Assembly (NCBI GenBank): GCA_964459635.1
Contig: CAYWMQ010000002.1
Span: 6,776 to 70,775 of the forward strand
Direction: 5' to 3'
Source of the DNA: an uncultured Candidatus Saccharibacteria bacterium
GTDB lineage: Bacteria; Patescibacteriota; Minisyncoccia; Phycocordibacterales; UBA12088
DNA length: 64,000 nt
Shown here: one piece after another, positions 1 through 64,000 of the stretch
Position numbering within the stretch: position 1 is the first letter of the stretch
How the letters are laid out: the number at the start of each line of letters is the position of its first letter
The notes under the pieces: model-generated
What the model saw: the letters and a program-made list of their open reading frames with translations, nothing else
What the model was told of the DNA's origin: nothing
Databases searched by the model: none
Made by a program: the position numbers and the translations under genes

Positions 1-1060
1 TCGGATCAAAACTTGTGGTAAAGGCGTTCTCAACAGTGATCTCTCCCGCGCGAATGAGCTCTGTGAGCGATGCATTCATACTTATCATACCGTCCTGTGA
101 GCCGGTCTCGATCATGGTATTTATCTCGTGGGTACGTCTCTCGCGAATCATGTTGGCAACAGCTTTCGTGTTCACGAGAAGCTCGTACGCGGGCACAAGG
201 CCGCCTGCAATACGGGGAACCAGACGCATCGAGAATATGCCTGCAAGCGAACTTGCGAGCTGCACACGTATCTGATCTTGCTGGTAGCCGGGGAACGAGT
301 CAATGATACGGTCGATGGTCTGGGCCGCGTTATTGGTATGAAGTGTTGAAAATACGAGGTGGCCCGTTTCTGCGGCGGTCACCGCTGCGCCTATTGTTTC
401 GTTGCCACGCATCTCTCCAAGCATAATGACGTCAACGTCCTGACGAAAAGCACTGATAAGTGCGCTTTGGAAGTCCGCCGTGTCCAAGCGCACCTCTCGC
501 TGGTCGATGAGGCACTGTTTCGGGGTGAAAATGTACTCGATCGGATCCTCGATAGTCACAATATGCTCGGCGCGCGTTTGATTGATGTGTTCCACGAGTG
601 TGGCGAGCGTGGTGGACTTTCCCTGCCCCACAGGACCAACCACAAGGAAGAATCCCTGGTTGCGGTTGGCAAATTCAATAAGCTGCGGCGGTAGGCCGAG
701 CTCTTCAAGGGTCAAGATCTGATTGGGTATAAGGCGCATGGCGACCGATACCGCACCACGTTGGATAGAACCGTTGCCGCGAAAGCGAGCTTTTTTTGCG
801 GCATTATAGTAGCTGAAATCTATCTCTTGTGTCTCATCGAAACGCTTACGCTGTTCGGGGTTCAACATGAGCGCAAGCAGCGTGGCTGTCTCCTCCGGCG
901 TGAATTCGGGGTATTGGGTGAGAGGAATAAGCGAGCCCGATACGCGAATCATCGGCTTGTAGTACGCGTTGATGTGCAAGTCGCTCGCACGCTCATCCAT
1001 GAGAATTTGCACGAGCTCGTCCAGAAACTGTGCCTTCGCTGTGTGTTTCGCTTCTGTCAT
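1..1060 (-). CDS. pilT: Type IV pilus retraction ATPase PilT (3' end of gene runs off the window)
   Basis: Hand reverse translation gives MTEAKHTAKAQF...GPVGQGKSTTL...ETGHLVFSTLHTNNAAQTIDRIIDSF: Walker A, Asp box and His box of PilT/GspE-family ATPases. No minus-strand ORF is listed because the gene is truncated by the window edge. Confidence 0.8.
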   Translation of the reverse strand, partial: MTEAKHTAKAQFLDELVQILMDERASDLHINAYYKPMIRVSGSLIPLTQYPEFTPEETATLLALMLNPEQRKRFDETQEIDFSYYNAAKKARFRGNGSIQRGAVSVAMRLIPNQILTLEELGLPPQLIEFANRNQGFFLVVGPVGQGKSTTLATLVEHINQTRAEHIVTIEDPIEYIFTPKQCLIDQREVRLDTADFQSALISAFRQDVDVIMLGEMRGNETIGAAVTAAETGHLVFSTLHTNNAAQTIDRIIDSFPGYQQDQIRVQLASSLAGIFSMRLVPRIAGGLVPAYELLVNTKAVANMIRERRTHEINTMIETGSQDGMISMNASLTELIRAGEITVENAFTTSFDP

Positions 1061-1072
1061 ATAGCAACTCAC

Positions 1073-1480
1073 TTAACGCTGTTTATTGCGTATTGCGGCG
1101 AGCACGTTAGTGAGCACCTCCGAAGGCACCGTGCTCGCTTTGATAAGGTATGCATCCACACTATACTGACGCGCCGCTTCCATATCACCGTCCTGGCTCT
1201 GATTGGACAGCACAACAAGTACTGTCTTCTCACCCACAAGCGCTTCACTGCGTATTGCAGCAAGCAGTTCCAAACCATTCATGCCGGGCATGACAAGGTC
1301 AAGCAGCACGGCATCCGGCTTCGCTCCCCCTTTCAAATGTTCCAGGAGCGCCTTGCTTTCAGTAAAGCCTTGCACGTCGCAGCCGGCTTCTTTGAACTTG
1401 AGCATATACATGTCAAGCAAAAACTGGTCGTCGTCGACGATGCACACGGTATAGTTATTCTCTTTTGGTGATACGGACAT
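1073..1480 (-). CDS. Response regulator receiver-domain protein (CheY/PilH-like, no output domain)
   Basis: 135 aa; IVDDD...LLDLVMPGMNGLELL...K motif pattern of REC domains; sits inside the pilus cluster. Confidence 0.7.
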   Translation of the reverse strand: MSVSPKENNYTVCIVDDDQFLLDMYMLKFKEAGCDVQGFTESKALLEHLKGGAKPDAVLLDLVMPGMNGLELLAAIRSEALVGEKTVLVVLSNQSQDGDMEAARQYSVDAYLIKASTVPSEVLTNVLAAIRNKQR

Positions 1481-1507
1481 GTCTTAGGAAACAAACGTAT
1501 AGCAACA

Positions 1508-3433
1508 TTATACCAAGTCGCGCCTAATGAGACTATCTGGCTCCTGTGGGGAAGGTACTTCTTCCGCAACCACTTCAACGACCGGCGCTACGGACGTGTC
1601 AGGCTCCGCAAAATCAGCTCCGCCGAGCGCACCGATCTCTTCATACGGCACTACGGCTTTATACGCTTTACGGATGGCATCTTCTTTCATGGTCAGCATG
1701 CCATTCTTCCGTGCTATCTGGTACACCTTTGCCTCGTCTGCGCTTTCCAGTATGGCTTGCTCCAAGACTTGATCCACGGACAACATTTCGTATACACCGA
1801 CGCGGCCGCGTGTTCCCGTAGGACACGTGGGGGAAGGCTGTATGCCCATAAATTGCTCACCGCGCGGCAGCTTTGCCCTATGCTCGGGAGGCAAGTCGGC
1901 AAACTGCGCCGTGAGCATTTGCGCCACAGCGCCCGTGATCGGAATGGGTTTGCCTGACCCCTCGGGGAGCCGACGCACAAGGCGCTGCGCTATCACAAGC
2001 TCAAGCGTGGGTGCAATAAGGTATGGGTCAACACCCATGTCTATGAGGCGCGGAATGGCACCCGCAGCATTGTTTGTGTGAAGTGTCGAAAGCACGAGGT
2101 GCCCCGTAAGCGCCGCCTGCACGGCAAGCTGTGCGGTTTCTTTGTCGCGTATTTCACCGACCATGATGATGTCCGGGTCCTGCCGCAGCACGCTGCGGAG
2201 GCCCGATGCGAAGGTGTACCCTATTTCGGGACGTACTTGGCTTTGACTCACCCCGGCCATGTTGTACTCCACCGGATCCTCCAGCGACAAGACGTTCTGC
2301 GTGTCCTTATCCACTTCGTTCAGCATTGCATAGAGCGTAGTCGATTTACCTGAGCCGGTCGGACCTGTGATAAGTATGAGGCCGTAGGGAGCCTTGATGG
2401 CATTACGTACCATGGCGAGGTGATCCTCCTCCATCCCAAGCTGCGACAGCGAGACAATGCCGTTTTCCGAGTCCAGAATACGCATCACGACCTTTTCACC
2501 GAAATGTGTTGGAAATGTGGAAACGCGAAAATCAATCTTTCGGCCACCTATGGTTGCGGAAAAGCGACCATCTTGCGGCTTGCGCCGCTCATCCAGCTTT
2601 ATCCCTGCGAGGATCTTCACACGCGCGGCAACAGCCCGCTGCACCTTCGGTGGCAACACGATAGAGGTATGAAGGACGCCATCCACACGAAATCGTACGC
2701 GGACACGCTCACGCTCCGGCTCAATGTGAATGTCCGATGCCCGGCCCTCCACCGCGCTTCGTAGAACCGTTGCAACGATCTTCGTGACAGGTGCTTCCTC
2801 GTGCAGATCAGAGTCTTTACTAGCCCGCTTTACCGTCTCATCCAAGTCATCACCGCCTCCGGCCCCTGTTGAGAGGTCGAAGCTGGTAGTGACTGTCTCT
2901 TCCTGTGCCGTGCCACCCAGCTCCTCAAGAGCCTTACCCACTTCACCTGAAAGGCCTTGGTACAGGGACATGACCTTCCGATAATCGCCGGGGGAAATGA
3001 GAAATACCTTGAACGGAATGTTCTTCTTTGCTGAGATGAAGTTGAGAGCATCAAGCGCCTCTATGTTGTCCGGGTCAACAATACCCACCTCCAAAGCTCC
3101 ATCCACCACCGCAATAGGCACCACCTGGTAGTGCACAGCGGACTCCTCGGGAATATACTCAAGCGTGGAAAAGGGTACAGTTACGCCCTCAAGACTGCGT
3201 GTGGGTATCTCCCAGTGCTCCCCCTTTGCGGCGAGAATGTCACGTGCTGAAACACCATGCTCTGACAGCACTTCATCCAGAGGTCGCCCGCTTGATGCCA
3301 CCTCTTCGTTTATGGTACTCACATCCTTCTCTTCGAGGAGCCCTTTTTGTACTAGTAGCGGAAGTAAGTCAATCACAGGCGTATGTGTTAACGCCTCGTG
3401 TGCTCGGGCAAGTGCGACTGTGCACGACAACAC
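1508..3433 (-). CDS. pilB: Type IV pilus assembly ATPase PilB (GspE family)
   Basis: 641 aa; GPTGSGKSTTLYAML Walker A, DPVEY, GEIRD, TGHLVLSTLHTNNA motifs; N-terminal GSPII_E-like region. Confidence 0.85.
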   Translation of the reverse strand: MLSCTVALARAHEALTHTPVIDLLPLLVQKGLLEEKDVSTINEEVASSGRPLDEVLSEHGVSARDILAAKGEHWEIPTRSLEGVTVPFSTLEYIPEESAVHYQVVPIAVVDGALEVGIVDPDNIEALDALNFISAKKNIPFKVFLISPGDYRKVMSLYQGLSGEVGKALEELGGTAQEETVTTSFDLSTGAGGGDDLDETVKRASKDSDLHEEAPVTKIVATVLRSAVEGRASDIHIEPERERVRVRFRVDGVLHTSIVLPPKVQRAVAARVKILAGIKLDERRKPQDGRFSATIGGRKIDFRVSTFPTHFGEKVVMRILDSENGIVSLSQLGMEEDHLAMVRNAIKAPYGLILITGPTGSGKSTTLYAMLNEVDKDTQNVLSLEDPVEYNMAGVSQSQVRPEIGYTFASGLRSVLRQDPDIIMVGEIRDKETAQLAVQAALTGHLVLSTLHTNNAAGAIPRLIDMGVDPYLIAPTLELVIAQRLVRRLPEGSGKPIPITGAVAQMLTAQFADLPPEHRAKLPRGEQFMGIQPSPTCPTGTRGRVGVYEMLSVDQVLEQAILESADEAKVYQIARKNGMLTMKEDAIRKAYKAVVPYEEIGALGGADFAEPDTSVAPVVEVVAEEVPSPQEPDSLIRRDLV

Positions 3434-3435
3434 TC

Positions 3436-3750
3436 CTACCGGCCCACGAGTGGTGCAAACGGGTCAGGCCTTCCCAGCACAGGCTGTTCGAGCGGCTTGC
3501 TGTGGTCTTGAAGCGCCTTGTACGTTTCATGCGCGAATAGCTGCTCATCCAGCTGTACCCTGCTTAAGCGGTCAAGCTGCATCAGCAGCTCCGTTTCTAT
3601 CTCCTGCGTAGAAGCTGCAATGGAAGCGGCGTCATTCTTTCCGCCGCCCACGACATCAACACCGGTACTTACCACGTACACGAGATACAACAATACAAGA
3701 CCCAGCAAGCCGAGCAATATGGGTTTGAATTTGGACAGCGTACTGAGCAT
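3436..3750 (-). CDS. Small single-TM protein, possible PilP-like pilus assembly component
   Basis: 104 aa with an N-terminal hydrophobic helix; position downstream of the pilM/N/O-like genes. Confidence 0.35.
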   Translation of the reverse strand: MLSTLSKFKPILLGLLGLVLLYLVYVVSTGVDVVGGGKNDAASIAASTQEIETELLMQLDRLSRVQLDEQLFAHETYKALQDHSKPLEQPVLGRPDPFAPLVGR

Positions 3751-3761
3751 GGTGAGATGTG

Positions 3762-4319
3762 TTAGCGAAGCCAGTATGTTTGGAGCGACACGTTAAACTG
3801 GTGTGTACCGGTGGACTGGCCGGCCTCGGACCCTGCGGTAATGTGGACCGAACGTACATCCAAGAGGCGGAGACTGCGCTCAAGGTCATACAAGAAAGCG
3901 CTGAAGTCTGCGTACGTGCCCGATGTGACAAAGGTGATCTCGGCAACTCCGACCGGACCCTGCGGCACCTCTTGTGTGGCGCCGCCGACATCGTCGACGG
4001 ATACGGGGAACGCGAAGTTCTTTATGCGCATACCGTACCGTGACGCGACATTGTCGATATCTATGATAAGGCGTACGTTGTCGACGGAATCGGGCAACAG
4101 CTTTTTTAGGCGAGCCAGATCGGCATCAGCAATGGAACTGTACCGCTGTAAAAGTGCCTCGCGCACTTCCGTAAGCTCCTTGGAGCGGGTGAGCGCGTTG
4201 TCCAACCGTGCATCAAGCGCCCTGAGCGCCTGCAGCTGCTTATATGCAGGGTCGATGTACGTGAAGAACAACCCTACGGCAACAACGATAAAGAAAAATG
4301 GTGCGATGACTTTGCTCAT
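3762..4319 (-). CDS. PilO-like pilus assembly protein
   Basis: 185 aa; N-terminal TM helix followed by a coiled-coil-like region; gene order M-N-O. Confidence 0.45.
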   Translation of the reverse strand: MSKVIAPFFFIVVAVGLFFTYIDPAYKQLQALRALDARLDNALTRSKELTEVREALLQRYSSIADADLARLKKLLPDSVDNVRLIIDIDNVASRYGMRIKNFAFPVSVDDVGGATQEVPQGPVGVAEITFVTSGTYADFSAFLYDLERSLRLLDVRSVHITAGSEAGQSTGTHQFNVSLQTYWLR

Positions 4320-4322
4320 ATG

Positions 4323-5099
4323 TTACCTGCGGCCTGCACTACTTGTAGCGGAAGATGTCGCGGTACTGGTGGAAGAGACAGCGGCGGGGGCCGGTGCTGC
4401 GGGGCGGGGGCGGGCCGCCGCACCGATGGTCCGGTCAAAACGAAGGATACGCGGCTCAAGACTCATGGATGCGCTAAACACTGCCTGATCCGTCTCGGAT
4501 ACGTTGAGGTTTGAAAAAAGCGGTTCACGCACAAGTTCATGCGACGAAAATACGTCGCTTTGCTGGGCAACGCTCTTAAAGTCGGGCGCGGTACCCTGAA
4601 GCGAAAGGAGTACTTGCTTCTCCGGCACATCGGTGGGAGCGTTGCGGTACCGCAGGGACAGATAGCGCACACTACGTGTGGTGTTCTGCTCAAGGAATCG
4701 CAATACTTCCGAAGGAGCAACGTGCGTTTCAAGAAGACGCTTAGCCGAGGTCATGCGGTCATCAAGACGCACCAGCTCTTCAATGAGCGCAGGCTGGAAC
4801 GCGTCACGATTTGCCTTTAGTTGTGCGATCTTGTCACTTATGGCACCGGTGATGTACTGCGTGTACAAAAAGAGGCCTGCTGAAACCAAGCAAGCGATAA
4901 AGAACAAGAGAAACGTCCCGTAGAATCCGGGCCCACGTGTCGACCGGCGAGCAACGTACTCGTGTACCGCCGGGCCCGGGGCCGCGCTCTGAAGCGACTG
5001 CTTCGGAATGAATGAGGTGTTGAACTTGGGCTCCATGTGATGCGTGTGGCGCAAACGTACCTCAAGTATACGGCACGGTGCGTTCAAGAAGCGAAACAC
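4323..5099 (-). CDS. PilN-like pilus assembly protein (the start may be the internal Met near 5036)
   Basis: 258-aa ORF; TM segment FLLFFIACLVSAGLFLY followed by a coiled coil; immediately downstream of pilM. Confidence 0.45.
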   Translation of the reverse strand: MFRFLNAPCRILEVRLRHTHHMEPKFNTSFIPKQSLQSAAPGPAVHEYVARRSTRGPGFYGTFLLFFIACLVSAGLFLYTQYITGAISDKIAQLKANRDAFQPALIEELVRLDDRMTSAKRLLETHVAPSEVLRFLEQNTTRSVRYLSLRYRNAPTDVPEKQVLLSLQGTAPDFKSVAQQSDVFSSHELVREPLFSNLNVSETDQAVFSASMSLEPRILRFDRTIGAAARPRPAAPAPAAVSSTSTATSSATSSAGRR

Positions 5100-5128
5100 T
5101 TATCCACCGACTCGTGATGGCGACCGTA

Positions 5129-6277
5129 CTACAGCCCGCGCAACGCAAGACCCGTCGCTACCGCAAAATCCGGCCCGGCTTCCTTAAGTACGTGCTCCAA
5201 GAATGCCGGGGTCTGCGTATGTGCGAACGGATCGGCGAGCTCGACCTCAAGCTCAAGCTGCGCCTGCACGAATTCGCGCACGCCTTTCATGGTGCTGCCG
5301 CCTCCTGTGAGGATGACCTTTGAAATGACCTTGTTGTGCGTTTTCTGGAAGTTTAGGAGCACTCGCCGGGCTTCTATCATTATGTGTTCCATGCTAAGCG
5401 TGGCCGCGTGCGAGACCATGGCAGAACGGCTCTGTTCGCTCAGACCCGTAACGAGGCCGTTCGCACGCTTCATTTCCTCAGCCTTTCCTACCGACAGGTG
5501 GCTTGAGTTGGCGAGTGCGAGTGTAATGTCCTGCGAGCCTTTGGATATCACGTGCGACGCAAGCACGATACCGAGACCGACCACGTACACCTTGCTCGTG
5601 GCTGCGCCGATGTCGATGATGGCAACGGGAGCCAGGCCGCGCTCGACGGTGCTGCGAATGGTGGAAAATATCTCTATCTCGTAGAAACTCGGAGCGAGAC
5701 CCGCAAGCTTAAGCGTATCGCTGTACTTCCGCAGGACTTCATTGTGAATGGCAACCACGAGTACGAGCTTTTTTTGGAGCGGCTGCTCTGCAGCTTCGCT
5801 CACCGACTGCGCCCCCTCAAAGAATTTCTGCTCGGATTCGGGCACAATAAAGTAATCAAGCTGCACCTCGGCGATAGGCACAGGGATATACTTGCGCGCC
5901 TCGATAGGTATCATTTGCGCAAGCTTTTGAGCCGAAACGGGCGGCATTTCGATAAGCTTCACAAGGCTTGCCGCAAACGGCACCGACGCGCCACAGCGTG
6001 TGGTGGTGACATTTGCCTCCTTCATGAGGCTCTTGAGCGCCTCGGCGAGCTTCTCGGGCGGAAGGTTGGTCGCCCGCCCCACCTCAAGGTCGTTGTACGG
6101 ACCGAGCGCTATCTCTCCATACGTCTCAAGCACGGCTACGCCCTTTTCATTGCGTACCTGTACGAGCTTAATGGCGGATGTGCCTATGTCGATGCCCAGC
6201 ATACTTGTGCTGCTCGCGGAAAGTATCTTACTCTGGAGTAGCTGTTTTGCTTGATCAAAGATCGACATACGTTCCAT
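5129..6277 (-). CDS. pilM: Type IV pilus assembly protein PilM (actin-like ATPase)
   Basis: LGIDIGTSAIKLVQV actin/FtsA-like N-terminus; the start was moved to the MERMSIFDQ Met at 6277. Confidence 0.75.
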   Translation of the reverse strand: MERMSIFDQAKQLLQSKILSASSTSMLGIDIGTSAIKLVQVRNEKGVAVLETYGEIALGPYNDLEVGRATNLPPEKLAEALKSLMKEANVTTTRCGASVPFAASLVKLIEMPPVSAQKLAQMIPIEARKYIPVPIAEVQLDYFIVPESEQKFFEGAQSVSEAAEQPLQKKLVLVVAIHNEVLRKYSDTLKLAGLAPSFYEIEIFSTIRSTVERGLAPVAIIDIGAATSKVYVVGLGIVLASHVISKGSQDITLALANSSHLSVGKAEEMKRANGLVTGLSEQSRSAMVSHAATLSMEHIMIEARRVLLNFQKTHNKVISKVILTGGGSTMKGVREFVQAQLELEVELADPFAHTQTPAFLEHVLKEAGPDFAVATGLALRGL

Positions 6278-6327
6278 AAGTATACCACTTGTGTCGCGGA
6301 GTACAGCACTCGGGGTACACTGGAAGT

Positions 6328-6978
6328 ATGTATAAGTGGGCGACCCTGCTTCTCGAGGTGCTATTTCCCCTTCGCGGCGACGACGCGCTCCTCCTGCGCG
6401 TAGAGCCGCACGTGCTTGAGCGCGCCGCACTCACGCGGAATACTGTCGGCATTGCACGCGCACTTGCACCGCTACCGTACACCCACAAGCTGGTGTCATG
6501 CGCGGTACGCGCGGCAAAGTATCGCAACCACGAGCGGGCCGCATGGCTCTTAGGTACGGCTATAGCGCCCTTTGTGGGTGAGGAGATCGCGGACAAACGC
6601 AACTTTGGCACATTTTACGAAGCTCTCGTGGTTCCAATACCGCTCCATAAGAAACGTCGCAGAGAGCGCGGGTACAATCAAGCCGAGCGTATTGCACAGG
6701 CCGTTGTGGATGCTCTGCCGGAAAGCGGGCTCCTGCTCGCGCCCCAGGTGCTCGTGCGAACGCGCAATACCCCATCACAGGTACGCATACAGAAGCGCAA
6801 GGAACGGCTTGCAAACGTACGAGGTGCGTTTGCGGTGCCGGACCCGGCAGGCGTGCACGGTAGAGATATTATTGTGCTCGACGATGTGACCACCACGGGC
6901 GCGACCCTTGCCGGTGCGGCGCAGGCGTTGAAAAAGGCCGGGGCACGTGAAGTGCTTTGCGTGGCAGCGGCACATTGA
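6328..6978 (+). CDS. comFC: ComF-family phosphoribosyltransferase-domain competence protein
   Basis: C-terminal IIVLDDVTTTGATL PRTase motif; the N-terminal region is typical of ComFC. The start was placed at MYKWATLL, which has an upstream GGAAG. Confidence 0.7.
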   Translation: MYKWATLLLEVLFPLRGDDALLLRVEPHVLERAALTRNTVGIARALAPLPYTHKLVSCAVRAAKYRNHERAAWLLGTAIAPFVGEEIADKRNFGTFYEALVVPIPLHKKRRRERGYNQAERIAQAVVDALPESGLLLAPQVLVRTRNTPSQVRIQKRKERLANVRGAFAVPDPAGVHGRDIIVLDDVTTTGATLAGAAQALKKAGAREVLCVAAAH

Positions 6979-7086
6979 CGGACACGATACCAATCTGCGA
7001 ATGATACGAATGCAACGAATGTACTACGCGTTACGCGACTCGAACCCGCAACAAGCAGCGGAGTTGGCCAAGCTAGGGTGTGCAGC

Positions 7087-7359
7087 TCACTCGTACACTT
7101 CTTTGCGATGTTTTATGCGCAGCACGGTAAGGACGTGGACGACCTTACCGTGCTCAAACTCAAAAATAGCGCGATACTCTCCCACTCGATACCGATACAA
7201 ACCCGTAAGCGGTCCTGTAAGCGCTTTTGCTCGCGCGAGCGGGTCGGGCATGCTGCTGTTCTCCTTCACCTTCAACACAATGCGGCGTGCAAGCGGCTTG
7301 TCGAGCGCAAGCAAATCTTTACGTGCATGCGCCGTATAGAACAACGCGGTGGTAGCCAT
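7087..7359 (-). CDS. RelE/ParE-family type II toxin
   Basis: 90 aa; fold-typical RelE/ParE sequence; 6 bp downstream of the antitoxin gene. Confidence 0.6.
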   Translation of the reverse strand: MATTALFYTAHARKDLLALDKPLARRIVLKVKENSSMPDPLARAKALTGPLTGLYRYRVGEYRAIFEFEHGKVVHVLTVLRIKHRKEVYE

Positions 7360-7365
7360 ATATAC

Positions 7366-7608
7366 TCAGGAAAGCTCCGCAAGAATATCATCATGCGTGT
7401 AAAGCTTACCCTCACGTATGTCCCGTTTTGCGGCAAGTATGTCGCTGAAGAGCGTATCGAGCGTTACGTCCTCAGCAAAAGGGGTCAGCTCGAAAAGCGG
7501 CTTGTTGCGGTTGACTACGATATACCGCGCGTTCTTTTTCCGCGCGCGAGTCACGTAATCGGATATGTTGGCGCGAAAATCCTTAATGCCGACAAACTTT
7601 GTGTTCAT
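7366..7608 (-). CDS. Phd/YefM-family antitoxin
   Basis: 80 aa; Phd/YefM-like N-terminus (FVGIKDFRANISDYV...); operon partner of the RelE-like gene. Confidence 0.6.
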   Translation of the reverse strand: MNTKFVGIKDFRANISDYVTRARKKNARYIVVNRNKPLFELTPFAEDVTLDTLFSDILAAKRDIREGKLYTHDDILAELS

Positions 7609-7778
7609 ACCTGAAGTGTACCAGAAGTGTACACTTTGTCAACGACACGCAAACCTCCCCACATACTTCCCTTCGCGAACAAGGCAGCGCTGCAGCACAG
7701 CCACCATCAGTTGGGGTGAGAAAATGGGGAAAGTATGGTACAGTAGCTCCGTTCGGAGTTGTGAATTGCAGTGTTCTC

Positions 7779-7994
7779 GGGTTGCACCTTGCCCCAAGCT
7801 TCGCAAGGAGCACGGCATGAACAGATCAAGGTACGTGTAGGCATTCGGGACAAGTAGGACATTGGACGAAAGTGAATATTGGAGGGTTGCACCTTGCCCC
7901 AAGCTTCGCAAGGAGCACGGCATGAACAGATCAAGGTACGTGTAGGCATTCGGGACAAGTAGGACATTGGACGAAAGTGAATATTGGAGGGTTG
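7779..7994. repeat. Perfect tandem duplication, 2 x 105 bp, ending inside the 5' end of tRNA-Ser
   Basis: The unit beginning caccttgccccaagcttcgcaagg... is repeated at 7785 and 7890 (period 105) with identical copies. A 6-bp GGGTTG microhomology sits at the junctions. Confidence 0.85.
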
Positions 7995-8074
7995 GCCGAG
8001 TGGTCGAAGGCGCATCACTGCTAACGATGTAGGGGGTAAAACCCCTCAAGGGTTCGAATCCCTTACCCTCCGCC
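7986..8074 (+). tRNA. tRNA-Ser (anticodon GCT), class II with long variable arm
   Basis: Hand-folded: acceptor GGAGGGT/ACCCTCC, anticodon loop CTGCTAA, GGGGG-TAAAA-CCCC variable arm, T-loop TTCGAAT. Very similar in outline to E. coli tRNA-Ser(GCU). Confidence 0.85.
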
Positions 8075-8324
8075 TTCGGTCCGCCGAAGCAGACCTATGG
8101 CGTGACGAAGTCCGCCGGAAGGTGTGCGTAGGCGACCTTCGCCTCGCTGAAGCGTGGCTACGGCGTGACGAAGTCCACAAGGAGCTAGGCGAAAGCGGGG
8201 TTCGCTTGCGTAGACCTTCGCTGTGGCAGAGTCCGCAGAAACCGAGCGAGCGAAGGTGACCAGTGAGATGCCCTTACCGTCCACACAAACGTGTGCAGAA
8301 AAATACCATCAGCTGTTGACTGTG

Positions 8325-8333
8325 TGGTATAAT
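8325..8333 (+). promoter_or_regulatory. Extended -10 promoter element TGgTATAAT
   Basis: Perfect extended -10 about 100 nt upstream of the first island ORF. The nearby TTGACT is too close to serve as the -35. Confidence 0.4.
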
Positions 8334-8439
8334 AGGGAAGGTTCAGCTCGAATGTCCTCTTTCAAATGGGCATCCACCAGATTTTAGGAAGTGGCTCCGA
8401 AGCCTCCAGGGAGGGGTTAACACCTTCCAAAGAGATGTC

Positions 8440-8895
8440 ATGACATCTCCAGTACCGGCCGGTACGCCCACTGGGTTCTTCCTACACTTCTCACGATGCC
8501 CACTTGAGCGCGGGGATTCATGCCGCGACCTATGCAGAACAGAAGAATGGTCAACTTGCACTTGTAACAAGCAATGCAACATGAACAGTGAAAAACCCTC
8601 TAATGAGTCGGAAAAAGAAATTGCGGAAGATGCGTTAGATATGTTACCGCCGATGCTTGAGCATAAGGGAGGAACATATTCAGAAACGGTGGCATTGCTG
8701 GAGAATGGCGAATTTGACCCTATCAATCGAACGGATGGCAGTCCACGTTACCTGATGTTCTACACTCCGCAAGAGCTGTACAAGCTTGCGTATGCCGTCG
8801 AACAAAAGTATCCAGAATATCATTTTACGTTTGAGACTGATCCATACGGGCAGTGGATGAAGTACACTGTTACGCGTGAAGCAAGTAAAAATTAG
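8440..8895 (+). CDS. Hypothetical protein, first gene of the low-GC island (alternative start at 8581, MNSEK)
   Basis: ORF with AT-richer codon usage from about 8570 onward; no recognizable family. Confidence 0.4.
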   Translation: MTSPVPAGTPTGFFLHFSRCPLERGDSCRDLCRTEEWSTCTCNKQCNMNSEKPSNESEKEIAEDALDMLPPMLEHKGGTYSETVALLENGEFDPINRTDGSPRYLMFYTPQELYKLAYAVEQKYPEYHFTFETDPYGQWMKYTVTREASKN

Positions 8896-8960
8896 AAGCT
8901 AGTTATGAAGCGTATGCGCTACTTATTTATTGTCGTGTTACTCGCCCTCGTGGGTGCCGT

Positions 8961-9479
8961 ATGAGTATCGAACAACCAAATACACAACCGCAAACCGAGA
9001 GCCTTGAAGAAAAGCTGAAGGATAGCAAAGTACGAGACGAAAACGGCAATTTGCTCATAGTGTACCACTTCTCCGACCAGGATTTTGATAATTTTTCTTT
9101 GGATCATGTTGGGCAAAACTTCGATGGAGACAAGGGGTTCTTTGGCGCGGGCGTCTATTTTACAGGGTTTGCTGATGCTTCTGCATACGGCTCAAAGAGG
9201 TATGCTGCATATCTTAATCTAAGAAACCCACTCATCTTGCATAATCCCAGCCTCGAAGACATTCAGAAGTTGCACGGCAAGAGAGAAGCGCTCCTTGCTG
9301 AGGGATATGACGGCGTTATGGTGTGGAGCGACGCTCTAGAAGGAAAAACGGTCGCCACTGGAAAGCTGCGAGCCACTGTGCCGCCACGGCCAGCGGGGTG
9401 GAGCGAAATATGCGTACTAAACACAGGAGATATTTACCCTCTCAGGAAGGAGGAGGTGCGGTCCACATCACAGGAATAG
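8961..9479 (+). CDS. Putative H-Y-E class (PARP-like) ADP-ribosyltransferase domain protein
   Basis: 172 aa. The patterns LLIVYHFS, GFFGAGVYFTGFADASAYGS and a downstream SEICVL line up with the PARP catalytic H-G-S / G-x-G-I-Y-F-A / Y-E motifs. AT-richer than the surrounding genome. Confidence 0.45.
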   Translation: MSIEQPNTQPQTESLEEKLKDSKVRDENGNLLIVYHFSDQDFDNFSLDHVGQNFDGDKGFFGAGVYFTGFADASAYGSKRYAAYLNLRNPLILHNPSLEDIQKLHGKREALLAEGYDGVMVWSDALEGKTVATGKLRATVPPRPAGWSEICVLNTGDIYPLRKEEVRSTSQE

Positions 9480-9665
9480 CACCTACCTATCCCTAATGAT
9501 TGCCTGTAACATATTTCGCCCATCTGGTAATTAACACACACTGCCCGCTCACCCACTCCATACTTCACACTCTCGTCTGAGGTGCGGGCTGCACACCTCG
9601 CACTCACTAAAACGCACGAATGACGTATACTGTAGGTACTTATCCAAATAGCGTTCTTGTTGCTT

Positions 9666-9980
9666 ATGCGGTACCTATACATATTCCTTGCCGTCGCCAT
9701 TCTGGGCGCTGTCGGCTACTGGTACGCCGAACGAAATGACTGGTGGGGCTTTTTTGAAGCACCACTCCCAAGCGCGCCGCCAACCGCCGAGGAGCGCGAA
9801 CGTATGGCCGAAGTGGAGCGCACGAGCCAAACACAAGCGGAGAACCCTAAACCCGGCGCAGGCGTGTTGCCGCCGGGCTCACGTCCACCGGTACAGCCCG
9901 CAACTAGCACAGAGGCCACAACTACCGAAGAGTCTGACGCAATAGCGAGTACTACTGACACAGAGGCAACTTCACGCTAG
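9666..9980 (+). CDS. Small membrane-anchored Pro/Thr-rich hypothetical protein
   Basis: N-terminal TM helix followed by a low-complexity P/T/E-rich tail; the start codon is ambiguous (TTG at 9657 or ATG at 9666). Confidence 0.4.
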   Translation: MRYLYIFLAVAILGAVGYWYAERNDWWGFFEAPLPSAPPTAEERERMAEVERTSQTQAENPKPGAGVLPPGSRPPVQPATSTEATTTEESDAIASTTDTEATSR

Positions 9981-10030
9981 CCTCCGTACCCGTTGCCGCA
10001 TCCGCATACGATTCCCCCATACGCACGCCC

Positions 10031-11458
10031 CTACCTATACGATCGCTCCGCAAAGCTGAGCATCGCATTCATGTCGGCGGCAAGATCTGCCGAATCCAGC
10101 ACAATGAGCGCCAGGCGTCGGCGTGTCCGGCCGATGTTGACCTCCACTACGGCAAGACCGTCTCGCAGTGAGCCATCGTGTGGCGCGCGCAGCTCTGTCC
10201 CCGTGGCAAACGCCATCATGACCGCCGCCGTGTCGTCCTTGCGTGAACGCGCTACTTGCTCCGTGGCACCACCCAAAAAGCGTGCATCCTCCGCAAGCGG
10301 ATGCGCGGGCGTAAGGCCCGTGATGCGCGGCTCCCCATACGTGCGCGTGTTCGCGCGCCCCGCGCTCATCGACAAAATGAACGAGCGGTTTTGCTCCAAG
10401 TAGCGCAAGAGCAAGAAAATATCTTCCGCTGTCGTCTTTGCGTGATAGGACCCATCTTCGGCGCGGTTAAAGGTCGTAGCGCGCAAACCGAGTGAGCGAG
10501 CTTTATTGGAAAGAAGCGTCTCAAAGCGCCGCTCTCCAAAGTAGGCCGCGAGCGAGCGAGCGGCGTCGGGCGAGCTTTTAAGCAAAAGCGGGAAAAAGAG
10601 CTCATAGATACTGTACGAGGTTCCGGATGTAAAGCCCGCGTCCGGATCTACGTCGCCTTCCACACGCACCGACCGCTCAATGTTCTCATACTCACTCGCC
10701 ACCACCGCGGTCAAAAGCGTGGGGAGTGTTTGCGTTTCATGCGTATCAGTCGGCGCACCCGCAAGCAACACGAAGTTGTTGGCAAGATCGGCCACAAGGT
10801 ACCGCTTGGCGCTCACCGCAGGTGCAGCGAGCGTATAGCTCGGCCCCTCCGGCTGTGCGTCGGCCTCGTGCACGAGTATCGGCATACCGACCTTGACTCG
10901 CTCGTACACTTGCGCCGCATACGCATCTTCGAGGCGTATGCAGCCGCCTGAGTACCGCGAATCCACCGGCGTACCGTCGTCGTAGTGCGGCCAGCCATGG
11001 ATAAAAAAGTTCCCTTGGAACGGTATGGAGTACGGCATGTGCACACGACCGAACGACGAGAAGTGTGAGCGCTCCTTGCCCTCCGCCCGGTAGAGACCGG
11101 ACGGTGTTTCCCACCAACTCCCCTCTTTGCCTTTGCTCTTGATAGGCACGCGTAAGGTGCTGGTACCCTTCTCGTACACCGTGAGGGTCATGGCTTCCAG
11201 ATCCGCTTCAATAAAGCTCGCGCTGTCGCGTATAAACTCCTCCTTGACCTCATTGAAGAAGTCAGCGCGCGCAAGCTCGGGCCAAATGCCATACTCAAGC
11301 ACGGTGCTGGAGGCCGCTGCCGCCCCAAGCGTGATGCGATAGTTGTCCACCTTGTCGCGCGCAAGGAGCGCCGCCGTCCCCGCTCCAAGAAGGGTACCCG
11401 CCACCACGCACACAAGCGCGAGGGCAAAGTTGACGTGGCTTTCGAGAAGGAAACGCAT
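10031..11458 (-). CDS. L,D-transpeptidase (YkuD) domain fused to a DD-carboxypeptidase-like (S11/PBP5-like) domain; the active-site SxxK appears replaced
   Basis: HGWP...GTPVDSRYSGGCIRL matches the YkuD catalytic motif. The C-terminal half is homologous to the DacA-like paralog at 59716..61113, but the paralog's SITK corresponds here to TLPT. Confidence 0.6.
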   Translation of the reverse strand: MRFLLESHVNFALALVCVVAGTLLGAGTAALLARDKVDNYRITLGAAAASSTVLEYGIWPELARADFFNEVKEEFIRDSASFIEADLEAMTLTVYEKGTSTLRVPIKSKGKEGSWWETPSGLYRAEGKERSHFSSFGRVHMPYSIPFQGNFFIHGWPHYDDGTPVDSRYSGGCIRLEDAYAAQVYERVKVGMPILVHEADAQPEGPSYTLAAPAVSAKRYLVADLANNFVLLAGAPTDTHETQTLPTLLTAVVASEYENIERSVRVEGDVDPDAGFTSGTSYSIYELFFPLLLKSSPDAARSLAAYFGERRFETLLSNKARSLGLRATTFNRAEDGSYHAKTTAEDIFLLLRYLEQNRSFILSMSAGRANTRTYGEPRITGLTPAHPLAEDARFLGGATEQVARSRKDDTAAVMMAFATGTELRAPHDGSLRDGLAVVEVNIGRTRRRLALIVLDSADLAADMNAMLSFAERSYR

Positions 11459-11627
11459 ACGGAGTACAGAGTGTGGAGTTTAGAGATCAGAGATTCAAGG
11501 CAGCGGGATGCGAGGACATATGCATATAGCGATAGGGGAACACAAGCGGCAAGGGTACGCGGGTTGGGAAAAACATGCACCTGCTCAGATAGTTAGTGTA
11601 CTATATACACTAACTATTTAATACTGC

Positions 11628-12197
11628 TTAGCGGTACTTCGGCGGCTCCTCGGCCACACCCTCCGCAAAGTTGGCGTAGCGGGCGAGCGCAAAGAGGACC
11701 GACGAAAGCCTGTTGAGGTATGCGAGCGTGTGCTTGGAAAGCTTCCGGATGCCGGCCTCATGCAAGCCCACCGCCCGCCGCTCCGCGCGCCGCGCCAGGG
11801 TGCGCACCACATCAAGGATGGCCGAAAGCTCCGTACCGCCCGCGAGTGCGAATGTCTTCAAAGGCGGTATCGCGTGCTCTACGGTGTCCGTAATACGCTC
11901 TGCGCGCAGCACTTTCGCACGCGTGAGCTTTTTCGGTGCGCCGGCAAGCTCGGCCTGCACGATGAACAAGTTTTGCTGCACCTCATAGAGAAGCGCCTCA
12001 ATGCTCGCGGCTTTTGTGCCGAGCGCGAGCGGCCGCGGTGCACTGCGGCGTGCCACGGCACGGGCGAGCCCCACGAACGAATTCACCTCGTCAAAGGTGC
12101 CCAGTGCCTCCGGCAGCGCAGACGCTTTCGAGATACGCTCCGGCCCCGAGTCAAACACCCGGGTCGTGCCCGCATCACCTTTTCGTGTGTACAGCAT
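11628..12197 (-). CDS. PduO-type ATP:cob(I)alamin adenosyltransferase
   Basis: MLYTRKGDAGTT N-terminal signature of PduO/MMAB-type adenosyltransferases. Confidence 0.7.
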   Translation of the reverse strand: MLYTRKGDAGTTRVFDSGPERISKASALPEALGTFDEVNSFVGLARAVARRSAPRPLALGTKAASIEALLYEVQQNLFIVQAELAGAPKKLTRAKVLRAERITDTVEHAIPPLKTFALAGGTELSAILDVVRTLARRAERRAVGLHEAGIRKLSKHTLAYLNRLSSVLFALARYANFAEGVAEEPPKYR

Positions 12198-12239
12198 AGC
12201 TCCAGTATACCGCACCGCATGGACAAAAAAGAAACGGCA

Positions 12240-12548
12240 TCAAGATGATGCCGTTTCTGCGATAGGCTCTACCGCCAAGGTGCGCTTTTCCTTCGCACTA
12301 CGGTATTCAAGAACCTTCTGCACCGCGTACCTTATGGTATTTTCAGATACTCGTGCCGGTACGACAATGCGAGGACTAACCGCTACCCTGCCTGGGAACT
12401 CCTCCTGATCGGACACCATATACGTACGGTATGCACACAACGCCACGGCAGTGCCGCGTTCGACATGGCGGCGAACTTCTGCCACAAGTACTTCCTCTTC
12501 ATGGTCGTGGCGACCGAGAGAGCTTGCGACAGGCTTCCGAAAAAACAT
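12240..12548 (-). CDS. Hypothetical protein (102 aa)
   Basis: ORF with an AGGAG SD 5 nt upstream of the ATG; no family recognized. Confidence 0.3.
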   Translation of the reverse strand: MFFRKPVASSLGRHDHEEEVLVAEVRRHVERGTAVALCAYRTYMVSDQEEFPGRVAVSPRIVVPARVSENTIRYAVQKVLEYRSAKEKRTLAVEPIAETASS

Positions 12549-12859
12549 GTCTGCTCCTAAGTGAGAAGATGGACAGCGAGCACGTACACGCCTGTGCACG
12601 CAACGATGGGGCCAAGAGGCCTGCACGGCCACGGGGCCTTTTCCCAGATGTAGAGATGGGTTTGATGCAACATATCGGTCGCATCGCGCGCTATGCGTCG
12701 CGCCGCATACCACCGGGCTTCCCACTGGTATGGGCGGCATGCGTCAATTAGGTCATGCATTGGATCTTTCCTTGATGCTCCCCCTTTGGTCTACCTTTAT
12801 GAAAACACGCTTCATTTTGTGGGTCAAGACGCGCACACGTTCATGGTATACTGCGCCTC

Positions 12860-14998
12860 ATGAACCCTGAGCAGCCGCTCGCGGATATCATGCGCATACC
12901 AGACGCAGAAGCGCGGGCACTCAAGCGCCTCGGCATAGCAACCGCGCGCGACCTCCTCTACCACCTCCCCGCTCGCTACGAACGCGCGGGCGATGTGCGC
13001 ACCATAGGCGGTATCGCGACCGGCACCGAAGCCATACTCTACGGGACTTTGCGCAAACCGGAGACGAGAAAAACATGGAAAACGAAGCGGCCCATTGCTG
13101 AGGCATGGCTTGAGGACGGCACGGGCAAGCTGAAACTCATGTGGTTCAACCAGCCGTACATTGCAAAGATGTACCCCGACGGACTCACGGTGAAAGTGTC
13201 AGGCCGCATAGACGGCACGCCCCCGTACATGGCAAACCCAGAGATAGAGCGCATTGAGCGTATACCGGTAGGTGGCACCGGGCCGCTCTTTAAGGAGACG
13301 AGCGATGAGCTCCTCGCGGTATACCCGGAGTCACAGGGCGTGTCTTCACGCTGGATGCGGCATGCGATAGCGCGGCTTTTGCGTGAGGGAGCACACGAGG
13401 CTCTGCCCGATCCGATACCTGAGCCGATACGCACACGCTACCGCTTGCCCTCACTTGCTGCGGCACTCGTGTACATACACACACCCAAGCGCGACAAGGA
13501 CGCCGCCGCCGCACGCAAGCGCTTTGCATTCGAGGAAGTGTTTACGATACAGGTGGCCGCACAACAGGAGCGTGCCGGGCTCGCGAAGCTCCCCACACCC
13601 GCTATACCGGACGGGCCGGGCCGTGCCAGGGAGCTTGAGGCACGACTGCCTTTTCGTCTCACACGGGGCCAAGAGCGTGCCGTGGCGGCAATACTCTCCG
13701 ACATGAGCGCACCACCCGCCATGAGCCGCTTGCTTGAGGGCGACGTCGGGAGCGGTAAAACGGCCGTTGCCGCGCTCACCTCGTATGCGGTCGTGACGAG
13801 CGCGCCCAAAGGCCGACCGTCCGCCAACTACCAGGTAGCGTACATGGCGCCCACTGAGGTATTGGCGCAGCAGCATTTTGAGTCTTTCATTTCATTATTC
13901 AAGCACCTCCCCATACAGCTGGGGCTACTTACCGGAAGCGTGTGCCGTAGGTTTCCGTCGAAGGTGCGCGCAAGCGAGAGCACGCCTGTGTCGCGTGCTC
14001 AGCTCTTGAAGCAAGTCGCGAGCGGCGAGATATCCATGCTCATAGGCACGCATGCGCTCATACAAAAGAGCGTGGCCTTTCGCGACCTCGCGTATGTGAT
14101 AGTGGACGAGCAGCACCGCTTCGGGGTCAACCAGCGCCGCACACTCGTACGTAAAGATGGGACACTGCCTCACTTTCTTTCTATGACCGCCACGCCGATA
14201 CCACGTACGCTCGCCCTTACCCTGTACGGTGACCTAGACCTGACGGTGCTCGATGAAATGCCCGCAGGCAGGAAGCCCGTACATACCGAGGTGGTGCCAA
14301 AAGGCGGGCGCGCGGCCATGTACACCGCGCTCCGTGCCGAGCTCACCGCGGGCAGGCAAGCGTACGTGATATGCCCGCGCATAGACGAGGCGGACCCAAG
14401 CAAAGCTGCTGCGCTCGTGACGAAGTCCGTGACGGCGGAGGCGGCACGGCTTGCGGCGGGCGAACTTAAGGGATTTCGTGTGGCGCTGCTCCACGGCCAG
14501 ATGAAACCGAACGAGAAAGATGTGGTCATGCGCGCGTTCCTCGCACACGAGGCAGACGTGCTCGTGGCTACATCGGTGGTGGAAGTGGGGGTCAACGTAC
14601 CGAACGCCACGGTCATCATCATTGAAGGCGCGGAGCGTTTTGGGCTGGCACAGCTCCACCAGCTGCGCGGCCGCGTCGTACGGTCTACCCATCAAGCCTA
14701 CTGCTACCTCCTCACGAGCGAGGGTCAACACAACAGCCGCCTCACCGCGCTCGCGAAAGCGAAGAGCGGCTTTGAGCTGGCGGAGCTTGACCTCAAGCTC
14801 CGAGGCCCGGGCGAGCTCTACGGGCGAAGCCAGTCCGGACTTTCCGACATCGGCATGGAGGCGCTCAAAAACCTGAAGCTCGTGGAAGCCGCACGCGATG
14901 AAGCACGCGCGCTTGTGGCTCTGGACAGCGCGCTTTCACATTACCCCGCGCTCGCCCACGCGGTCGCTCGCCGCCGCGAGCGCTTGCACTTTGAGTAA
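12860..14998 (+). CDS. recG: ATP-dependent DNA helicase RecG
   Basis: 712 aa; GDVGSGKT Walker A, DEQHRFGV, helicase C-terminal motifs, and an N-terminal wedge-domain region. Confidence 0.9.
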   Translation: MNPEQPLADIMRIPDAEARALKRLGIATARDLLYHLPARYERAGDVRTIGGIATGTEAILYGTLRKPETRKTWKTKRPIAEAWLEDGTGKLKLMWFNQPYIAKMYPDGLTVKVSGRIDGTPPYMANPEIERIERIPVGGTGPLFKETSDELLAVYPESQGVSSRWMRHAIARLLREGAHEALPDPIPEPIRTRYRLPSLAAALVYIHTPKRDKDAAAARKRFAFEEVFTIQVAAQQERAGLAKLPTPAIPDGPGRARELEARLPFRLTRGQERAVAAILSDMSAPPAMSRLLEGDVGSGKTAVAALTSYAVVTSAPKGRPSANYQVAYMAPTEVLAQQHFESFISLFKHLPIQLGLLTGSVCRRFPSKVRASESTPVSRAQLLKQVASGEISMLIGTHALIQKSVAFRDLAYVIVDEQHRFGVNQRRTLVRKDGTLPHFLSMTATPIPRTLALTLYGDLDLTVLDEMPAGRKPVHTEVVPKGGRAAMYTALRAELTAGRQAYVICPRIDEADPSKAAALVTKSVTAEAARLAAGELKGFRVALLHGQMKPNEKDVVMRAFLAHEADVLVATSVVEVGVNVPNATVIIIEGAERFGLAQLHQLRGRVVRSTHQAYCYLLTSEGQHNSRLTALAKAKSGFELAELDLKLRGPGELYGRSQSGLSDIGMEALKNLKLVEAARDEARALVALDSALSHYPALAHAVARRRERLHFE

Positions 14999-15000
14999 CA

Positions 15001-15076
15001 GGTGCGCGTGCCAGGGCTCGAACCTGGGACCGCCGAGGTATAAGCTCGGAGCTACTACCAACTGAGCTACACGCGC
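15001..15076 (-). tRNA. tRNA with anticodon UAU (reads AUA; tRNA-Ile2-like)
   Basis: Hand-folded from the reverse complement: acceptor GCGCGTG/CACGCGC, anticodon stem CCGAG/CTCGG, loop CTTATAC, T-loop TTCGAGC, discriminator A. Confidence 0.7.
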
Positions 15077-15253
15077 AATACTTGTTGTCAAACGTACTCC
15101 CCACCTATTCGCGCACAGAACCGTTACCTGCCACGACAGCTATGCGCGCGTACGGGTACTATATAGCGCACAGGCACAAAACGCAAAACACCGACGTGGG
15201 GCCGGTGTTTTGCGCATCGCTGTGATGCTAAGGCGCTGCGCTATCATCCTGCG

Positions 15254-16699
15254 CTACTCACCGGGAGTGGGTGCAGACGTGGTCGCCCAGCTTGGGGCGG
15301 TGCCGGTGCTTGTGTTCATGTTCGTACGGTATATGGCCTCGCCAGCGCGTGCTTCAGGGGCAACCGGTGCGGAAGTGGTGCTTGTGCCCCAGCGTACGGA
15401 GTCGGAAAGCGTGCCATCGCTACGGTACAGACGCACGCTATCGCCGTCGTTGTCGAGTCCGTTACCAATGCTCATACTCAGTACCAACCACGCCGTACCT
15501 GTTGGTAGCGTCCAGAATTCATCCGTTGAGGTCGCGGGCGTGATGAGCGCATATGCTCCGGGCGCAAGGAGTCGCGTAGTTGTAGCGAGCGTGCGCGTGG
15601 CCGTGTCATCGCGCAGAGTCCAGCCCATCAGGTCTACGGTGGTGGAGCCGCTGTTCCAAAGCTCCACCCATTCGTTTTCCGGTTCTTCACCCCATGCACT
15701 GGTGGTGCCACTCCGGTACAACACCTCCGTGATACTTACGGTACCTGTTGCAGCAGTGGTCGTCGCGGGTGTCGTGGTCGCGGGTGTTGTTGTAGCAGGC
15801 GTGGTCGTGGCAGGTGTGGTTGTCGCCGGAGTAGTCGTCGCGGTCGTAGTCGTGGCAGATGTCGTGGTAGCGGAGCCTGAAGTTGCCATGCGCGAGAATC
15901 CGACGGTTACCGAGTCGGTGGTCGTACCCCTCTCATTTGCACAGGCGAGCGCGTACGTACTTGTCGCGTTTACCGTGACCGTACTGCTGCCCGTCGTAGC
16001 CCTGGACCCGCTCCATGCATTTGTGGCGATACAGCTATTTGCGTTTGTGCTGCTCCACGTGAGCGTGGTACTCGCCGGTGCGGTACCTGTGGCAGTCACC
16101 GTTTGAGGATCTGCACTGAGGTCAACAGTCGGAAGCGCCATAGTGGAGGTAGAGGTGGTACCTGTCGAGGTGCCAGTTGTGGTACCTGTCACTGTGAGCA
16201 TGATCGTGCGGGATGTTGTGCCCCGCTCATTCGCACACGCGAGGCTATACTCGGTGCTCGTCGCCGGCGATACGGCTGCCGTACCGGACGCGACGCGTGT
16301 GCCTGTCCAGCCTCCTGACGCAAGACACGTGTCCGCATACAGCGCGTTCCACATAAGGGTGCTGGTCGCTCCCGTAGCTATCGTTCCCGGGTTTGCGGAG
16401 AAAGTAAGCGCAACCGGCCGCGCCGGAGTACCGCTCCCCTCCTCACAAAACGCGGGGAGCTCTATGCCATACCTGTCTTGGAGTCCCGCGTACCGCGTAC
16501 ATATGCGCTCTTCGGCACGCGCAAGTCGCTCTTCAATACGCTGCAGGGCGCGCTCTATCCGCGCGTCTATCCGCTCTTGTATGCGCTCAAACAGGAGGTA
16601 TGTGTTGTCTGTCGTGGTTGCCTGCGCCTGCACCGTGTGCGGAAGCACGGAAGCGCACAAAGCTACAAGCAGAAGCGCAACGCTGGTTTGTATCTTCAT
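15254..16699 (-). CDS. Secreted surface protein with two Ig-like repeat modules, a Thr/Pro-rich linker and a C-terminal lamin-tail (LTD) domain
   Basis: Signal peptide MKIQTSVALLLVALCASVLPHTVQA; an internal ~95-aa repeat (...LACANERGTT... twice); (TTPAT)n linker; EWVELWN...VDLMGWTL LTD signature. Confidence 0.65.
   Translation of the reverse strand: MKIQTSVALLLVALCASVLPHTVQAQATTTDNTYLLFERIQERIDARIERALQRIEERLARAEERICTRYAGLQDRYGIELPAFCEEGSGTPARPVALTFSANPGTIATGATSTLMWNALYADTCLASGGWTGTRVASGTAAVSPATSTEYSLACANERGTTSRTIMLTVTGTTTGTSTGTTSTSTMALPTVDLSADPQTVTATGTAPASTTLTWSSTNANSCIATNAWSGSRATTGSSTVTVNATSTYALACANERGTTTDSVTVGFSRMATSGSATTTSATTTTATTTPATTTPATTTPATTTPATTTPATTTAATGTVSITEVLYRSGTTSAWGEEPENEWVELWNSGSTTVDLMGWTLRDDTATRTLATTTRLLAPGAYALITPATSTDEFWTLPTGTAWLVLSMSIGNGLDNDGDSVRLYRSDGTLSDSVRWGTSTTSAPVAPEARAGEAIYRTNMNTSTGTAPSWATTSAPTPGE
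15757..15872. repeat. 15-bp tandem repeat (about 7 copies) encoding the TTPAT linker
   Basis: ggtcgtNgcNggtgt-like units seen directly in the sequence. Confidence 0.7.
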
Positions 16700-16893
16700 G
16701 GTAGGTAATGCAGAGTAGCATGGTTACCTGATAAGTCTTACCGTATAAGGTGCGGTGCGCGTTGTGACGCCGCTGTGTCAGAGCACGCACCTGCTGCATA
16801 CTCTATGGTACGCATTGGACATGAAAGAGCAGTGACGCCGCGCTCTAGCGTGTTCTGCTCAGCGTGAACATGTGCCATATAGAACAGGCCGCG

Positions 16894-17190
16894 TTACACG
16901 GCCTGTTCTTTGTCTTCTTGAGTAGAGTCTTTGGGTATCGCGCCAAGCGCAGCGAGACGTTCCAGCACCGGTACAGGCGCGGCTCCGTCTCGCGGTATCT
17001 TTTCGCGTATCGGGACCGCGTGCACCTCCGTGCCCACCTTCACCAAAAAATACTCTGCGTCATGCGGGTCATCCGTATCGAGCGTTACCGTATCCCCATA
17101 TTTTTCTTGCACGCGCGCAATGAGCTCATGCTTCGCTGCATGCATCGCTTCGCCCGCATCAGGAGATTGCTCTGCACTATTTTTTGTCAT
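16894..17190 (-). CDS. Hypothetical small protein co-transcribed downstream of ftsH
   Basis: 98-aa ORF that starts 2 bp after the ftsH stop. Confidence 0.4.
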   Translation of the reverse strand: MTKNSAEQSPDAGEAMHAAKHELIARVQEKYGDTVTLDTDDPHDAEYFLVKVGTEVHAVPIREKIPRDGAAPVPVLERLAALGAIPKDSTQEDKEQAV

Positions 17191-17192
17191 AG

Positions 17193-19157
17193 TTAGACGA
17201 TATGGTTGCCCACCCGCACCTCTTCCGGGTCGCGCTTCTTCGGCTCTATGCCGTGGAGAATGAGTATCTTCTCAAAATCGTCGCGCTCAAGCGTTTCCAC
17301 CTCTATGAGCTTTGCCGCTATAGCGTCAAGTGCCTTGCGGTTGTCCACGATAGCGGTGCGCGCACGGTCATAGGCTTCACGCACAATACGCGCCACCTCC
17401 ACGTCTATCTCGGCGGCCACCTTGTCGCTATACTCACGCTCACCAAGCCCCATCCCGAACATGGTACGGCCACCATCAGACTCGTATGCCATCGGCCCCA
17501 TCTTTTCGCTCATACCCCAGCGCGCGACCATGTTGCGTGCGAGCGCGGTCAACACCTGCAAGTCGTTGGACGCACCTGTGGTGAGATCGCCGAACACAAG
17601 CTCCTCCGCCACGTACCCGCCCAGCGACTTTGCAATGTCGTCCAAAAACTCCTTGCGAGACTGCATACGCCTGTCCTCGAACGGCAGTGTGAGCGTGTAG
17701 CCGGCCGCACGACCACGGCTGATAATGGATATCTTGTGGACCGGATCAGAATGCGGAAGCACCGACCCCACAAGTGCATGTCCCGCCTCATGGTAAGCGG
17801 TAATCTCTTTTTCACGCCTTGAGAGAACATGGCTCTTGCGTTCGGGACCGAGCATGACCTTCTCGATCGAACGAATAAGGTCATACTGCGTGATCTTTTT
17901 ACGGTCCTCGCGCGCGGCAAGGATGGCCGCCTCATTCATGAGGTTCATGAGATCGGCACCTGAAAAGCCCACGGTACGCTCCGCTATGGTCGCCATGTTC
18001 ACATCTTCGCCCAAAGGCTTCTTGCGCGCATGCACCTCAAGTATCGCCTCCCGATCACCGCGATCGGGAAGGTCTATGGTCACGCGCCTGTCGAAGCGAC
18101 CGGGGCGCATGAGCGCAGGGTCCAGCACATCCGGCCTGTTGCTCGCGGCCATGATGATTATTTTTTCGTTCGGCTCAAAACCGTCCATCTCCACGAGTAT
18201 CTGATTGAGCGTTTGTTCACGTTCATCATTGCCACCGCCTACACCGGTGCCGCGTACGCGTCCCACCGCGTCTATCTCGTCAATAAATATTATTGCCGGG
18301 GCGGCCTTTTTCGCCATCCGAAAGAGGTCGCGCACCCGCGACGCGCCCACACCCACGAAGAGCTCGACAAACTCCGACCCCGAGATGGAGAAGAACGGCA
18401 CGTTCGCTTCGCCCGACACTGCACGTGCAAGCAGCGTCTTTCCTGTACCGGGCGCCCCCATAAGTAGGACACCCTTCGGGATACGCGCGCCAATATCCAG
18501 GAACTTCTTCGGGTTCTTCAAGAAGTCCACTATTTCGGTAAGCTCTTCTTTTGCCTCTTTCGCACCCGCCACATCCTTAAACGTGATGCGCTGATGCTTG
18601 TCAGCGGGGTCTATCATGCGCGCCTTGCTCTGGCCGAACGTAAAGGCTTGCATGCCGGCACCCTTCACCTGCCGCATCAAGAACCACAGCAGGATGAGTA
18701 TGAATATGAGCGGGAAGAGAAATGGCGCAAGCGTCAAGAACCAAAAGCGCACGCCGTTCTCGTCCGCCACCTCGATAGGTACGTTACGCAGCACTTCTCC
18801 CGATACGCCGTAGTTGTTGAGTGTGTCGGATAGTGCGGTGCCCGCCTCTTTCTTGGCCTTTTTCTCTACGCGCTGCTCGCCCTCACCTGTGTCGTAGGTC
18901 GCCAGTACCTGGTCCCCTTCCACGCGTATGCCTTCGACGGAACCCGCCAGGATGTCTGTCGCAAGCTCAGAGAGCGAGATCTCCGCCGGCGCTTCGCCCC
19001 GGTCGGCGAAGTACGAGAATACGCCCGTAAGGGCAAGCAGGATCAAAAACGTGAGGACGAGGTTGACCCAAAACTGGCGTCCGGGCTGAAAACTGCCGCC
19101 CTCTTGCTTGTCCGGCCGCTTTCCGGTTTGCGACCGCTTGTCGTGTTCGTGTTCCAT
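17193..19157 (-). CDS. ftsH: ATP-dependent zinc metalloprotease FtsH
   Basis: AAA+ Walker [23 protein letters not shown] zinc motif, and two N-terminal TM helices. The start was taken at MEHEHDKR; the longer ORF extends to 19262. Confidence 0.9.
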
Positions 19158-19216
19158 ACAGGAGAGTATAGCGCGTTTGTCGCCTCGCGTCACGTATGGT
19201 ATAGTCTCGTGACGGT

Positions 19217-19837
19217 TTGCGCGTCTTTGCGCAGTACCACCAAAGAATACCCGTGCAAACACCTGACGACAGAGTACGCATAAATAGTGACATCCGCGCC
19301 GCTGAGCTGCGGGTGATGGGACCCGAGGGTGAAAACTTGGGCATTTTGACGCTTGGCGAAGCTCTGCGGAAAGCCGCCGAGTACGAACTCGACCTTATAG
19401 AAGTCTCCGCGCGGGCCGTGCCGCCTGTTGCAAAGATCATGGATTATGGTAAATTCACGTACGAGCAAAAGAAGCGCGACAAGGAAGTGCGGGCAAAGGC
19501 TCACACTACTGAAACCAAGTCCGTGCAAGTAAAGATCGGCACCGGCGAACATGACAAGGCCCTCAAGGCAAACCGCACGGCCGAATGGCTTACGGAGGGC
19601 CATCGGGTGAAGGTGGACCTCTTTCTATGGGGCCGATACAAATATATGGAAGAAGCGTTTCTTAAGGAGCGCCTGATGCGTTTCTTGGAGATGGTGCAGG
19701 TCCCGTGGAAGCTCGCGGAGGAGGTAAAGCGCAGCCCGAAAGGTTTCACCTGCACGATAGAGCGCGACCGCAGCAAGTCGGCGTCCAAAGAGCAGAAGGT
19801 GACTCCGCCGACAAAAGATGCCCCCAAGGAAGCATAA
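19217..19837 (+). CDS. infC: Translation initiation factor IF-3
   Basis: RINSDIRAAELRVMGPEGENLGIL...VAKIMDYGKF matches the IF3 N- and C-domains. The true start is uncertain (TTG at 19217, ATA at 19244 or GTG at 19250) and may be non-AUG, as in other infC genes. Confidence 0.8.
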   Translation: MRVFAQYHQRIPVQTPDDRVRINSDIRAAELRVMGPEGENLGILTLGEALRKAAEYELDLIEVSARAVPPVAKIMDYGKFTYEQKKRDKEVRAKAHTTETKSVQVKIGTGEHDKALKANRTAEWLTEGHRVKVDLFLWGRYKYMEEAFLKERLMRFLEMVQVPWKLAEEVKRSPKGFTCTIERDRSKSASKEQKVTPPTKDAPKEA

Positions 19838-19871
19838 CCATACCCATTGTTACTAACGCGTCCGTTCCATT

Positions 19872-20054
19872 ATGGCAAACAAAGCATACACAAAGCGTGT
19901 ACGGGTAAGCCCAAAGGGTAAGCTTCTCGTGCGAAAGCCCGGCGGCAACCACTTCAACGGCGCGGAAAAACGAAGCAAGCAGCTCGACCGCAAGCGCACC
20001 GGCCGCACACTCACACTTAACGCGAAAAAGACGGGGCGCTACCTCAAAGGATAG
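19872..20054 (+). CDS. rpmI: 50S ribosomal protein L35
   Basis: 60-aa basic protein immediately after infC. Confidence 0.85.
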   Translation: MANKAYTKRVRVSPKGKLLVRKPGGNHFNGAEKRSKQLDRKRTGRTLTLNAKKTGRYLKG

Positions 20055-20084
20055 TAGTTTTTACCAAAATCTCATTACTCCACC

Positions 20085-20432
20085 ATGGCACGCGTCAAAC
20101 GAGGCACCACAAAGCTCAAGCACCGCCGCAATGTCCTTGCGCGCACGAAAGGCATGCGCGGCAACATCCGCAAAAAGGAGCGACAGGCTCATGAGGTATT
20201 GCTCCATGCGGGCAACCACGCGTTCCAACACCGCAAGAAGAAGAAGGCTGACTTCCGTGCACTTTGGAATGTGCGCATAAACGCCGGTATTCGCCCGCTC
20301 GGCATGACCTATGCCACTTTTATCGCCGCTCTTAAGGTAAAAGGCATCGCACTCAACCGTAAGATGCTCGCAGAACTCGCCTCGGAGCACCCGGAAAGCT
20401 TCGCACGCCTCGTGAAGCAGGTACAAGGCTAA
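20085..20432 (+). CDS. rplT: 50S ribosomal protein L20
   Basis: MARVKRG...RR N-terminus, 115 aa; infC-rpmI-rplT operon order. Confidence 0.9.
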   Translation: MARVKRGTTKLKHRRNVLARTKGMRGNIRKKERQAHEVLLHAGNHAFQHRKKKKADFRALWNVRINAGIRPLGMTYATFIAALKVKGIALNRKMLAELASEHPESFARLVKQVQG

Positions 20433-20441
20433 GCTCAACAC

Positions 20442-20482
20442 TCATACATAAAAGGCCGGTATGTGCCGGCCTTTTATGTATG
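20442..20482. terminator. Bidirectional rho-independent terminator after rplT
   Basis: ggccgg-tatgtg-ccggcc hairpin inside a larger palindrome, followed by a T-run. Confidence 0.7.
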
Positions 20483-20496
20483 AGTGCGCATGAACT

Positions 20497-20925
20497 CTAC
20501 GTACGCACACGCGCACGGCGCGCATATGTAAAAAGAAGTGCGCCCAACGAAGCGCCAAGGAGATCCATCCCGAGATCGCCCAGCGCGTCAAGCATAAACG
20601 CATCCGGGACACCATAGTGAGAAAACACCCAGATGCCGTACTCATAGAGCTCCCAAAGAACACCCACCCCAAGCGCTGCAGATAGCGACAGCTCAAAGGG
20701 CACTCGAAACCCGGTCGGACGTGCCATAGCCCGCGCGTAGCCGGACCTGTACCAAAACCACAGCACCGCAAGACCCACCCAGAGACCCCCCAGAAAATGT
20801 GTCACCAGATCAAACCAATCGAAAAGCCAGTACAGCGCCAGATACTGCGCGAGCACATCGAGCGCAAGAATGCCCCATATGAGAACAAACAGTACCTTGA
20901 GACCTGTGTGGCGTGCGTCACTCAT
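20497..20925 (-). CDS. Hypothetical polytopic membrane protein
   Basis: 142 aa, Trp-rich, about 4 TM helices. Confidence 0.45.
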   Translation of the reverse strand: MSDARHTGLKVLFVLIWGILALDVLAQYLALYWLFDWFDLVTHFLGGLWVGLAVLWFWYRSGYARAMARPTGFRVPFELSLSAALGVGVLWELYEYGIWVFSHYGVPDAFMLDALGDLGMDLLGASLGALLFTYARRARVRT

Positions 20926-21225
20926 GAGCTCACTCAGTATAGCGCATCATGGAGCGCGACGCTGGCTCGACGCACACAAGCCGCCTTGTGGGCGGCTTGT
21001 GTGCGGGGCGCGAAACGTACTGCCCTGGTAAAACCAGGTGGGTCACTAGTGTCACGCTCCCTTTGAGCGGAAAGCTCAGCGGTTGCGCGTATGCCGCGAC
21101 CCTTGCAGTGTGTTTAAGAGGACAATATCGTTCCGTCACCCGACTTCAGTGTAGCACATTTTGCACTTGCTATACATCGTAACTCTCTGGTATGGTGCGA
21201 TAAGACCAAAAGAAAGGACGCGTCG

Positions 21226-22176
21226 ATGATAGTGGCACATGTCAAAGCTACCGTGATGCTACGAGAAGGCACACGGGTACTTGTTGAACTGCCCGGGCAT
21301 AACGATTACAACTCCTACAAGTTCTATCAACAATACAACGGGCGCACCGGAACAGTCGTAGACTGCAGCGTGGAATATGCTCAGGTGCTCGATAAACATG
21401 GGCGCCTGCCGGGCTGCTACCGAGACCCTGAATGGCTCGTAGTGGTGTTCGAGGACGGCTCAAGGCAAACAATAAGCACCCGGGGGCTACGGCTTCTCGA
21501 CGCCCCAACCGCTATTGCAGCAGAGGGTGAGCAGGACGTTTGGACACGCCTACCGAAGATGTACCCTGGTGACCTCGTTTCGTTCACGACCGAGCGTTTC
21601 CCGCAGTCACCCCCTGAATATCTGTTTCCGCTTTCAGAGGCGTTTGCGGCTGCGATCGATCGCAGTGCTGAAAAAGGTACGCTCCGCATCGTCGATCAAG
21701 TTCACTTGGAGGAGTCCGGCTTTTACGCGGGCTGGCGTGATGCGCAGGGTTCCCATTTTGCCCACGAGGACGACATAGCGGTTATCCACCCGGGCCCTGT
21801 CCACGCCGCTTACAAGGACCAACCGATTGTGTTCGCGAAGCTGGACGACATGTTCGCTTTTTGGGAGCATGACGGGTTTTCTGTGCATGTGCCGCGGCCT
21901 GCACAGGCAGGACTGGACCCGATGCTTGCGGAACTTTTTGACGAGACTGAGCGCCAACTTGATCCGCAAAAGAACCCAAGGAGCGAGTACGCGGCCGCTA
22001 TCGCGCGCATTGAAAGCGGCGCTGTAGACTTTGTCCGTATCCATGAAGAAGTGGAGCCCAAGACAGGGCGCACCCTTCGGTATCTTAGTGCGCGCAAAGT
22101 GCACACGTGGGTGGGAGCGCATATAGCTCACAAGCTACGCGAACTCAGTCTCACTGAGCTACGTGCGCGTACCTAA
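21226..22176 (+). CDS. Hypothetical protein (316 aa)
   Basis: Long ORF with SD-like AAAGAAAGGA upstream; no family recognized. Confidence 0.5.
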   Translation: MIVAHVKATVMLREGTRVLVELPGHNDYNSYKFYQQYNGRTGTVVDCSVEYAQVLDKHGRLPGCYRDPEWLVVVFEDGSRQTISTRGLRLLDAPTAIAAEGEQDVWTRLPKMYPGDLVSFTTERFPQSPPEYLFPLSEAFAAAIDRSAEKGTLRIVDQVHLEESGFYAGWRDAQGSHFAHEDDIAVIHPGPVHAAYKDQPIVFAKLDDMFAFWEHDGFSVHVPRPAQAGLDPMLAELFDETERQLDPQKNPRSEYAAAIARIESGAVDFVRIHEEVEPKTGRTLRYLSARKVHTWVGAHIAHKLRELSLTELRART

Positions 22177-22183
22177 GCACAGT

Positions 22184-22207
22184 AACACCTGAAAAGGGTC
22201 TCTCACG
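22184..22207. terminator. Bidirectional terminator between the hypothetical gene and ndk
   Basis: aaagggtctc-tcac-gagaccctttc hairpin. Confidence 0.7.
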
Positions 22208-22225
22208 AGACCCTTTCACTTATTT

Positions 22226-22831
22226 CTACTCAAGAATGCCGTCCAGATTTATGTCGTAGAGTATCTGCTCCTGCACAAGACGGTAACCAACGAGCTCCTC
22301 CGCGCTAAACCAGTGTGCAAGCTCTTTCTCGGCTTCTTCCACCGACCCTGAGGCATGTATGAGATTCCGGATAGCCCTATCGTCGGCATCAGCCATCGAG
22401 TACGAGTCGAGCACAAAATCGCCGCGAATGGTACCTACATCCGAGCTGCGCGGTTCGGTCCCACCGACCAGTTTGCGGATAAGCTCAACCGCGTGCGCGC
22501 CCTGCCACGCCATTACAACGGTAGGACCGCTCGTCATATACTTTTTGAGTCGCTCCACTACAGCATTGCCCACCTCCTCTGGGTTGTCGGACGGTGGCGT
22601 CTCACCCTTTTTCTTGTATGACTCTATGGCCTTCTCTCCCACCTTGCGTTTCCAGGACGGGTCGATGGTGTAGTGCGCTTCCACTGCCTCGGCGGTGGGC
22701 ACCAAAAACTTCATACCGATGAGTTTGAGCCCTACACGCTCGAAACGGCCCACTATTTCTCCGATGAGCGAGCGCTGCACGCCATCCGGCTTGATAATAA
22801 CGAGGGTACGCTCCTTGTGATAGTCCGACAT
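22226..22831 (-). CDS. ndk: Nucleoside diphosphate kinase (with insertion)
   Basis: TLVIIKPDGVQR...NLIHASGS (catalytic His) ...; 201 aa, longer than the canonical protein. Confidence 0.8.
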   Translation of the reverse strand: MSDYHKERTLVIIKPDGVQRSLIGEIVGRFERVGLKLIGMKFLVPTAEAVEAHYTIDPSWKRKVGEKAIESYKKKGETPPSDNPEEVGNAVVERLKKYMTSGPTVVMAWQGAHAVELIRKLVGGTEPRSSDVGTIRGDFVLDSYSMADADDRAIRNLIHASGSVEEAEKELAHWFSAEELVGYRLVQEQILYDINLDGILE

Positions 22832-22989
22832 AGGTACTGAGTGTTAGTGAGTAGTGAATTGGTACCGCAACACCGGGCACCGTACCGGGGCTCAGGTGCG
22901 TGGCTGTAGTATACATAGCGACGGGCAAAAGTGAAACCTCGAGCACACATGACGCGTTACAGTGTAAAGGCTGGACAAAGGAAAAACAC

Positions 22990-23115
22990 ATGAACACGGA
23001 AGAGTCAGAAGACATGGACGTTCACGCGCCGGAAGCGACCCCACAGCACGACGCCGCGACAGACACGGGAGACGCACTGTTGCGCGAAATTGTCCGCGAT
23101 GTATGCGCACTCTGA
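22990..23115 (+). CDS. Small acidic hypothetical protein (41 aa)
   Basis: Short ORF followed by a strong intrinsic terminator at 23121..23153. Confidence 0.3.
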   Translation: MNTEESEDMDVHAPEATPQHDAATDTGDALLREIVRDVCAL

Positions 23116-23221
23116 AGCGAAACCGCCCCAACACAAGGGGCGGTGCTCTTTTTCGGTCGCTGTTGTGTATTTACACAAAAGTAGTATAGTCGCACGTAAA
23201 CCAGCCAGAAAGGAGGAAGAA

Positions 23222-23386
23222 ATGGCCTGGCGAAAGTGCGACTGTGAGGGCAACTGCAAATGGCCCTACACAGACCCCTGCAAAATCGACACGGCACGGG
23301 AGCGTAGCAAAGCGGACGTGCGTGCGACACGCACGAGACGCGTCAAAGCGGAACAGGCAGCTGCAACAAAAGAGGAGCCGAAGTAA
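23222..23386 (+). CDS. Small Cys-rich (CxCx3C...C) hypothetical protein (54 aa)
   Basis: Strong SD AAAGGAGG 6 nt upstream; terminator hairpin at 23415..23448. Confidence 0.35.
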   Translation: MAWRKCDCEGNCKWPYTDPCKIDTARERSKADVRATRTRRVKAEQAAATKEEPK

Positions 23387-23446
23387 GGCTCATGAGTGTT
23401 GACCCACATACGTGACGGCGCGTCTTCGGACGCGCTGTTTGCTCTT

Positions 23447-24217
23447 TTACAGCTCCGTCAGTATTTCGGGCCCGTCCCTCGTGATGAGTATGTCGTGTTC
23501 AAAGTGTGCGCTGCGGGAATGGTCGCGCGTGCGCACGGTGTACCCGTCCGACTCAAACACCACCGCCCCCTTGCCCTCGTTTATCATCGGCTCTATTGCC
23601 AGCACCATACCCGGCTCCAGGCGTTCGCCGCGGCCGGCGTCGCCAAAATTGGGCACCTGCGGTGCCTCATGTACTGCGGTGCCCACACCGTGCCCGCAGA
23701 GGTCACGCACGAGGCCAAAACCCTCACTGCGTACGTGTGTTTCTATCGCATTCCCGATATCACCCACACGACCTCCCGCCCGTGCTGCCGCGATACCCCG
23801 CATGAGCGCCTCTTCGCACACTGTGAGCATTTTTTGAGCTGCGGCATCTATGCCTCCCACCGCGTACGTGCGCCCCGCATCTGTAATGACGCCGTCTTTT
23901 CGTAATCCGATATCCAGCCCGATGATGTCGCCCTCCATGAGCGTGTATCGCAGCTCGGTAGGGATACCATGCACCACCACATCATTCGGGGCTACGCAGA
24001 GTGCGCACGGGTATGCACGCGGCGCACCGGGCGGCGTATAGCCCAAAAATGCGGGCTGCGCACCCGCTTCGGCAATGTACGCCCTCGCAAGGTGCTCAAG
24101 CTCCTCTGTTGTAACGCCGGGCGCGATCTTTTCTGCGAGCCGCGCAAGCACGTCAGCATGCCGCTTACCCAAGTCTCGAAGCGCCGCTATCTGTTTGTCG
24201 GTCTTTATGCGGCTCAT
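23447..24217 (-). CDS. map: Methionine aminopeptidase type I
   Basis: Metal-ligand pattern D..D..H..E..E within a pita-bread-fold sequence; 256 aa. Confidence 0.9.
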   Translation of the reverse strand: MSRIKTDKQIAALRDLGKRHADVLARLAEKIAPGVTTEELEHLARAYIAEAGAQPAFLGYTPPGAPRAYPCALCVAPNDVVVHGIPTELRYTLMEGDIIGLDIGLRKDGVITDAGRTYAVGGIDAAAQKMLTVCEEALMRGIAAARAGGRVGDIGNAIETHVRSEGFGLVRDLCGHGVGTAVHEAPQVPNFGDAGRGERLEPGMVLAIEPMINEGKGAVVFESDGYTVRTRDHSRSAHFEHDILITRDGPEILTEL

Positions 24218-24810
24218 GCAAGGCCAAGACGTGCACGTATGTCAGCCTGAATATCCTCAATGGATCTGTTGCCGTCAAGCTCTTCGATACGGTATGCGGG
24301 ACTGTTCCGAAAGTACGCAATGGTGGGCACCACCTCGTCGTGATACCACGCGATGCGGCGACGCATGAGCTCCTCCGAGTCATCCGCACGCCTCCGTACC
24401 TCTATGGCACGCCGCATGAGCTCCGACTCTTCAACATCAAGCACAAACACCACGGGGTTGGTGCGCTGGTAAAACGTCATCGCACTGTCAAAGACAGACG
24501 CTTCCTCCGGCCTGCGCGGAAAGCCGTCGATAAGCAAGTGTTCATTGCCGGCCAAATGGTCGACAAAGTAACTCGCCCATAGCCATATCGGCAAGAAGGC
24601 CGGCTGAAGCGCGCCCCGCTCCTGAATATCCCGTATGAGCCGCCCCGTGTACGAATCTTGCTCGCTCGCTCTGCGAAACATATCGCCGGTCACCACATGG
24701 AGCGCTGTGCGCTCCGGGTCTATGCTCGCAAGATGGTCTCGTAATAGCGCGGCCTGCGTACCCTTGCCGCTTCCGGCCGGGCCATAAAATAGTACGGTGT
24801 GGAGTTGCAT
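24214..24810 (-). CDS. adk: Adenylate kinase
   Basis: GPAGSGKGTQA P-loop; 198 aa. Confidence 0.85.
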   Translation of the reverse strand: MQLHTVLFYGPAGSGKGTQAALLRDHLASIDPERTALHVVTGDMFRRASEQDSYTGRLIRDIQERGALQPAFLPIWLWASYFVDHLAGNEHLLIDGFPRRPEEASVFDSAMTFYQRTNPVVFVLDVEESELMRRAIEVRRRADDSEELMRRRIAWYHDEVVPTIAYFRNSPAYRIEELDGNRSIEDIQADIRARLGLA

Positions 24811-24854
24811 GACGCTTAGTGTAGCACAAACCAGCGGGCGGACAAAAACTCTAC

Positions 24855-26129
24855 CTAATACTCCCGGATGGAGATTTGTGCGTCTATCTTGCGTACGAGG
24901 TCGAGCACGACCGACACGACAATGAGAAGAGCGGTGCCGCCTATGGCATAGGCCTGAGAGCCCGTAATAGCCTGCATACCGAGCGGCAACACTGCGATAG
25001 CCCCGAGGAAGAGTGCGCCCACGAGAGTGATGCGTGTAAGGATGTTCGCAAGATACGCTGCGGTGGCACCGCCGGGCCGTACGCCGGGAATGAACGCGCC
25101 CGACTTCTGCAGATTCGTGCTGATAGACTGCGGATCAAAGGTGACAGCGGTGTAGAAGTAGGTGAATAGCACCACAAATATGAAGTACAGGCCGGCATAG
25201 AGCCACTGTATCTGGAAATACGTGAGCGCCTGCTGCGCAAAGGCGGCCACCTGCGGCTGGTCCACGGTAACGAGGAAGTTCAGGAGCATCTGCGGAAACA
25301 GCAGTATGGAAAGCGCAAAGATGATGGGAATGACACCGGCTTGGTTGACCCGGAGCGGCAGGTATGTGGACACGCCACCATAGCTCTTGCCTCCGCGCAC
25401 CTGCTTGGCGTAGGTGATAGGTACGGGACGCTCCGCTTCCGTGATGGTCACCACCGCGGCGGTGACCGCAATAGCTGCCACAACAACGCCCAGGTAGAGG
25501 GGTATCTGTGACGGATCGTAATTGAAAAGCACCTGGCTTGCGGTGGTTGGAAGCGCCGCAACGATACCCGCAAAGATGAGTACGGACACGCCGTTCCCTA
25601 TGCCAAACTCACTGATGAGCTCACCTATCCACATGAGGAGTATCGAGCCGGCCGCAACCACAGTGACGTTAACGACAAAGGAGAAGAGCGTGAGGTCGGT
25701 CACGATACCCTGACGGGAAAGGAGCATAAGGAAGCCGAACGCCTGCACGAACGCGAGCGGCACGGTGAGATACCGCGCGTACTGGGTAAATTTCTGGCGT
25801 CCCGCTTCACCTTCTTCCGTGTAGAGCGCCTTCACCTGCGGTGACATGATGGTGAGGAGCTGCATGATGATGGACGCCGTGATGTACGGACCCACACCAA
25901 GCATGACGATCGACAAATTGGAAAGGCCGCCACCCGAGAATATGTTCAGGAGGCCAAGGAACTGGTTGTTTGCAAAAAAAGCTTCAAGCTGTGTGACGTC
26001 CACGCCCGGAATCGGTATGGTAGCGAGCGCGCGGAAGACTACGAGCGCGCCGAGCAAAAAAAGAATGCGCATCCGCAGATTGGAATCCGCAAGTATGAGC
26101 CTGATGCGCTGCATGAACGTACTGAACAT
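24855..26129 (-). CDS. secY: Preprotein translocase subunit SecY
   Basis: 424 aa, 10 TM helices, SecY signature regions. Confidence 0.9.
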   Translation of the reverse strand: MFSTFMQRIRLILADSNLRMRILFLLGALVVFRALATIPIPGVDVTQLEAFFANNQFLGLLNIFSGGGLSNLSIVMLGVGPYITASIIMQLLTIMSPQVKALYTEEGEAGRQKFTQYARYLTVPLAFVQAFGFLMLLSRQGIVTDLTLFSFVVNVTVVAAGSILLMWIGELISEFGIGNGVSVLIFAGIVAALPTTASQVLFNYDPSQIPLYLGVVVAAIAVTAAVVTITEAERPVPITYAKQVRGGKSYGGVSTYLPLRVNQAGVIPIIFALSILLFPQMLLNFLVTVDQPQVAAFAQQALTYFQIQWLYAGLYFIFVVLFTYFYTAVTFDPQSISTNLQKSGAFIPGVRPGGATAAYLANILTRITLVGALFLGAIAVLPLGMQAITGSQAYAIGGTALLIVVSVVLDLVRKIDAQISIREY

Positions 26130-26182
26130 AAATTGCTGGATGTGGCGCTCACACGTCGGGCACCGGAATACTCACACAAAAA

Positions 26183-26632
26183 CTATAACACGTCACCGCC
26201 CGCTTTGCGTACCGCTTCGCCCGCCGCAGCGGAAAGGGAGCAGCCTGCGACAGTGAGCCGCTTTGTGAGTGCGCCTGTGGCAAGTATTTTCACTTCGGGA
26301 AGTACACCGGATGCACGCGAGATGAGCCCCTTGGACGCGAGGGTCTTCGGATCCACACGGTCGCCCGCCGCAAACACACGCTCAAGCGCCGCAAGCGAAA
26401 CGGGCGTAGGCTTCACGCGGCCACTATGCACCGTACGTGCGCGATTTTTTCCGTGACCGCGACGCTTCGGGATCTTCTTGATAATGTCGCGCTCCACGGG
26501 ACGTATCTTGCGCCCTGCACGAGCCTTCTGGCCTTTATGCCCGCGACCGGATGTTTTGCCACGCTTTCCGCCACGCCCGATGCGGCGCGCTCCTTTGTTC
26601 GTGGCTGGTTTGGTGATGTCGTGCTGTTGCAT
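26183..26632 (-). CDS. rplO: 50S ribosomal protein L15
   Basis: GRGxxxGxGKTxGRGxKGQ motif. Confidence 0.9.
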   Translation of the reverse strand: MQQHDITKPATNKGARRIGRGGKRGKTSGRGHKGQKARAGRKIRPVERDIIKKIPKRRGHGKNRARTVHSGRVKPTPVSLAALERVFAAGDRVDPKTLASKGLISRASGVLPEVKILATGALTKRLTVAGCSLSAAAGEAVRKAGGDVL

Positions 26633-26643
26633 GGTAGTGGGCT

Positions 26644-27252
26644 TTACTGCACCTCTTTACGAGCAGCCTTGGCTTCGGGGGCTGCCGCCTTGCGACGGCG
26701 CGGCGTAAGTCGCGACAGCGCAAGAGTGGTCGCACGCGCGTTGTTCAGATGATTCTTGCTGCGCGAGAGGATCTTGCCGGAAACATTGCGCAGGCCCGCA
26801 AGCTCAAGTACGGTGCGTACGGCAGACCCGGCCTTGAGGCCCTTCCCGGGCGCAGGCATAAGCAGCACCTGAGACGCTGCATACTTGGCAGCCGACTCGT
26901 GCGGTATGGAGCCCTCATCGGTAATAGGTACGCGCACCAAATGCTTCTTTGCATCGCGCGTTGCCTTTTCAATGGCGAGCGCCGTGTCCATGGCCTTACC
27001 GAGCCCCACGCCCACCTGACCGCGACCATTGCCTATGACCACCGCCACACTGAACGCGAAGCGACGACCTCCCGCGACCACGCGTGTGACACGACGGATG
27101 GAGAGGAGTTTGTTGTCAAACTCGCTGCGTGCGCGCGGCTCACGCGCCCTGCGTGGTCGGCGCGGCATGCGCTCACCGCCGCGGCCACCGCGTGGCGCTT
27201 CCGCCGGGCTCTCCCCTTGTCGCGCTTTCGTCTGTACAGGTGTGTCTGTCAT
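26644..27252 (-). CDS. rpsE: 30S ribosomal protein S5 (with N-terminal basic extension)
   Basis: RVTRVVAGGRRFAFSVAVVIGNGRGQVGVGLGKA core. It abuts rplO directly, with no L30 gene between them. Confidence 0.9.
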   Translation of the reverse strand: MTDTPVQTKARQGESPAEAPRGGRGGERMPRRPRRAREPRARSEFDNKLLSIRRVTRVVAGGRRFAFSVAVVIGNGRGQVGVGLGKAMDTALAIEKATRDAKKHLVRVPITDEGSIPHESAAKYAASQVLLMPAPGKGLKAGSAVRTVLELAGLRNVSGKILSRSKNHLNNARATTLALSRLTPRRRKAAAPEAKAARKEVQ

Positions 27253-27263
27253 GGTGAGTATGT

Positions 27264-27614
27264 TTAAAGCTGCAGGCCGCCCTCGCGTGCACCCTCCGCC
27301 ACTTCACGTATCGCGCCCGCGTACAGGAAGCCGCCTCGGTCAAAGACCACACACTCAATGCCGGCCTTCTTTGCGCGTGACGCTATCTCTTCACCCACCG
27401 CACGTGCGCGTGCGCGCAAACCTTCCGCCTTGACCGTCCGCGTGTTTGCCGCCGCCAGGGTGCGACCGGCTGCATCGTCAATAAGCTGCGCGTAGAGTGC
27501 CGTGTTGCTCCTGAAGACCGCCAGACGCGGGCGCTCCGCCGTACCTGCAATGTTCGCGCGTATGCGTGCGTGACGACGTGTCCTTTTTTCTGTTTTTGGA
27601 TTGCCGGTGGCCAT
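27264..27614 (-). CDS. rplR: 50S ribosomal protein L18
   Basis: RLAVFRSN..., 116 aa. Confidence 0.9.
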
Positions 27615-27620
27615 AGTACG

Positions 27621-28154
27621 CTATGAAGCTTTCTTACCCTGCTTACGGCGGATAACCTCGTCGCTGTAGCGGAAGCCCTTGCCCTTGTACGGCTCAGGCT
27701 TCTTGATAGCGCGAATGTTCGCTGCAAACTGGCCGAGTGCGTCCTTGTCAATGGAGGTCATGGTGAGCTCGTTCTTCTCTGCAGCTGCGGTAATGCCGGC
27801 GGGAATAGCGACCTTGACTTGGTGTGAAAAACCCACGTTCAAGGTAAGCTCGCTTCCCGCGACAGCCATACGGTAGCCTACACCCTCGAGAATGAGCTTC
27901 TTTGTGTACGGCGTACGGACACCGGTGAGCATGTTGCGCACATGCGCCGCATAGGTACCCCAAAGCGCGCGGGCAAGCTTCGTCTCGTTCTTCGGGCTCA
28001 CCTGCACCTCACTGCCGGAGACCACCACCTCCACGTACGGATGGATGGGCTTGGAAAGCTCACCCTTCGGTCCTTTCACGCTCAAGACACCGTCCGAGAC
28101 GCGCACTTCGGTACCTGAAGGAATGGTTGTTGGTCGTTTACCTATTCTGCTCAT
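27621..28154 (-). CDS. rplF: 50S ribosomal protein L6
   Basis: MSRIGKRP start chosen inside the longer ORF; 177 aa. Confidence 0.9.
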   Translation of the reverse strand: MSRIGKRPTTIPSGTEVRVSDGVLSVKGPKGELSKPIHPYVEVVVSGSEVQVSPKNETKLARALWGTYAAHVRNMLTGVRTPYTKKLILEGVGYRMAVAGSELTLNVGFSHQVKVAIPAGITAAAEKNELTMTSIDKDALGQFAANIRAIKKPEPYKGKGFRYSDEVIRRKQGKKAS

Positions 28155-28176
28155 ACTAGTAGTGAAGCGTGTCGTG

Positions 28177-28566
28177 TTACCAGATCTCAAACAAAAGCTC
28201 TCCGCCAACCTTTTCGCGTTTTGCCTCCTCGCCTGAAAGCACACCTTTCGGGGTTGAGACATAGAGCGTACCTGTACCGCCTCGTACGGACTGTATATCG
28301 GTAGCCCCCGCGTAGACGCGACACCCGGGCTTGGACACGCGGCGCACGTCATTAAAGCGGTACTTCCCCGAGTCCGACCGTGCGAGCGTAAGCTCAAGCG
28401 TACGATGTGCCTTCTTTCCGCGCTTGGCTACCTCGCTCACAATACCGCGTTCGCGCAGCTTCTCCGCTATAGCGGCCTTTATGTTCGAAAGAGGTACTAC
28501 GACCACGTCCTTTCCGGCAAGGCGGGCGGTCTTGAGGCGATTGATCATGTCTGCGATGGGATCCAT
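28177..28566 (-). CDS. rpsH: 30S ribosomal protein S8
   Basis: MDPIADMINRLKTA start chosen inside the longer ORF. Confidence 0.9.
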   Translation of the reverse strand: MDPIADMINRLKTARLAGKDVVVVPLSNIKAAIAEKLRERGIVSEVAKRGKKAHRTLELTLARSDSGKYRFNDVRRVSKPGCRVYAGATDIQSVRGGTGTLYVSTPKGVLSGEEAKREKVGGELLFEIW

Positions 28567-28618
28567 GGTGAGGTGAAGTATGAGGTACTGGTATGGGAAT
28601 AGGCAATGTGTCGGCGAA

Positions 28619-28804
28619 CTACCAGCTGCTTTTCTTAACGCCCGGAAGGAAGCCTTCGTTGGCGAGTTCGCGGAAACAGATGCGGCACATATCGAAGTCG
28701 CGCATAAAACCACGGCCGCGGCCACAGCGGAAGCAGCGATTGGTAGCCCGTGTCGTAAACTTGGGCTTCTTTTGCGAACGGGCGATGACTGATTTCTTTG
28801 CCAT
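28619..28804 (-). CDS. rpsZ: 30S ribosomal protein S14 type Z (zinc-ribbon form)
   Basis: MAKKS...CxxC...CxxC, 61 aa. Confidence 0.85.
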
Positions 28805-28949
28805 GTGATTCTCTGTGGTGTATGTGGTACGTAGCCTGTGTACCTTCTCCTCACGTACGGATATCGAAATAAAAACGCTCACCTCCGAGCTTGGCGCATA
28901 GTAGCAGTATCGTTCCAGACTGTCAACGCGACAGCCGGCACGACATACC

Positions 28950-29486
28950 CTATCGCTCACGCAAGGGCAAACCGATATGTCGCAGGTATGCCTCCGCCTC
29001 GCCTCGCGTCTTTGCGGTGGTCACGAGGGTCACCGCAAAACCGAACACATCGCGCTGCTCCTCGTCGGCCGTCTCCGGGAAAATGGTGTGCTCACTCACG
29101 CCTATCGTGACGTTCCCCACCTCATCGATGGCTTTGGGAGAAAGGCCGCGGAAGTCGCGCGTGCGCGGAAAGGCGATGTGTATGAGCTTGTCTACAAAGT
29201 CGCGCATGCGTGCGCCGCGCAAGGTGATCTGGTACCCCACCACGTCACCCTGGCGCACCTTGAAAGACGCGATGGACTTCTTCGCACCGCGTGCAGCGGG
29301 CTTCTGTCCGGTAATACGCGCCAGTCTGTCTTGTATGAGCTCGATCTTTTTCGGGTCCGCCACTTTGCCCACCCCCACCGAGATTACCGCCTTTACGAGC
29401 TTGGGTGTTTGCATGGTGTTCTTGTACCCGTGCGTTTCGCGGAGCGCATCGTACACCGTCTTTTGTTTTTCGATGAGTGAAGCCAT
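28950..29486 (-). CDS. rplE: 50S ribosomal protein L5
   Basis: 178 aa; L5 signature. Confidence 0.9.
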
Positions 29487-29489
29487 GGT

Positions 29490-29804
29490 TTATGAGGAAA
29501 GTTTCGCGCCGCTCTTTTTTGCGATGCGTACACGTTTATCGTTTTCTTTGGACACTCCAACGCGCGTGGCTTTGCCGGACTTTGGGTCGCGGAGCCCCAC
29601 GTTTGACACATGAATGGGCGCAGCAAACTCAATAATGCCCCCGCCCTGCTTTGTTTGCTTGTTGGTCTTGCGGTGGCGCTTGTGGACATTGACGCCCTCC
29701 ACCACCACCTGATCGGTGGCAGGCAGTGCGCGGAGCACAGTACCGCTCTTCCCGCGGTCCTTGCCTGCTCGTATGATGACTGTGTCTCCTTTTCTTATTT
29801 TCAT
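29490..29804 (-). CDS. rplX: 50S ribosomal protein L24
   Basis: MKIRKGDTVII KOW-motif start chosen inside the longer ORF. Confidence 0.85.
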   Translation of the reverse strand: MKIRKGDTVIIRAGKDRGKSGTVLRALPATDQVVVEGVNVHKRHRKTNKQTKQGGGIIEFAAPIHVSNVGLRDPKSGKATRVGVSKENDKRVRIAKKSGAKLSS

Positions 29805-29848
29805 ACTGTAGTGATACAAATGCGACTCCTCGTTACCCGATACCAATC

Positions 29849-29980
29849 AACGAATGTGTACTTGTCCCGCCGTAGCTCGTTTGCGAAGGGGGGGGCGAAT
29901 GCTGCGAATAGATCCACCTATCTTGCTCTGACGCTGTGATCCATTCGTTGCATTCGTACCGTACTCGTGTAATTCGTATT
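29849..29980. repeat. ACGAATG ... CATTCGT inverted heptad array in the rplX-rplN spacer (180-bp intergenic gap inside the spc cluster)
   Basis: caacgaatg, ggcgaatgctgcgaatag, then ccattcgttgcattcgtaccgtactcgtgtaattcgtattg. It also contains the 16-nt block cccgccgtagctcgt shared with 36517..36535. Confidence 0.65.
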
Positions 29981-29983
29981 GTG

Positions 29984-30355
29984 TTATAGAACTTCCGGTG
30001 CCATGCTCGCTATCTTCTGGTACCCCATCTCGCCAAGCTCGCGCGGGACGGGGCCGAACACGCGGTTGGCGCGGGGCTCTTTCTTTGCCTTGTCCACGAT
30101 AACTACGGCGTTCTCATCAAAGCGGATGTAGCTTCCGTCCTTGCGGCGGAACGGCTGCGCACTGCGCACCACCACCGCTGTGAGGACGTCCTTTTTCTTC
30201 ACCGCCTTGCGCGGCTCTGCCACCTGCACGGAAAGAATAAGCAGATCACCAATGCGCGCGTAGCGTCTTTTGCTGCCGCCAAGTATCTTAAAGACGCGTC
30301 CGACCTTTGCGCCGGTGTTGTCTGCTATTTTGACGATGGATTGTGGCTGGATCAT
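29984..30355 (-). CDS. rplN: 50S ribosomal protein L14
   Basis: MIQPQS...AKVG..., 123 aa. Confidence 0.9.
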   Translation of the reverse strand: MIQPQSIVKIADNTGAKVGRVFKILGGSKRRYARIGDLLILSVQVAEPRKAVKKKDVLTAVVVRSAQPFRRKDGSYIRFDENAVVIVDKAKKEPRANRVFGPVPRELGEMGYQKIASMAPEVL

Positions 30356-30420
30356 GGATGAGTTTTGAGTGTAGAGTGGTCAGTGTAGAGCGCTCTGTCC
30401 TGTTGCGTGGTGCAAGCGAC

Positions 30421-30684
30421 TTATCGAACAACAGTGAAGTGCTTCAGCTTACTCATCGGACGGCACTCGCGGATGGTGACCTTGTCGCCCTCTTTTGCGG
30501 TGTTGCCCGCATCGTGTACATGGTAGCGCTTCACGCGCGAAATAAACTTGCGGTACTTCGGGTGCTTCACAAAGCGTGTCACCGCCACCACCACGGTATC
30601 TTTCATCTTTGCGGACACCACCACGCCCGTAAGCGTGCGGGGTGTCGTAGGTGCGGCGGTGCTTTGTGTGTTGGGAGTATTCAT
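30421..30684 (-). CDS. rpsQ: 30S ribosomal protein S17
   Basis: 87 aa; S17 fold sequence. Confidence 0.9.
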   Translation of the reverse strand: MNTPNTQSTAAPTTPRTLTGVVVSAKMKDTVVVAVTRFVKHPKYRKFISRVKRYHVHDAGNTAKEGDKVTIRECRPMSKLKHFTVVR

Positions 30685-30701
30685 GGGAAATGATACGAGA
30701 G

Positions 30702-30926
30702 CTATGCTACCTCTTCGGCCACCTCAGGTGCCGTGGCAGGCGTAGTGGCTTTTTTGGTCAAGATGCGCGCGATCGTCCTGCGGAGTATGCGGCCTTCTTT
30801 TGTGTTACGCACGCGACTGCCCGCCTGACCAAAACGAAACTGACGCAATGCCTCGCGCTTTTCAGCCAAAAGCTTGCCAAGGTCGTCGGCGCTCATCTTT
30901 TCCAGCTCTTTCATGTGCTTGTTCAT
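30702..30926 (-). CDS. rpmC: 50S ribosomal protein L29
   Basis: MNKHMKELEKMSADDLGKLLAEKREAL...; the start is ambiguous (30914 or 30926). Confidence 0.8.
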   Translation of the reverse strand: MNKHMKELEKMSADDLGKLLAEKREALRQFRFGQAGSRVRNTKEGRILRRTIARILTKKATTPATAPEVAEEVA

Positions 30927-30989
30927 ATGTTCTACAGGTGAGTGCTTGAATGGTATAGCACGCGCGCGCCTTTGCTGCAACGTGTCACA

Positions 30990-31409
30990 CTATGCACGGC
31001 TCGCGAAGCGTACGGCAACAGGCAGCTTTGCGCCCGCTTTCCGCAGGGCTTCCTTCGCTACGGCTTCGGAAACGCCGTCCACTTCAAACAGTACGCGCCC
31101 GGGAAGCACTTCAACCTCGTACGCCTCGACATCGCCCTTGCCCTTACCCATACCAACCTCGGCAGCCTTCTGCGTATATGGGCGGTCAGGGAAAATGCGA
31201 ATCCATGTGCGGCCGTTCTTTCCCAGTGCGCGACTGATGGTGCGACGGGCGGCCTCTATCTGATTGCTGCGGATGCGGCCCTGCTCGGTGGCCTTGATGG
31301 CAAAAGAGCCGAACGAAACCTCCGTGCCGCGCGTGGCCGCGTGACGGTACTGCAAGGCGTTGCGCCCGCGGTGCCATTTACGAAACTTTACTTTTTTGGG
31401 AAGCAGCAT
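30990..31409 (-). CDS. rplP: 50S ribosomal protein L16
   Basis: MLLPKKVKFRKWHRG... Confidence 0.9.
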   Translation of the reverse strand: MLLPKKVKFRKWHRGRNALQYRHAATRGTEVSFGSFAIKATEQGRIRSNQIEAARRTISRALGKNGRTWIRIFPDRPYTQKAAEVGMGKGKGDVEAYEVEVLPGRVLFEVDGVSEAVAKEALRKAGAKLPVAVRFASRA

Positions 31410-31419
31410 GGTGGTGGTG

Positions 31420-32094
31420 TTACGCGTTTTCTTCGCCCTCGAATATCTCGCCCTTGTATATCCAAACTTTCACCCCAATGAGACCGGTGTATGCGATGTA
31501 TGCCTCCGCGCGCGCAAAGTCTACGTCCGCGCGAAGCGTCTGGAGCGGCACGCGCCCGCGCTTGATCTCTTCGCTTCGGCTCATTTCGCTGCCGCCGATG
31601 CGGCCGGAAATGCCGATGCGCACGCCCAATACACCCCTGTTGGCCATCACCTTGTCGACCGTCTGCTTGAGGACGCGGCGAAACGGCATGCGCTTTTCAA
31701 GACCCTCAGCCACCATTTCGGCGACTATCTGCGCGTTTGCCTCGGGATTGCGCACCTCTTCGATATCAAACTTAACCTCTGCCGTATCGCCCGGTGAGAG
31801 CGTCGCCAGTTTCTTTGCTATTTCCTTTCGTATACGCTGAGCACCTTCGCCTGAGCGACCGATGATGAGGCCCGGACGCGCCGTCTTCACGATGATGCGC
31901 AGTATGCCGGCGTTGCGCTCTATCTCGATAGACGCAACGTACATGCCCTTGAGGCGCTTTTTGAGCCACTCACGGAGGAGTGTATCAGCACGAAGGTACT
32001 GCTTGTACTGCTTGCCGTCACGCACAAACCAGCGGCTCTTCCAGTCGCGTATGATGCCGATGCGTATGCCGTATGGATGTGCGATGTGAGTCAT
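31420..32094 (-). CDS. rpsC: 30S ribosomal protein S3
   Basis: KH and S3-C domains; 224 aa. Confidence 0.9.
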   Translation of the reverse strand: MTHIAHPYGIRIGIIRDWKSRWFVRDGKQYKQYLRADTLLREWLKKRLKGMYVASIEIERNAGILRIIVKTARPGLIIGRSGEGAQRIRKEIAKKLATLSPGDTAEVKFDIEEVRNPEANAQIVAEMVAEGLEKRMPFRRVLKQTVDKVMANRGVLGVRIGISGRIGGSEMSRSEEIKRGRVPLQTLRADVDFARAEAYIAYTGLIGVKVWIYKGEIFEGEENA

Positions 32095-32100
32095 AGAAGC

Positions 32101-32135
32101 GAGTAGAAAGTAGGAAGTAGCAAGTAGTAAGCAGC
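32101..32135. repeat. Five tandem AAGTAGn heptads (mRNA sense CTACTTn) filling the rplV-rpsC spacer
   Basis: gagtagaaagtaggaagtagcaagtagtaagcagc, read directly. Confidence 0.6.
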
Positions 32136-32141
32136 GCGGGA

Positions 32142-32486
32142 TTAACGATTTACCGGTTCGCGGTCGCGAAGCTCCACCTTCACATGCGAAGACTCGCGGT
32201 TGATGGGGGCGGCGCGACCGAACGCGCGAGGCATGTAGCGCGTAAAGGTCAGCCCCTTGTCGGCGGTAATGGTGGACACCACAAGCGACTCGTCCGTGCG
32301 GCTCGTGTCTTTCTGTCGTGCATTTGCAGCGGCGGATGCGATGAGCTTCTTGATGGGAAGCGCGGCCTTCTGCGGCATGTGCGTGAGGAGCGTGAGCGCT
32401 TCGTCCACCGTCTTACCGCGCACCACGTCTATGACGAGGCGCACCTTGCGCGGAGCTTGTCGATAGTTTTTTAGTGATGCTTTCAT
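32142..32486 (-). CDS. rplV: 50S ribosomal protein L22
   Basis: MKASLKNYRQAPRKVRLV start chosen inside the longer ORF. Confidence 0.85.
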   Translation of the reverse strand: MKASLKNYRQAPRKVRLVIDVVRGKTVDEALTLLTHMPQKAALPIKKLIASAAANARQKDTSRTDESLVVSTITADKGLTFTRYMPRAFGRAAPINRESSHVKVELRDREPVNR

Positions 32487-32535
32487 GTGATGATGTATTC
32501 GCGGCATTCGTACTCATTCGCAGATTCGTATCGTG

Positions 32536-32880
32536 CTATTTCTTACCGGTCGTCGTGGCTGCCTTGGCGGCCTTGGCTGCCTGTATCTCGGCGTCCTTGC
32601 GCTTCTGCTCAAGCTCCTTCTGGATCTTACCGCCGTGCCGTAGGAACTTCGTCGTCGGAGAAAACTCGCCAAGCTTGTGGCCCACCATGTCCTCCGTGCA
32701 GAGCACCTCCACGTGCGACTTGCCGTTGTGGACGCCAAACGTGAAGCCGACCATTTCGGGGCTGATGGTGCACGCGCGCGACCACGTGCGAATAACCCCG
32801 GTCGTTTGCGGCTTCTTGCCCTCTATCTTTTTCAAGACACGGGGGTCAACGTATGGTCCTTTCTTGAGTGAGCGTGACAT
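32536..32880 (-). CDS. rpsS: 30S ribosomal protein S19
   Basis: [12 protein letters not shown]... Confidence 0.9.
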
Positions 32881-32942
32881 GGTGTGTGATGACTGTGTGA
32901 GGTGCGCCTATACTACGCAACACCCCGAGTATTGTCAACGAA

Positions 32943-33788
32943 TTACGAACGTTTCTTACCAACCTTCCGCCGCGAGACGATGAGGGCGTTGCTGTACTTT
33001 TTCGGTGCGCGCGTCTTGTGCCCCTTGCCTGTGGGCTTGCCGAAGATGGATCGAGCTCGACGATGGCCGCGCCCTTGCCTGCCTTCACCGCCACCATGCG
33101 GGTGATCTACAGGGTTCATGACGGTACCGCGTACGGTCGGGCGCTTGCCGAGCCAGCGGCTGCGGCCGGCCTTGCCGAGCTTCACGAGCTGATGTTCATC
33201 GTTTGACACCACCCCGAGCGTAGCCCATGCCGCGCTGTTTACCTTGCGCACTTCTCCCGATGGCATCTTGAGGTGCGTATGGACGCCGTCCTGCGCTATC
33301 ACATCCGCACTGTTGCCCGCCGAGCGTGCAAAGCGTGCGCCTGCTCCCGGCTTGGTCTCGATGTTGTGAACCTGGGCACCGATGGGTACCGTACGAAGGG
33401 GCATACGTACGCCCGGTGCGGGCTTCGCCGTTTCGGACGCCACAAAGGTGTCGCCCACGCGCGCGTCCTTGTGTGCAAGAATATAGCGCCACTCGCCATC
33501 GGCATATACCACGAGGGCAATGTACGCGCTGCGGTTCGGATCGTACTCAATAGCGGTGATGCGTGCCGGAATATCCTTCTTTTCAAAGGTAAAGTCAACC
33601 GTGCGAAGCACGCGCTTGTGCCCGCCGCCCATGTGCCTGCTCGTAATGCGGCCCTGGCTGTTGCGGCCCGTGGCGCGCTTGCCGCCCTTGGTGAGCGCCT
33701 TCTTGGGCTTGGCGGAAGTCACCACGCTCTTGTACGAGCGAGTGGTCATGTGACGGCGCGACTGTGTTGTGGGACGATACTTTTTCAT
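32943..33788 (-). CDS. rplB: 50S ribosomal protein L2
   Basis: 281 aa, ...VMNPVDHPHGGGEGR... Confidence 0.9.
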   Translation of the reverse strand: MKKYRPTTQSRRHMTTRSYKSVVTSAKPKKALTKGGKRATGRNSQGRITSRHMGGGHKRVLRTVDFTFEKKDIPARITAIEYDPNRSAYIALVVYADGEWRYILAHKDARVGDTFVASETAKPAPGVRMPLRTVPIGAQVHNIETKPGAGARFARSAGNSADVIAQDGVHTHLKMPSGEVRKVNSAAWATLGVVSNDEHQLVKLGKAGRSRWLGKRPTVRGTVMNPVDHPHGGGEGRQGRGHRRARSIFGKPTGKGHKTRAPKKYSNALIVSRRKVGKKRS

Positions 33789-33806
33789 GGTATGAGACTG
33801 GTGCTT

Positions 33807-34202
33807 TTACAGGAGGTCTATCTTATCACCTTCCTTGAGGTACACGTGCGCTTTCTTGTACCCGCTTACCGTACCGCGACGACGGCGCGTGCGCGATATC
33901 TTGACGCGCGGCTGCACGCGGACCGTGTTGACCTTGACAGGCACGACGCCATACACCGCCTGCACTGCGTTCATGATGTCGCGCTTTGTCGCATCCACCG
34001 CCACATCAAATACATATACGCGGCGCTCAATGGCATACGTGGCCTTTTCGGTGATGCGCGGCGCGCGGAGGATGCGCTCAGGCGTTTTGGTGAGAGCGGC
34101 TGTCAGCTTGCCCTGCTTTGTGACGGCCTTTTTGCGCGCAGGCTTAGCCGCTGTACCCGCGTGCTTCTTCGCCTTTGTGTCTGATCTAGAAAAAATAGCC
34201 AT
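33807..34202 (-). CDS. rplW: 50S ribosomal protein L23
   Basis: MAIFSR... start chosen inside the longer ORF; a Lys/Ala-rich N-terminus followed by the L23 core. Confidence 0.85.
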   Translation of the reverse strand: MAIFSRSDTKAKKHAGTAAKPARKKAVTKQGKLTAALTKTPERILRAPRITEKATYAIERRVYVFDVAVDATKRDIMNAVQAVYGVVPVKVNTVRVQPRVKISRTRRRRGTVSGYKKAHVYLKEGDKIDLL

Positions 34203-34209
34203 GGTGGTG

Positions 34210-34893
34210 TTATTTAGCGGTGCGGGCGCGCTTTTCAAGCACTTCCACCGACTCTGCGGGCGATGCAATGATGAGGTACTTGTGGCGCAAGACTTCTACC
34301 GGATTGAGATTGCGTGCATCCTCAAGCATGATGTGGCCGAAGTTACGGAAGCTCTTCTTTGTTGCCTCGCCCGGCGCTGCGACCGCTACAAGGGCTGCAT
34401 TTTTGCGCTTGGTTGCAAGCGGCGCGAAACCGTCGACCTTCGCAAGCGCCATGAGCGTCTTATTCGCCTCGGCGGCCTTGGGCTCCGCAAATGCAAGCTC
34501 GTCCAGGAAGAGCACCTCGCCATCGGCAAGCTTGCGCGAAAGCACCGCATAGAGAGCCTGTACGCGCATCTTCTTGTTTATCTTCTGCGCGTATGAGCGC
34601 TCGTTGCGCGGGCCATGCGCCACGCCTCCCTTGGTCCAGATAGGGCTGCGGCGGCTGCCGTGGCGGGCGTTGCCCGTACCCTTCTGTTTCCATGGTTTCT
34701 TGCCCGTGCCGGACACTTCCGCGCGGTTCTTCGTGTGTGCGATGGGCGTACGAGCATTGGCCTGCATAGCGGTCACCACCTGGTGTACCAGATCTGCGTT
34801 CCACGCGGCACCGAATACAGCCTCGGGAAGATTGATCTCTCCCGCCTTAGTGCCTGCCGTGTTGTAGATAGTTGCTTTCATGGTGTGGGTCAC
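34210..34893 (-). CDS. rplD: 50S ribosomal protein L4
   Basis: 227 aa; L4 signature region. Confidence 0.9.
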   Translation of the reverse strand: MTHTMKATIYNTAGTKAGEINLPEAVFGAAWNADLVHQVVTAMQANARTPIAHTKNRAEVSGTGKKPWKQKGTGNARHGSRRSPIWTKGGVAHGPRNERSYAQKINKKMRVQALYAVLSRKLADGEVLFLDELAFAEPKAAEANKTLMALAKVDGFAPLATKRKNAALVAVAAPGEATKKSFRNFGHIMLEDARNLNPVEVLRHKYLIIASPAESVEVLEKRARTAK

Positions 34894-35016
34894 GATGCGA
34901 ATCTACGAATGGGTGCGAATGCTACGAATAAATGCTCTACCGGCGATACATTAAGAGTGTTGCATACGTTAGTAATTCATTCGCTGCATTCGTAACATTC
35001 GTTGATTAGTATCGTG
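34894..35016. repeat. Inverted array of ACGAATG / CATTCGT heptad-like repeats in the rplC-rplD spacer
   Basis: Four ACGAATG-type units face three to four CATTCGT units across a ~40-nt centre. It can fold as a long imperfect hairpin in the mRNA. Confidence 0.7.
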
Positions 35017-35625
35017 CTATTTTCCGCGTACCTCCACCAGCGAGCCGCGCCGCCCGGGCACCGCGCCGCGAATGTATAGGAGGTTCTTTTCGGGATCGAC
35101 GGCCACAACTGTCAAATTTTTCGTCGTTACGCGGTCACTGCCCATGCGTCCCGCCATGCGCATGCCCTTGGGAACGCGCCGGCGAAGACCGCCACCGATG
35201 GATCCGGGCTGACGCTCGTTGTGTTTCTGGCCGTGGCTACGGGGACCGCCCGAGAAATCGTGGCGCTTCACCACGCCTTGGTAGCCCTTGCCTTTCGACG
35301 TACCGGACACCATGACGACGTCGCCAACCGCAAACATATCGGCAACGGTCAAAACCGTACCGATCTCTTGGCTTACTGACTCGCCTGGAGCGGCCCGGTA
35401 TTCCTTGAAGTGCCTGAAAAGACCCTTCGGGCGCTGCGCCTTGTTGATGTGCTTCTCCTTAGCCTCGCCAAACGCAAGCTGTACAGCCGCGTAGCCATCC
35501 TTTTCGGGCGTTTTGAGCTGCGTTACGGTATTCGGGGTAGCCAAAAGCACCGTGGCAGGGTGTACGCGCCCGTCTGCATCGAATATTTGGGTCATATGCT
35601 GCTTGGTGGCGAGAATGAATTTCAT
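35017..35625 (-). CDS. rplC: 50S ribosomal protein L3
   Basis: 202 aa, L3 signature. Confidence 0.9.
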   Translation of the reverse strand: MKFILATKQHMTQIFDADGRVHPATVLLATPNTVTQLKTPEKDGYAAVQLAFGEAKEKHINKAQRPKGLFRHFKEYRAAPGESVSQEIGTVLTVADMFAVGDVVMVSGTSKGKGYQGVVKRHDFSGGPRSHGQKHNERQPGSIGGGLRRRVPKGMRMAGRMGSDRVTTKNLTVVAVDPEKNLLYIRGAVPGRRGSLVEVRGK

Positions 35626-35676
35626 GACGCGATACGAATCAACGAATGGGTACGAATGCTACGAATGTGGTACGTA

Positions 35677-35697
35677 CAAAAAAGCCCGCACCGGGCC
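35677..35697 (-). terminator. Intrinsic terminator / attenuator-like hairpin in the rplC 5' leader
   Basis: Minus-sense ggcccggtgcgggc followed by TTTTTT, located between a candidate minus-strand promoter (about 35785..35795) and the rplC start. A CATTCGT array follows it. Confidence 0.55.
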
Positions 35698-35815
35698 AAG
35701 CGCCGGTAGGGCGAAAGGTCCAGTGGTTCCCGCCTCTCAGCTTGGGAACATGGAAGCAGCGTGAAGCTGCGTATAGGCTCATGCACTATACACGAAGGGC
35801 TTTGGGAATGCAAAT

Positions 35816-35844
35816 TTGACTTTTTCTCTGATATTTGCTATAAT
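35816..35844 (+). promoter_or_regulatory. Near-consensus sigma70-type promoter (TTGACT-17-TATAAT)
   Basis: Read directly in the sequence; it drives the small membrane-protein ORF at 35892. Confidence 0.6.
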
Positions 35845-35891
35845 ATTAAATTGAAGTGTCCCGCACTTTTCCACATAAGTAGGAGGACAAA

Positions 35892-36143
35892 ATGATGGTA
35901 GTCCTATGGTTGGCGTTGGTCACTGTTGCTGGGACGGTCCTGGGCGCCTTCGTTACGGTGCCGGTGCTGCTCATCGTCACAGTGATTGCTATGTCCGTAG
36001 TGCTTTGGTGCTATCTCAAAAATCCTTCGGCCATTTACGGACCATCGGCGGCCGGCCTCATTGCTGGTATGTGGTTCATGTATTTCCTCACCACCCACGA
36101 TGCGGCAGCGCGAACGTTCGTCGACACGTACATCTTGCGGTAG
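35892..36143 (+). CDS. Small hydrophobic membrane protein (83 aa), hypothetical
   Basis: Strong SD TAGGAGGAC; two to three TM helices. Confidence 0.45.
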   Translation: MMVVLWLALVTVAGTVLGAFVTVPVLLIVTVIAMSVVLWCYLKNPSAIYGPSAAGLIAGMWFMYFLTTHDAAARTFVDTYILR

Positions 36144-36179
36144 ATCGAGCAAGCGAAAGAAGAAGGAGTAGGAGCGGCC

Positions 36180-36374
36180 ATGTTCATTTTGCGTAGCCTC
36201 GACAAGAACGGCAAGCGTGTATACCGCACACGCAACGGCGGTTGGAGCACGCATCGGAACGATGCGTGCAGATACGAATCCCACGAGTTTGCGCAACGCG
36301 TAGCTCGACGGACGACGCCGCCGGCGCGCAACGCGCGTGTTGAGATTGAGTCTGTGCGCGAGAAGGAAAAGTAA
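36180..36374 (+). CDS. Small basic hypothetical protein (64 aa)
   Basis: SD GAAGGAG upstream; a hairpin follows at 36431..36456. Confidence 0.35.
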   Translation: MFILRSLDKNGKRVYRTRNGGWSTHRNDACRYESHEFAQRVARRTTPPARNARVEIESVREKEK

Positions 36375-36674
36375 GCGAAGAGTTGCAGATTCCTAGATCA
36401 GACCGATTCGAGTAAGCAAACGCGTCTCGCATCACGGCTCACCTTCGGGTGAGCCGTGAACTGTTTGTAGCTACCTGAAATTGTTGATAGTCTCCATTTT
36501 CGCTGATATCCGCGCGTGTCCGCCGTAGCTCGTGGGGACAACGAATGCGGGTGGTATCCGCGTCTAGCATCCAGCCTCCGCTAGAGCTACCTGCCTACCG
36601 GCAGGTAGGCGGATTACGTGGGATCTAAGTCGCCCCCACCCTGCTACGCCGGAGGCGACGCAGGTTCTAAAAAA

Positions 36675-37664
36675 CTGTGAATTACGAAACTCCTCCCCAC
36701 CCCTTTGCACCATACACCCCAAACACACCCGTTAGGGTGTAGCACGTACGCTTGATTGTCACACACACGAAGGAAATTGATTGTGCCTACGCGAGCACGA
36801 ATGAAAGAAGTGCGTAGAGATAGTTTGCGAAGTACCCATTCACTGAGCGCGGAAGTGAGGTAACGAGACCGTGGAACAGCTTCAGGTTGCGGAAGTCGAA
36901 CTCGATGTCAAAGCGTTTCTTGTAGAGGTGGAGCTGCCAAGCCTCGGCGAGCTTCTTCATGTTTTTGTACGGCTTGATGAGCACCCACCGCCGGTCGTTG
37001 TTCATGTCGCGCTCAAGTTGCTTTGACACGTACCCCGCATCCGCAACGATGATGCCCTCGATGTATTCGTTGATCTTGCGGAAGATGTCGCGGTCATCCG
37101 CGTTGGCGGGCGTGAAGCGGAGCGCGAGGAGACGTCCCGCAGCATCCCGTGTCATGGTCATTTTAAGGCCGAAATAGAAGCCTTTTCCAGAGTGGCCCCA
37201 TGCGGCGAGTCCGGCCATGGTCTTGTGGTGTTTACCGTTCTTGGTGAGACACACGGGTATATCGGTCGCATCGGTGTACTTCACGATGTGCTGGTCCTTG
37301 TGCCCGAGCCGCATGAGGTATGCAAGGATCAGGAACACCAGACGGGCTGCACGATTGATCGCCTCCACAAACGTCTTGTACGAGCAAGGTATCGCTTCCT
37401 TGAAGTCGTCATATACGGACTTCTTAGTAGCGCGTGTTGACTGATGCCAGTACAGGCCCCAAATGACCGCGTCCAAGGGATTGATGGCTAATGGTCGACC
37501 CACCCTCTTTCCTTCGGGGAGGATGTGGAGTTTTTGTGCTATGTGTGTGACAATGTGCGTGAGGTTGTCCCATATCTTTGGGAACATACAATACAAGAGG
37601 CTCCATACGGAGCCTTTTGTATTGTATCGAAATGCAGTGCGGGAGGGAGTTTCGTAATTCACAG
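36675..37664. mobile_element. IS982-like insertion sequence (990 bp) with 24-bp imperfect terminal inverted repeats and a 7-bp TAAAAAA target-site duplication
   Basis: IRL ctgtgaattacgaaactcctcccc matches IRR (reverse complement ctgtgaattacgaaactccctccc). Direct repeats TAAAAAA at 36668..36674 and 37665..37671. A single DDE transposase ORF lies inside. Confidence 0.75.
36787..37587 (-). CDS. DDE transposase (IS4/IS5 superfamily, IS982-like)
   Basis: 267 aa from MFPKIWDNL; the length and single-ORF organisation are typical of IS982-family elements. The DDE catalytic triad was not identified. Confidence 0.7.
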   Translation of the reverse strand: MFPKIWDNLTHIVTHIAQKLHILPEGKRVGRPLAINPLDAVIWGLYWHQSTRATKKSVYDDFKEAIPCSYKTFVEAINRAARLVFLILAYLMRLGHKDQHIVKYTDATDIPVCLTKNGKHHKTMAGLAAWGHSGKGFYFGLKMTMTRDAAGRLLALRFTPANADDRDIFRKINEYIEGIIVADAGYVSKQLERDMNNDRRWVLIKPYKNMKKLAEAWQLHLYKKRFDIEFDFRNLKLFHGLVTSLPRSVNGYFANYLYALLSFVLA

Positions 37665-37681
37665 TAAAAAAGGCTACAACC

Positions 37682-37709
37682 AAAACGCCGGCCTTGCGGC
37701 CGGCGTTTT
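37682..37709 (-). terminator. Intrinsic terminator downstream of rpsJ
   Basis: aaaacgccggcc-ttgc-ggccggcgtttt hairpin. Confidence 0.7.
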
Positions 37710-37720
37710 GGTAAGTCTTT

Positions 37721-38095
37721 CTAAGACATTTTCACATCAATGTTCACACCTGAGGGAAGGGAGAGGTTCGTGAGAGCCTCAATGACTTTCCCCGATGGGT
37801 TCATGATGTCGATAACCCGCTTGTGCACCCTCATCTCGAACTGTTCTCGCGCATCTTTGTCGATGAAGGCCGCGCGGTTTACCGTGTATTTCTTTATTTC
37901 CGTGGGCAGGGGCACCGGGCCGACCACCTCCGCATCGTACCGCATGGCCGTATCCATGATCTGCTTGATGCTCGCGTCGAGTATCTTGTGCTCGTACGCG
38001 CGGATGCGGATGCGGAGCTTCGTTGCGGGCGCCTCTCCCTGCTTGGCCTTCGGGGCCCTTTTGGCGGTCTTGGGTGCGGTAGGAGCTGCTGCCAT
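37721..38095 (-). CDS. rpsJ: 30S ribosomal protein S10 (with an Ala/Pro/Lys-rich N-terminal extension)
   Basis: ...LRIRIRAYEHKILD... S10 core. Confidence 0.9.
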   Translation of the reverse strand: MAAAPTAPKTAKRAPKAKQGEAPATKLRIRIRAYEHKILDASIKQIMDTAMRYDAEVVGPVPLPTEIKKYTVNRAAFIDKDAREQFEMRVHKRVIDIMNPSGKVIEALTNLSLPSGVNIDVKMS

Positions 38096-38116
38096 GGTGG
38101 TGGGAAGCCGCGCCGG

Positions 38117-39322
38117 TTAGGCGACGACCTTTGTTACGACACCTGCGCCAACGGTCTTGCCGCCTTCGCGAATAGCGAAACGCTGCTGTTCCTCAAGCGC
38201 GACAGGAGCCACGAGCTTCACCTTGAAGGTGACGGTGTCACCCGGCATCACCATTTCCACGCCCTCGGCGAGTGTCACCTCACCTGTCACGTCTGTCGTG
38301 CGCACGTAGAACTGGGGCTTGTAACCCGAGAAGAACGGCGTATGGCGGCCACCCTCTTCCTTCTTGAGGATGTATACCTCGGCCTCAAACTCGGTGTGCG
38401 GGGTCACGGAGCCTGTCTTTGCAAGCACCTGGCCGCGATGCACATCATCCTTCTTGGTGCCGCGTAGCAGCACGCCCGCGTTGTCGCCCGCGCGGCCCTC
38501 GTTGAGCTGCTTGTTGAACATTTCAATACCGGTCACCGTGGTCTTGGTGGTGTCCTTGATACCGACGATCTCCACTTCCTCTCCCACCTTCACGATACCG
38601 CGCTCGATGCGGCCCGTGACCACCGTACCGCGGCCTTCAATGGAGAATATGTCCTCGATAGGCATGAGGAAGGGCTTCTCCACATCGCGCACCGGCTCGG
38701 GAATGTAGGTGTCGAGCGTATCAATGAGCTCGATGATCTTCTTCGCCCACTCATCGTCCGCGCTCGTAGCCTCAAGCGCCTTAAGGCCGGAACCGCGAAT
38801 GATAGGCGCGTTCTTGCCGTCAAAGTTGTTCTTGTCGAGAAGCTCGCGGAGCTCTTCTTCAACGAGGTCGAGCATGTCGGGATCGTCCACCATGTCGCAC
38901 TTGTTGAGGAACACGATGATCTTCGGCACACCGACCTGGCGTGCAAGGAGTACGTGCTCACGAGTCTGCGGCATCGCGCCGTCCGTGGCCGCCACCACCA
39001 AGACCGCGCCGTCCATCTGGGCTGCGCCGGTGATCATGTTCTTAATGTAGTCGGCGTGGCCGGGCGCGTCGATGTGCGCGTAGTGCCTGTTCGGCGACTC
39101 GTACTCGCTGTGGTGGAGCGCAATGGTAATACCGCGCGCCTTTTCCTCGGGCGCGTTGTCGATACCGTCAACGCCCTCAATGCGTGCGTTGTAGCCCTTG
39201 TCTTTCGCAAGGTTACCCAGCACATGGAGGATCGCTGCGGTCGTGGTCGTCTTGCCGTGGTCAACGTGGCCGATGGTGCCTACGTTCACGTGCGGCTTGG
39301 ACCGATCGAATGCTTCTGCCAT
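38117..39322 (-). CDS. tuf: Elongation factor Tu
   Basis: [18 protein letters not shown] motifs; start chosen at [11 protein letters not shown] with a GGAAGGAG SD. Confidence 0.95.
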
Positions 39323-39514
39323 GGTCGTTCGCGTTATGCTCCTTCCGAAGTTCAGGGCGCGAGAACGGTGCCTCAACACCGGAAGGTGCGGATAATAATT
39401 CGCCCGGGTGTCGCTGCCTGCCGGGTACGTTCGCGTACGCGCTCGATCCGGCTGTGCTCCGCGCCTTCCGCAGAGAGCACAATGACAAAAAACACACGCA
39501 GTGCGGTACACGGC

Positions 39515-39542
39515 ATAATACCGCACAGGCGCTGCAAGTCAA
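39515..39542 (-). promoter_or_regulatory. Candidate tuf promoter (minus-sense TTGACT-16-TATTAT)
   Basis: Seen in the reverse complement of the tuf leader, about 190 nt upstream of the start codon. Confidence 0.5.
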
Positions 39543-39595
39543 GGAAAAGTGAAGTGAGAAGTGGGCAGTGGTTAGTGAAAAGTGAAAAGACTCAT
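39541..39595. repeat. Seven to eight tandem heptad repeats (plus strand AAGTGAn; mRNA sense CACTTnn) directly upstream of the tuf -35
   Basis: gtgaagtgagaagtgggcagtggttagtgaaaagtgaaaag, read directly. Confidence 0.65.
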
Positions 39596-39747
39596 CCTGG
39601 GATATATACGCGTTCCTGCAAAGCACCAAATACAAAATCACAAGCTCCAAGTAAACCACCACGAGCTGACGCTCGCGGTGGTTTACGGTAATTAAACAAA
39701 TCCGCCGGATGCACGAGGCACCCGGCGAATACGAAGATCTGCTGTGG

Positions 39748-41274
39748 CTATAGGCACCGTTCGCACATATCTGCAACGGGGCTTCGCTCCCCATGCTGTA
39801 AGATGACGTGCCCGTAGAGGGGGTTGCCATACAGTTTGACCGCTACGTGGGCGAGACCGCAGTTGCTTGGCGAGAGATATTTATTGTCCAACTGAGCGAA
39901 GTTGCCCAGGACGACAATTTTAGATCCCAGTCCAATGCGGGTTCCAATGGTCTTCGCCTGATGTGGCGTGAGGTTTTGTACCTCATCCACAGTCACAAAC
40001 GCCCGTGTATAGCTGCGCCCACGCACAAACGCGAATAAGTTGACCTCGAATAGGCCCGCCAGCGTCCGCTCCATTTGTTGCTGTTGGGCGCGCTTGGTGT
40101 TTTCAGTACCGGCGGTGGGTCCGTCACTCTTGCCACGACGCCCGTTCCCTTGCCTATGTACCTGCTCCGTCAAGGCTTCTGCTATGATCTCAAGGTTGTC
40201 GTACAGCGCCTTGTGCCACGGTGTGCCCTTCCCAGGCTCATCCCCCGGAAGTGCACCCGGATCAGTATCAACCGGGACCATGGCACGAGTGACAACAGCC
40301 TTGCGATACCGTCCGACAGCATGCGGTGGCTTAGACGAATGCATATCAAAGGCGACGTTCTGCGCGACCGCGGCGGCTGCCGTCATGAGGCTTTTACCTG
40401 TCCCCGCCCTTCCTATTAAGGTTACGAACGGGATGGTGGGGTCCATGAGCAAGTTCAACGCAGCTATTTGCTCGGCACTTCTTGCACAAATACCGGCCAC
40501 GTTGTTCTGCGGAAGCGAGTAGTCTACGGACCGCTCCAGAAGAACGTGGTCGTCGTGGATTTGACGCACAATGAAGTGCCGGCCGTCGCCGTATAGGAAG
40601 TTGTTAATCTGCACAGGCGCAGGAAGTGCTAGCTCATCCGTCTTGAGCCGAAAAAGCTTGCGTGGGTTTCCTTCACCACCCGCAGCCACCAGATGCTCCC
40701 AATACGCACTGTGTAACTTCACAAGGCCGGTCTCAAGCACGTCCGTGTCTTTGATTACCATGTCGCTCTGGTAATCCTCGACATGCACCCCCAGCGCATC
40801 TGCTTGGATGCGCATATTATTATCGTTTGATACCAGCACCACATCGCGGTACGCGTGGCCCAGGTACTCATTCGACAGAAGCTTTGCTCCGGCGATGATC
40901 CTGTCGTCTGCACTTGCTTCGTCAAGCGCCAGCATGCGGACCATCTCACACACGGGAGCGGTGATGATAATCAACTGACTCTCCGTGGAAGAGTCTCCCC
41001 CGTTGGTCGGGTACCGCTTCCCAATGTTGGGCAGTACCACGGTGCCCTTCGCTTGGGCGTTGCGCCCGGTAATGTTCGTAATAATACGCGACACCTCGCG
41101 CGCATTCTGCGCAACATCGCTATCCCCAAGCTTGACCCCCGTTTTTTTTCGATCAAGCTCTTTAAGAACCGTGATCGAAATGGCCACGTCGTGAGGAGCA
41201 AACCTGTATATGGCCTGTGGATCGTGCAAAAGCACGCTCGTATCCAACACGAAAAGCTTCTTCGCGACGTCCAT
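39748..41274 (-). CDS. PhoH-like ATPase with N-terminal PIN domain (YlaK-like)
   Basis: N-terminal FVLDTSVLLHDP PIN motif; central GRAGTGKS Walker A of PhoH-family ATPases. Confidence 0.8.
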   Translation of the reverse strand: MDVAKKLFVLDTSVLLHDPQAIYRFAPHDVAISITVLKELDRKKTGVKLGDSDVAQNAREVSRIITNITGRNAQAKGTVVLPNIGKRYPTNGGDSSTESQLIIITAPVCEMVRMLALDEASADDRIIAGAKLLSNEYLGHAYRDVVLVSNDNNMRIQADALGVHVEDYQSDMVIKDTDVLETGLVKLHSAYWEHLVAAGGEGNPRKLFRLKTDELALPAPVQINNFLYGDGRHFIVRQIHDDHVLLERSVDYSLPQNNVAGICARSAEQIAALNLLMDPTIPFVTLIGRAGTGKSLMTAAAAVAQNVAFDMHSSKPPHAVGRYRKAVVTRAMVPVDTDPGALPGDEPGKGTPWHKALYDNLEIIAEALTEQVHRQGNGRRGKSDGPTAGTENTKRAQQQQMERTLAGLFEVNLFAFVRGRSYTRAFVTVDEVQNLTPHQAKTIGTRIGLGSKIVVLGNFAQLDNKYLSPSNCGLAHVAVKLYGNPLYGHVILQHGERSPVADMCERCL

Positions 41275-41416
41275 AGCCCACCTTTCTCAGTTTGTGATGA
41301 TCTACCTGCTCGAAGACTACCCCACCCGTGGCGATATGCAAGCTGCACGGGATGTCACCCGCACACAACCCGCTCAACGTAGAGCGGGCTTGTGAGATGT
41401 GACACCAGGACAGCAA

Positions 41417-43567
41417 CTATACGCCGCGCGCCTTCACGATATCCGCCGCAACGTTCGGCGGTACGACCGCATAGTGGTCGAACTCCATGGTCATTTGGCC
41501 GCGACCTTCCGTCATAGAGCGCAGTGTCGTTGTGTAGCCGAACATTTCCGACAGCGGCACCTTTGCGTGCACCGCCACCGCCATACCGCGCGGCTCCTGG
41601 CCCTCTATCTGCCCGCGCTTGCTCGCGAGGTGGCCGTTGATGTCGCCCATGAACTTATCGGGCACCACCACCTCGACCTTCATAATGGGCTCAAGGAGCA
41701 CGGCGCCCGCTTTCTTCGCGGCATCCTGGAATGCCTGACTGCCCGCTATTTTGAATGCTATTTCGCTTGAGTCCACCTCGTGGTACGAACCGTCGTACAG
41801 GTCGCAGGAAATGTCCACCATCTTGTAGCCCGCCACAACACCTCTATCCATCGCCTCGCGCACGCCCTTCTGCACCGCAGGGATGTACTCGTTGGGGATG
41901 ACACCGCCCTTGATGTTGTTGATAAACTCGAAGTGGTCTTCGCGTGTCGTGTTGTTCGGTATCTTGGCTCCCTCTTCAATGGCCACGAGCGGTTTGAGGC
42001 GCAGCTTCACATGGCCATACTGTCCGCGGCCGCCCGTCTGCTTGATGTACTTACACTCCGCCTCCGCCTCGCGCTGTATGGTCTCACGGTACGCCACCTG
42101 CGGCCGGCCTATGTTTGCTTCCACCTTGAACTCGCGCTTCATGCGGTCCACGAGTATTTCAAGGTGGAGCTCACCCATGCCCGAGATGATGGTTTCGCCG
42201 GTTTCTTCGTCCGAGGTGATGCGGAATGTCGGGTCTTCGTCGGCAAGCTTCTTAAGCGCAAGACCCATCTTCTCTTGGTCCGCCTTTGTTTTCGGCTCAA
42301 TGCGCACCGACACGACCGGCTCAGGGAAGACTATCTGCTCCAGCACGATAGGGTTTCCCTCGTCGCAGAGCGTGTGGCTCGTCTTCGTATCCTTGAGGCC
42401 CACTGCAGCGGCGATCTCTCCCGCAAAGACCTGCTTCACTTCCTCGCGCTTGTCGGCCTGCAGGCGCACGATACGGCCCAGGCGCTCCTTGTTGCCGGTC
42501 GTGCTGTTGTAGATGTAGGAGCCCGCCTCTACGGAGCCCGAGTACACGCGGAAGAAGGTGAGGCTGCCCACGAACGGGTCGGTCTGGATCTTGAACGCAA
42601 GCGCACAGAAAGGCTCGTCGTCGGTCGCGTGGCGCTCTATCTCGTCGCCCGTACGCGGGTCGGTGCCCTTCACGGCGGGTAGGTCGAGCGGCGAGGGCAG
42701 GTAGTCCACCACGCCGTCAAGTACGAGCTGCACGCCCTTGTTCTTGAGCGCAGAGCCCGTGTACACGGGGAAGATCTCGTTCTTGATGACCGCACTGCGC
42801 AGTATGCGCTGCAGCTCCTCTACAGACGGCTCGGTACCCTCAAAAAATGCGTTCATCGCCGCTTCGTCGTGCTCCACGATGCGCTCCACGAGCTCTGCGC
42901 GATACTTCTCCACATCCGCCTTGAGCGCCTCGGGAATATCAGCCGTCTTGCGCACCTCGTTGCCCATATTGCCCTCAAAGTACACCGCCTGCCGGGTGAG
43001 CAGGTCTACCACTCCCTCATGCGCGTCCTCTTCGCCTATCGGGATCTGCATGCGCACCGCTTTCTTCGAGAGCCGGTCCAAAATGGACGCGTACGAACGC
43101 TCGAACGATGCGCCGGTGCGGTCGAGCTTGTTGATGAAACAAATGCGCGGCACATTTGCCTCGTCGGCGTAGCGCCAGTTTGTCTCGCTCTGCGGCTCCA
43201 CACCCGCCACACCGTCAAAGACGACGACCGCACCGTCGAGGACGCGCATGGAGCGCTTCACCTCAGCGGTAAAGTCGATGTGTCCCGGTGTGTCGATGAT
43301 GTTGAAACGGCTCTTTTTGGCCTGGTCTTTCGCATCCTCGCCCGTCTTTGTCCAGAAGCACGTAATGGCGGCGGAGGTGATGGTAATGCCGCGCTCACGC
43401 TCCTGCTCCATCCAGTCGGTCACGGTCTCTCCCTCGTGCACCTCACCTATTTTGTGGCTCATGCCCGTGTAGAAGAGCACACGCTCACTCGTGGTGGTTT
43501 TGCCGGCATCGATGTGAGCGATGATGCCAAAGTTACGGACGCGCTCCAGGGGATAATCACGACTCAT
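41417..43567 (-). CDS. fusA: Elongation factor G
   Basis: MSRDYPLERVRNFGIIAHIDAGKTT start chosen; GTPase and domain IV/V sequences. Confidence 0.95.
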   Translation of the reverse strand: MSRDYPLERVRNFGIIAHIDAGKTTTSERVLFYTGMSHKIGEVHEGETVTDWMEQERERGITITSAAITCFWTKTGEDAKDQAKKSRFNIIDTPGHIDFTAEVKRSMRVLDGAVVVFDGVAGVEPQSETNWRYADEANVPRICFINKLDRTGASFERSYASILDRLSKKAVRMQIPIGEEDAHEGVVDLLTRQAVYFEGNMGNEVRKTADIPEALKADVEKYRAELVERIVEHDEAAMNAFFEGTEPSVEELQRILRSAVIKNEIFPVYTGSALKNKGVQLVLDGVVDYLPSPLDLPAVKGTDPRTGDEIERHATDDEPFCALAFKIQTDPFVGSLTFFRVYSGSVEAGSYIYNSTTGNKERLGRIVRLQADKREEVKQVFAGEIAAAVGLKDTKTSHTLCDEGNPIVLEQIVFPEPVVSVRIEPKTKADQEKMGLALKKLADEDPTFRITSDEETGETIISGMGELHLEILVDRMKREFKVEANIGRPQVAYRETIQREAEAECKYIKQTGGRGQYGHVKLRLKPLVAIEEGAKIPNNTTREDHFEFINNIKGGVIPNEYIPAVQKGVREAMDRGVVAGYKMVDISCDLYDGSYHEVDSSEIAFKIAGSQAFQDAAKKAGAVLLEPIMKVEVVVPDKFMGDINGHLASKRGQIEGQEPRGMAVAVHAKVPLSEMFGYTTTLRSMTEGRGQMTMEFDHYAVVPPNVAADIVKARGV

Positions 43568-43741
43568 ATGACAGGATGCTAATTTTACTAATGACGTACG
43601 AATGCAACGAATAATTGACCCGTACGGTATGAATAAAAATCCGCGCAACGCGGTAGGTGACGACACTATACCGTGCGTTGACGGAATACTCAAGAGGTGA
43701 TTAGGTGTGGGCAGACGCAACAGCTGGGAAGGACGTGCGTA

Positions 43742-44233
43742 ATGAACGTAATCTGTAGGGGCATCTTAACGCGCTGGCCTGTCGTCAAAACCAGAATCTA
43801 CGACGACCATGAGAACGGCATAATTTTTGCGCAGAACGACCCTGAATTACTCAAGTTCGTGGCAACAAGAAAAATGACGCAAATCGTCGCGCAATTGCTT
43901 GGCCTGCGACTCTATGCGGGCTCTGACGACACACGTGTGGATTGGACCGACCGGTACGCAATAGAAGTGCCCATCAGTACCTCGGGTATGGAAACGCGTG
44001 AGCCTGAGCGGTTTGCTCTAGTTGTACCGAACTATGATGCTCGTATTGAAACCTCGGAGACCATTGTCCGCGTGCCCATTGACGAAATCGATTCTACAGA
44101 CTTGCCGGCTGTCACACAGGCGATTTGTGACGCGGTTCAAAAGGCACGGGAACCGCACGAAGCACGAGCAAAAATATACGAAGCACGAGCAAAAATATAT
44201 CGTGTGGTTGAGGAACTCTTTGCATCTACCTAG
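43742..44233 (+). CDS. Hypothetical protein (164 aa) in lower-GC insert
   Basis: ORF carrying an internal 21-bp tandem duplication (44158..44199) that encodes EARAKIYEARAKIY; intrinsic terminator at 44266..44297. Confidence 0.4.
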   Translation: MNVICRGILTRWPVVKTRIYDDHENGIIFAQNDPELLKFVATRKMTQIVAQLLGLRLYAGSDDTRVDWTDRYAIEVPISTSGMETREPERFALVVPNYDARIETSETIVRVPIDEIDSTDLPAVTQAICDAVQKAREPHEARAKIYEARAKIYRVVEELFAST

Positions 44234-44487
44234 TCCGTTGCTAGATTCGACCACCTGATTTAAGAAGCGGAGCCGCACAGCAGCTCCGCTTTTTTTGGCG
44301 ACCCACAGCAAAGAAGTTCCGTGGAACAAAGAAGCGATGTGTTGGGATAAGCGTATGTTGGATTGGGGTGAGTGAGGGTGACAACGACCGCGTACACGCG
44401 AGCACGTGCGGCGAATTGAACGAACAACCGTTGACGCTGCGCCTATACGCAGATAGGCTCAAAATAGTCACAGGGAGCACGTATGCA

Positions 44488-44697
44488 ATGTGTTGTAACT
44501 CGTCACTTTTCGGACTCGGCTTTTGGGCGATCGGACGGTTTCCCACGGACACAGACGCACGCGGCACATTTTGGATGTCAGGCGGATACACCTTTGCGGT
44601 GCGACCCGATGGAATACGCATGCAGGCCAACGGCAACCGCTCCTGTGAACTCATGGGTTTGGGCTATGTGGAGCGTGAATTCAATCGTGCGGCATAG
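44488..44697 (+). CDS. Small hypothetical protein (about 69 aa; start uncertain)
   Basis: ORF ends 5 nt before a strong terminator (44703..44728). An overlapping alternative frame exists, so reading-frame choice is uncertain. Confidence 0.3.
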   Translation: MCCNSSLFGLGFWAIGRFPTDTDARGTFWMSGGYTFAVRPDGIRMQANGNRSCELMGLGYVEREFNRAA

Positions 44698-44807
44698 TGT
44701 CACGCGGCGCCTCGGCGCCGCTTTTTATATTTGACTTTTCTTCAGAGAAGTTGTATCATGAATTAGGCACACAAAACATACACGCAGTGGAAGTGGGAGC
44801 ACACACG

Positions 44808-45299
44808 ATGGAAGTTTTCGTTCGGGAAACCGGCAAAAAGCCGGTCATTGCTACGCTTGAGGGACAGTCTCTCAAGTACACATCGTCAGATGGTGCTACT
44901 CGCAGAGTTGAGGTCGCTGGCGAGGCGATTGTGGGGCTGAAGCGTTTGTCCGAACTTGGCAGCTTATATCCCGCCTCCCGTGATCTTATTCTCGTCGTCG
45001 ATCGCGCAGACGAGCCCGTCACCCATGTGCAGCCTGAAATATGGCTGATGGCATCAGAAACGCAGGTGCACATGCACTTTGCCTCATTGCCGGCGTGGTC
45101 CTTGCACTGGTACGGTGGCGAACGCACGCAGGAACAAGAACTGTGGCATCTTGCCGACACCTTAGCCGAAGGGGCATTAGATTTTGCGTCTGCTATTGCG
45201 ATGCTCGACGTACTCTGTGCGAACCTTCGCACACGTGCCCATGAGGTGCTGGTGTCTAAATGCCAGAAATTAGAACGGGGCGAAAACACAGCTGACTAA
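44808..45299 (+). CDS. Hypothetical protein (163 aa) in lower-GC insert
   Basis: SD GGAAGTGGGAG upstream of MEVFVRETG; terminator at 45331..45361. Confidence 0.4.
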   Translation: MEVFVRETGKKPVIATLEGQSLKYTSSDGATRRVEVAGEAIVGLKRLSELGSLYPASRDLILVVDRADEPVTHVQPEIWLMASETQVHMHFASLPAWSLHWYGGERTQEQELWHLADTLAEGALDFASAIAMLDVLCANLRTRAHEVLVSKCQKLERGENTAD

Positions 45300-45630
45300 G
45301 TATTACGTAGCAGATAAGCAAACGGTTGGACGCGGCACCGAAGTGCCGCGTTTCTTTTTTTTACTGCAACAGAAAAGGCGCTCCAAGCGCTGTCTCCGCG
45401 GTAATCCGCGTACAATCCGCGTTGCACCTGCGTCCCGTCCGCGACCACGCAAAGTGCGTATCCCACACCAGTTTTGTGGATGGGACGGCGGCAGCGCACT
45501 CGCCAAACTACGTAAGGCTCGGCCTATTCCGGCTCTGCGCTGCAAGACATGAACATGCGCTTGTGGTGCACTGGCTAAAGTAATGGCTACAGCGGCAAAA
45601 CTGATGCAGGACGCTGCACATGCTAGCTAA

Positions 45631-45660
45631 AAATAAAACCCTGTCGGGGTTCTATTTTTA
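45631..45660. terminator. Bidirectional intrinsic terminator at the end of the rpsL-rpsG transcript
   Basis: aaccc-tgtc-ggggtt hairpin flanked by A/T runs on both strands. Confidence 0.65.
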
Positions 45661-46128
45661 CCAAGCGAAGTGCGCGAATGCTCTGTTGGCCTCGGCCATC
45701 TTGTGTACGTTTTCGCGCTTCTTAATAGCCTCGCCTTCATTCTTGGCTGCCGCCACTATTTCTTGTGCAAGAAACTTCGACGCGGGGCCACCGCTCTTTG
45801 AGCGGGCTGCAAGGAGGATCCAGCGCATCGCGAGCGCCTGGCGACGCTCAGGGCGTACCTCACGCGGCACTTGGTAGTTGGCGCCTCCGACACGGCGGCT
45901 GCGCACCTCTACCGTAGGACCTACGTTCCGGATAGCATCCTCGAATATTGCGAGTGGGTCTTCCGTTTCAGCTATCTTCTTTATGTCTTCAAATGCATCG
46001 TACACCACCTTGCGCGCGGTCTCTTTTTTTCCGTCGAGCATGACGCAATTGATAAACTTCGAAACACGCTCGCTCTTGTAGCGCACATCCGGAGCAATGC
46101 TGAGTTTTTTCTTGATGGGTCGACGCAT
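45658..46128 (-). CDS. rpsG: 30S ribosomal protein S7
   Basis: 156 aa, S7 signature. Confidence 0.9.
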   Translation of the reverse strand: MRRPIKKKLSIAPDVRYKSERVSKFINCVMLDGKKETARKVVYDAFEDIKKIAETEDPLAIFEDAIRNVGPTVEVRSRRVGGANYQVPREVRPERRQALAMRWILLAARSKSGGPASKFLAQEIVAAAKNEGEAIKKRENVHKMAEANRAFAHFAW

Positions 46129-46174
46129 ATCTCGATACTAATCTACGAATTTCTACGAATACTGCGAATTAATG

Positions 46175-46591
46175 CTACTTTGCCGCCTTCGGGCGCTTTG
46201 CACCGTACATGGAGCGGCTCTTGCGGCGCTTGTCCACACCGGCGGCATCGAGCTTACCGCGCACCACCGTGTAGCGGATGTTGACGTCCTTCACACGGCC
46301 GCCGCGGATGAGCACCACCGAGTGCTCCTGCAAGTTGTGTCCTTCGCCGGGAATATACGCTGATACTTCCATGCCGTTACTGAGGCGCACGCGGGCGTAC
46401 TTACGTATAGCGGAGTTAGGCTTGCGGGGCGTCTTGGTCGTCACCTTCACACACACACCACGCTTGAAAGGCGCCGCGTAGTAGGTCGGCTTGTTTTTGA
46501 GCACGTTGAAACCGCGACCGAGTGCGGGCACTTTCGACTTCCGTGTCCTGTCCTGACGGGGCTTGCGTACAAGCTGGTTTATCGTTGCCAT
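46175..46591 (-). CDS. rpsL: 30S ribosomal protein S12
   Basis: [12 protein letters not shown]...PKKPNSA.RK..RV.L. Confidence 0.95.
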
Positions 46592-46689
46592 GTGAGTATA
46601 CCGCGCATCTCACGCAGTGCGCACTACTGTACTACAGTGCCCGCTACGATGCAAGCACATACACGGGGTCCGCTTGTCCTACACAAGGT

Positions 46690-47496
46690 TTACCGCATGC
46701 GGCCTCCCTTCCGAGCACTGCGCCATAGGTGGTCAAACTGTTGCGCCATAATCTCTGCCATATCCGCGCTTTCAACCGTCATGGCGTAATGCTCGCGATC
46801 AGAAGCTATGAACGTGACCTTTGTACCGTATACGCCGTACCCCATGGCCGCGGTGAGCTCGGGGGGCGCGATGCGAACTTCGCGCAGCGCCTCAGCATCT
46901 AAACGACGCGAGAGACGCGGGTCAGCAGGCTTCGGCATGTGCGATGCGGGCCATAGTACGCGAATGGAAATGTTCCTGCGTATGCGTTCCGACCGGTACT
47001 CCTCAAATATTTCGCCCGGAATAGCGTGGCGCATACTCCTCACCGGCCAGTACCAGCGCACAAGCGTGCCTGCTCGCAGTATGCCGGCAAAAACAGCACG
47101 GTATGCGCGCACACTGTCGGCAATGAAAAAACGGGGCGTGGCATGTGGCGTGGGCACCGCGCGCGTCAGTAACTCACCGAGCCCACGCGTAGCTGCAGCA
47201 AGGCTGCGCTGCCGCTCATCCGCCCAGCCACGTATTGCGGCTTGGTCCGCCGCAACGAACACCGGAGCTTCCCCTGTGTGTGCCTTGAGCACCAAACCCT
47301 GCTCTTCGAGCCAACGCAGGTGGTCGTACACGCTGGTACGGGGCATGTTGAGCATACGGGCTATATGCAGCGCGGTTGTGCCATTTTCACTGTGCAAAAT
47401 GGCACCAAATACGCGCGTCGCATGCCAGCTGCAGCCGAGCGGCGCCATATGCTCATGCAACGCGGCCACAAAGTCGGTGTCGCTTTTTGTCGACAT
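46690..47496 (-). CDS. TrmB-family HTH transcriptional regulator
   Basis: Winged-helix N-terminus TALHIARMLNMPRTSVYDHLRWLEEQGLV followed by a TrmB-like C-terminal domain. Confidence 0.55.
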   Translation of the reverse strand: MSTKSDTDFVAALHEHMAPLGCSWHATRVFGAILHSENGTTALHIARMLNMPRTSVYDHLRWLEEQGLVLKAHTGEAPVFVAADQAAIRGWADERQRSLAAATRGLGELLTRAVPTPHATPRFFIADSVRAYRAVFAGILRAGTLVRWYWPVRSMRHAIPGEIFEEYRSERIRRNISIRVLWPASHMPKPADPRLSRRLDAEALREVRIAPPELTAAMGYGVYGTKVTFIASDREHYAMTVESADMAEIMAQQFDHLWRSARKGGRMR

Positions 47497-47558
47497 ATGT
47501 ACAGTATAGCGACTCGCGCGTACGGTGCAAAGAGACACGTACATGGAGGGTCAGTACG

Positions 47559-47945
47559 ATGGACGACACCTATGATGCCTTTGTTACGCTCATCAAAGAT
47601 ATCGTCGCTAACGGAGACGCCAGCAAACTGGGACGGGAGCTCGGTGTAAACACGAGCACCGTGCTCCGCTGGGCGCGCGGCGAAAGCCGGCCATCCCGCG
47701 GAGTCGTTTTTCCTATCATGGAATTTGCCTCAGCACTTCAACAGGGCGATGCCGTCGTGAAGGCCGATTTTGTGCGCGCTATGGCTTGGGTTGTAGAACA
47801 CGGGCACGCGGGCGTGCTCGCGCGAGCATTTGGTGTAAACCCAAGCACGGTCGCGCGGTGGGCAACAGACAAAAATCTTCCTCATCCGGCCGTTTGGCCC
47901 ATACTCTGCAAATGGGTCAAAACGGTAGGGGAAGCACGCGGGTAG
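47559..47945 (+). CDS. Tandem-HTH DNA-binding protein (hypothetical regulator)
   Basis: Two internal repeats LG(V/N)...STV.RWA; SD GGAGGG upstream; divergent from the TrmB gene. Confidence 0.4.
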   Translation: MDDTYDAFVTLIKDIVANGDASKLGRELGVNTSTVLRWARGESRPSRGVVFPIMEFASALQQGDAVVKADFVRAMAWVVEHGHAGVLARAFGVNPSTVARWATDKNLPHPAVWPILCKWVKTVGEARG

Positions 47946-48011
47946 CACGCATGCGCAACGGGCGGCCATGGCCGCCCGTTTTTTTCGAGTCTGTGTGAAG
48001 CCTTGCTGCCC

Positions 48012-48662
48012 CTACAAAACACTATCAAGCGGCACGCCCGTAAGAAAACCGAATACGAGCGCCACAAATGCATGGAAGACGGGGCCGATAAAGGTTATGG
48101 CGAGGTACAGGAAGAGAAACACGCCTATGAGCCCGCCCTGCATCAAAAATGACTCAAAGCGTTGGAAGGTAAGCCCCGCGCGAAACGGAAGGAGCGACTT
48201 CAAGAGCTTGGAGCCGTCGAGCGGAGGGAGCGGCAGCAGATTGAAGAGCGCCAAGAGAATGTTGATGTACACCACTACCGCGGCAAGTGAAAGGAACGAG
48301 CCGGGGAGCTCGCCAAGCCCAAAGCGCACCAAGAGCGCAAACACGAGGGCAAGCGCAATGTTCACGGCCGGTCCCGCACCCGCCACGATAGCTTCACCCC
48401 AGCGCTGGTTGCGCAGGTTGTACGGGTTGTACGGCACGGGCTTCGCCCAGCCAAAGAGGAGCGGTGACTGCATGAGCACAAGCAGGCCCGGCAAGAGCAG
48501 TGAGCCTATAGGGTCTATATGTGGAAGAGGGTTGAGCGTGAGCCGCCCTTGAAGACGAGCCGTGGGGTCGCCCAAAAATTCGGCTGCATAGCCGTGCGAG
48601 ACCTCATGAATGATGATGGAAAAGATGAGGGCGAGAAAGAAGAAAATGATAGTGGGGTCCAT
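48012..48662 (-). CDS. Site-2 protease family (peptidase M50) membrane metalloprotease
   Basis: HEVSHG zinc motif within TM helix 1 and an LDG motif later; 216 aa. Confidence 0.75.
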   Translation of the reverse strand: MDPTIIFFFLALIFSIIIHEVSHGYAAEFLGDPTARLQGRLTLNPLPHIDPIGSLLLPGLLVLMQSPLLFGWAKPVPYNPYNLRNQRWGEAIVAGAGPAVNIALALVFALLVRFGLGELPGSFLSLAAVVVYINILLALFNLLPLPPLDGSKLLKSLLPFRAGLTFQRFESFLMQGGLIGVFLFLYLAITFIGPVFHAFVALVFGFLTGVPLDSVL

Positions 48663-48806
48663 GATGTACGAGAGAAGAGATAAAAGAGAAGATGCAAAAG
48701 ATAGCTGGACAGTAAAAGATATGGGGATGGATGCGAGATACTGGGATATTAAAGCGTTGATATACTTAGATATTTCGACCTTATGTTGTGTAAGAACTGA
48801 AAATGC

Positions 48807-48835
48807 TTGACAAAATATGCAGATGGGTGTATGAT
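48807..48835 (+). promoter_or_regulatory. Consensus-like promoter TTGACA-17-TATGAT
   Basis: Read directly; a structured transcript with its own terminator follows. Confidence 0.6.
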
Positions 48836-48841
48836 ATTAAG

Positions 48842-49002
48842 TAGGCTTGGTCGTCCGGCTTTCCGCGTGCCCGCCACCCCGCTCACACTAGGGTGGCCGG
48901 CGTGCAAGCTTTCCGCCCGACGAAAGCCAAGCGCGTACTTCGGCCGCTGATCTCGGCTGAAGCGAGGGGGATGTCATGCGGCGCCGCATGCTCCCCCTTT
49001 TC
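48842..49002 (+). ncRNA. Candidate structured leader RNA / sRNA upstream of rpmB (promoter to intrinsic terminator, about 160 nt)
   Basis: Several predicted hairpins (gcccgccaccc/gggtggccggc; cttcggccg/cggctgaag) and a terminal ggggga...tccccc + TTTT terminator about 80 nt before the rpmB ATG. Confidence 0.4.
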
Positions 49003-49082
49003 TATACATAAAAACATGGCACACATGCTGAAGCAGGAAGACAGTTGCATTCCGCTACACGTATGGTACCATGCCGTAACCT

Positions 49083-49325
49083 ATGGCGAAACAGTGCCCA
49101 ATAACAAAAAAGACATCGCAGGTGGGCGGAGGCTACAGCAACCGCACCCGCGCGACTCAGTTTAACCCTACCGGCACACGCCGGCGCCAGGTGAACCTCA
49201 TGAAGCGCCGCATTTACGTGCCTGAGCTAGGGAAGCACGTAACGCTCGCGCTTTCTGCGAAAGCGATCAAGACCATCAATAAAAACGGCGCGTACAAGAC
49301 GCTTCTCGCCGCGGGAATTATTTAG
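49083..49325 (+). CDS. rpmB: 50S ribosomal protein L28
   Basis: MAKQCPITKK...N.S....T.R...N; 80 aa. Confidence 0.85.
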   Translation: MAKQCPITKKTSQVGGGYSNRTRATQFNPTGTRRRQVNLMKRRIYVPELGKHVTLALSAKAIKTINKNGAYKTLLAAGII

Positions 49326-49365
49326 GCCGGCTTGCGCGGAGCGACTGCACCTTCCTTTTGAAACA

Positions 49366-49386
49366 CCCCCGCCGGGGGTTTTTTAT
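49366..49386. terminator. Bidirectional terminator after rpmB
   Basis: ccccc-gccg-ggggg followed by TTTTTTA. Confidence 0.65.
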
Positions 49387-49940
49387 TCCAAGCCCACCAC
49401 CGGTGCGGCTCGGCGTGAGCGCGCCACTATATTTTGTATCTCTTCTTTAACGAGGTCCGGGTTGGGCACCTGTCGCATAATAAAGTCGCTTGAAATGCTC
49501 GCTGTCTGAATGCGGACATTTCCGATATGAAGCCACGTGGGTATGAGCCCGGATACTTCATACGTAACGTCCTGGATGCGATCGTGCGAAAAGCTTGAGA
49601 CGTGCCGGCTGAAAAATCTCTTCTGTTCTATATCGATGATGCGCCGGTCGGTGATAACCCACACGTCAAGCCACTGGTCGGTCCACAACATAAAGAAGCG
49701 GATCCAAAAGAAGAGCGCCGCGAATGCAAGTACGAAGAGCCCGAGCGCAAGCGCGGGGCTCTGCGAAACGCCACTTGCGTGTGCAACGATCTCGCCCGCG
49801 CCGATGAGCGATGCAAGGAGCGACCATGCCAAAATGGCGCCCGCCCCCTCAAGCACCAGTCGCCACCAGTGCCTGCGCACGACCGTAAGCACCTGTTCGT
49901 CGGGACTTATGCCCAGCCTTTGTGCGGATGTTTTATCCAT
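49383..49940 (-). CDS. Membrane protein with bacterial PH-like (YdbS/YdbT-like) domain, hypothetical
   Basis: Two TM helices followed by a WLDVWVITDRRIIDIEQKRFF-type PH-like segment. Confidence 0.4.
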   Translation of the reverse strand: MDKTSAQRLGISPDEQVLTVVRRHWWRLVLEGAGAILAWSLLASLIGAGEIVAHASGVSQSPALALGLFVLAFAALFFWIRFFMLWTDQWLDVWVITDRRIIDIEQKRFFSRHVSSFSHDRIQDVTYEVSGLIPTWLHIGNVRIQTASISSDFIMRQVPNPDLVKEEIQNIVARSRRAAPVVGLE

Positions 49941-50265
49941 GTGAATACCAAAGCACCCCGAGCGCCATAAGGAAGAGGCAGGCGGCTACACCTGAAAGGT
50001 ACACGAGCAGCACGAAACGCGAAGTGTAGCGGCCCGTGCTGTAGAGGTGCCAGTGCCACACCATCACCGCACTCAGTACGATACTCACGACCGCCGCCAA
50101 TAGGAACATCCCCCATAGCACGAGCGGCATCGTGAGCGCGAGTGGCGCTAGATCATACACTGCCATACATGAAGTATACACCCGCGCGCGTTGCCCATCG
50201 CGCCGTATGCTATAGTGACGGTGCATAAAAGCAGGGTTATCGCCCCGCAGTAACCTTATGTACAT
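49933..50265 (-). CDS. Small membrane protein, hypothetical (start uncertain)
   Basis: Hydrophobic ORF; two TM helices. Confidence 0.3.
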   Translation of the reverse strand: MYIRLLRGDNPAFMHRHYSIRRDGQRARVYTSCMAVYDLAPLALTMPLVLWGMFLLAAVVSIVLSAVMVWHWHLYSTGRYTSRFVLLVYLSGVAACLFLMALGVLWYSHG

Positions 50266-51003
50266 ATGTATATATTCATTGTTCTTGTAGTGGCGGTGCT
50301 ATTGGCCATCGCTCTTATTAAGCAGATAGATCAGTACGAACGTGGCGTCATGCTCACGCTCGGCAAGTACTCGGGCACGAAAGAGCCCGGCTGGCGCATC
50401 GTGGTGCCTGTGTTTCAGCGCATCATTAAGGTAGACATGCGCGTGAAGGCTGTGGATGTGCCGGACCAGAAGGCTATCACGCGCGACAACGTATCGGTCA
50501 CGGTAAACGCGGTCATTTACTACCGCGTGTTCTCGGCGGACAAAGCGGTGCTCGAGGTCGAGGATTACCGGTACGCTATCTCACAGTACGCACAAACGAC
50601 GATGCGTAACATTGTGGGCGAGGTGACGCTTGATGAGCTTTTGGCGAACAGGGAGAAGCTCGCGGACCGTATACGCGAGATAGTGGATAAAGAAACGGAT
50701 GCATGGGGCTTGCGCGTGAACAACGTGGAGCTTAAAGACGTGAGCTTGCCCGCCGACATGGAACGCACCATAGCCAAGCAGGCCGAGGCGGAGCGCGAGA
50801 AGCGCGCGGTCATCATAAACTCGGAAGGCGAGCTCGCAGCTGCGCAAAACATGGCAAAAGCGGCTGAAATACTTGCCGCGACGCCGGGGGCACTGCACCT
50901 GCGTACACTCCAATCTATCAACGACATATCGAGCGACGACTCAAACACCATCGTGTTTGCGGTACCGCTTGAGGTGATGAAGGCGTATGCGGGGTTTCAG
51001 TAA
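50266..51003 (+). CDS. SPFH/band-7 (stomatin/prohibitin-like) membrane protein
   Basis: N-terminal TM helix followed by an SPFH-domain sequence (ERGV...LGK...GW...). Confidence 0.8.
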   Translation: MYIFIVLVVAVLLAIALIKQIDQYERGVMLTLGKYSGTKEPGWRIVVPVFQRIIKVDMRVKAVDVPDQKAITRDNVSVTVNAVIYYRVFSADKAVLEVEDYRYAISQYAQTTMRNIVGEVTLDELLANREKLADRIREIVDKETDAWGLRVNNVELKDVSLPADMERTIAKQAEAEREKRAVIINSEGELAAAQNMAKAAEILAATPGALHLRTLQSINDISSDDSNTIVFAVPLEVMKAYAGFQ

Positions 51004-51183
51004 CGCCATGGGGCAGTCAACACGTGTATACCACAGCGGAGACCATTGAGCATACGCATCCGGCTCGAGCATTAAGAACACGAACGAGACTGCTGCTTTG
51101 CTATTGAAACCAAGGTGCACATGCGAAAGATCTCATACTATGGTATGCTCGGGCGGGTATATATCTGGTTGGGGACATGACAG

Positions 51184-51597
51184 ATGCTGCGACTGGTTGG
51201 TGCGTGGTTAATACTGCTTAGCGCTTCGCTCCTAGCGGTGAGCGGTTACTCTGCAGGTACCGTGCTATGCGTGTTCTTGGGCATCGCACTGTTCGACATG
51301 GTCATGTACAGCTACTTCAGATGGGTCGTGACGCGTGCACTGTACGACCGAGGATTTCATGACGGCCCGCCACAGCTTGCCGTGCTGACAGGACCGGACA
51401 ACGTCACTCACTGGGTGAGCTGGCCTGGTGAACCGAACGCGTCTACGGTACATGAGTATTGGCAAGTCGCAATTCGGGACCTCAACATGGGACATCGTAT
51501 TTTGTGGTATGGCGTGCGATATGGGACGCGCATGCTGGATCCTGTGTGGCTTTTCTTCCCGAAAGAAGTTGGGGGCCGCAACGCATTCTACGACTGA
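51184..51597 (+). CDS. Hypothetical membrane protein (137 aa)
   Basis: Two N-terminal TM helices; extended -10 (TATGGTATGCT) upstream. Confidence 0.4.
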   Translation: MLRLVGAWLILLSASLLAVSGYSAGTVLCVFLGIALFDMVMYSYFRWVVTRALYDRGFHDGPPQLAVLTGPDNVTHWVSWPGEPNASTVHEYWQVAIRDLNMGHRILWYGVRYGTRMLDPVWLFFPKEVGGRNAFYD

Positions 51598-51631
51598 CGC
51601 CGTGAGCGCTGAGGGAAACCTCAGCGCTTTG

Positions 51632-52492
51632 CTATTCATATGCAACTTTGGCCCCATCACTTTCAAATACGATCGTCCCTTCCTCGCACGTACCGAGCAC
51701 GATAGCACCGGCGGCGCGCACGCGCTCCACCACCTCCGTATGCGGGTGCCCGTACCTGTTATCACAGCCTGCGGACACTACAGCGTACTCGGGGCGTACG
51801 GTGGACAGGAAGAGCGCACCACTTGAGGTGCGCGAGCCATGGTGTCCCAGCTTCAGTACCGTGCTCTTGAGAGCCGTACCGTGTACCCCTACCATATACT
51901 CTTCGATTGCCTCCGGTGAGTCACCTGTGAGCAAAAACGAAACGTCACCGTGTACGAGACGCAGCACCACCGAACCCATGTTCGCCTCCACCCCACGTAC
52001 GTCGCGGTCGGGGAAAAGCACATCCACGTACACATCTTCGTCAAGCGCTAACCGCTGTCCGGTTCTCGCCGCAATCGGCGTGAGCCCCTCATCGCGTACG
52101 GCCTCTTGGAGCGCGGCGTAGTCGGGCCCCGGGTCTTGCACGCCAGGCTCCATGAACGCCCCCACCTCGTAGCGCTTGAATACGTCAGGCAAGCTTCCTA
52201 TATGATCGAGGTCGGGATGAGTGACGAGCACGAGGTCTATCCTGCGATCGGAAAAAGGCAGCAGCATCCCAAGCTCCTGCAGTACCGCAAGCCCCATGCC
52301 GCCGTCTATGAGCATCTGCCTGCCACTCGGCGTTTCAATGAAGATCGAGTCGCCTTGGCCCACATCAAGAAACGAGACGGTCAATACATCTTTGGAGGCG
52401 GACACATCTGCGCGCTCAAAAAGAAAAAGTGCCATAGAGCACAACACGAGCACTATGAATACGTGCGCATGTTTTCGGACGCGCTTCAGCAT
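51632..52492 (-). CDS. ComEC C-terminal-type metallo-beta-lactamase domain protein (stand-alone)
   Basis: Signal/TM N-terminus, FLDVGQGDS, LVLVTHPDLDHIGSL, LKLGHHGS MBL motifs typical of the ComEC nuclease domain. Confidence 0.75.
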   Translation of the reverse strand: MLKRVRKHAHVFIVLVLCSMALFLFERADVSASKDVLTVSFLDVGQGDSIFIETPSGRQMLIDGGMGLAVLQELGMLLPFSDRRIDLVLVTHPDLDHIGSLPDVFKRYEVGAFMEPGVQDPGPDYAALQEAVRDEGLTPIAARTGQRLALDEDVYVDVLFPDRDVRGVEANMGSVVLRLVHGDVSFLLTGDSPEAIEEYMVGVHGTALKSTVLKLGHHGSRTSSGALFLSTVRPEYAVVSAGCDNRYGHPHTEVVERVRAAGAIVLGTCEEGTIVFESDGAKVAYE

Positions 52493-52806
52493 GGGAAAAG
52501 TATACCAAAACCCACCCGCGCCTATGCGACGCGGGTGGGGCATTTGCTACAGCGGCCAGAGCCATGAGGTGGGAGTTACGTGCTCCACCTGAAGAGCGAG
52601 GGTGAGCTTTTCGCGCTCACAACGCGACAAGTGTTCCAGAATGTCTTTGTCGAGCGCACGGACCATAACAAAGCCCTTGCAGGCTGTTCCTCGCAGCACT
52701 TCGACGCGCCTTCCATATAAGAGGGCTGCACTGTCAGCGAAGTCCCGAACGGCATTGGTCATCCTCATCTCACGCACCGCAGCCTCCTTTTCCTGAGCCG
52801 ATGAAA

Positions 52807-54024
52807 CTATCTCACCACAGACGCTACAGCTTTTGCCACCCTTTTGTCAAATACCGCAGGAATGATCTTCTGTGCCGTAGGTCGCGCCACAAGAGCAGCG
52901 AGCTTTTTTGCGGCGCGGAGTTTCATGTCGTCCGTGATGCGCCGTACGCCATTATCGAGCGCACCGCGGAATATCCCCGGAAACACGAGCACATTGTTTA
53001 TCTGGTTTGGAAAATCGCTTCGCCCCGTCGCAACAACCGCCGCGCCCGCCTTTTTCGCGTCTTCGGGCATTATCTCGGGAATGGGATTGGCGAGCGCAAA
53101 TACGATGGGCTTTTGTGCCATGACGCGCACATGCTCCTGATGAATGGTGCCCGGGCCCGACACCCCCACGACCGCATCTGCACCCGCCATTGCCTCCAGC
53201 ACCCCGCCCTGACGAAGTTCTCTATTGGTTATTTCCGCCAATGCACGCTTTGCACTGTTGAGGTCGCTTCTGCCGCTTTCTATGATGCCGCGGCTATCTG
53301 TTACTATCACATCACCTACGCCGTAGCGTACGAGGAGCCTCGCGATAGCGGTACCCGCCGCGCCTGCACCCACTATGGCTATGCGTGAGCGCGCCATGTT
53401 CTTGCGCACGACCTTGTGCGCATTGATGAGGCCGGCCAAGACCACAATGGCGGTGCCGTGCTGGTCATCATGCATGACCGGTATTGAAAGCTCGTTCTTG
53501 AGCCGCTCTTCTATCTCAAAACACTGCGGCGCAGCGATGTCTTCAAGATTGATGCCGCCAAAGGTGGGGGCGAGCGCTTTCACCGCGGCCACTATGTCGT
53601 CTGCGGAGTGCACATTGAGCACAATGGGCACAGCATCAACATTCGCAAACGCCTTGAAGAGGAGCGCCTTGCCCTCCATGACGGGTAGCGCAGCCTCCGG
53701 GCCTATGTTGCCGAGCCCCAACACGGCAGAGCCGTCAGAGACCACCGCGACGGTGCGCCCCGCGAGCGTGTATGCGCCCACCTCATCCTTGCGCTCGGCA
53801 AGGTACGAAGACACCGCACCTACGCCTGGTGTATAGAGAAGGGGCAGCGTGGATGGGTTTGTGCGCACGAGCGGGCGGACCTCAAGCTTGCCCTTGTGCT
53901 TCTTATGGAGCGCAAGCGCACGGGTCGCAGTGTCCGTGCCCGCGCGTGCACGTGGGTGTGTGTCTTTGCTTTTTGCCATATGCTTAGAAACAACCGTGTG
54001 CCGCCGCGCGAGCTCGCTCTCCAT
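52807..54024 (-). CDS. NAD(P)-dependent malic enzyme
   Basis: 405 aa; malic enzyme N-terminal and NAD-binding domain signatures (GxGxxG VGAGAAG). Confidence 0.85.
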   Translation of the reverse strand: MESELARRHTVVSKHMAKSKDTHPRARAGTDTATRALALHKKHKGKLEVRPLVRTNPSTLPLLYTPGVGAVSSYLAERKDEVGAYTLAGRTVAVVSDGSAVLGLGNIGPEAALPVMEGKALLFKAFANVDAVPIVLNVHSADDIVAAVKALAPTFGGINLEDIAAPQCFEIEERLKNELSIPVMHDDQHGTAIVVLAGLINAHKVVRKNMARSRIAIVGAGAAGTAIARLLVRYGVGDVIVTDSRGIIESGRSDLNSAKRALAEITNRELRQGGVLEAMAGADAVVGVSGPGTIHQEHVRVMAQKPIVFALANPIPEIMPEDAKKAGAAVVATGRSDFPNQINNVLVFPGIFRGALDNGVRRITDDMKLRAAKKLAALVARPTAQKIIPAVFDKRVAKAVASVVR

Positions 54025-54254
54025 AGCTCATATTGTACTCGGGCTGTGAGAGACGCTTCTCGTACTCCACACAGTACTCGCTTGGCTTACCGTCAAAAAA
54101 AGCCTCACGGTTGAGGTAGAGATACCCCAAGCCCACTATGGCTAGCACGGTCACGATAAAACGTACCATGTGGATAGTGTAGCACGGGCAACATGCCAGC
54201 TCTACAACGCGGTGTGTGGTACAGTGGGGATGCCTACCAGTAACATTTTCTCGT

Positions 54255-54839
54255 ATGTCCTACACACCACACACCTTCAGCTTCCCCGCCATAGCGGGTA
54301 TATCCGCAGAACAGCTGGCGCTCCATATCGGCCTCTACGAAGGGTACGTGAAACACGTAAACTTGCTCACCGATGAACTCGCTGCGCTTGGCGGGGACGC
54401 CTCACACACGTACGCAGCACAAGAGCTCCGACGTCGGCTTGGCTTCGAATGGAACGGCATGCGCCTTCACGAGCTCTACTTTGAGCCGCTCTCGGCAGGC
54501 GCGCTTCCGCTTCCTGAAGAAAGTGCGCTTGCACATGCGCTTGCGGCACAGTACGGGTCTTTCGACGCGTGGCGTGAGCGCTTTTCCAAGCTCTCCGCGC
54601 GCGGCCCCGGGTGGGCACTCCTTACGTACGATGCCGCGTCCACCGCGTTCCACGAGGTCTGGGTGGCCGACCACGAGATAGGACACCTGGCAGGTCTACC
54701 CGTCATACTCGCACTCGACCACTGGGAGCACGCGTACCTCAAAGACTACAAGCCAAGCGAGAAGGGTTCGTATGTAAACGCATACTTGGCTGCACTTAAC
54801 TGGCCGCTCCTGGCTCAGCGCTTTGAAGCTGCTCGGTAG
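54255..54839 (+). CDS. sodA: Fe/Mn superoxide dismutase
   Basis: DHWEHAY motif and conserved His ligands; start chosen at MSYTPHTF. Confidence 0.9.
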   Translation: MSYTPHTFSFPAIAGISAEQLALHIGLYEGYVKHVNLLTDELAALGGDASHTYAAQELRRRLGFEWNGMRLHELYFEPLSAGALPLPEESALAHALAAQYGSFDAWRERFSKLSARGPGWALLTYDAASTAFHEVWVADHEIGHLAGLPVILALDHWEHAYLKDYKPSEKGSYVNAYLAALNWPLLAQRFEAAR

Positions 54840-56301
54840 CACCCATCCTTCGCGTCAGAAGATACCACGCCCCGCCCGCCAAAGCGTAGAGCGCCAAGAC
54901 CCATACCGGGCTCATGGGCGGTACGGTGATGGACGCGTAAGGGAGCTCTGCGCCTGTGCGTACCACAAGAAATACGTATGAGAGCATGAGGTGGGCCAAA
55001 TACGCGAGCGGGAGTGCGAGTGCCGTGCTTAGAAGCGCAAGCGCCCCGGCAAGAAATCCGATAAGCATGAGTACCGGCACGAGCGGCAGCACGAGAAGGT
55101 TCGCCGCAAGCGCCACAAGTGAAAGCTCGCCCACTTGGTACCAAATGAGTGGAAGCACCGCGAGCTGTGTCGCGAACGTGGTCGCGACTATCTCGCGCAG
55201 TCCGACCATGTCCGGCACGTACGCAAACCGCGACATAAGCGCGGGCGTAAGGCCGATGAGTCCCGCTGTCGCCGCAACAGACAGCTGGAAGCCCGGATCG
55301 AAAAGGAGTACGTACGGGTTGTGCGCCACCATAGCCGCCGCCGCTACCATGAGCGCGCGCAGCACCGCATACGGCCGTGTGGTATAGACGGCCAACAAGC
55401 CCAAGAGTGCCATGATGGTCGCGCGTGCGACAGCCGCCCCCGCGCCCACCATGAGTGCAAATGCGACGATACCGCACGAGGCGGCGATGAAGCGCAAGCG
55501 AGGCGAAAAGGGAGCGCAGAGGGCATAGATGAGATAGGAGACAATGGTGAGGTTGAAGCCTGAGAGCACCACTATGTGCACCAACCCGACCGTTTGAAAG
55601 CGCTCAAGCCATGCTTCCCCAAGTGAACGCTTTACGCCCACTACGAGCCCACCAAGGAGTCCTGCGCCCGGCTCAGGCACGACGAATGCAACAGACGCAA
55701 GCCACGCGCGCTTGATCGTAAAAAGCGAGGCGAGTACGAGAGATGCATGGCCACCACTTACACGCTCGGCATTGGGGTACCGCATCACATAGTGAATGCC
55801 GTCTTTCTTTAGGAAACCCGGGTAATCAAACACGCGTCCCGCGTCTGTTTCAAACGCTTCGGGCACGCTCACGGCGCCGCGAAGAGCGAGCCGGTCGCCA
55901 TACGCATACGCGGGCCGGTGCGGCATGCGGGTAAGCACCGTGATACGCGCCGGTGCCCCTGCCACCGTATCGAGCTCGACTGTGTAGAGTGTATTGGCAT
56001 CGCGCACGTCCGGCTCGCGCACAACCACGCCCGACGCTTCGATGTGCGCACCATCCGGGAGCAAAGGGCTCGGCACCGATGCTCGCTCCGCAAACTCGAC
56101 GCGCACAATGCCGAGCGAGCAGGAGCCCACACACAGGACTACAAGAAGCGCTACAGAGTGCACGCGCACGCGAGGTATTAAGACCAAGAGGAGTGCGGAG
56201 CATACGAAGGTGGCGGCTATCCACCAGGGTACGGGAAAGAGCAGCGCAAACCCAACACCGAGCACAAACGCCGCAAGCGCACACATGAGCCCAAGACGCA
56301 T
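54796..56301 (-). CDS. comEC: ComEC/Rec2 DNA-uptake channel protein (membrane core, lacking the MBL domain)
   Basis: 501 aa; N-terminal DUF4131-like TM region and a polytopic competence-domain core. Convergent overlap with sodA. Confidence 0.7.
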   Translation of the reverse strand: MRLGLMCALAAFVLGVGFALLFPVPWWIAATFVCSALLLVLIPRVRVHSVALLVVLCVGSCSLGIVRVEFAERASVPSPLLPDGAHIEASGVVVREPDVRDANTLYTVELDTVAGAPARITVLTRMPHRPAYAYGDRLALRGAVSVPEAFETDAGRVFDYPGFLKKDGIHYVMRYPNAERVSGGHASLVLASLFTIKRAWLASVAFVVPEPGAGLLGGLVVGVKRSLGEAWLERFQTVGLVHIVVLSGFNLTIVSYLIYALCAPFSPRLRFIAASCGIVAFALMVGAGAAVARATIMALLGLLAVYTTRPYAVLRALMVAAAAMVAHNPYVLLFDPGFQLSVAATAGLIGLTPALMSRFAYVPDMVGLREIVATTFATQLAVLPLIWYQVGELSLVALAANLLVLPLVPVLMLIGFLAGALALLSTALALPLAYLAHLMLSYVFLVVRTGAELPYASITVPPMSPVWVLALYALAGGAWYLLTRRMGATEQLQSAEPGAAS

Positions 56302-56390
56302 GAGAGCAGTCTAGCAAGAACGCGCACGCGCTTCGCGCCAAACATGTGCATAGAGCAACGCCGCGGGGTAAACCGCGGCGTTAGGTGCGC

Positions 56391-56642
56391 TCACTGAAGT
56401 CTGAAGTCAGCCGAAGCATAGCGGAGCTCACGCTTGCTGACGAGGGGGCTGCACACGTAGTGGACATGGAACAGTTTGCCATCCAGGTGAGCTTGCCACC
56501 ATCCTAAAAAGCGATGCAGCTCGGGGAGCTCCGGCAGTATGTCCAAGAGTTCATACACAAACTCCTGCAAGATCCGCGGATGATCTGGCATACGGTAGTT
56601 GATTTGCGCCTTCACAATTACAAACGGGATGACGTTCATCAT
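56391..56642 (-). CDS. Hypothetical small protein (possibly Dabb/ABM-like alpha-beta barrel)
   Basis: 83-aa ORF; only weak resemblance. Confidence 0.3.
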   Translation of the reverse strand: MMNVIPFVIVKAQINYRMPDHPRILQEFVYELLDILPELPELHRFLGWWQAHLDGKLFHVHYVCSPLVSKRELRYASADFRLQ

Positions 56643-56798
56643 GGCTCACCTCCTCTCTCAAAAGTAGCAGAGCCTTAGATGGTGTCAATGGACACCAACC
56701 CCCGCATGTACGGAAAACAAGAGATGACAGACAAGAGACGAAAGAATACGTGCATCTGATCTGTGTGTTTGTTGTCTCTTTTCTTTTGTCTCCGTGTC

Positions 56799-57230
56799 TC
56801 ACGCCCGATCCATCGCCTCGTTCGCCATACGGTCCGCGCGTGAGTTCTCAGCGCGGGGAATGTGTGTAAAGGTAACGTGCGGAAAGGTCGACACGCGCAA
56901 ATTATGTACGGCGATGTAGAGCGGCCAAAGTGTCTCCTCCTTTACCTGGTACTCGCCATTGAGTTGCTTGCAGATGAGTTCCGAATCCATTTTTACGTTA
57001 ACCTGCAGCTCTTTGCACTGCGGCGCACCAAAATGTTTTTTTATAGTCTCAAGACCGAGAATGACGGCATGGTATTCCGCATAGTTGTTGGTCTGGTGCC
57101 CGAGGTACTTCGACACTTCCTTGATGGTCTTACCGTTCTCGTCGAGTATAACCGCTCCCGCTCCAGCCGGCCCGGGGTTTCCGCGCGCTCCGCCGTCAGT
57201 GTATAGGTACATGGTCTTTAGGTTTGACAT
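56799..57230 (-). CDS. rnhA: Ribonuclease HI
   Basis: MYLYTDGGARGNPGPAGAGAVI...E...D...D catalytic pattern; 143 aa. Confidence 0.85.
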   Translation of the reverse strand: MSNLKTMYLYTDGGARGNPGPAGAGAVILDENGKTIKEVSKYLGHQTNNYAEYHAVILGLETIKKHFGAPQCKELQVNVKMDSELICKQLNGEYQVKEETLWPLYIAVHNLRVSTFPHVTFTHIPRAENSRADRMANEAMDRA

Positions 57231-57241
57231 GGTCTGAAAGG

Positions 57242-57427
57242 TTAGGAGACACTGACGGCAAGCCTGGACGTGAGGGGGGTCAGGGGAACACCTGGACCCC
57301 CGTGGAGGAATGTCGTGAGGTCCGCGCGGTCGGTTGAGCGTCGGAAAACCGTGGGTTGCCCAGGAGACCTAGGATTCGCCCGCGTACCACCATCGGTGTG
57401 GAGTATGACTGTTCGCATGGGATTCAC
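57242..57427 (-). pseudogene. Degenerate duplicate of the rnhA 5' end (RNase H N-terminal fragment)
   Basis: Translates to VILHTDGGTRANPRSPG. This matches the TDGGxRGNPGPxG active-site motif of the intact rnhA 12 bp downstream. The rest shows no homology. Confidence 0.35.
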
Positions 57428-57483
57428 TATATCACGAAGAGAGGCCGTCCAAAGGACAGCCTCTACGCACTCGTTGCGCGTTG

Positions 57484-57654
57484 CTAGGTAACAATACGCG
57501 CATCAACCACCCTGGAGCCGTTTTTCGCGTACCATGCACGAACACGCTCAAGCTGCGCCCGCGCCTCTTCCATGCTCGTGTTTTCCGGAAGCTGGTACGC
57601 GACCGGAATTTTTTTACCAGTCGTTGCGATGTAGCTGAAGGTTAGCTGCATTGC
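57484..57654 (-). CDS. Small hypothetical protein (56 aa; below the ORF-track cutoff)
   Basis: Hand-translated MQLTFSYIATTGKKIPVAYQLPENTSMEEARAQLERVRAWYAKNGSRVVDARIVT; possibly co-transcribed with the ORF upstream. Confidence 0.25.
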   Translation of the reverse strand, partial: AMQLTFSYIATTGKKIPVAYQLPENTSMEEARAQLERVRAWYAKNGSRVVDARIVT

Positions 57655-57670
57655 ACTGCCTCCCCTTGCA

Positions 57671-57946
57671 CTAGTTCCGCAGACATGCCCGGTAGACCGC
57701 GCTGTCGCTCAGTGGCTCCACGTCCTCACGTCTAAAGCCGTGCGCACAAAGCGGGACGCTAGCAAACGCAATCCATGCTTTGCCTGCTTCATCGTACGCT
57801 ACTGTGAGGGCCAATTCTGCATCGCCCTCAAAGCGAACGACGAAGTACGTACCTGGAACGGGGGCATCTTGATCGGTGCCTCCGTGGCCGGTAGGCACGA
57901 ATTCGCGTTCGCGTAAGACTTTAGAATAGTTCATCATCGCCTCCAA
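57671..57946 (-). CDS. Hypothetical protein (91 aa)
   Basis: ORF only. Confidence 0.35.
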   Translation of the reverse strand: MEAMMNYSKVLREREFVPTGHGGTDQDAPVPGTYFVVRFEGDAELALTVAYDEAGKAWIAFASVPLCAHGFRREDVEPLSDSAVYRACLRN

Positions 57947-58000
57947 TCGCTAGGCCCAGCTCAGCAGCAGCAGCTGGGTGGATTGCTACCCGTCGCAATT

Positions 58001-59710
58001 TTACAACGTTGCGATAGATATGTCAACAATCCTCATCCGTAGCTCCGGCGTACGTTTGAAGTATGAAGCCTCAAGGTAGCCGGTGAGCGTCACATGGTCG
58101 CCGGCCTTACTACCCCACTTCTCCGGCTTCGTGAAAAAAGCGATGCCGTGTACAGGACCGCGCGCGCCTCTAAAGGAGACTTCGAGATGCTCGTTTGCTT
58201 TGCCGAATGTTCGCACCTGTTCGAGCGCGACGTCCGCGAGCTCCAGCAGGGGGCGCGGGTTGCCTTCGCCAAAAGGCGCAAAGCGCGCAAGCTCGCGATA
58301 GAGCGGCCAATCAAGCTCGCTCGGCTCTATACGGTAGGCCGTCTGTGACGCGGGCAGCTCGCTCGGAGCTGCCGTATCGAATGCAGCGTCGAGCGCGTCT
58401 TCGAGGGTAAAGAGCTGTTCCTCTGCGATACTGAAACCGCCTGAGAAAGCGTGCCCTCCGTACTCAATGAAGCGCGTGCTCACCTGCTGCATCAAACCAT
58501 GCACGTTTGCGCCGTTGTATGAGCGGCATGAGCCCTTAATGGTAACACCCTCCTCCCTTCCCCAGAGGAAGACCGGGCGCTCGTACTCCTCGGCGAGCGT
58601 GTTCGCCACGAGCCCTAAGAGCGAGGGCTTCCACATGACGTCGCCGAGTACCACCACGCGCGCCAAACTCGCGCGCGCCGCGAGCCTTGTGCGCGCCTCT
58701 TTCACCATAGCCGCTACGTACCCCTTGCGAGCCGCATTTATTTTTTCGAGCTCATCGGCAAGCTGCGCCGCAACGACCTCATCCGTGGTCGAAAGCAGGC
58801 GAAATGCATCCGCCGCGTGCCCCATGCGTGAAGCGGCATTGATGCGGGGCGCTATGGTAAAGCCGATGTCTTCTTCGGTGAGGTACTGTTGGCGTGCGCG
58901 CGCTTTCTTGAGTAATGCCTGTAGCCCCGGGCGGCGCGACTTCCGCAGCACCACCAGTCCGTAGTGTGCGAACGCTCTGTTCTCGCCCGTAAGCGGCACC
59001 ATGTCGGCTATGGTCGCCATGCCAACCATGTCCAAGAGCCACTTTTCCCACCCTGCGGGTGGAAGGTTTAAGGTTTCAGGTTCCAGGTTTGAGAGATGGC
59101 GGAGCAGGCCCTGGACAAGCTTAAAGGCGACACCGGCGCCACAGAGCATGGGCTCGGGGTACGCACAGTCCGCTTGTTTGGGGTTGAGTATCGCGTACGC
59201 CGGGGGCAGCGTCTCGCCCGGTATGTGGTGGTCCGTCACAATGACTTCAAGGCCGATGCTGTTCGCATAGGCGACGTGCTCATTGTCCGCTATGCCGCAG
59301 TCTATGGTGATCACGAGCGATACGCCGTCCTTCTTGAGCGCATCAAGACCGGGCGCGTTCAGCCCAAAGCCGTCTTTGTTGCGGTGCGGTGTGTGATGCA
59401 CTACGTGTGCATATCCGAACATGCGGAAGAGATCCCACAGCACCACCGCTCCCGGTATGCCGTCCATGTCGTAATCACTCCAGAGCGCTATGCGCTCGCC
59501 GCGCTCCATGGCATGCGTCACGCGCTCACACACGCGTGCCATGTCCTTCATGAGAAAAGGGTCGTGTGTGTCGCGCTCCCAGTCGGGCGCAAGAAAACGC
59601 TCCGCCGCCTCTGCGTCCTCAATACCGCGCGCCGCGAGCAGCCGCGCCGTCAAAGGCGGATATCCTGCCCGCGCGGCGTCGCGCACGAAGTCTGCTGCGG
59701 GCTCCTCCAT
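58001..59710 (-). CDS. recJ: Single-stranded-DNA-specific exonuclease RecJ
   Basis: DHH and DHHA1 motifs (DYDMDG, VTDHH, GGH). Start chosen at MEEPAADF to avoid overlap with the upstream gene. Confidence 0.85.
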   Translation of the reverse strand: MEEPAADFVRDAARAGYPPLTARLLAARGIEDAEAAERFLAPDWERDTHDPFLMKDMARVCERVTHAMERGERIALWSDYDMDGIPGAVVLWDLFRMFGYAHVVHHTPHRNKDGFGLNAPGLDALKKDGVSLVITIDCGIADNEHVAYANSIGLEVIVTDHHIPGETLPPAYAILNPKQADCAYPEPMLCGAGVAFKLVQGLLRHLSNLEPETLNLPPAGWEKWLLDMVGMATIADMVPLTGENRAFAHYGLVVLRKSRRPGLQALLKKARARQQYLTEEDIGFTIAPRINAASRMGHAADAFRLLSTTDEVVAAQLADELEKINAARKGYVAAMVKEARTRLAARASLARVVVLGDVMWKPSLLGLVANTLAEEYERPVFLWGREEGVTIKGSCRSYNGANVHGLMQQVSTRFIEYGGHAFSGGFSIAEEQLFTLEDALDAAFDTAAPSELPASQTAYRIEPSELDWPLYRELARFAPFGEGNPRPLLELADVALEQVRTFGKANEHLEVSFRGARGPVHGIAFFTKPEKWGSKAGDHVTLTGYLEASYFKRTPELRMRIVDISIATL

Positions 59711-59715
59711 ATTTA

Positions 59716-61113
59716 ACGCGCACGCGAATGCTCGGGACTCTCGCCGCGTGCATTTTCGCGAAACCACGTGAGGAGGGTACGCGTGTCTTGCTTCCAGTCA
59801 TCGGAGCCGAGCACCACCACACATACCACGCGCGTGCGCCCGTCTACCACTACCGTAAAAAGCCCGACGGATGTCTGTCGCGCCTCATCCGTAAAGCCGA
59901 GCTTTCCTCCCATGAAGTGCGGGTCCCGCGCGAGTTTGTTCTGGTTTTGCACCGGCCACTCTGTGCCGTCACTCGCGGTAATGGTCATGCTGTCGTCGCC
60001 TGAAATATCGAGCAGTCCCCGTTTGCTGTGGTAGAGATACCTGCCCAAGACGGTGAGATCTTCCGCGGTCGAAACATTGCGCGGTGATAGACCCGATGCA
60101 TCGGCAAAGCTTGTGTTATACATTCCAAGCGCGCGTGCTTTCGTGTTCATGCGCGCGATGAACTTCGCGGTACCGTGATGAGCAGCGAGACTCTCCGCTA
60201 CGCCGTTGTCGGACGCGAGAAAGAGCGGATAGTAGAGCTCACCCACTATGTACGCGCGCCCGCGCACATCTACCTCTTCATTAAGCCCGATGACTTCGGA
60301 TGCCACGAGCGCGGTCGTGAGCTTGGTAATGGATGCCACAGGATAGCGAAGCTCCGCATTTTTCGTGAGGTACATATCACCCGTCACCGCATCGCGTACC
60401 GCAAAGGCGCGCGCGGAGACAGCCGGGGCTGTGTCGTGACGCACAGACACGGCACCCACCGTGGCTGCAATGTCCGGTACCGGGGCGAGCACGTAGACTT
60501 GATCACCCACTTCGGTCTCCGCATAGAGCTCCGCAGCATCGCTCGCATGGAGCCGTACACCCGCGAGCGGCGATGGTGCGCTCGCCTCTTCCTCGTCCAT
60601 ATCGGCTGTGCCATATACCGAATAGCGTTCGTTGAAGCGTAAACGAAAAGGCATGTACCGCTTGTCCACCTCCGAGTACCCGAGCTCTTCCTTAGCCTCC
60701 ACGGTAAAAAGCCCTGCCGGGACTCTATCGGGCCCGCTCGGATCACTGTGCGCGAGCACCTCATACGTGGCCACCTCCTCGCCGTCTTCGTACACCGTGA
60801 GTTTCATGGCAGGCAGGTCGATACCAATGAAGCCTCCGCTCTCAGGAACATACTCGTCAACGGTGCGCGGAGCCTGGCCCACATCCGCCACAGCCTGTGT
60901 GGCGTTTGCCTCAAGCGCACCCCGCAGGCGCTCCATCGCTCGCGCCATGAGCGGACTGCTGTGAGACGCGGGCACCGTGGCCGGGGCGCCGTACACATGA
61001 CGACCTACCGCGGTGCCGCTCAGGTGCGCAAAACCGGCGAGCGCAAGCACCAGCACGCACAGCTTGATGAGAAAAAAGAAGCCCTGGCTGTCAAAGGAAA
61101 AGTTACGCGGCAT
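59716..61113 (-). CDS. D-alanyl-D-alanine carboxypeptidase (S11/PBP5-like) with an N-terminal L,D-transpeptidase-like domain
   Basis: SITK (SxxK), SDN-like YPLFLASDN and KTG-like motifs; signal peptide; paralog of 10031..11458. Confidence 0.7.
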
Positions 61114-61182
61114 ACGATATGCTGGGCTTGAAACTTCGCTCTATTTTAGCATATACTTGCAATCACTCGCACACGACCTATC

Positions 61183-61602
61183 ATGAACGCCACACTTTTC
61201 ACGAGGATCATACAACGCGAAATTCCAGCGGAGATAGTATACGAAGATGAGCATACCCTCGCGTTTCTAGACATCAAGCCCAACAACCCGGGCCACACCC
61301 TGGTGGTGCCAAAAACACCGTACCGAAACATATTCGACGTGCCCGAACAAGAGTGGCTCGCGGTGGCTCGCACCGTGCGACTGCTTGCACCGATACTCAT
61401 GCGCGCAGTAGGTGCGGAGGGTGTCAACATCAAGATGAACAACGGGGACGCGGCGGGCCAAGAGATCCCGCACCTACATGTGCATCTCATTCCCCGCTTT
61501 ACGAACGATGGCCATACGCACTGGGCGGGCAAAGAAACGCGCAAGGAAGAGCTCGCGCGCGTGAGAGAAGCGGTGCGCGCGGAACGTTCGCAGGCCGCAT
61601 AA
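61183..61602 (+). CDS. HIT-family (histidine triad) hydrolase
   Basis: HLHVHLIP histidine triad motif. Confidence 0.85.
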   Translation: MNATLFTRIIQREIPAEIVYEDEHTLAFLDIKPNNPGHTLVVPKTPYRNIFDVPEQEWLAVARTVRLLAPILMRAVGAEGVNIKMNNGDAAGQEIPHLHVHLIPRFTNDGHTHWAGKETRKEELARVREAVRAERSQAA

Positions 61603-61633
61603 AAGCACCGCCCCGGTTGGGGCGGTGTAGTGG

Positions 61634-62011
61634 TCACGGTGTCTGCATGAGCTCCAGCACCTTCTCTGCAGGAAGCACGCACAGGTGGCTTTTTGGGGAG
61701 TACTCTTCCAGCACTTTCCAACCGTACGGGTAGTGTCGCGCCAAGAGCCGATCGACCACAAAAGCATCTGCGCTGAACGCGCGCAGTGAATTGAAGTGGA
61801 TGCGCAACTTCCGCGCCACACACTTCGTAGTTGCCACATAGAGCCGTTCTTTGTAGTAGAACAGCACGAGTTTGGCTGTATTTCCGGTGAGCAGTTCTGC
61901 AATAGGCCGCCATGCGGCCCTACCGCATCGTGCGACAGGCTCACCTATAGCGACCGTCCAGCCACGTGCGGTCGCCACTTGCTGTATTTCCTCCAGAACG
62001 CTATTTGACAC
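61634..62011 (-). CDS. Hypothetical protein (125 aa)
   Basis: ORF only. Confidence 0.35.
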   Translation of the reverse strand: MSNSVLEEIQQVATARGWTVAIGEPVARCGRAAWRPIAELLTGNTAKLVLFYYKERLYVATTKCVARKLRIHFNSLRAFSADAFVVDRLLARHYPYGWKVLEEYSPKSHLCVLPAEKVLELMQTP

Positions 62012-62064
62012 AGCACCTCCTTACTATGGCTCTTTTATGTACGCTACTGTATTTGGCCACGCTG

Positions 62065-62685
62065 TCAACTGGCTGCAGGTGCGCTGGCGTGCCGAGGTCG
62101 TCTATACGCCAGGAAAATTGCCGCACATGCCGCACCGAGGCCGTTTGCCACCAAGTCGAGCGCCGTATTGAGGTAGCCACCGACACCTGTCGAGGGGAGT
62201 GCCGCGTACGCCGCAAACTCCACCACCTCATTGAGCGCACCAAAGCCCATGCCAGCCATCGCCGCAACGAACGCGACCACACCGAGGCGTGCGCCTGCGC
62301 GAAGCTGTGGCGCAAGGAGCTCGTACGAAGCAAGCGTGGCCACGAAGAAGCCGTAAAAATGCACAACTTGGTCGTACTTGAGGATGATATCGTCACCTGA
62401 GCGCCAGAGGTCGACAAGCACGAGCCGGTAGAGCACCTCACCGTTTGCCAGCACCACACCGCCGCCCGCCATGTGGAGGAGCGACCACACAGAGAGCATG
62501 ACCAGAAGCGGCACAGAAAAGCGCGTCCGGTGCAGCGTAGCAAAAATGAGCACCCCAAGCACTAAGACCTGCGCGGCGTATGCCACGAACTCGTAGTTGC
62601 CCTGCGCAACAAACGCCAGCGAAAAGGGCACCAGGTACGCGAGGTTGAGTGCCGTAAAGAGGAGGTGTGTGCGCGTGAAGGTCAT
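62065..62685 (-). CDS. Hypothetical polytopic membrane protein
   Basis: 206 aa, about 6 TM helices. Confidence 0.5.
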   Translation of the reverse strand: MTFTRTHLLFTALNLAYLVPFSLAFVAQGNYEFVAYAAQVLVLGVLIFATLHRTRFSVPLLVMLSVWSLLHMAGGGVVLANGEVLYRLVLVDLWRSGDDIILKYDQVVHFYGFFVATLASYELLAPQLRAGARLGVVAFVAAMAGMGFGALNEVVEFAAYAALPSTGVGGYLNTALDLVANGLGAACAAIFLAYRRPRHASAPAAS

Positions 62686-62697
62686 GGGTACAGGCGG

Positions 62698-63840
62698 CTA
62701 CGCAGCCGGTGATCGCTCAAGTGCGGTCACACCGGGGAGTGTGCCGTCCACCAGGTAGTCGAGCATCGCGCCGCCGCCTGTCGACATGAAGCTGAACTTT
62801 TCTTCAAGGTGCAACGTGCGTATTGCGGCCACAGTGTCTCCTCCCCCCACTATAGACTGCGCGGATGAGTCTGCCACAAGCTGCGCCACCGACTGAGTGC
62901 CCTGTGTGAAGCCGCCTTCGTAGAGGCCAAGCGGGCCGTTCCAAAGCACAAACGCCGCACGCGCAATATGGACACCGAGTGCAGTGACCGACTCGGGGCC
63001 GACATCTACGATGCGATCCTCCGGCCCCACGTTCTGTACCGCTTTCTGCTGTACACCTTGCGGTGTTTCCACCGTCACATCCACGGGAAGCAGGAGCTTG
63101 CCCGAGGCCAAGAGCTCCGCAAGCGCCGGGTCACCGTCGGACACGAGCGACTTGCCTATCGGCAGTCCCTGTGCGCGCAGAAAGTCATTTGCGAGCGCGC
63201 CGCCGATGAATATATGGTCGTACCGGGGCAGCGAAGACTTAAGCAGTGGCTCCTTTGTCTCAAACTTGGCGCCTCCCAGTATGAGTAGCGAGGGACTCTC
63301 GGGTGCCAGACCCTTTGCGAGCTTGGTAAGTTCACGCTCCAGGAGCAGCCCTGCAAAGCCCGGTATGCGCGCAGGCACACCCACGACCGATGCGGCCGGT
63401 CGGTGACACACGCCAAATGCGTCATTGACGTACAGGTCGGCAAGCGAGGCGAGTGATTCGCTGAGCGCATCGCCATTTTCCTGCTCACCGGCGTCGCGGC
63501 GCAGATTTTCAAGGAGAAGCACACCGCCCTCGGGGAGCTCCGCTATCGCGCGCCGGGCCTCTTCTCCGACAAGGTCACTCACAAAGCGTGCCTGCGGCAT
63601 GAGCTCACGCAACACCTCGTACACAGGCACAAGCGACTCCTCCGGCTTGCGGCCAAGGTGCGCGCATACGATCACTTTTGCGCCACGGTCAGAGAGATAT
63701 TGAAGCGTGGGCACTGCAGACTCGATACGAAAACGGTCGCCCGCCTTGCCGTCCTTGACGGGTACGTTAAACTCCGCCCGCACGAGCACGCGCTTGCCGC
63801 GCAGCTCCGGCATATCCTTCAGGGTACGAAATGTTGCCAT
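62698..63840 (-). CDS. pgk: Phosphoglycerate kinase
   Basis: 380 aa; PGK N- and C-domain signatures (RxDFNVP, GGGA). Confidence 0.9.
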   Translation of the reverse strand: MATFRTLKDMPELRGKRVLVRAEFNVPVKDGKAGDRFRIESAVPTLQYLSDRGAKVIVCAHLGRKPEESLVPVYEVLRELMPQARFVSDLVGEEARRAIAELPEGGVLLLENLRRDAGEQENGDALSESLASLADLYVNDAFGVCHRPAASVVGVPARIPGFAGLLLERELTKLAKGLAPESPSLLILGGAKFETKEPLLKSSLPRYDHIFIGGALANDFLRAQGLPIGKSLVSDGDPALAELLASGKLLLPVDVTVETPQGVQQKAVQNVGPEDRIVDVGPESVTALGVHIARAAFVLWNGPLGLYEGGFTQGTQSVAQLVADSSAQSIVGGGDTVAAIRTLHLEEKFSFMSTGGGAMLDYLVDGTLPGVTALERSPAA

Positions 63841-64000
63841 AGGTGGAAATGATTACAAAATAATGCGGTAATAATGAGAGGCGTAAACCCATGAGCTCTG
63901 CATGGGGACCAACGCGAAAAGGTATTGGAAAAATGATACTTAGTATTCTCACCCTACAATACTACGTATCATTTTTTTCCGAGCGCCTTTTCCGGCTTTC

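Follow-up and report, generated by a model that had tools for sequence, protein, structure and literature searches.

Ribosomal-protein leaders are known mostly from narrow lineages, and the Patescibacteria (CPR) combine tiny genomes with few recognisable regulators. How such a bacterium might control the output of its ribosomal-protein genes is the question raised by the rplC locus studied here, which lies within a 64,000-nucleotide stretch of DNA (hereafter, the window) and in which rplC is separated from rpsJ and has a promoter of its own. A literature search returned no report of a ribosomal-protein leader in Patescibacteria/CPR, nor any paper on a leader or noncoding RNA like the one described below in Saccharibacteria or Patescibacteria. 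A leader before rplC would offer a testable handle on the balance of ribosome production in Patescibacteria.

The source organism is a Patescibacteria/CPR bacterium; among the matches listed, the closest labelled L3 in GTDB is that of Candidatus Saccharibacteria, at 55-58% identity. The same locus recurs, with 0-1 mismatch, in four Logan assemblies. Identification of rplC (35017-35625, minus strand) rests on its open reading frame (ORF), the Pfam domain Ribosomal_L3 and the order of the genes downstream. Upstream on the same strand are rpsJ (37721-38095) and tuf (38117-39526), and the gap between rpsJ and rplC holds an IS transposase (36787-37683, minus strand; Pfam DDE_Tnp_1_3) and two small plus-strand ORFs. 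The leader lies in this gap, directly 5' of rplC, and is placed likewise in relatives.

Some features of the surrounding cluster deserve mention in their own right. This clade has insertion hotspots in the S10/spc cluster, namely the rpsJ-rplC gap (35892-37683 in the window) and further junctions: in relative L085, a ParE toxin gene, TrmB-family regulators and small ORFs are inserted (530-2660), and in L088 a Peptidase_S74 gene and a DDE transposase separate rplE from rpsN (13440-17560). A TrmB-like winged-helix regulator is also encoded in the window directly upstream of rpsL (46690-47544, minus strand), and TrmB-family genes occur within the ribosomal-protein cluster of L085 too. In two related genomes, tuf is called as two ORFs, one for the GTPase domain and one for domains 2-3 (L173, 134-1331; L177, 423-1617), which could reflect a frameshift, an assembly error or a real split.

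A promoter and three hairpins precede rplC

The leader promoter (35785-35813, minus strand) is of the sigma-70 type, TTGCAT-17-TGTATAGT, with the -35 element TTGCAT at 35813-35808, a 17-nt spacer that ends in TG and the -10 element TATAGT at 35790-35785. A promoter scan of 35500-36000 returned two promoter-like sites where 0.5 would be expected. Back-to-back with it, on the plus strand, is a near-consensus promoter (TTGACT-17-TATAAT, 35816-35844) ahead of an 83-aa membrane ORF (35892-36143); this ORF carries an AGGAGG, unlike the ribosomal-protein genes, which lack a Shine-Dalgarno (SD) sequence.

A preliminary description of this DNA had listed, in the direction of transcription, a promoter, a GC hairpin with U6, four CATTCGT-type heptads and an rplC start codon without an SD sequence, and a check of the coordinates found all of them where they had been placed. 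Two details needed amending. The hairpin is present and followed by TTTTTT, but the sequence given for it, ggcccggtgcgggc, takes in just the upper and 3' portion of a longer stem. Similarly, the rplC ATG (35625-35623) indeed lacks an SD sequence, but so do all seven ribosomal-protein genes checked in the operon, most of which have ...CACC-ATG instead, so that the absence is operon-wide and not specific to the leader.

The RNA expected to start from this promoter is a structured leader of ~105 nt with three hairpins, P1, P2 and P3, the last of which is a terminator followed by a U-tract. As a 107-nt sequence, it folds more stably than its shuffled versions (z = -2.5; 3/200). All its parts are read from the minus strand. 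The 5' segment GCAUGAGCCUAUAC (35771-35784; consensus GCAUGGGCUUAUAG) is conserved in sequence and, in a predicted alternative fold, pairs with the 3' strand of the terminator. It is followed by P1 (GCAGC-UUCAC-GCUGC, 35756-35770), whose sequence and length differ among genomes, and by P2 (CCA-U-GUUCC...GGAAC-CAC-UGG, 35720-35753), in which two helices flank an asymmetric internal loop. P2 is the best-conserved part of the leader, its outer CCA/UGG pairs being invariant, and is a candidate protein-binding site. An ACC and a UUUC linker come next (35713-35719); with the preceding CUGG, the ACC makes up CUGGACC, the putative 5' strand of an antiterminator.

P3 is an intrinsic-terminator hairpin, GCCCUACCGG-CGCUUGGC-CCGGUGCGGGC (35684-35712), of 10-12 bp with one bulge and a loop of consensus YUUGGUY; its full stem runs from GCCCTACCGG (35712-35703) through the loop CGCTTGGC to CCGGTGCGGGC (35694-35684). 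The U6 tract (TTTTTT, 35678-35683) follows directly. A terminator scan made four overlapping terminator-like calls here, against 0.4 expected. The highly conserved single-stranded segments of the leader are GGCUUAUAG, CCAUGU, CUGGACC and the loop sequence UUGGU.

Compensatory changes support the leader structure

To place the leader in an evolutionary context, L3 homologues 66-77% identical to that of the window were traced to their contigs, yielding nine related genomes (L085, L088, L090 and L171-L176). In all nine, rplC is preceded by the same promoter and a leader of ~100-140 nt, and every element-bearing relative that was read has a promoter of the form TTGCAt-16/17-T(G)TATAGT/TATACT upstream of rplC. 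The relatives also share the order of leader parts: the 5' segment of consensus GCAUGGGCUUAUAG, a variable P1, P2 (consensus CCA-U-GUYCC...GGRAC-CNC-UGG), ACC with a linker of 4-6 nt, P3 and a U-rich tail. A U-rich tail is present in 10/10 members, in a weaker form (AUUUGU) in L172 and L176.

The gap upstream of rplC measures at least 130 nt in all nine relatives, or else rpsJ does not occur within 2 kb (L174, L175). Since every relative has a gap with a promoter, rplC was already separate from rpsJ in the ancestor of the clade, contrary to the earlier suggestion that the attenuator was created after a split of the operon; the IS element of the window therefore did not cause the separation.

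We combined the window with the nine relatives in an alignment of 10 sequences and 111 columns, which was curated by hand to fit the structure, padded with N and preserved by MAFFT. In this alignment, 97.8% of cells are paired, compared with 80.1% in shuffles (sd 1.6), and 12 of the 23 pairs show changes on both sides (44 cells). The covariation score is 0.557 versus 0.181, and none of 500 shuffles reached the observed measures. When pairing partners were slid by 1-3 columns as a control, only 24-42% of cells remained paired. All five pairs of P1 covary and 100% of its cells are paired across the 10 sequences; P2 is likewise 100% paired, with compensatory changes in three of its five inner pairs; and in P3, where 94.7% of cells are paired, four pairs show compensatory changes (GC/UA/AU/CG, columns 79-102). 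Covariation of the leader in relatives, which had been proposed as a check on the attenuator, is thus seen in all three hairpins, the terminator included.

As an independent check on the hand-fitted alignment, the real sequences were realigned with a covariance model and handed to RNAalifold for free prediction, which returned the same 23 pairs, including P3, with compensatory changes in 13. Default MAFFT followed by RNAalifold on the raw leaders had misaligned the variable P1 and given only 14 pairs; this result is superseded by the curated and the covariance-model alignments.

Searching with the covariance model returned exactly one match per genome, always just 5' of rplC and co-oriented with it. 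The match in the window scored 63 bits (E = 6e-17; 35678-35784), with no second copy in the window. Contigs of GTDB and JGI were also searched with L3 peptides; the best matches listed were 53-58% identical, and L006 alone among them was informative. A divergent full-length match (10.6 bits) came up in the same place in L006, a Saccharibacteria genome in GTDB whose L3 is 58% identical; the element was not found in L177, a lineage at 64% identity, or in several lineages at 53-57%. In other Saccharibacteria, too, a GC hairpin with a U-tract abuts the rplC ATG, as seen in L009 (2800-3012) and L006 (9905-9995), the former in an apparently unrelated leader of ~150 nt and the latter in a reduced version of the leader motif described here.

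Scanning the whole window against Rfam at gathering thresholds returned two tRNAs only, and a permissive Rfam 15 scan of 35500-36000 gave just an irrelevant 20.9-bit match (E = 2.6); in six relatives, permissive scanning (E <= 10) placed no Rfam family at the leader position. A pattern scan of IMG/VR for the P2 core produced a single match, which we rejected as chance: it lies in GC-rich, coding-like DNA, scores 10.6 bits and covers P2 only. Judging from the comparative sequence evidence, the leader is almost certainly a conserved structured RNA.

The position of the terminator suggests attenuation

How does transcription reach rplC? The distance from the U-tract to the ATG is 5, 7, 12, 14, 15 and 16 nt in six of the 10 genomes, and 5 nt in L006. 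It amounts to 52 nt in the window, because a 43-nt repeat copy sits between terminator and ATG, and to 90, 146 and 201 nt in the remaining three, which carry other insertions. A consensus scan, which unusual promoters could escape, found no sigma-70-like site between U-tract and ATG, whether in the window or in those relatives that have long spacers. With no promoter-like site after the terminator and only 5-16 nt available in six genomes, transcription of rplC therefore reads through the terminator, and a hairpin with U-tract that is maintained by evolution and yet read through is, consequently, an attenuator. The attenuator reading of the preliminary description holds on these grounds. We thus think it rather likely that 35813-35678 (minus strand) comprises the promoter and cis-acting attenuator leader of the ribosomal-protein operon that starts with rplC-rplD, and this leader probably throttles ribosomal-protein synthesis.

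The strongest competing explanation would make the element a free-standing small-RNA gene that acts in trans, for instance by sponging up a protein or simply as a stable RNA, with rplC transcribed by incidental read-through. It is, after all, a complete unit from promoter to terminator, its predicted minimum free-energy (MFE) fold pairs the 5' with the 3' end, as is common among stable small RNAs, and insertions that leave 52-201 nt before rplC are tolerated in four genomes. Against this, the element is co-oriented with and directly 5' of rplC in 10/10 genomes, even where rpsJ is not found within 2 kb (L174, L175); no promoter-like site separates it from rplC; and because the U-tract is only 5-16 nt from the ATG in six genomes, the essential rplC operon relies on read-through. 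We consider a trans-acting small RNA unlikely and a cis-acting attenuator the better reading.

Attenuation by a leader peptide was considered and rejected: AUG-GGC-UUA-UAG occurs in only ~4/10 leaders, and the 47-codon ORF of the window (35639-35782) is not conserved.

The leader is predicted to fold in two ways

According to ViennaRNA, an alternative fold is the MFE structure in eight of the 10 leaders, that of the window among them, with the terminator fold 0.8-7.4 kcal/mol higher; in the other two, the terminator fold is itself the MFE structure. The alternative fold draws on two complementarities. First, CUGGACC, just 3' of P2, can pair with the P3 loop and inner 3' strand (GGUYCRG). The 7-bp core shows this complementarity in almost every cell; for the helix, pairing reaches 80% of cells, compared with 19-53% in slid controls, and covariation is marginal, as 20-63 of 500 shuffles reach its value. 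Second, the outer 3' strand of P3 (UAUAGGC or similar) can pair with GCUUAUA of the 5' segment; here 80.6% of cells pair with columns 99-105, compared with 25-42% in slid controls, and there are zero compensatory changes. Suggestive variants of the alternative helix are GGACAAA/UUUGUUC in L174, GACCAAU/GUUGGUC in L088 and CAAUGG/CCAUUG in L006. The alternative fold competes both with P3 and with the invariant outer CCA/UGG pairs of P2.

A bistable switch with an antiterminator is therefore plausible as a model from predicted folds. In its OFF state, P2 (outer CCA/UGG included) and P3 would both form, and RNA polymerase would terminate at the U-tract. In its ON state, the 5' segment and CUGGACC would pair with the P3 loop and 3' strand and so destroy the terminator. 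Because the alternative fold competes with P3 and the outer P2 pairs, a protein that clamps P2, for instance by binding its invariant internal loop, would hold CUGG within P2 and favour termination, which could establish negative feedback. In relatives where the hairpin is 5-16 nt from the ATG, it could additionally occlude ribosome loading. Since four genomes tolerate 52-201 nt between terminator and ATG, the terminator need not be closely coupled to the start codon.

As to what the switch may respond to, the odds that the effector is a ribosomal protein seem to us about even, and the narrower proposal that it is L4 specifically, made by analogy, is a tentative one that we regard as possible yet on balance doubtful. 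Comparison with E. coli 16S/23S rRNA, the window holding no rRNA of its own, revealed no mimicry: local alignment scores remained at shuffle level and shared 5-mers at chance. One shared 5-mer, CUGGA, falls at 23S position 305, which we take to be near the L4 site; such 5-mers occur at chance frequency.

Alternatively, a riboswitch-like attenuator might sense something other than a ribosomal protein, such as (p)ppGpp, Mg2+, NusA or NusG, and tie ribosome synthesis to the growth state. The predicted bistable architecture, with its terminator and antiterminator folds, the highly conserved single-stranded segments and the failure to detect rRNA mimicry (against E. coli 16S/23S) would all suit such a sensor. 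However, Rfam offers no matching riboswitch or leader family, even at E <= 10, no obvious ligand pocket is apparent, and all occurrences of the element precede ribosomal-protein genes, for which autogenous feedback by a protein is the established pattern (PMC3616713, PMC7247131). We hold this to be very unlikely.

More improbable still is that the hairpin is a constitutive leaky terminator or insulator that senses nothing, and merely fixes an expression level or blocks read-in from mobile DNA. The rpsJ-rplC gap is an insertion hotspot, occupied by the IS element and small ORFs here and by ParE and TrmB genes in L085, which would give an insulator a purpose; yet the terminator is placed downstream, not upstream, of the leader's own conserved promoter, and a plain terminator would have no need of the further ~70 nt of conserved structure made up by P1, P2 and the 5' segment.

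Relation to known ribosomal-protein leaders

In E. coli, L4 controls the S10 operon through a leader attenuator, dependent on L4 and NusA, and through translation, and a hairpin of that leader can block ribosome loading (PMC3616713). The leader described here resembles it in being a structured leader of an operon with rplC and rplD, in having a terminator hairpin within the leader as the control point and, in most relatives, in carrying this hairpin so near the first start codon that it could act on translation too. The two differ in most other respects. They share no sequence or Rfam similarity; the E. coli leader has five hairpins, the present one three; and the former lies upstream of rpsJ, whereas the latter lies downstream of rpsJ, before rplC, behind its own promoter. 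The E. coli L4 leader RNA is, moreover, confined to Gammaproteobacteria (PMC3616713), and the leader here belongs to Patescibacteria. The earlier proposal of an attenuator independent of the S10 leader is borne out, in that the conserved unit of promoter, leader, hairpin and U-tract is not homologous to it.

The leader of the infC-rpmI-rplT operon in B. subtilis, where L20 exerts control by attenuation (PMC3616713), offers the same logic as that proposed here, a ribosomal protein acting through a leader terminator, but in another operon, with another protein and an unrelated structure. A candidate L4 leader of Archaeoglobi, found computationally, precedes rplC-rplD-rplW-rplB, and L4 was suggested as its ligand on the strength of precedent (Eckert and Weinberg 2020, PMC7247131). 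It differs in being archaeal and in implying no terminator mechanism, and no Rfam 15 family matches the leader studied here. What does set this leader among attenuators is a GC-rich hairpin and U-tract between a promoter and the first gene, and what sets it among ribosomal-protein leaders is a conserved structured RNA in the 5' UTR of a ribosomal-protein operon. Mimicry of rRNA is documented for the B. subtilis L20 leader; none was detected here against E. coli 16S/23S.

Taken together, we regard the leader as a candidate ribosomal-protein leader of one Patescibacteria clade that is not a member of the S10 or infC families. As a new RNA family absent from Rfam 15, it would join the independently evolved solutions to ribosomal-protein control.

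The heptads are one copy of a dispersed repeat

Between the U-tract and the rplC ATG, the sequence ATTCGT occurs four times (35666-61, 35657-52, 35647-42 and 35639-34, minus strand), at spacings of 9, 10 and 8 nt. In the window as a whole ATTCGT is not enriched (35 found versus 28.7 expected), and locally the cluster is far beyond chance, because the array is a copy of a repeat family. This copy, which includes all four heptads, spans 35627-35669 (minus strand; nhmmer E = 6e-14).

An nhmmer profile of the ~45-nt unit, ATTCGYnGCATTCGYAnnnATTCGYWGATTnGYATCGTG, identified nine copies in 64 kb. Besides the one before rplC, they are located at 6981-7025, 34890-34934, 43571-43617 and 46130-46174 on the minus strand, at 29939-29983, 32492-32536 and 34974-35017 on the plus strand and, in split form, at 29836-29914 on the minus strand; the eight unsplit copies have nhmmer E-values of 1e-6 to 9e-15. 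Each repeat consists of four direct ATTCG cores with a period of ~9-10 nt, the cores being invariant while the spacers vary.

All but one of the nine copies reside within ribosomal-protein or elongation-factor operons. Those oriented with transcription stop 2-9 nt short of the ATG in the case of rplC, rplD, rpsG and fusA and 33 nt short of it in that of rplX, and those oriented against it begin 0-4 nt past a stop codon, namely that of rplC, rpsS, rplN or a comF-like gene; the ATCGTG end of the repeat always abuts a start codon in forward copies and a stop codon in reverse ones. The rplC-rplD spacer (34885-35020, minus strand) is filled by a reverse and a forward copy, predicted to form an imperfect hairpin of ~130 nt (-45 kcal/mol, z = -5.9), and the rplN-rplX spacer (29836-29983) is likewise filled by an inverted pair; most copies are solo. 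In relatives, the rplC-rplD junction measures only 1-17 nt.

No ATTCG arrays were found at the three relatives' loci scanned (L085, L088, L090), and the array is absent from every orthologous rplC leader. The heptads are therefore no component of the conserved attenuator; by sequence comparison they are a genome-specific insertion between terminator and start codon. This disposes of the idea that they form its effector- or antiterminator-binding platform, which the four evenly spaced units (9, 10 and 8 nt) between terminator and start codon and the invariant cores with variable spacers, a hint at recognition, might have suggested and to which we give next to no credence: this ~45-nt array recurs through the window in nine copies of both orientations, at gene starts and stops, is missing from orthologous leaders and from the L085, L088 and L090 loci, and, lying downstream of the terminator, cannot affect the termination decision co-transcriptionally. 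Recognising the heptads as a genome-wide repeat removes a false lead.

Short, multicopy, intergenic repeats that often lie inside operons and in both orientations include the REP/BIME, Correia/MITE-like and MIRU elements. The ATTCG repeat is like these in its length of ~45 nt, its many copies, its strictly intergenic location, its two orientations and the long RNA hairpins formed by inverted pairs. It is unlike them in being built of four direct sub-repeats rather than a palindrome and in having one end that abuts a start or stop codon. By eye, the repeat showed no consistent target-site duplication, and no cognate transposase was identified for it. It may be a MITE/REP-like element or a functional cis-module.

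The invariant cores, the helical-turn spacing and the position at start and stop codons of translation genes would suit a recognised cis-module and, if that were true, a trans-acting factor on the ATTCG arrays would coordinate or enable translation genes that lack SD sequences. The joint reading, in which the leader is a new class of bistable switch that senses a ribosomal-protein or growth signal for the rplC-to-rpsQ block and the arrays are cis-modules bound by a trans factor rather than selfish DNA, strikes us as quite a long shot.

Upstream of fusA (43569-43693, minus strand), the layout is similar to that before rplC, with a promoter (TTGAGT-17-TATAGT), a short GC hairpin CCGCGUUGCGCGG followed by AUUUUU (43653-43641), an ATTCG copy and the ATG, but without the long structured leader. 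The fusA and rpsG genes are ~2 kb apart, with unrelated plus-strand ORFs in between. Another repeat copy adjoins a ParE toxin and Phd/YefM antitoxin pair (7087-7608, minus strand), which is convergent with the comF-like phosphoribosyltransferase gene (6289-6978, plus strand).

No junction repeat was found in L088 or L090. L085 has one of its own: it is 60 nt long, differs from the ATTCG repeat and is present in two copies (4680-4739 and 8183-8242) that are 78% identical. This genome also carries an AT-rich insert of ~200 nt with inverted repeats between leader terminator and rplC. Of its two junction repeats, one ends at the rplN start and the other at an ATG that precedes the annotated rplB start by 39 nt; with initiation at this earlier ATG, L2 would be 281 aa long, as it is in the window.

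Follow-up and report, generated by a model that had tools for sequence, protein, structure and literature searches.

Three candidate gene cassettes between rpsG and fusA of a Paceibacteria genome probably form a lineage-specific accessory islet

In E. coli and most bacteria the genes rpsL, rpsG, fusA and tuf form the canonical str operon. The 64,000-nucleotide stretch analysed here (the window), from a high-GC Paceibacteria (Patescibacteria/CPR) MAG, has a spacer of 2,090 bp (43568–45657) between rpsG and fusA. A preliminary description of this DNA read the spacer as a lower-GC insert of foreign cargo in one of the most conserved bacterial operons, possibly a defence, addiction or ribosome-associated system. 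What does the gap contain, and has an operon been broken to hold it?

The gap and its flanking genes

The order rpsL, rpsG, fusA, tuf, rpsJ of the canonical operon is retained on one strand. fusA is also parted from tuf, by a PIN-PhoH gene. The genes around the gap are:

46175–46591, minus strand: rpsL
45658..46128, minus strand: rpsG, ribosomal protein S7 (Pfam Ribosomal_S7 on the public gene call), last gene in the rpsL–rpsG unit
41417..43567, minus strand: fusA (EF-G), 716 aa

Public gene calls on seven independent assemblies place three identical plus-strand open reading frames (ORF1–3) in the gap, bearing out the earlier reading that rpsG and fusA are split by three opposite-strand ORFs. 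The gap DNA is 100% identical among the seven assemblies, with no polymorphism, and is therefore not an assembly artefact. Six of them, independent Logan assemblies from different runs, contain the full 2,090 bp with its rpsG and fusA junctions, and the seventh, a shorter contig, covers the rpsG-proximal 605 bp. A chimera of assembly or binning has the MAG origin in its favour and nothing more; with these identities, and with comparable gaps in relatives, we give it next to no credence.

The GC content of the gap is 52.6%, rather than the earlier estimate of about 50%, compared with 57.3% for the window; just 2.3% of stretches of this size have a GC content no higher. The lower GC thus stands, but not all of the 2.1 kb is insert: 43568 to about 43700 comprises the conserved promoter and leader of fusA itself, and 45444–45657 comprises the conserved rpsG terminator and a conserved non-coding block. 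Inside the gap there is no transposase or integrase gene. No direct or inverted repeats flank it, beyond the hairpins, and none of its segments has a second copy in the 64-kb window, which carries a DDE transposase at 36787–37683.

A boundary between two predicted transcription units

The two ends of the gap carry the following regulatory signals:

45622..45666, unstranded: bidirectional intrinsic terminator after rpsG (inverted repeat; terminator scan match 45637–45651)
43693–43665, minus strand: fusA promoter TTGAGT-17-TATAGT, with a leader hairpin (43653–43641) and then a T-run; whole element 43631..43693

The bidirectional terminator, already recognized in the preliminary description, is kept in two relatives (L008 and L012) and would stop plus-strand transcription too. 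The TTG and TATAGT of the fusA promoter are invariant in nine relatives, and the promoter and leader region is 86–87% identical to two of the related loci (L095 and L097) over 71–77 nt. The leader hairpin is kept in relatives with differing stem sequences. These comparisons mark fusA as a predicted independent transcription unit. The contiguity of rpsG and fusA that defines the canonical str operon is replaced here by a 2,090-bp gap, an rpsG terminator and a conserved fusA promoter; because fusA has its own conserved promoter, no operon is really split. In place of the single canonical operon, at least three units are predicted from sequence (rpsL–rpsG, fusA and tuf–rpsJ), with accessory genes at both boundaries.

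Three cassettes with their own predicted signals

Each ORF is enclosed by promoter-like, Shine–Dalgarno (SD) and terminator motifs, all on the plus strand:

43678..44294, plus strand: ORF1 cassette; CDS 43742–44233, 163 aa, pI 5.1
43678–43706, plus strand: ORF1 promoter-like TTGACG-17-TTAGGT (TG-extended)
around 43727–43733, plus strand: ORF1 SD GGAAGGA
44262–44294, plus strand: ORF1 terminator, 7-bp stem, T7
44431..44726, plus strand: ORF2 cassette; CDS 44488–44697, 69 aa
44431–44459, plus strand: ORF2 promoter-like TTGACG-17-TAGGCT
44473–44477, plus strand: ORF2 SD GGGAG
44704–44721, plus strand: ORF2 terminator and T-run
44731..45363, plus strand: ORF3 cassette; CDS 44808–45299, 163 aa, pI 5.2
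44731–44759, plus strand: ORF3 promoter-like TTGACT-17-TATCAT
44795–44799, plus strand: ORF3 SD GGGAG
45328–45353, plus strand: ORF3 terminator and T-run

Exactly three matches to the motif TTGAC[GT]-N17-T[AT]nnnT occur in the gap, one 35–49 nt upstream of each ORF, against an expectation of 0.04; none of 2,000 shuffles reaches three, and both strands of the whole 64 kb hold only nine. The terminator that had been reported after each ORF is present in all three cases, so that the stretch between any two ORFs of the gap contains strong termination and then another promoter-like motif. An SD was found in only 5 of the 23 called genes, three of these five being ORF1–3, and in 0 of the 18 other genes, which include all conserved core genes (Fisher p about 0.006). 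The gap ORFs of relatives carry SDs too. GC3 of the gap ORFs is 0.52–0.60, compared with 0.59–0.79 in neighbouring genes.

From this layout and from their different phyletic patterns, ORF1–3 are predicted to be separate transcription units and not one co-transcribed module.

ORF3 is an old resident of the site

When 1.84 billion representatives were searched in full with HMMER, a single homologue of ORF3 emerged, the protein P0125 (42% identity, E 2e-19); word-indexed searching of 5.8 billion protein clusters returned self matches only. P0125 is encoded in the related locus L093 at the same site, convergent on rpsG, and has its own TTGACT-16-TATGAT and terminator, a cassette layout shared with ORF3. 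The S7 proteins of the two loci are 95.5% identical at the amino acid level. By this comparison, ORF3 already occupied the site when the L093 lineage split off, and its protein has evolved about ten times faster than S7. As ORF3 is old at the site, 'recently acquired foreign cargo' does not fit it. Its codon score is positive solely in the annotated frame, and the dN/dS against P0125 of about 0.27–0.34 marks it as a real, fast-evolving gene.

Beside P0125, where the window has ORF2, L093 carries a fragment of an IS481-family transposase; the L093 contig, 2.3 kb long, reaches no further than 0.85 kb upstream of P0125. Most of ORF3 is barely alignable with L093 and four-fold sites are saturated, apart from one segment:

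45228..45320, plus strand: nucleotide-conserved block at the ORF3 3′ end and 3′ UTR, spanning the stop codon

This segment is 89% identical to L093 over 64 nt, and identity over the 3′ region is about 80%. A eukaryotic tenascin-like HMMER match to ORF3, in which FN3 repeats each match residues 11–39, was dismissed as a short motif that eight repeats had inflated, rather than as homology. An AlphaFold2 model of ORF3 from the two-sequence alignment has a pLDDT of 49, and a Foldseek search with this low-pLDDT model gave no PDB match with E≤0.001 and TM≤0.3.

ORF1 and ORF2 are probable orphan genes

ORF1 contains the perfect 21-bp tandem duplication noted earlier, which lies at 44157–44198, is in frame and duplicates EARAKIY. 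A homology search of ORF1 among 5.8 billion cluster representatives found only itself, and ORF1 and ORF2 are both singleton clusters among about 15 billion proteins by exact look-up. The remote homology and structure prediction that had been called for therefore produced one homologue for ORF3 and none for ORF1, the single-sequence AlphaFold2 model of which has a pLDDT of 35. ORF1 and ORF3 were rejected as paralogues on comparison, despite their equal length, and similarly placed ORFs of ~160 aa in L095 and L013 are unrelated to ORF1.

Might ORF1 and ORF2 be young proto-genes or decayed remnants, non-functional and open by chance in an expanded intergenic region? Their singleton status, the low pLDDT of the ORF1 model and codon scores of 0.12–0.13, compared with 0.25–0.58 in most other genes tested, are in keeping with this, as is the recent duplication in ORF1, which suggests slack constraint. 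In ORF2, moreover, GC1 and GC2 are nearly the same, an atypical pattern (in-frame codon score +0.13), and of the three ORFs it is the one whose coding status is least secure. Against this, each ORF is preceded by a consensus-like promoter of a rare kind and an SD at the correct spacing, and is followed by a strong terminator; the codon scores are positive in the annotated frame only (GC1/2/3 of 0.58/0.41/0.52 for ORF1), and the duplication in ORF1 is frame-preserving. Shuffled sequences are more structured than the ORF2 transcript (z +2.45), which therefore resembles mRNA, and selection has been demonstrated for ORF3, the sister cassette. On balance, we consider the proto-gene explanation unlikely, though it deserves more weight than the other alternatives, and prefer to regard all three ORFs as genes.

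No evidence for a defence, addiction or translation-associated module

As the preliminary description had stated, none of the proteins belongs to a recognized family: Pfam, PHROGs, PADLOC and NCBIfam contained no usable match to ORF1–3, and nor did PDB sequences, which were searched with ORF1 and ORF3. PADLOC-DB 2.0 yielded 0 families at E≤1 for ORF1–3 and the antisense ORF, and no toxin or antitoxin domain was recognizable in ORF1–3 with Pfam, NCBIfam or PADLOC. A tblastn search of ORF1 and ORF3 in 50,697 phage records found no match.

These results bear on the proposal that ORF1–3 constitute one functional module, such as an anti-phage defence or a toxin–antitoxin (addiction) system. The genes are small, adjacent, on the same strand, atypical in composition and fast-evolving, and the junction elsewhere sometimes contains mobile or phage-related genes (ORF6N, group II intron RT, GIY-YIG), all of which would suit such a module. 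The family, structure and phage searches offer it no match; at the motif level, promoters and terminators are separate for each gene, unlike in an operon; and in L093, as far as its contig reaches, the transposase fragment occupies the place of ORF2 beside the ORF3 homologue. The terminator and promoter-like motif between the ORFs also set them apart from the co-transcribed gene pair of a toxin–antitoxin module. There is thus no supporting evidence for a defence, addiction or ribosome-associated module, as had been suggested for these separate units, and we judge a single module improbable.

A further possibility is that ORF1–3 are ribosome- or translation-associated factors, sited for co-regulation with rpsG and fusA. 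What speaks for it is position, with the ORF1 promoter lying back to back with that of fusA. The ORFs are, on the other hand, on the opposite strand with their own signals; they are absent from five related loci (L009, L011, L012, L008 and L095) in which the translation genes are intact; and ORF3, with an omega of about 0.3 and 42% identity, has diverged far more than S7. The occupation of the junction by unrelated cargo elsewhere also counts against this explanation, which appears very improbable.

The rpsG–fusA junction in relatives

The 78 Paceibacteria loci surveyed have rpsG–fusA spacers of 10 to 4,929 bp, with lengths below 200 bp in 30 loci, 200–500 bp in 16, 500–1,000 bp in 11, 1–2 kb in 15 and more than 2 kb in 6. 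The rpsL–rpsG spacer stays short (median of 21 bp). With spacers of at least 500 bp in 41% of the loci, and a junction that is variable in about 60% of species, an insertion here is not the unusual event that it was first taken for; because the junction varies in many relatives, a split operon is normal for the group. The suggested synteny comparison thus gave a mixed answer: rpsG and fusA are 142–161 bp apart in the nearest relatives (L009 and L011), but the gap varies in many others. In four loci (L099, L101, L103 and L104), fusA adjoins infC.

The cargo at the junction is unrelated between loci and includes ORF6N, a group II intron RT, ABC binding proteins, typA and other ORFans, and a GIY-YIG gene is also among the junction contents of other species. 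None of the gap ORFs in 41 larger-gap loci resembles ORF1–3. The survey identifies the junction as an apparent clade-wide site of gene gain and loss, for which we found no earlier description as a hotspot in the open-access literature. The absence of family matches, the lower GC3, the different translation signals and the short gaps of the nearest relatives agree with the earlier view of ORF1–3 as accessory, lineage-specific and not housekeeping genes; a lineage-wide trio with housekeeping roles, which had been named as the contrary outcome, was not found.

A conserved non-coding block 3′ of rpsG

Two further features lie between ORF3 and rpsG:

45440..45627, minus strand: conserved non-coding block of ~190 nt adjoining the rpsG terminator on its 3′ side; candidate structured RNA
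45368..45390, minus strand (the rpsG strand): terminator-like hairpin and U-rich tail, ~50 nt past the block

The block is 85% identical to L008 5882–6093, where identity at the saturated four-fold sites in fusA, rpsG and tuf amounts to just 34–39%; it is the longest and best-conserved non-coding stretch in the 16-kb comparison. L008 has a different hairpin with a T-rich tail (6153–6170) at the equivalent distance. The minus-strand fold of the block contains 50 pairs, all kept in both sequences, with eight changes of the G–U type and one double change. The minimum free energy structure of this strand has a long closing helix and an internal helix in both copies (z-scores of −0.9 and −2.5, from only two sequences). 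The block stands as a constrained element of its own, probably a structured RNA of the rpsG strand. An earlier suggestion of a small RNA at 45362..45630 is upheld for part of that region, 45444–45630, which is strongly conserved and non-coding, with the rpsG strand favoured.

A cmscan of 43500–45800 against Rfam (E≤10) returned only two chance sRNA matches outside the block, and no 6S RNA. Across 959 kb of related loci, a covariance model built from the block detected no additional copy. An exact scan of JGI metagenome contigs with a 20-mer of the block matched one chance site within a coding region (L094), and viral contigs gave no match. In its length of ~190 nt and strong non-coding conservation the block resembles 6S RNA and other regulatory RNAs of ~200 nt, and the two helices of its predicted fold, one long and closing and the other internal, together with an open central region, may be a further likeness to 6S RNA. 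It differs from 6S RNA in the proportions of the bubble, in lying directly after a terminator with no promoter identified, in having no Rfam match and in being known from only two copies.

Discussion

The reading that we favour, with some reservation, is that the gap is a lineage-specific accessory islet of three autonomous cassettes at a permissive boundary between two transcription units. Each cassette would consist of a promoter, an SD, a gene whose ORFan product is small, acidic and cytoplasmic, and an intrinsic terminator, and the boundary would be formed by the conserved bidirectional terminator closing rpsL–rpsG and by fusA on its own promoter and leader. Genes may arrive and be lost through illegitimate or IS-assisted recombination, and may land at this junction because DNA inserted past one unit's terminator and ahead of the following promoter would have no polar effect on the translation genes. 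The products would be dispensable, fast-turnover accessory proteins, most plausibly for conflict or host interaction, and not translation factors.

Such cassettes may act like the phage 'morons' that Hendrix, Juhala and colleagues reportedly described in 2000, autonomous promoter–gene–terminator units said to lie between conserved phage genes, in that they would be expressed by their own signals regardless of neighbours. The islet shares with morons the self-contained ORFs, each with its own promoter-like motif and terminator at the motif level, the position between two genes of a conserved cluster and a base composition unlike that of the neighbours. It differs in lying in a bacterial ribosomal gene cluster with no phage genes or meaningful PHROG matches nearby, in having three units in a row and in that ORF3, at least, has been vertically inherited over a long time.

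Chromosomal hotspots and islets of gene gain and loss occur between conserved core genes, and the junction resembles them in its constant flanking core genes, its highly variable and unrelated content and the occasional mobile-element genes (IS481, group II intron RT). It differs in lying inside what is elsewhere the str operon, and the cargo here is tiny (2 kb), without integrase, tRNA or repeats.

More tentatively, the boundaries of ribosomal units in Paceibacteria (rpsG–fusA and fusA–tuf) could be safe harbours in which SD-led cassettes are repeatedly installed among SD-less or leaderless core genes, with, at this locus, a new structured RNA of ~190 nt on the 3′ end of the rpsL–rpsG transcript whose nucleotides would be more tightly constrained than those of the ribosomal protein genes; taken jointly, these propositions are a possibility to which we attach less than even belief.

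Our knowledge of translation or defence is unchanged by these findings. The order rpsL–rpsG–fusA–tuf is, however, a widely used marker of conserved synteny, and the assumption behind it is corrected for a large CPR class, in which the str genes would be separately transcribed units with hotspots of gene turnover in between. The locus raises the questions of whether streamlined episymbiont genomes test new genes by way of ORFan cassettes with strong signals of their own, whether an SD in an otherwise SD-poor genome marks a gene as a recent arrival, and whether the conserved block 3′ of rpsG may be a new regulatory RNA.

Layout of the rpsG–fusA locus

The rpsG–fusA gap spans 2,090 bp and carries three open reading frames (ORF1–ORF3) on the strand opposite to its neighbours, all three of them called as genes in the public annotation of seven independent assemblies.

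Features of the locus
38117–39322, minus strand: tuf (rpsJ, also minus, lies beyond it)
39748–41274, minus strand: PIN-PhoH gene, between fusA and tuf
41417–43567, minus strand: fusA
43568–45657: rpsG–fusA gap
43742–44233, plus strand: ORF1, 163 aa
44488–44697, plus strand: ORF2, 69 aa
44808–45299, plus strand: ORF3, 163 aa
45658–46128, minus strand: rpsG
46175–46591, minus strand: rpsL

The gap DNA is 100% identical across the seven assemblies (six carry the whole gap with both junctions, the seventh its rpsG-proximal 605 bp), which rules out an assembly artefact as the source of the arrangement. The separation of rpsG from fusA by three ORFs, described from a preliminary reading, was thus confirmed, with corrected insert boundaries; the gap is also GC-poor, as had been proposed, but at 52.6% rather than about 50% (window, 57.3%), and only 2.3% of same-sized stretches are equally low. 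On re-examination the terminators reported after the ORFs are present, and the 21-bp tandem duplication (44157–44198) is perfect and in frame.

The junction in related genomes

The nearest named EF-G relatives are Paceibacteria/Parcubacteria metagenome-assembled genomes. The rpsG or fusA neighbourhood was compared in 12 close relatives, found by exact protein look-up, and in 80 GTDB species, found by an rpsG scan. Among close relatives the rpsG–fusA distance is 142 bp (locus L009), 161 bp (L011), 312 bp (L097), 673 bp (L012), 999 bp (L095), 1,119 bp (L008) or 1,952 bp (L013), and in one sub-lineage (L099, L101, L103 and L104) fusA lies away from rpsG, divergent beside infC-rpmI-rplT (at 5001, 5001, 673 and 1785, respectively). 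Across 78 non-redundant loci the gap is below 200 bp in 30, 200–500 bp in 16, 500–1,000 bp in 11, 1–2 kb in 15 and above 2 kb in six. For the control spacer, rpsL–rpsG, the median is 21 bp and only 2 of 84 cases exceed 200 bp; the fusA–tuf spacer is long and variable, like the rpsG–fusA gap.

Gap cargo is unrelated between lineages and includes many ORFans, small YtxH-like proteins, ABC substrate-binding proteins, typA and a GIY-YIG protein. It also includes, named by eye from the sequence, a group II intron-type reverse transcriptase (L026 9408–10517, minus strand), a stand-alone ORF resembling the RNA polymerase alpha C-terminal domain (L013 6554–7036, minus strand) and a recurrent ORF6N-like family (seven loci, including L057 6581–7114). 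None of the cargo examined in relatives resembles ORF1–ORF3. The junction is a gene-turnover hotspot in Paceibacteria, where the arrangement in the window is ordinary. The earlier view of foreign cargo unusually placed in the str operon therefore holds in part: the ORFs are accessory and lineage-specific, most likely an islet at the hotspot, but the junction that they occupy is variable across Paceibacteria.

In nine relatives fusA is preceded by an invariant TTG...N17...TATAGT element, after which come a short G+C hairpin and a T-run (window copy 43693–43631, minus strand); the TTGnnn-N17-TATAGT feature is located in L008, L009, L011, L012, L014, L016, L018–L020, L095 and L097. The hairpin follows the promoter within approximately 10–25 nt, and its stem covaries between species (GCGCG/CGCGC, CCGCG/CGCGG, AAGCC/GGCTT and others). 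It could attenuate transcription close to the promoter or stabilise the EF-G mRNA at its 5' end. Because this promoter and the rpsG-closing terminator (kept in L008 and L012) are conserved, rpsL-rpsG and fusA appear to be separate units in the clade, so that DNA landing between terminator and promoter would be expected to have no polar effect. Ahead of tuf, L008 also keeps two short non-coding blocks (39479–39547 and 39323–39390, minus strand; 81% over 70 nt), presumably the promoter or leader of that gene.

The three ORF cassettes

The gap contains exactly three TTGAC[GT]-N17-T[AT]nnnT motifs (43678, 44431 and 44731), each 35–49 nt upstream of one ORF; shuffles predict 0.04 per gap, and the entire 64 kb holds nine on both strands. 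Each ORF has a Shine–Dalgarno (SD)-like GGAAGGA or GGGAG 8–10 nt ahead of its ATG and a strong terminator downstream. An SD core precedes only 2 of 20 other genes called around the locus, and all recognisable core genes (rpsL, rpsG, fusA, tuf, rpsJ, L28, M50 peptidase and others) lack one; SD-led genes in the window are mostly lineage-specific, and the gap ORFs of relatives also carry SDs. In several core genes a −10-like box abuts the ATG: TATACT, TACAAT or TACACT lies 3–7 nt before it in rpsL (46591), the malic enzyme gene (54024) and other unit-first genes, a spacing that suggests leaderless mRNAs.

Codon scores of ORF1–ORF3 are positive in the annotated frames only (+0.08 to +0.13), below most other tested window genes (0.25–0.58) and comparable to the PIN-PhoH (0.13) and TrmB-like (0.17) genes; GC3 is 0.52–0.60, against 0.59–0.79 in neighbouring genes. 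ORF2 is the weakest coding candidate, because its GC1 and GC2 are about equal; its transcript folds more poorly than shuffles, as expected for mRNA.

Searched for homologues among 5.8 billion cluster representatives, ORF1 and ORF3 matched only themselves; in a set of approximately 15 billion proteins, ORF1 and ORF2 each form a singleton cluster (ORF2 by cluster look-up alone). A full HMMER pass with ORF3 gave a single homologue, P0125 (179 aa, 42% identity, E 2e-19), encoded on the related contig L093, whose S7 protein is 95.5% identical. Its gene is convergent on rpsG, at the position of ORF3, with a TTGACT promoter-like motif as for ORF3, a strong SD and a terminator. Synonymous sites between window and L093 are saturated (rpsG pS 0.74, four-fold identity 0.43), and ORF3 has a pN of 0.38 and an omega of about 0.27–0.34, compared with 0.008 for rpsG. 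Together these features show that ORF3 is a genuine protein gene, long kept at this site and very fast evolving. Directly adjoining the homologue is an IS481-family transposase fragment (L093 2–571, minus strand; NCBIfam E 3e-12, under the curated cut-off as the contig end truncates the gene). From the final ~40 nt of ORF3 into its 3' UTR (45228–45320, plus strand; L093 1348–1430), the window and L093 share 89% identity across 64 nt that include the stop codon. The remainder of the gene is barely alignable as DNA, which makes this region a second, smaller anomaly of nucleotide-level constraint besides the block described below.

For none of the three proteins did profile and sequence searches turn up a match to a family, a defence model, a phage or a PDB entry (phage records and PDB sequences being searched with ORF1 and ORF3), in keeping with the first impression that they belong to no recognised family; structure models were too poor for use. 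ORF1 and ORF3 are acidic (pI ~5.1–5.2), and none of the three has obvious membrane or signal segments. Nothing ties these predicted independent transcription units to the suggested defence, addiction or ribosome-associated module. The closest functional analogy is the phage moron, although the absence of phage context sets the gap ORFs apart from that class.

A conserved non-coding block 3' of rpsG

The 214 bp after the rpsG stop codon (45444–45657) are 85% identical to L008, compared with 77% for fusA, 73.5% for rpsG and 82% for tuf; the four-fold sites of these three genes are only 34–39% identical. No other non-coding stretch of the 16-kb comparison is as long or as well conserved; recent lateral exchange of the segment is a possible explanation of its high identity. 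A coding role is ruled out, because translated identity (70–74%) is below nucleotide identity and no frame is preferred. Folding favours the minus strand (alifold −73 versus −51 kcal/mol; z-score −2.6 versus −1.6, terminator included). In the minus-strand fold, itself derived from the same two sequences, both sequences form a standard pair at all 50 predicted positions, with eight one-sided changes via G-U and one double change. A terminator-like hairpin lies 50–60 nt beyond the block on the same strand in both genomes, the two hairpins being unrelated. The block has no Rfam match, no additional occurrence in the 959 kb from relatives searched with a covariance model, and no real match in metagenome and viral scans. 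The small RNA once proposed for this hairpin-rich DNA finds partial support: the conserved, RNA-like block is a candidate structured RNA attached to the rpsL-rpsG transcript or lying just after it.

Other insertions in the ribosomal cluster

Relative to L008, L009, L011 and L012, further lineage-specific insertions occur at unit boundaries: an HTH gene and a TrmB-like regulator gene (46690–47945) between the M50 peptidase gene and rpsL, the PIN-PhoH gene, and a DDE transposase (36787–37683) with a 130-aa ORFan (35904–36296) between rpsJ and rplC. The 26-nt motif TCGTAnnnATTCGTnGATTnGTATCG occurs five times in the window (0 expected from shuffles).

Copies of the 26-nt motif
29838–29863, minus strand
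32508–32533, plus strand
34893–34918, minus strand
35630–35655, minus strand
46133–46158, minus strand

Four copies, all but that at 29838–29863, adjoin or closely precede the starts of rpsG, rplC, rplD or rplV, one of the four being inverted. Since no related locus contains it, even with up to 4 mismatches allowed, the motif is a genome-specific, short dispersed element of intercistronic spacers. The window also encodes a tRNA-Ile with anticodon TAT (15001–15076, minus strand), an uncommon bacterial means of reading AUA.

Three features of this locus most merit follow-up: the conserved block that resembles an RNA, the difference between cassettes led by an SD and core genes that lack one, and the hairpin conserved in the fusA leader.

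Follow-up and report, generated by a model that had tools for sequence, protein, structure and literature searches.

A probable autonomous promoter-to-terminator RNA unit, rather than an rpmB leader, between the M50 peptidase and rpmB genes of a small Paceibacteria clade

Intergenic small RNA (sRNA) genes of the generic type consist of a sigma-70 promoter, a body that folds into hairpins, and a Rho-independent terminator made of a GC-rich stem and a U-tract. A similar succession of structure and terminator upstream of a gene is found in the ribosomal protein leaders collected in Rfam (L10, L20, S15) and in the T-box riboswitch (RF00230), which carries a Stem I with a specifier loop and, in an antiterminator bulge, the conserved 14-nt T-box, and precedes aminoacyl-tRNA synthetase or amino-acid genes. 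In autoregulatory leaders of ribosomal proteins, the binding site, as a rule an imitation of rRNA, is conserved together with the protein across taxa. Long 5' untranslated regions can, furthermore, be subject to cis-antisense pairing or to convergent transcriptional interference; the "excludons" of Listeria and the IsrR/isiA pair of Synechocystis are examples. With respect to the promoters that drive such units, bidirectional promoters resulting from the symmetry of the -10 element have been documented in bacteria (PMC10268837, PMC12825309).

A survey of the literature for rpmB/L28 leaders or for small RNAs of CPR bacteria yielded nothing relevant to the locus described here. It lies within a 64-kb stretch of DNA from a Kaiserbacteria-like CPR (Paceibacteria) genome, hereafter referred to as the window, whose L28 protein has its best named homologues in Candidatus Kaiserbacteria and Pacebacteria. 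An earlier note, made from the sequence alone, had drawn attention to a promoter, several hairpins and a terminator upstream of rpmB, and had considered both a leader of rpmB, possibly responsive to L28, and an independent sRNA. In our assessment (probability approximately 0.8), the segment is an autonomous promoter-to-terminator unit and not an rpmB leader, and rpmB is transcribed separately from an ancestral promoter of its own (P2). The available data support the anatomy of a stand-alone intergenic sRNA gene, and it is in this anatomical sense that the independent sRNA suggested earlier survives, with its promoter, hairpins and terminator predicted and no conserved open reading frame (ORF) within it. 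Like the generic intergenic sRNA genes, the unit possesses a promoter of its own, hairpins, and an intrinsic terminator of its own in the form of a GC-rich stem with a U-tract, and it likewise stands alone between two protein-coding genes. Unlike them, it belongs to no family and has no conserved seed, and its body has been replaced between sister species; nor is its lineage known to possess Hfq-type chaperones.

The M50-rpmB locus and the anatomy of the RNA unit

The gene for an M50 peptidase (- strand) and rpmB (+ strand) form a divergent pair. This arrangement recurs in 140 distinct related loci, where the two genes are a median of 71 nt apart, versus 420 nt in the window. The RNA unit, transcribed from a promoter termed P1, lies inside this enlarged gap. 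A long gap that contains a P1-type promoter and a terminator, with a short structured transcript between them, was found only in the window species (represented by L083-L085, which are 100% identical) and in two further lineages, L081/L087 and L088. The features of the locus are as follows:

48012-48662, - strand: M50 peptidase gene (site-2 protease family), 216 aa; ORF, with PF02163 detected on homologues
48663-48806, - strand: probable 5' leader of M50; from base composition and TATCT/ATATC repeats
48807-48835, + strand: promoter P1 (TTGACA, 17-nt spacer, TATGAT); consensus match and comparison with L087
48842-49001, + strand: predicted non-coding transcript of about 160 nt; from folds, with the 5' end inferred and the 3' end given by the U-tract
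48845-48932, + strand: hairpin 1, 88 nt, imperfect; predicted fold
48938-48962, + strand: hairpin 2, 9-bp stem (CUUCGGCCG/CGGCUGAAG) with a 7-nt loop; predicted fold
48966-49001, + strand: intrinsic terminator, a bulged GC-rich stem (GGGGGA...UCCCCC) followed by UUUU(CUAU); predicted fold
49045-49072, + strand: rpmB promoter P2, TTGCAT (49045-49050), 16-nt spacer, extended -10 TGgTACCAT (49064-49072)
49083-49325, + strand: rpmB (ribosomal protein bL28), 80 aa; ORF, with PF00830 detected on homologues
49365-49379 and T-run, + strand: terminator of rpmB itself, downstream of the gene

On the other side of the M50 gene, two helix-turn-helix genes (TrmB-like, 284 aa, - strand; XRE-like, about 128 aa, + strand) occupy positions 46690-47945 between rpsL and M50; in the outgroup loci L082, L170 and L173, M50 directly follows rpsL-rpsG. 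Judged from this gene order, the helix-turn-helix pair is probably a second clade-specific insertion adjoining M50.

Promoter P1 matches 11 of the 12 consensus positions (-35 at 48807-48812, -10 at 48830-48835) and is thus as close to consensus as the earlier note had described it; TTGACA-N17-TATAAT with at most one mismatch occurs at three sites in the 64-kb window, against 0.12 expected from shuffled sequences. Owing to the symmetry of its -10 region (TATGATA), TATCAT can be read on the - strand; this partner is accompanied neither by a -35 element nor by a TG extension. The stem of the terminator (48966-48997) and its U-tract (48998-49001) are located 80 nt before the rpmB ATG at 49083, again as previously noted; a simple terminator scan overlooked this hairpin because its stem is bulged. 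Read on the - strand, the stem is not followed by a U-tract. The occurrence of a near-consensus promoter together with a terminator on the same strand 160 nt downstream, within intergenic DNA devoid of a conserved ORF, is clearly more than chance would produce.

Between these two ends, the transcript is predicted to fold into three hairpins, the terminator included, in keeping with the several GC-rich hairpins claimed before. Hairpin 1 contains a symmetric UUUCC/UUUCC internal loop (-43.4 kcal/mol, z = -2.5); the corresponding values of hairpin 2 are -13.6 kcal/mol and z = -3.9. The segment 48840-49005 as a whole has a minimum free energy of -81.4 kcal/mol (z = -3.55 versus dinucleotide shuffles). 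A large share of this folding strength is contributed by the terminator: once it is removed, z amounts to -2.8, and when 123-nt pieces are drawn at random from the window, 10% of them have z <= -2.5. The antisense strand of the segment folds equally well (z = -4.09). In view of these two values, the predicted structure beyond the terminator is modestly above background; the hairpins of the "aptamer-like structure" proposed earlier do fold, but these values do not establish an aptamer.

The terminators have short U-tracts (UUUU in the window, UUU in L087/L088), and partial read-through toward rpmB is possible. The rpmB AUG, then internal to the read-through transcript, might even be translated, since this genome hardly uses Shine-Dalgarno sites (motifs of this type precede 6 of 61 genes). 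No ORF of the P1 transcript is conserved in comparison with L087/L088: the short ORFs of the window are without counterpart in the sister species, the L087 transcript has no start codon, and frame-breaking indels occur in the L087/L088 alignment; a small-protein gene can thus be rejected. The same holds for a relic of a tRNA or tmRNA, neither of which was reported by ARAGORN at the P1 unit.

The probable leader of M50 (48663-48806) is C-poor and GATA-rich on the + strand, and correspondingly G-poor on the - strand. It is about 73% identical to the corresponding tract of L081/L087, and a similar tract adjoins the M50 gene in L111. G-poor leaders containing three to six short direct repeats precede many genes of this genome, among them rplC, rpsG and M50, as well as the gene at 34210-34893 that adjoins rplC; those located in the window lie at 48663-48806, 34894-34940, 35626-35670, 46129-46174 and 32095-32140, and carry the repeats ATTCGTA/ATTCGCA, CTACTT and TATCT. 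In other Paceibacteria, the motifs GCTAA, CCTAA, GGTTGT and TTCGTA were noticed before rpmB. Such repeat leaders may be enhancers of translation initiation.

Two further near-consensus sigma-70 promoters in the window drive modules of a different kind, each with a pair of small ORFs (83 and 64 aa at 35816-36374, + strand; 91 and 55 aa at 58026-57484, - strand). Both pairs stand out from the rest of the genome by their clear Shine-Dalgarno sites (AGGAGG, GGAGG), and the first of them adjoins a 298-aa ORF (36787-37683, - strand) that we take to be transposase-like; both modules look foreign or mobile. The strongest fold among the sampled segments of the window (z about -9) is found nearby at 37614-37736, in the form of a long perfect hairpin (CCAAAACGCCGGCC-TTGC-GGCCGGCGTTTTGG) with A/T runs on both sides, which appears to terminate transcription in both directions, being situated between the 298-aa ORF and an ORF of 126 aa.

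The promoter of rpmB and its palindromic core

Promoter P2 sits between the terminator of the P1 unit and the rpmB start codon and ends 10 nt before the ATG, a position from which a leaderless-type rpmB mRNA is predicted. The P2 block is nearly invariant in the window species, L081/L087 and L088, while its surroundings diverge. The nearest outgroups (L082, L170, L173) have this promoter too, although they do not have the RNA, for which their M50-rpmB gaps (about 70-160 nt) are too short. We compared 168 L28-anchored loci from GTDB species representatives and JGI metagenomes. In 64 of 149 distinct loci, nearly all of them RNA-less, an extended -10 element of the P2 type precedes the rpmB ATG at a distance of 5-16 nt (mode 10); TTGnnn is found at -35 distance in 54 of these 64. 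From this distribution it follows that the ancestral state of rpmB is that of a leaderless or near-leaderless gene whose promoter is proximal, and this promoter has been retained in the window behind the terminator. It is mainly because this conserved promoter follows the terminator that we do not regard the unit as the leader of rpmB: with TTGCAT-16-TGgTACCAT lying between terminator and ATG, a placement of the element in the 5' untranslated region of the main rpmB transcript is not supported.

The core of P2, ATGGTACCAT (49063-49072), is a perfect palindrome, so that the extended -10 element can be read on the - strand as well. Palindromes of the form ATGnTAnCAT (consensus TATGnTAnCATA) were detected in 104 of the 140 distinct M50-rpmB intergenic regions of Paceibacteria; their median distance to the M50 ATG is 23 nt, and the rpmB ATG is typically 10 nt away. 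The palindromic -10 element would appear to be a candidate bidirectional promoter common to M50 and rpmB in most relatives, leaderless-type for rpmB and providing at most a short leader for M50. Both P2 and P1 resemble the symmetric -10 promoters described in other bacteria (PMC10268837, PMC12825309) in that both of their strands are readable, and in the majority of relatives P2 is flanked by two divergent genes, each at a leaderless distance. This likeness concerns the context of the RNA and not the RNA itself, and bidirectional activity is a prediction from the symmetry of the motif.

Another arrangement in front of rpmB was noted in L119 (about 1395-1500), L120, L136 and L147, where a short ORF that begins with MARVC and resembles the N-terminus of L28 (e.g., MARVCDPGTTTLRVGYGAGITGRK, followed by a stop, in L119) comes after a leaderless-type promoter. 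This ORF overlaps a conserved hairpin, composed of GCGACCCC, a variable stem with a UUCG loop, and ACGGGGCAGGCAUAAC, which shows apparent compensatory changes, lies directly before the real rpmB start and was not matched by any Rfam model. The ORF and hairpin of the L119 lineage could be an upstream ORF, a remnant of a duplication, or a genuine rpmB leader.

Distribution and conservation of the unit

When the RNA was compared by blastn and nhmmer with 80 rpmB loci of GTDB representatives and 80 from metagenomes, all of them L28-anchored loci at this genomic position, no homologue was recovered beyond the three lineages. The unit is absent from all of the more distant rpmB upstream regions fetched, and from the M50-rpmB position of the outgroup loci L082, L170 and L173. 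A repeat or mobile element can be dismissed, since the RNA has no second copy within the 64-kb window and no exact match in IMG/VR.

The comparison of the RNA rests on three lineages (the window species, L081/L087 and L088) whose rpmB genes are very similar. The L28 proteins of the window, L087 and L088 are identical, and that of L081 (P0006) is 99% identical; at the nucleotide level, rpmB identity amounts to 95.5% between the window and L088, 90% between the window and L087, and 92% between L087 and L088. The RNAs of L087 and L088 are about 115 nt long, clearly homologous (alignment z = 11-19 versus shuffles), and consist of a 5' hairpin, a GGAGC/GCUCC hairpin and a GGGGG...CCCCC UUU terminator; in their MAFFT alignment, which contains two distinct sequences only, hairpin 2 and the terminator are out of register. 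The body of the window RNA aligns with those of L087/L088 no better than shuffled sequences do, in local as well as global alignments (z about 0 to 2), and the terminator region alone gives z of about 3.5. A nhmmer profile of the L087/L088 RNA found no match at the locus in the window, and the sequence of hairpin 1 is unique to the window species. The window species is the closest relative of L088, yet its RNA body cannot be aligned to that of L088.

Conservation is seen at the two ends of the unit. The P1 hexamers are identical in the window and L087, and the spacer has diverged (16 nt in L087 versus 17 nt in the window); this is the one informative comparison for P1, the L088 sequence being truncated at the -10 element. 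GTAGG at the predicted start (+1) is common to the RNAs of the window and L087/L088, and the base of the terminator, AGGGGG...CCCCCUUU or AGGGGG...CCCCCTTT, is the sole long motif that they have in common. The retention of these elements next to an unalignable body suggests that the ends of the transcription unit are constrained and that its interior has been replaced or remodelled within a short time. That the body cannot be aligned despite the near-unchanged L28 protein speaks against both an L28-binding site and a ligand aptamer.

Unrelated filler sequences, often rich in palindromes, were observed in the M50-rpmB regions of L054, L139, L138 and L024 (225-625 nt); the gap was enlarged independently in these lineages, and the palindromic promoter remains beside rpmB despite the filler. 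From this pattern, the M50 side of the gap seems to be a recurrent insertion site across lineages of Paceibacteria.

Possible roles of the unit

Three roles can be considered for the autonomous unit, and we rank an action in cis on M50 before an insulated by-product, and the latter before an sRNA acting in trans. Common to them is the probable autonomy of the unit: transcription from P1 probably begins near 48842 and yields about 160 nt of non-coding RNA, which folds into two self-contained hairpins and stops at a constitutive intrinsic terminator, and rpmB is transcribed separately from the ancestral P2 as a leaderless-type mRNA. The unit is part of about 350 nt of extra DNA, present only in a tiny clade of Paceibacteria, that parts M50 from P2. 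Given that only the promoter, the first bases and the base of the terminator are conserved, what matters for its function would probably be that transcription occurs, and where, and not the binding of a ligand or a protein by a folded RNA. According to the first proposal, M50 would still be transcribed leftward from the - arm of the P2 palindrome, and its leader of about 400 nt would run antisense through the unit. P1 would then fire head-on into this leader and generate a perfectly complementary RNA, such that the expression of M50 would be damped or tuned, and the terminator would halt transcription from P1 before P2 is occluded.

Several observations are consistent with this proposal. In a simple scan of the - strand of the M50-rpmB gap, the palindrome arm of P2 (49063-49068) was the sole promoter-like site, and a simple terminator scan reported no terminator on that strand. 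The G-poor tract of the M50 leader extends from the M50 ATG to the start site of P1 (about 48845). Provided that M50 transcription starts at the palindrome, the RNA of the window would be fully complementary to the M50 leader, as in cis-antisense RNAs; the sequence of the unit would be free to turn over because complementarity is automatic, and such free drift fits the conserved ends and unconserved body of the unit. A convergent P1 and a terminator that protects P2 would likewise explain why conservation is confined to promoter and terminator. In contrast to the excludons of Listeria and to IsrR, the overlapping M50 transcript is here deduced from promoter comparison only. Moreover, a structured leader of 400 nt would be unusual for so compact a genome, and M50 could instead be started at the weak - strand partner of P1 (TATCAT). 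In that event there would be no overlap with the RNA, and the rightward transcript would be either a trans-acting sRNA or an insulated by-product. We infer both the transcript ends and the link to M50, and offer antisense or convergent interference on M50, taken as a whole statement, as a tentative proposal that stands somewhat below even odds. Still more speculative is the evolutionary scenario that goes with it, in which an insertion of about 350 nt into an ancestral, palindromic and doubly leaderless bidirectional promoter of rpmB and the protease gene would have created a protease leader of about 400 nt and a convergent antisense or interference cassette whose sequence is free to turn over; we consider this scenario doubtful.

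The RNA may alternatively be a functionless by-product of a strong promoter that came with the insertion or evolved in it, a promoter perhaps needed leftward for M50, with a GC-rich stuffer and a hairpin that insulate P2 and rpmB. The body indeed evolves as though unconstrained, the structure beyond the terminator is modestly above background, and the M50-rpmB gap of other lineages carries unrelated, lineage-specific fillers. In addition, the symmetric -10 element of P1, with hexamers offset by 1 nt, would place divergent start sites about 18 bp apart, a spacing typical of symmetric bidirectional promoters. A pure by-product would, however, have no need of the perfect rightward TTGACA -35 element that the window and L087 have in common. 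The - strand partner of P1 is devoid of a -35 element and a TG extension, and it is rare for compact CPR genomes to retain 350 nt of useless DNA in three species. On balance, we think it improbable that the RNA is such a by-product, though it is the next reading to be considered after an action on M50.

An sRNA acting in trans, in which a stable, terminated RNA of about 160 nt would pair with distant mRNAs or titrate a protein and in which the adjacency to rpmB would be incidental, would account for the classic sRNA-gene anatomy (strong promoter, hairpins, intrinsic terminator, no ORF) and for the retention of promoter and terminator in three species-level lineages of a very compact genome type. 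With the exception of the terminator base and GTAGG at +1, though, no seed-like motif is common to the window and L087/L088, and the bodies are unalignable. The 64-kb window contains neither a copy nor a complementary stretch of more than 13 nt, and the duplexes predicted with 50 translation-start regions could not be interpreted; they were unrealistically long, showed no signal for the neighbouring genes and were discarded. We consider a trans-acting sRNA unlikely.

It is very improbable that the unit regulates rpmB in cis as its leader, be it a riboswitch, a T-box or an attenuator for autoregulation by L28, with P1 as the rpmB promoter and a terminator that would open or close in response to a ligand, a tRNA or L28. 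The order of promoter, structure, terminator and gene is that of attenuators, and the short U-tract makes read-through conceivable; nevertheless, P2 follows the terminator 10 nt from the ATG and occurs in RNA-less relatives too, which speaks against a leader of rpmB; the layout itself had been read correctly in the earlier note. Autoregulation by L28 fares no better, for the putative binding RNA cannot be aligned among three lineages whose L28 proteins are identical or 99% identical, and it is missing before rpmB in all the more distant loci fetched. The lack of conservation in relatives, which the earlier note had named as evidence that would count against it, thus largely weighs against a leader. 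A generic riboswitch is rejected on the same ground, its aptamer not being conserved and the body aligning like shuffles despite 90-96% rpmB nucleotide identity. Ribosomal protein leaders such as those of L10, L20 and S15 likewise sit upstream of a ribosomal protein gene and combine structure with a following terminator, but the unit of the window differs from them in the separate gene promoter between terminator and ATG, in its lack of conservation across species with the same protein, and in the lack of an Rfam match and of a switch.

Regarding such a switch, no mutually exclusive antiterminator and terminator folds were found for the window RNA, whose nascent folds leave the 5' strand of the terminator unpaired. 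Forcing the terminator open would cost 16 kcal/mol and produces no defined alternative helix. An antiterminator-like pairing, of an upstream CCCCCU with the AGGGGG of the terminator, is seen in the nascent fold of L087 and would suit a leader; it has no equivalent in those of L088 and the window. By these predicted folds, the terminator of the P1 unit looks constitutive.

A T-box is suggested, apart from the layout of promoter, structure and terminator, by an 8-nt match: UAGGGUGG (48889-48896), in the 3' strand of hairpin 1, corresponds to the start of the T-box consensus, AGGGUGGNACCGCG. This 8-mer is buried in a hairpin stem and, because it lies about 45 nt after the predicted start, leaves no room for a Stem I upstream; a specifier loop and an antiterminator bulge are lacking too. 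The motif is absent in the sister species, the T-box model of Rfam is not matched, and the downstream gene, rpmB, is neither an aminoacyl-tRNA synthetase nor an amino-acid gene. We judge the resemblance coincidental, and a T-box is rejected.

The earlier note had recognized no known RNA class, and the Rfam comparison it had recommended agrees with this. With Rfam 15, the whole window yielded two tRNAs and nothing else at gathering score. On positions 48650-49150 (501 nt), a search at E <= 10 gave chance-level matches only (mir-346 at 19 bits versus the 80 needed, an HCV stem-loop and a lentiviral frameshift element), and none to the T-box, riboswitch or ribosomal protein leader models; the L087/L088 loci gave no match at E <= 1, and nothing usable came from further loci. 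Membership in a curated family (riboswitch, T-box, ribosomal protein leader, 6S, SRP, tmRNA, RNase P) is rejected accordingly, no gathering threshold being reached. The housekeeping RNAs 6S and SRP/4.5S are further disfavoured by the unconserved body in sister species and by the absence of the unit at the outgroup locus.

In practical terms the message is a negative one, as the P1 unit represents neither a new riboswitch nor an L28 autoregulatory leader, and it carries the advice to look first for a second, gene-proximal promoter whenever a promoter, hairpins and a terminator are encountered in front of a gene. The value of the unit itself is limited by its restriction to three near-species, its unconserved body and the lack of an assignable function. 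Since the regulatory RNAs of CPR bacteria are almost unexplored, a credible autonomous small-RNA unit is nonetheless a useful entry for the mining of metatranscriptomes. Its context is arguably of more interest than the RNA: a conserved palindromic -10 element between M50 and rpmB, in a genome with G-poor repeat leaders in place of Shine-Dalgarno sites.
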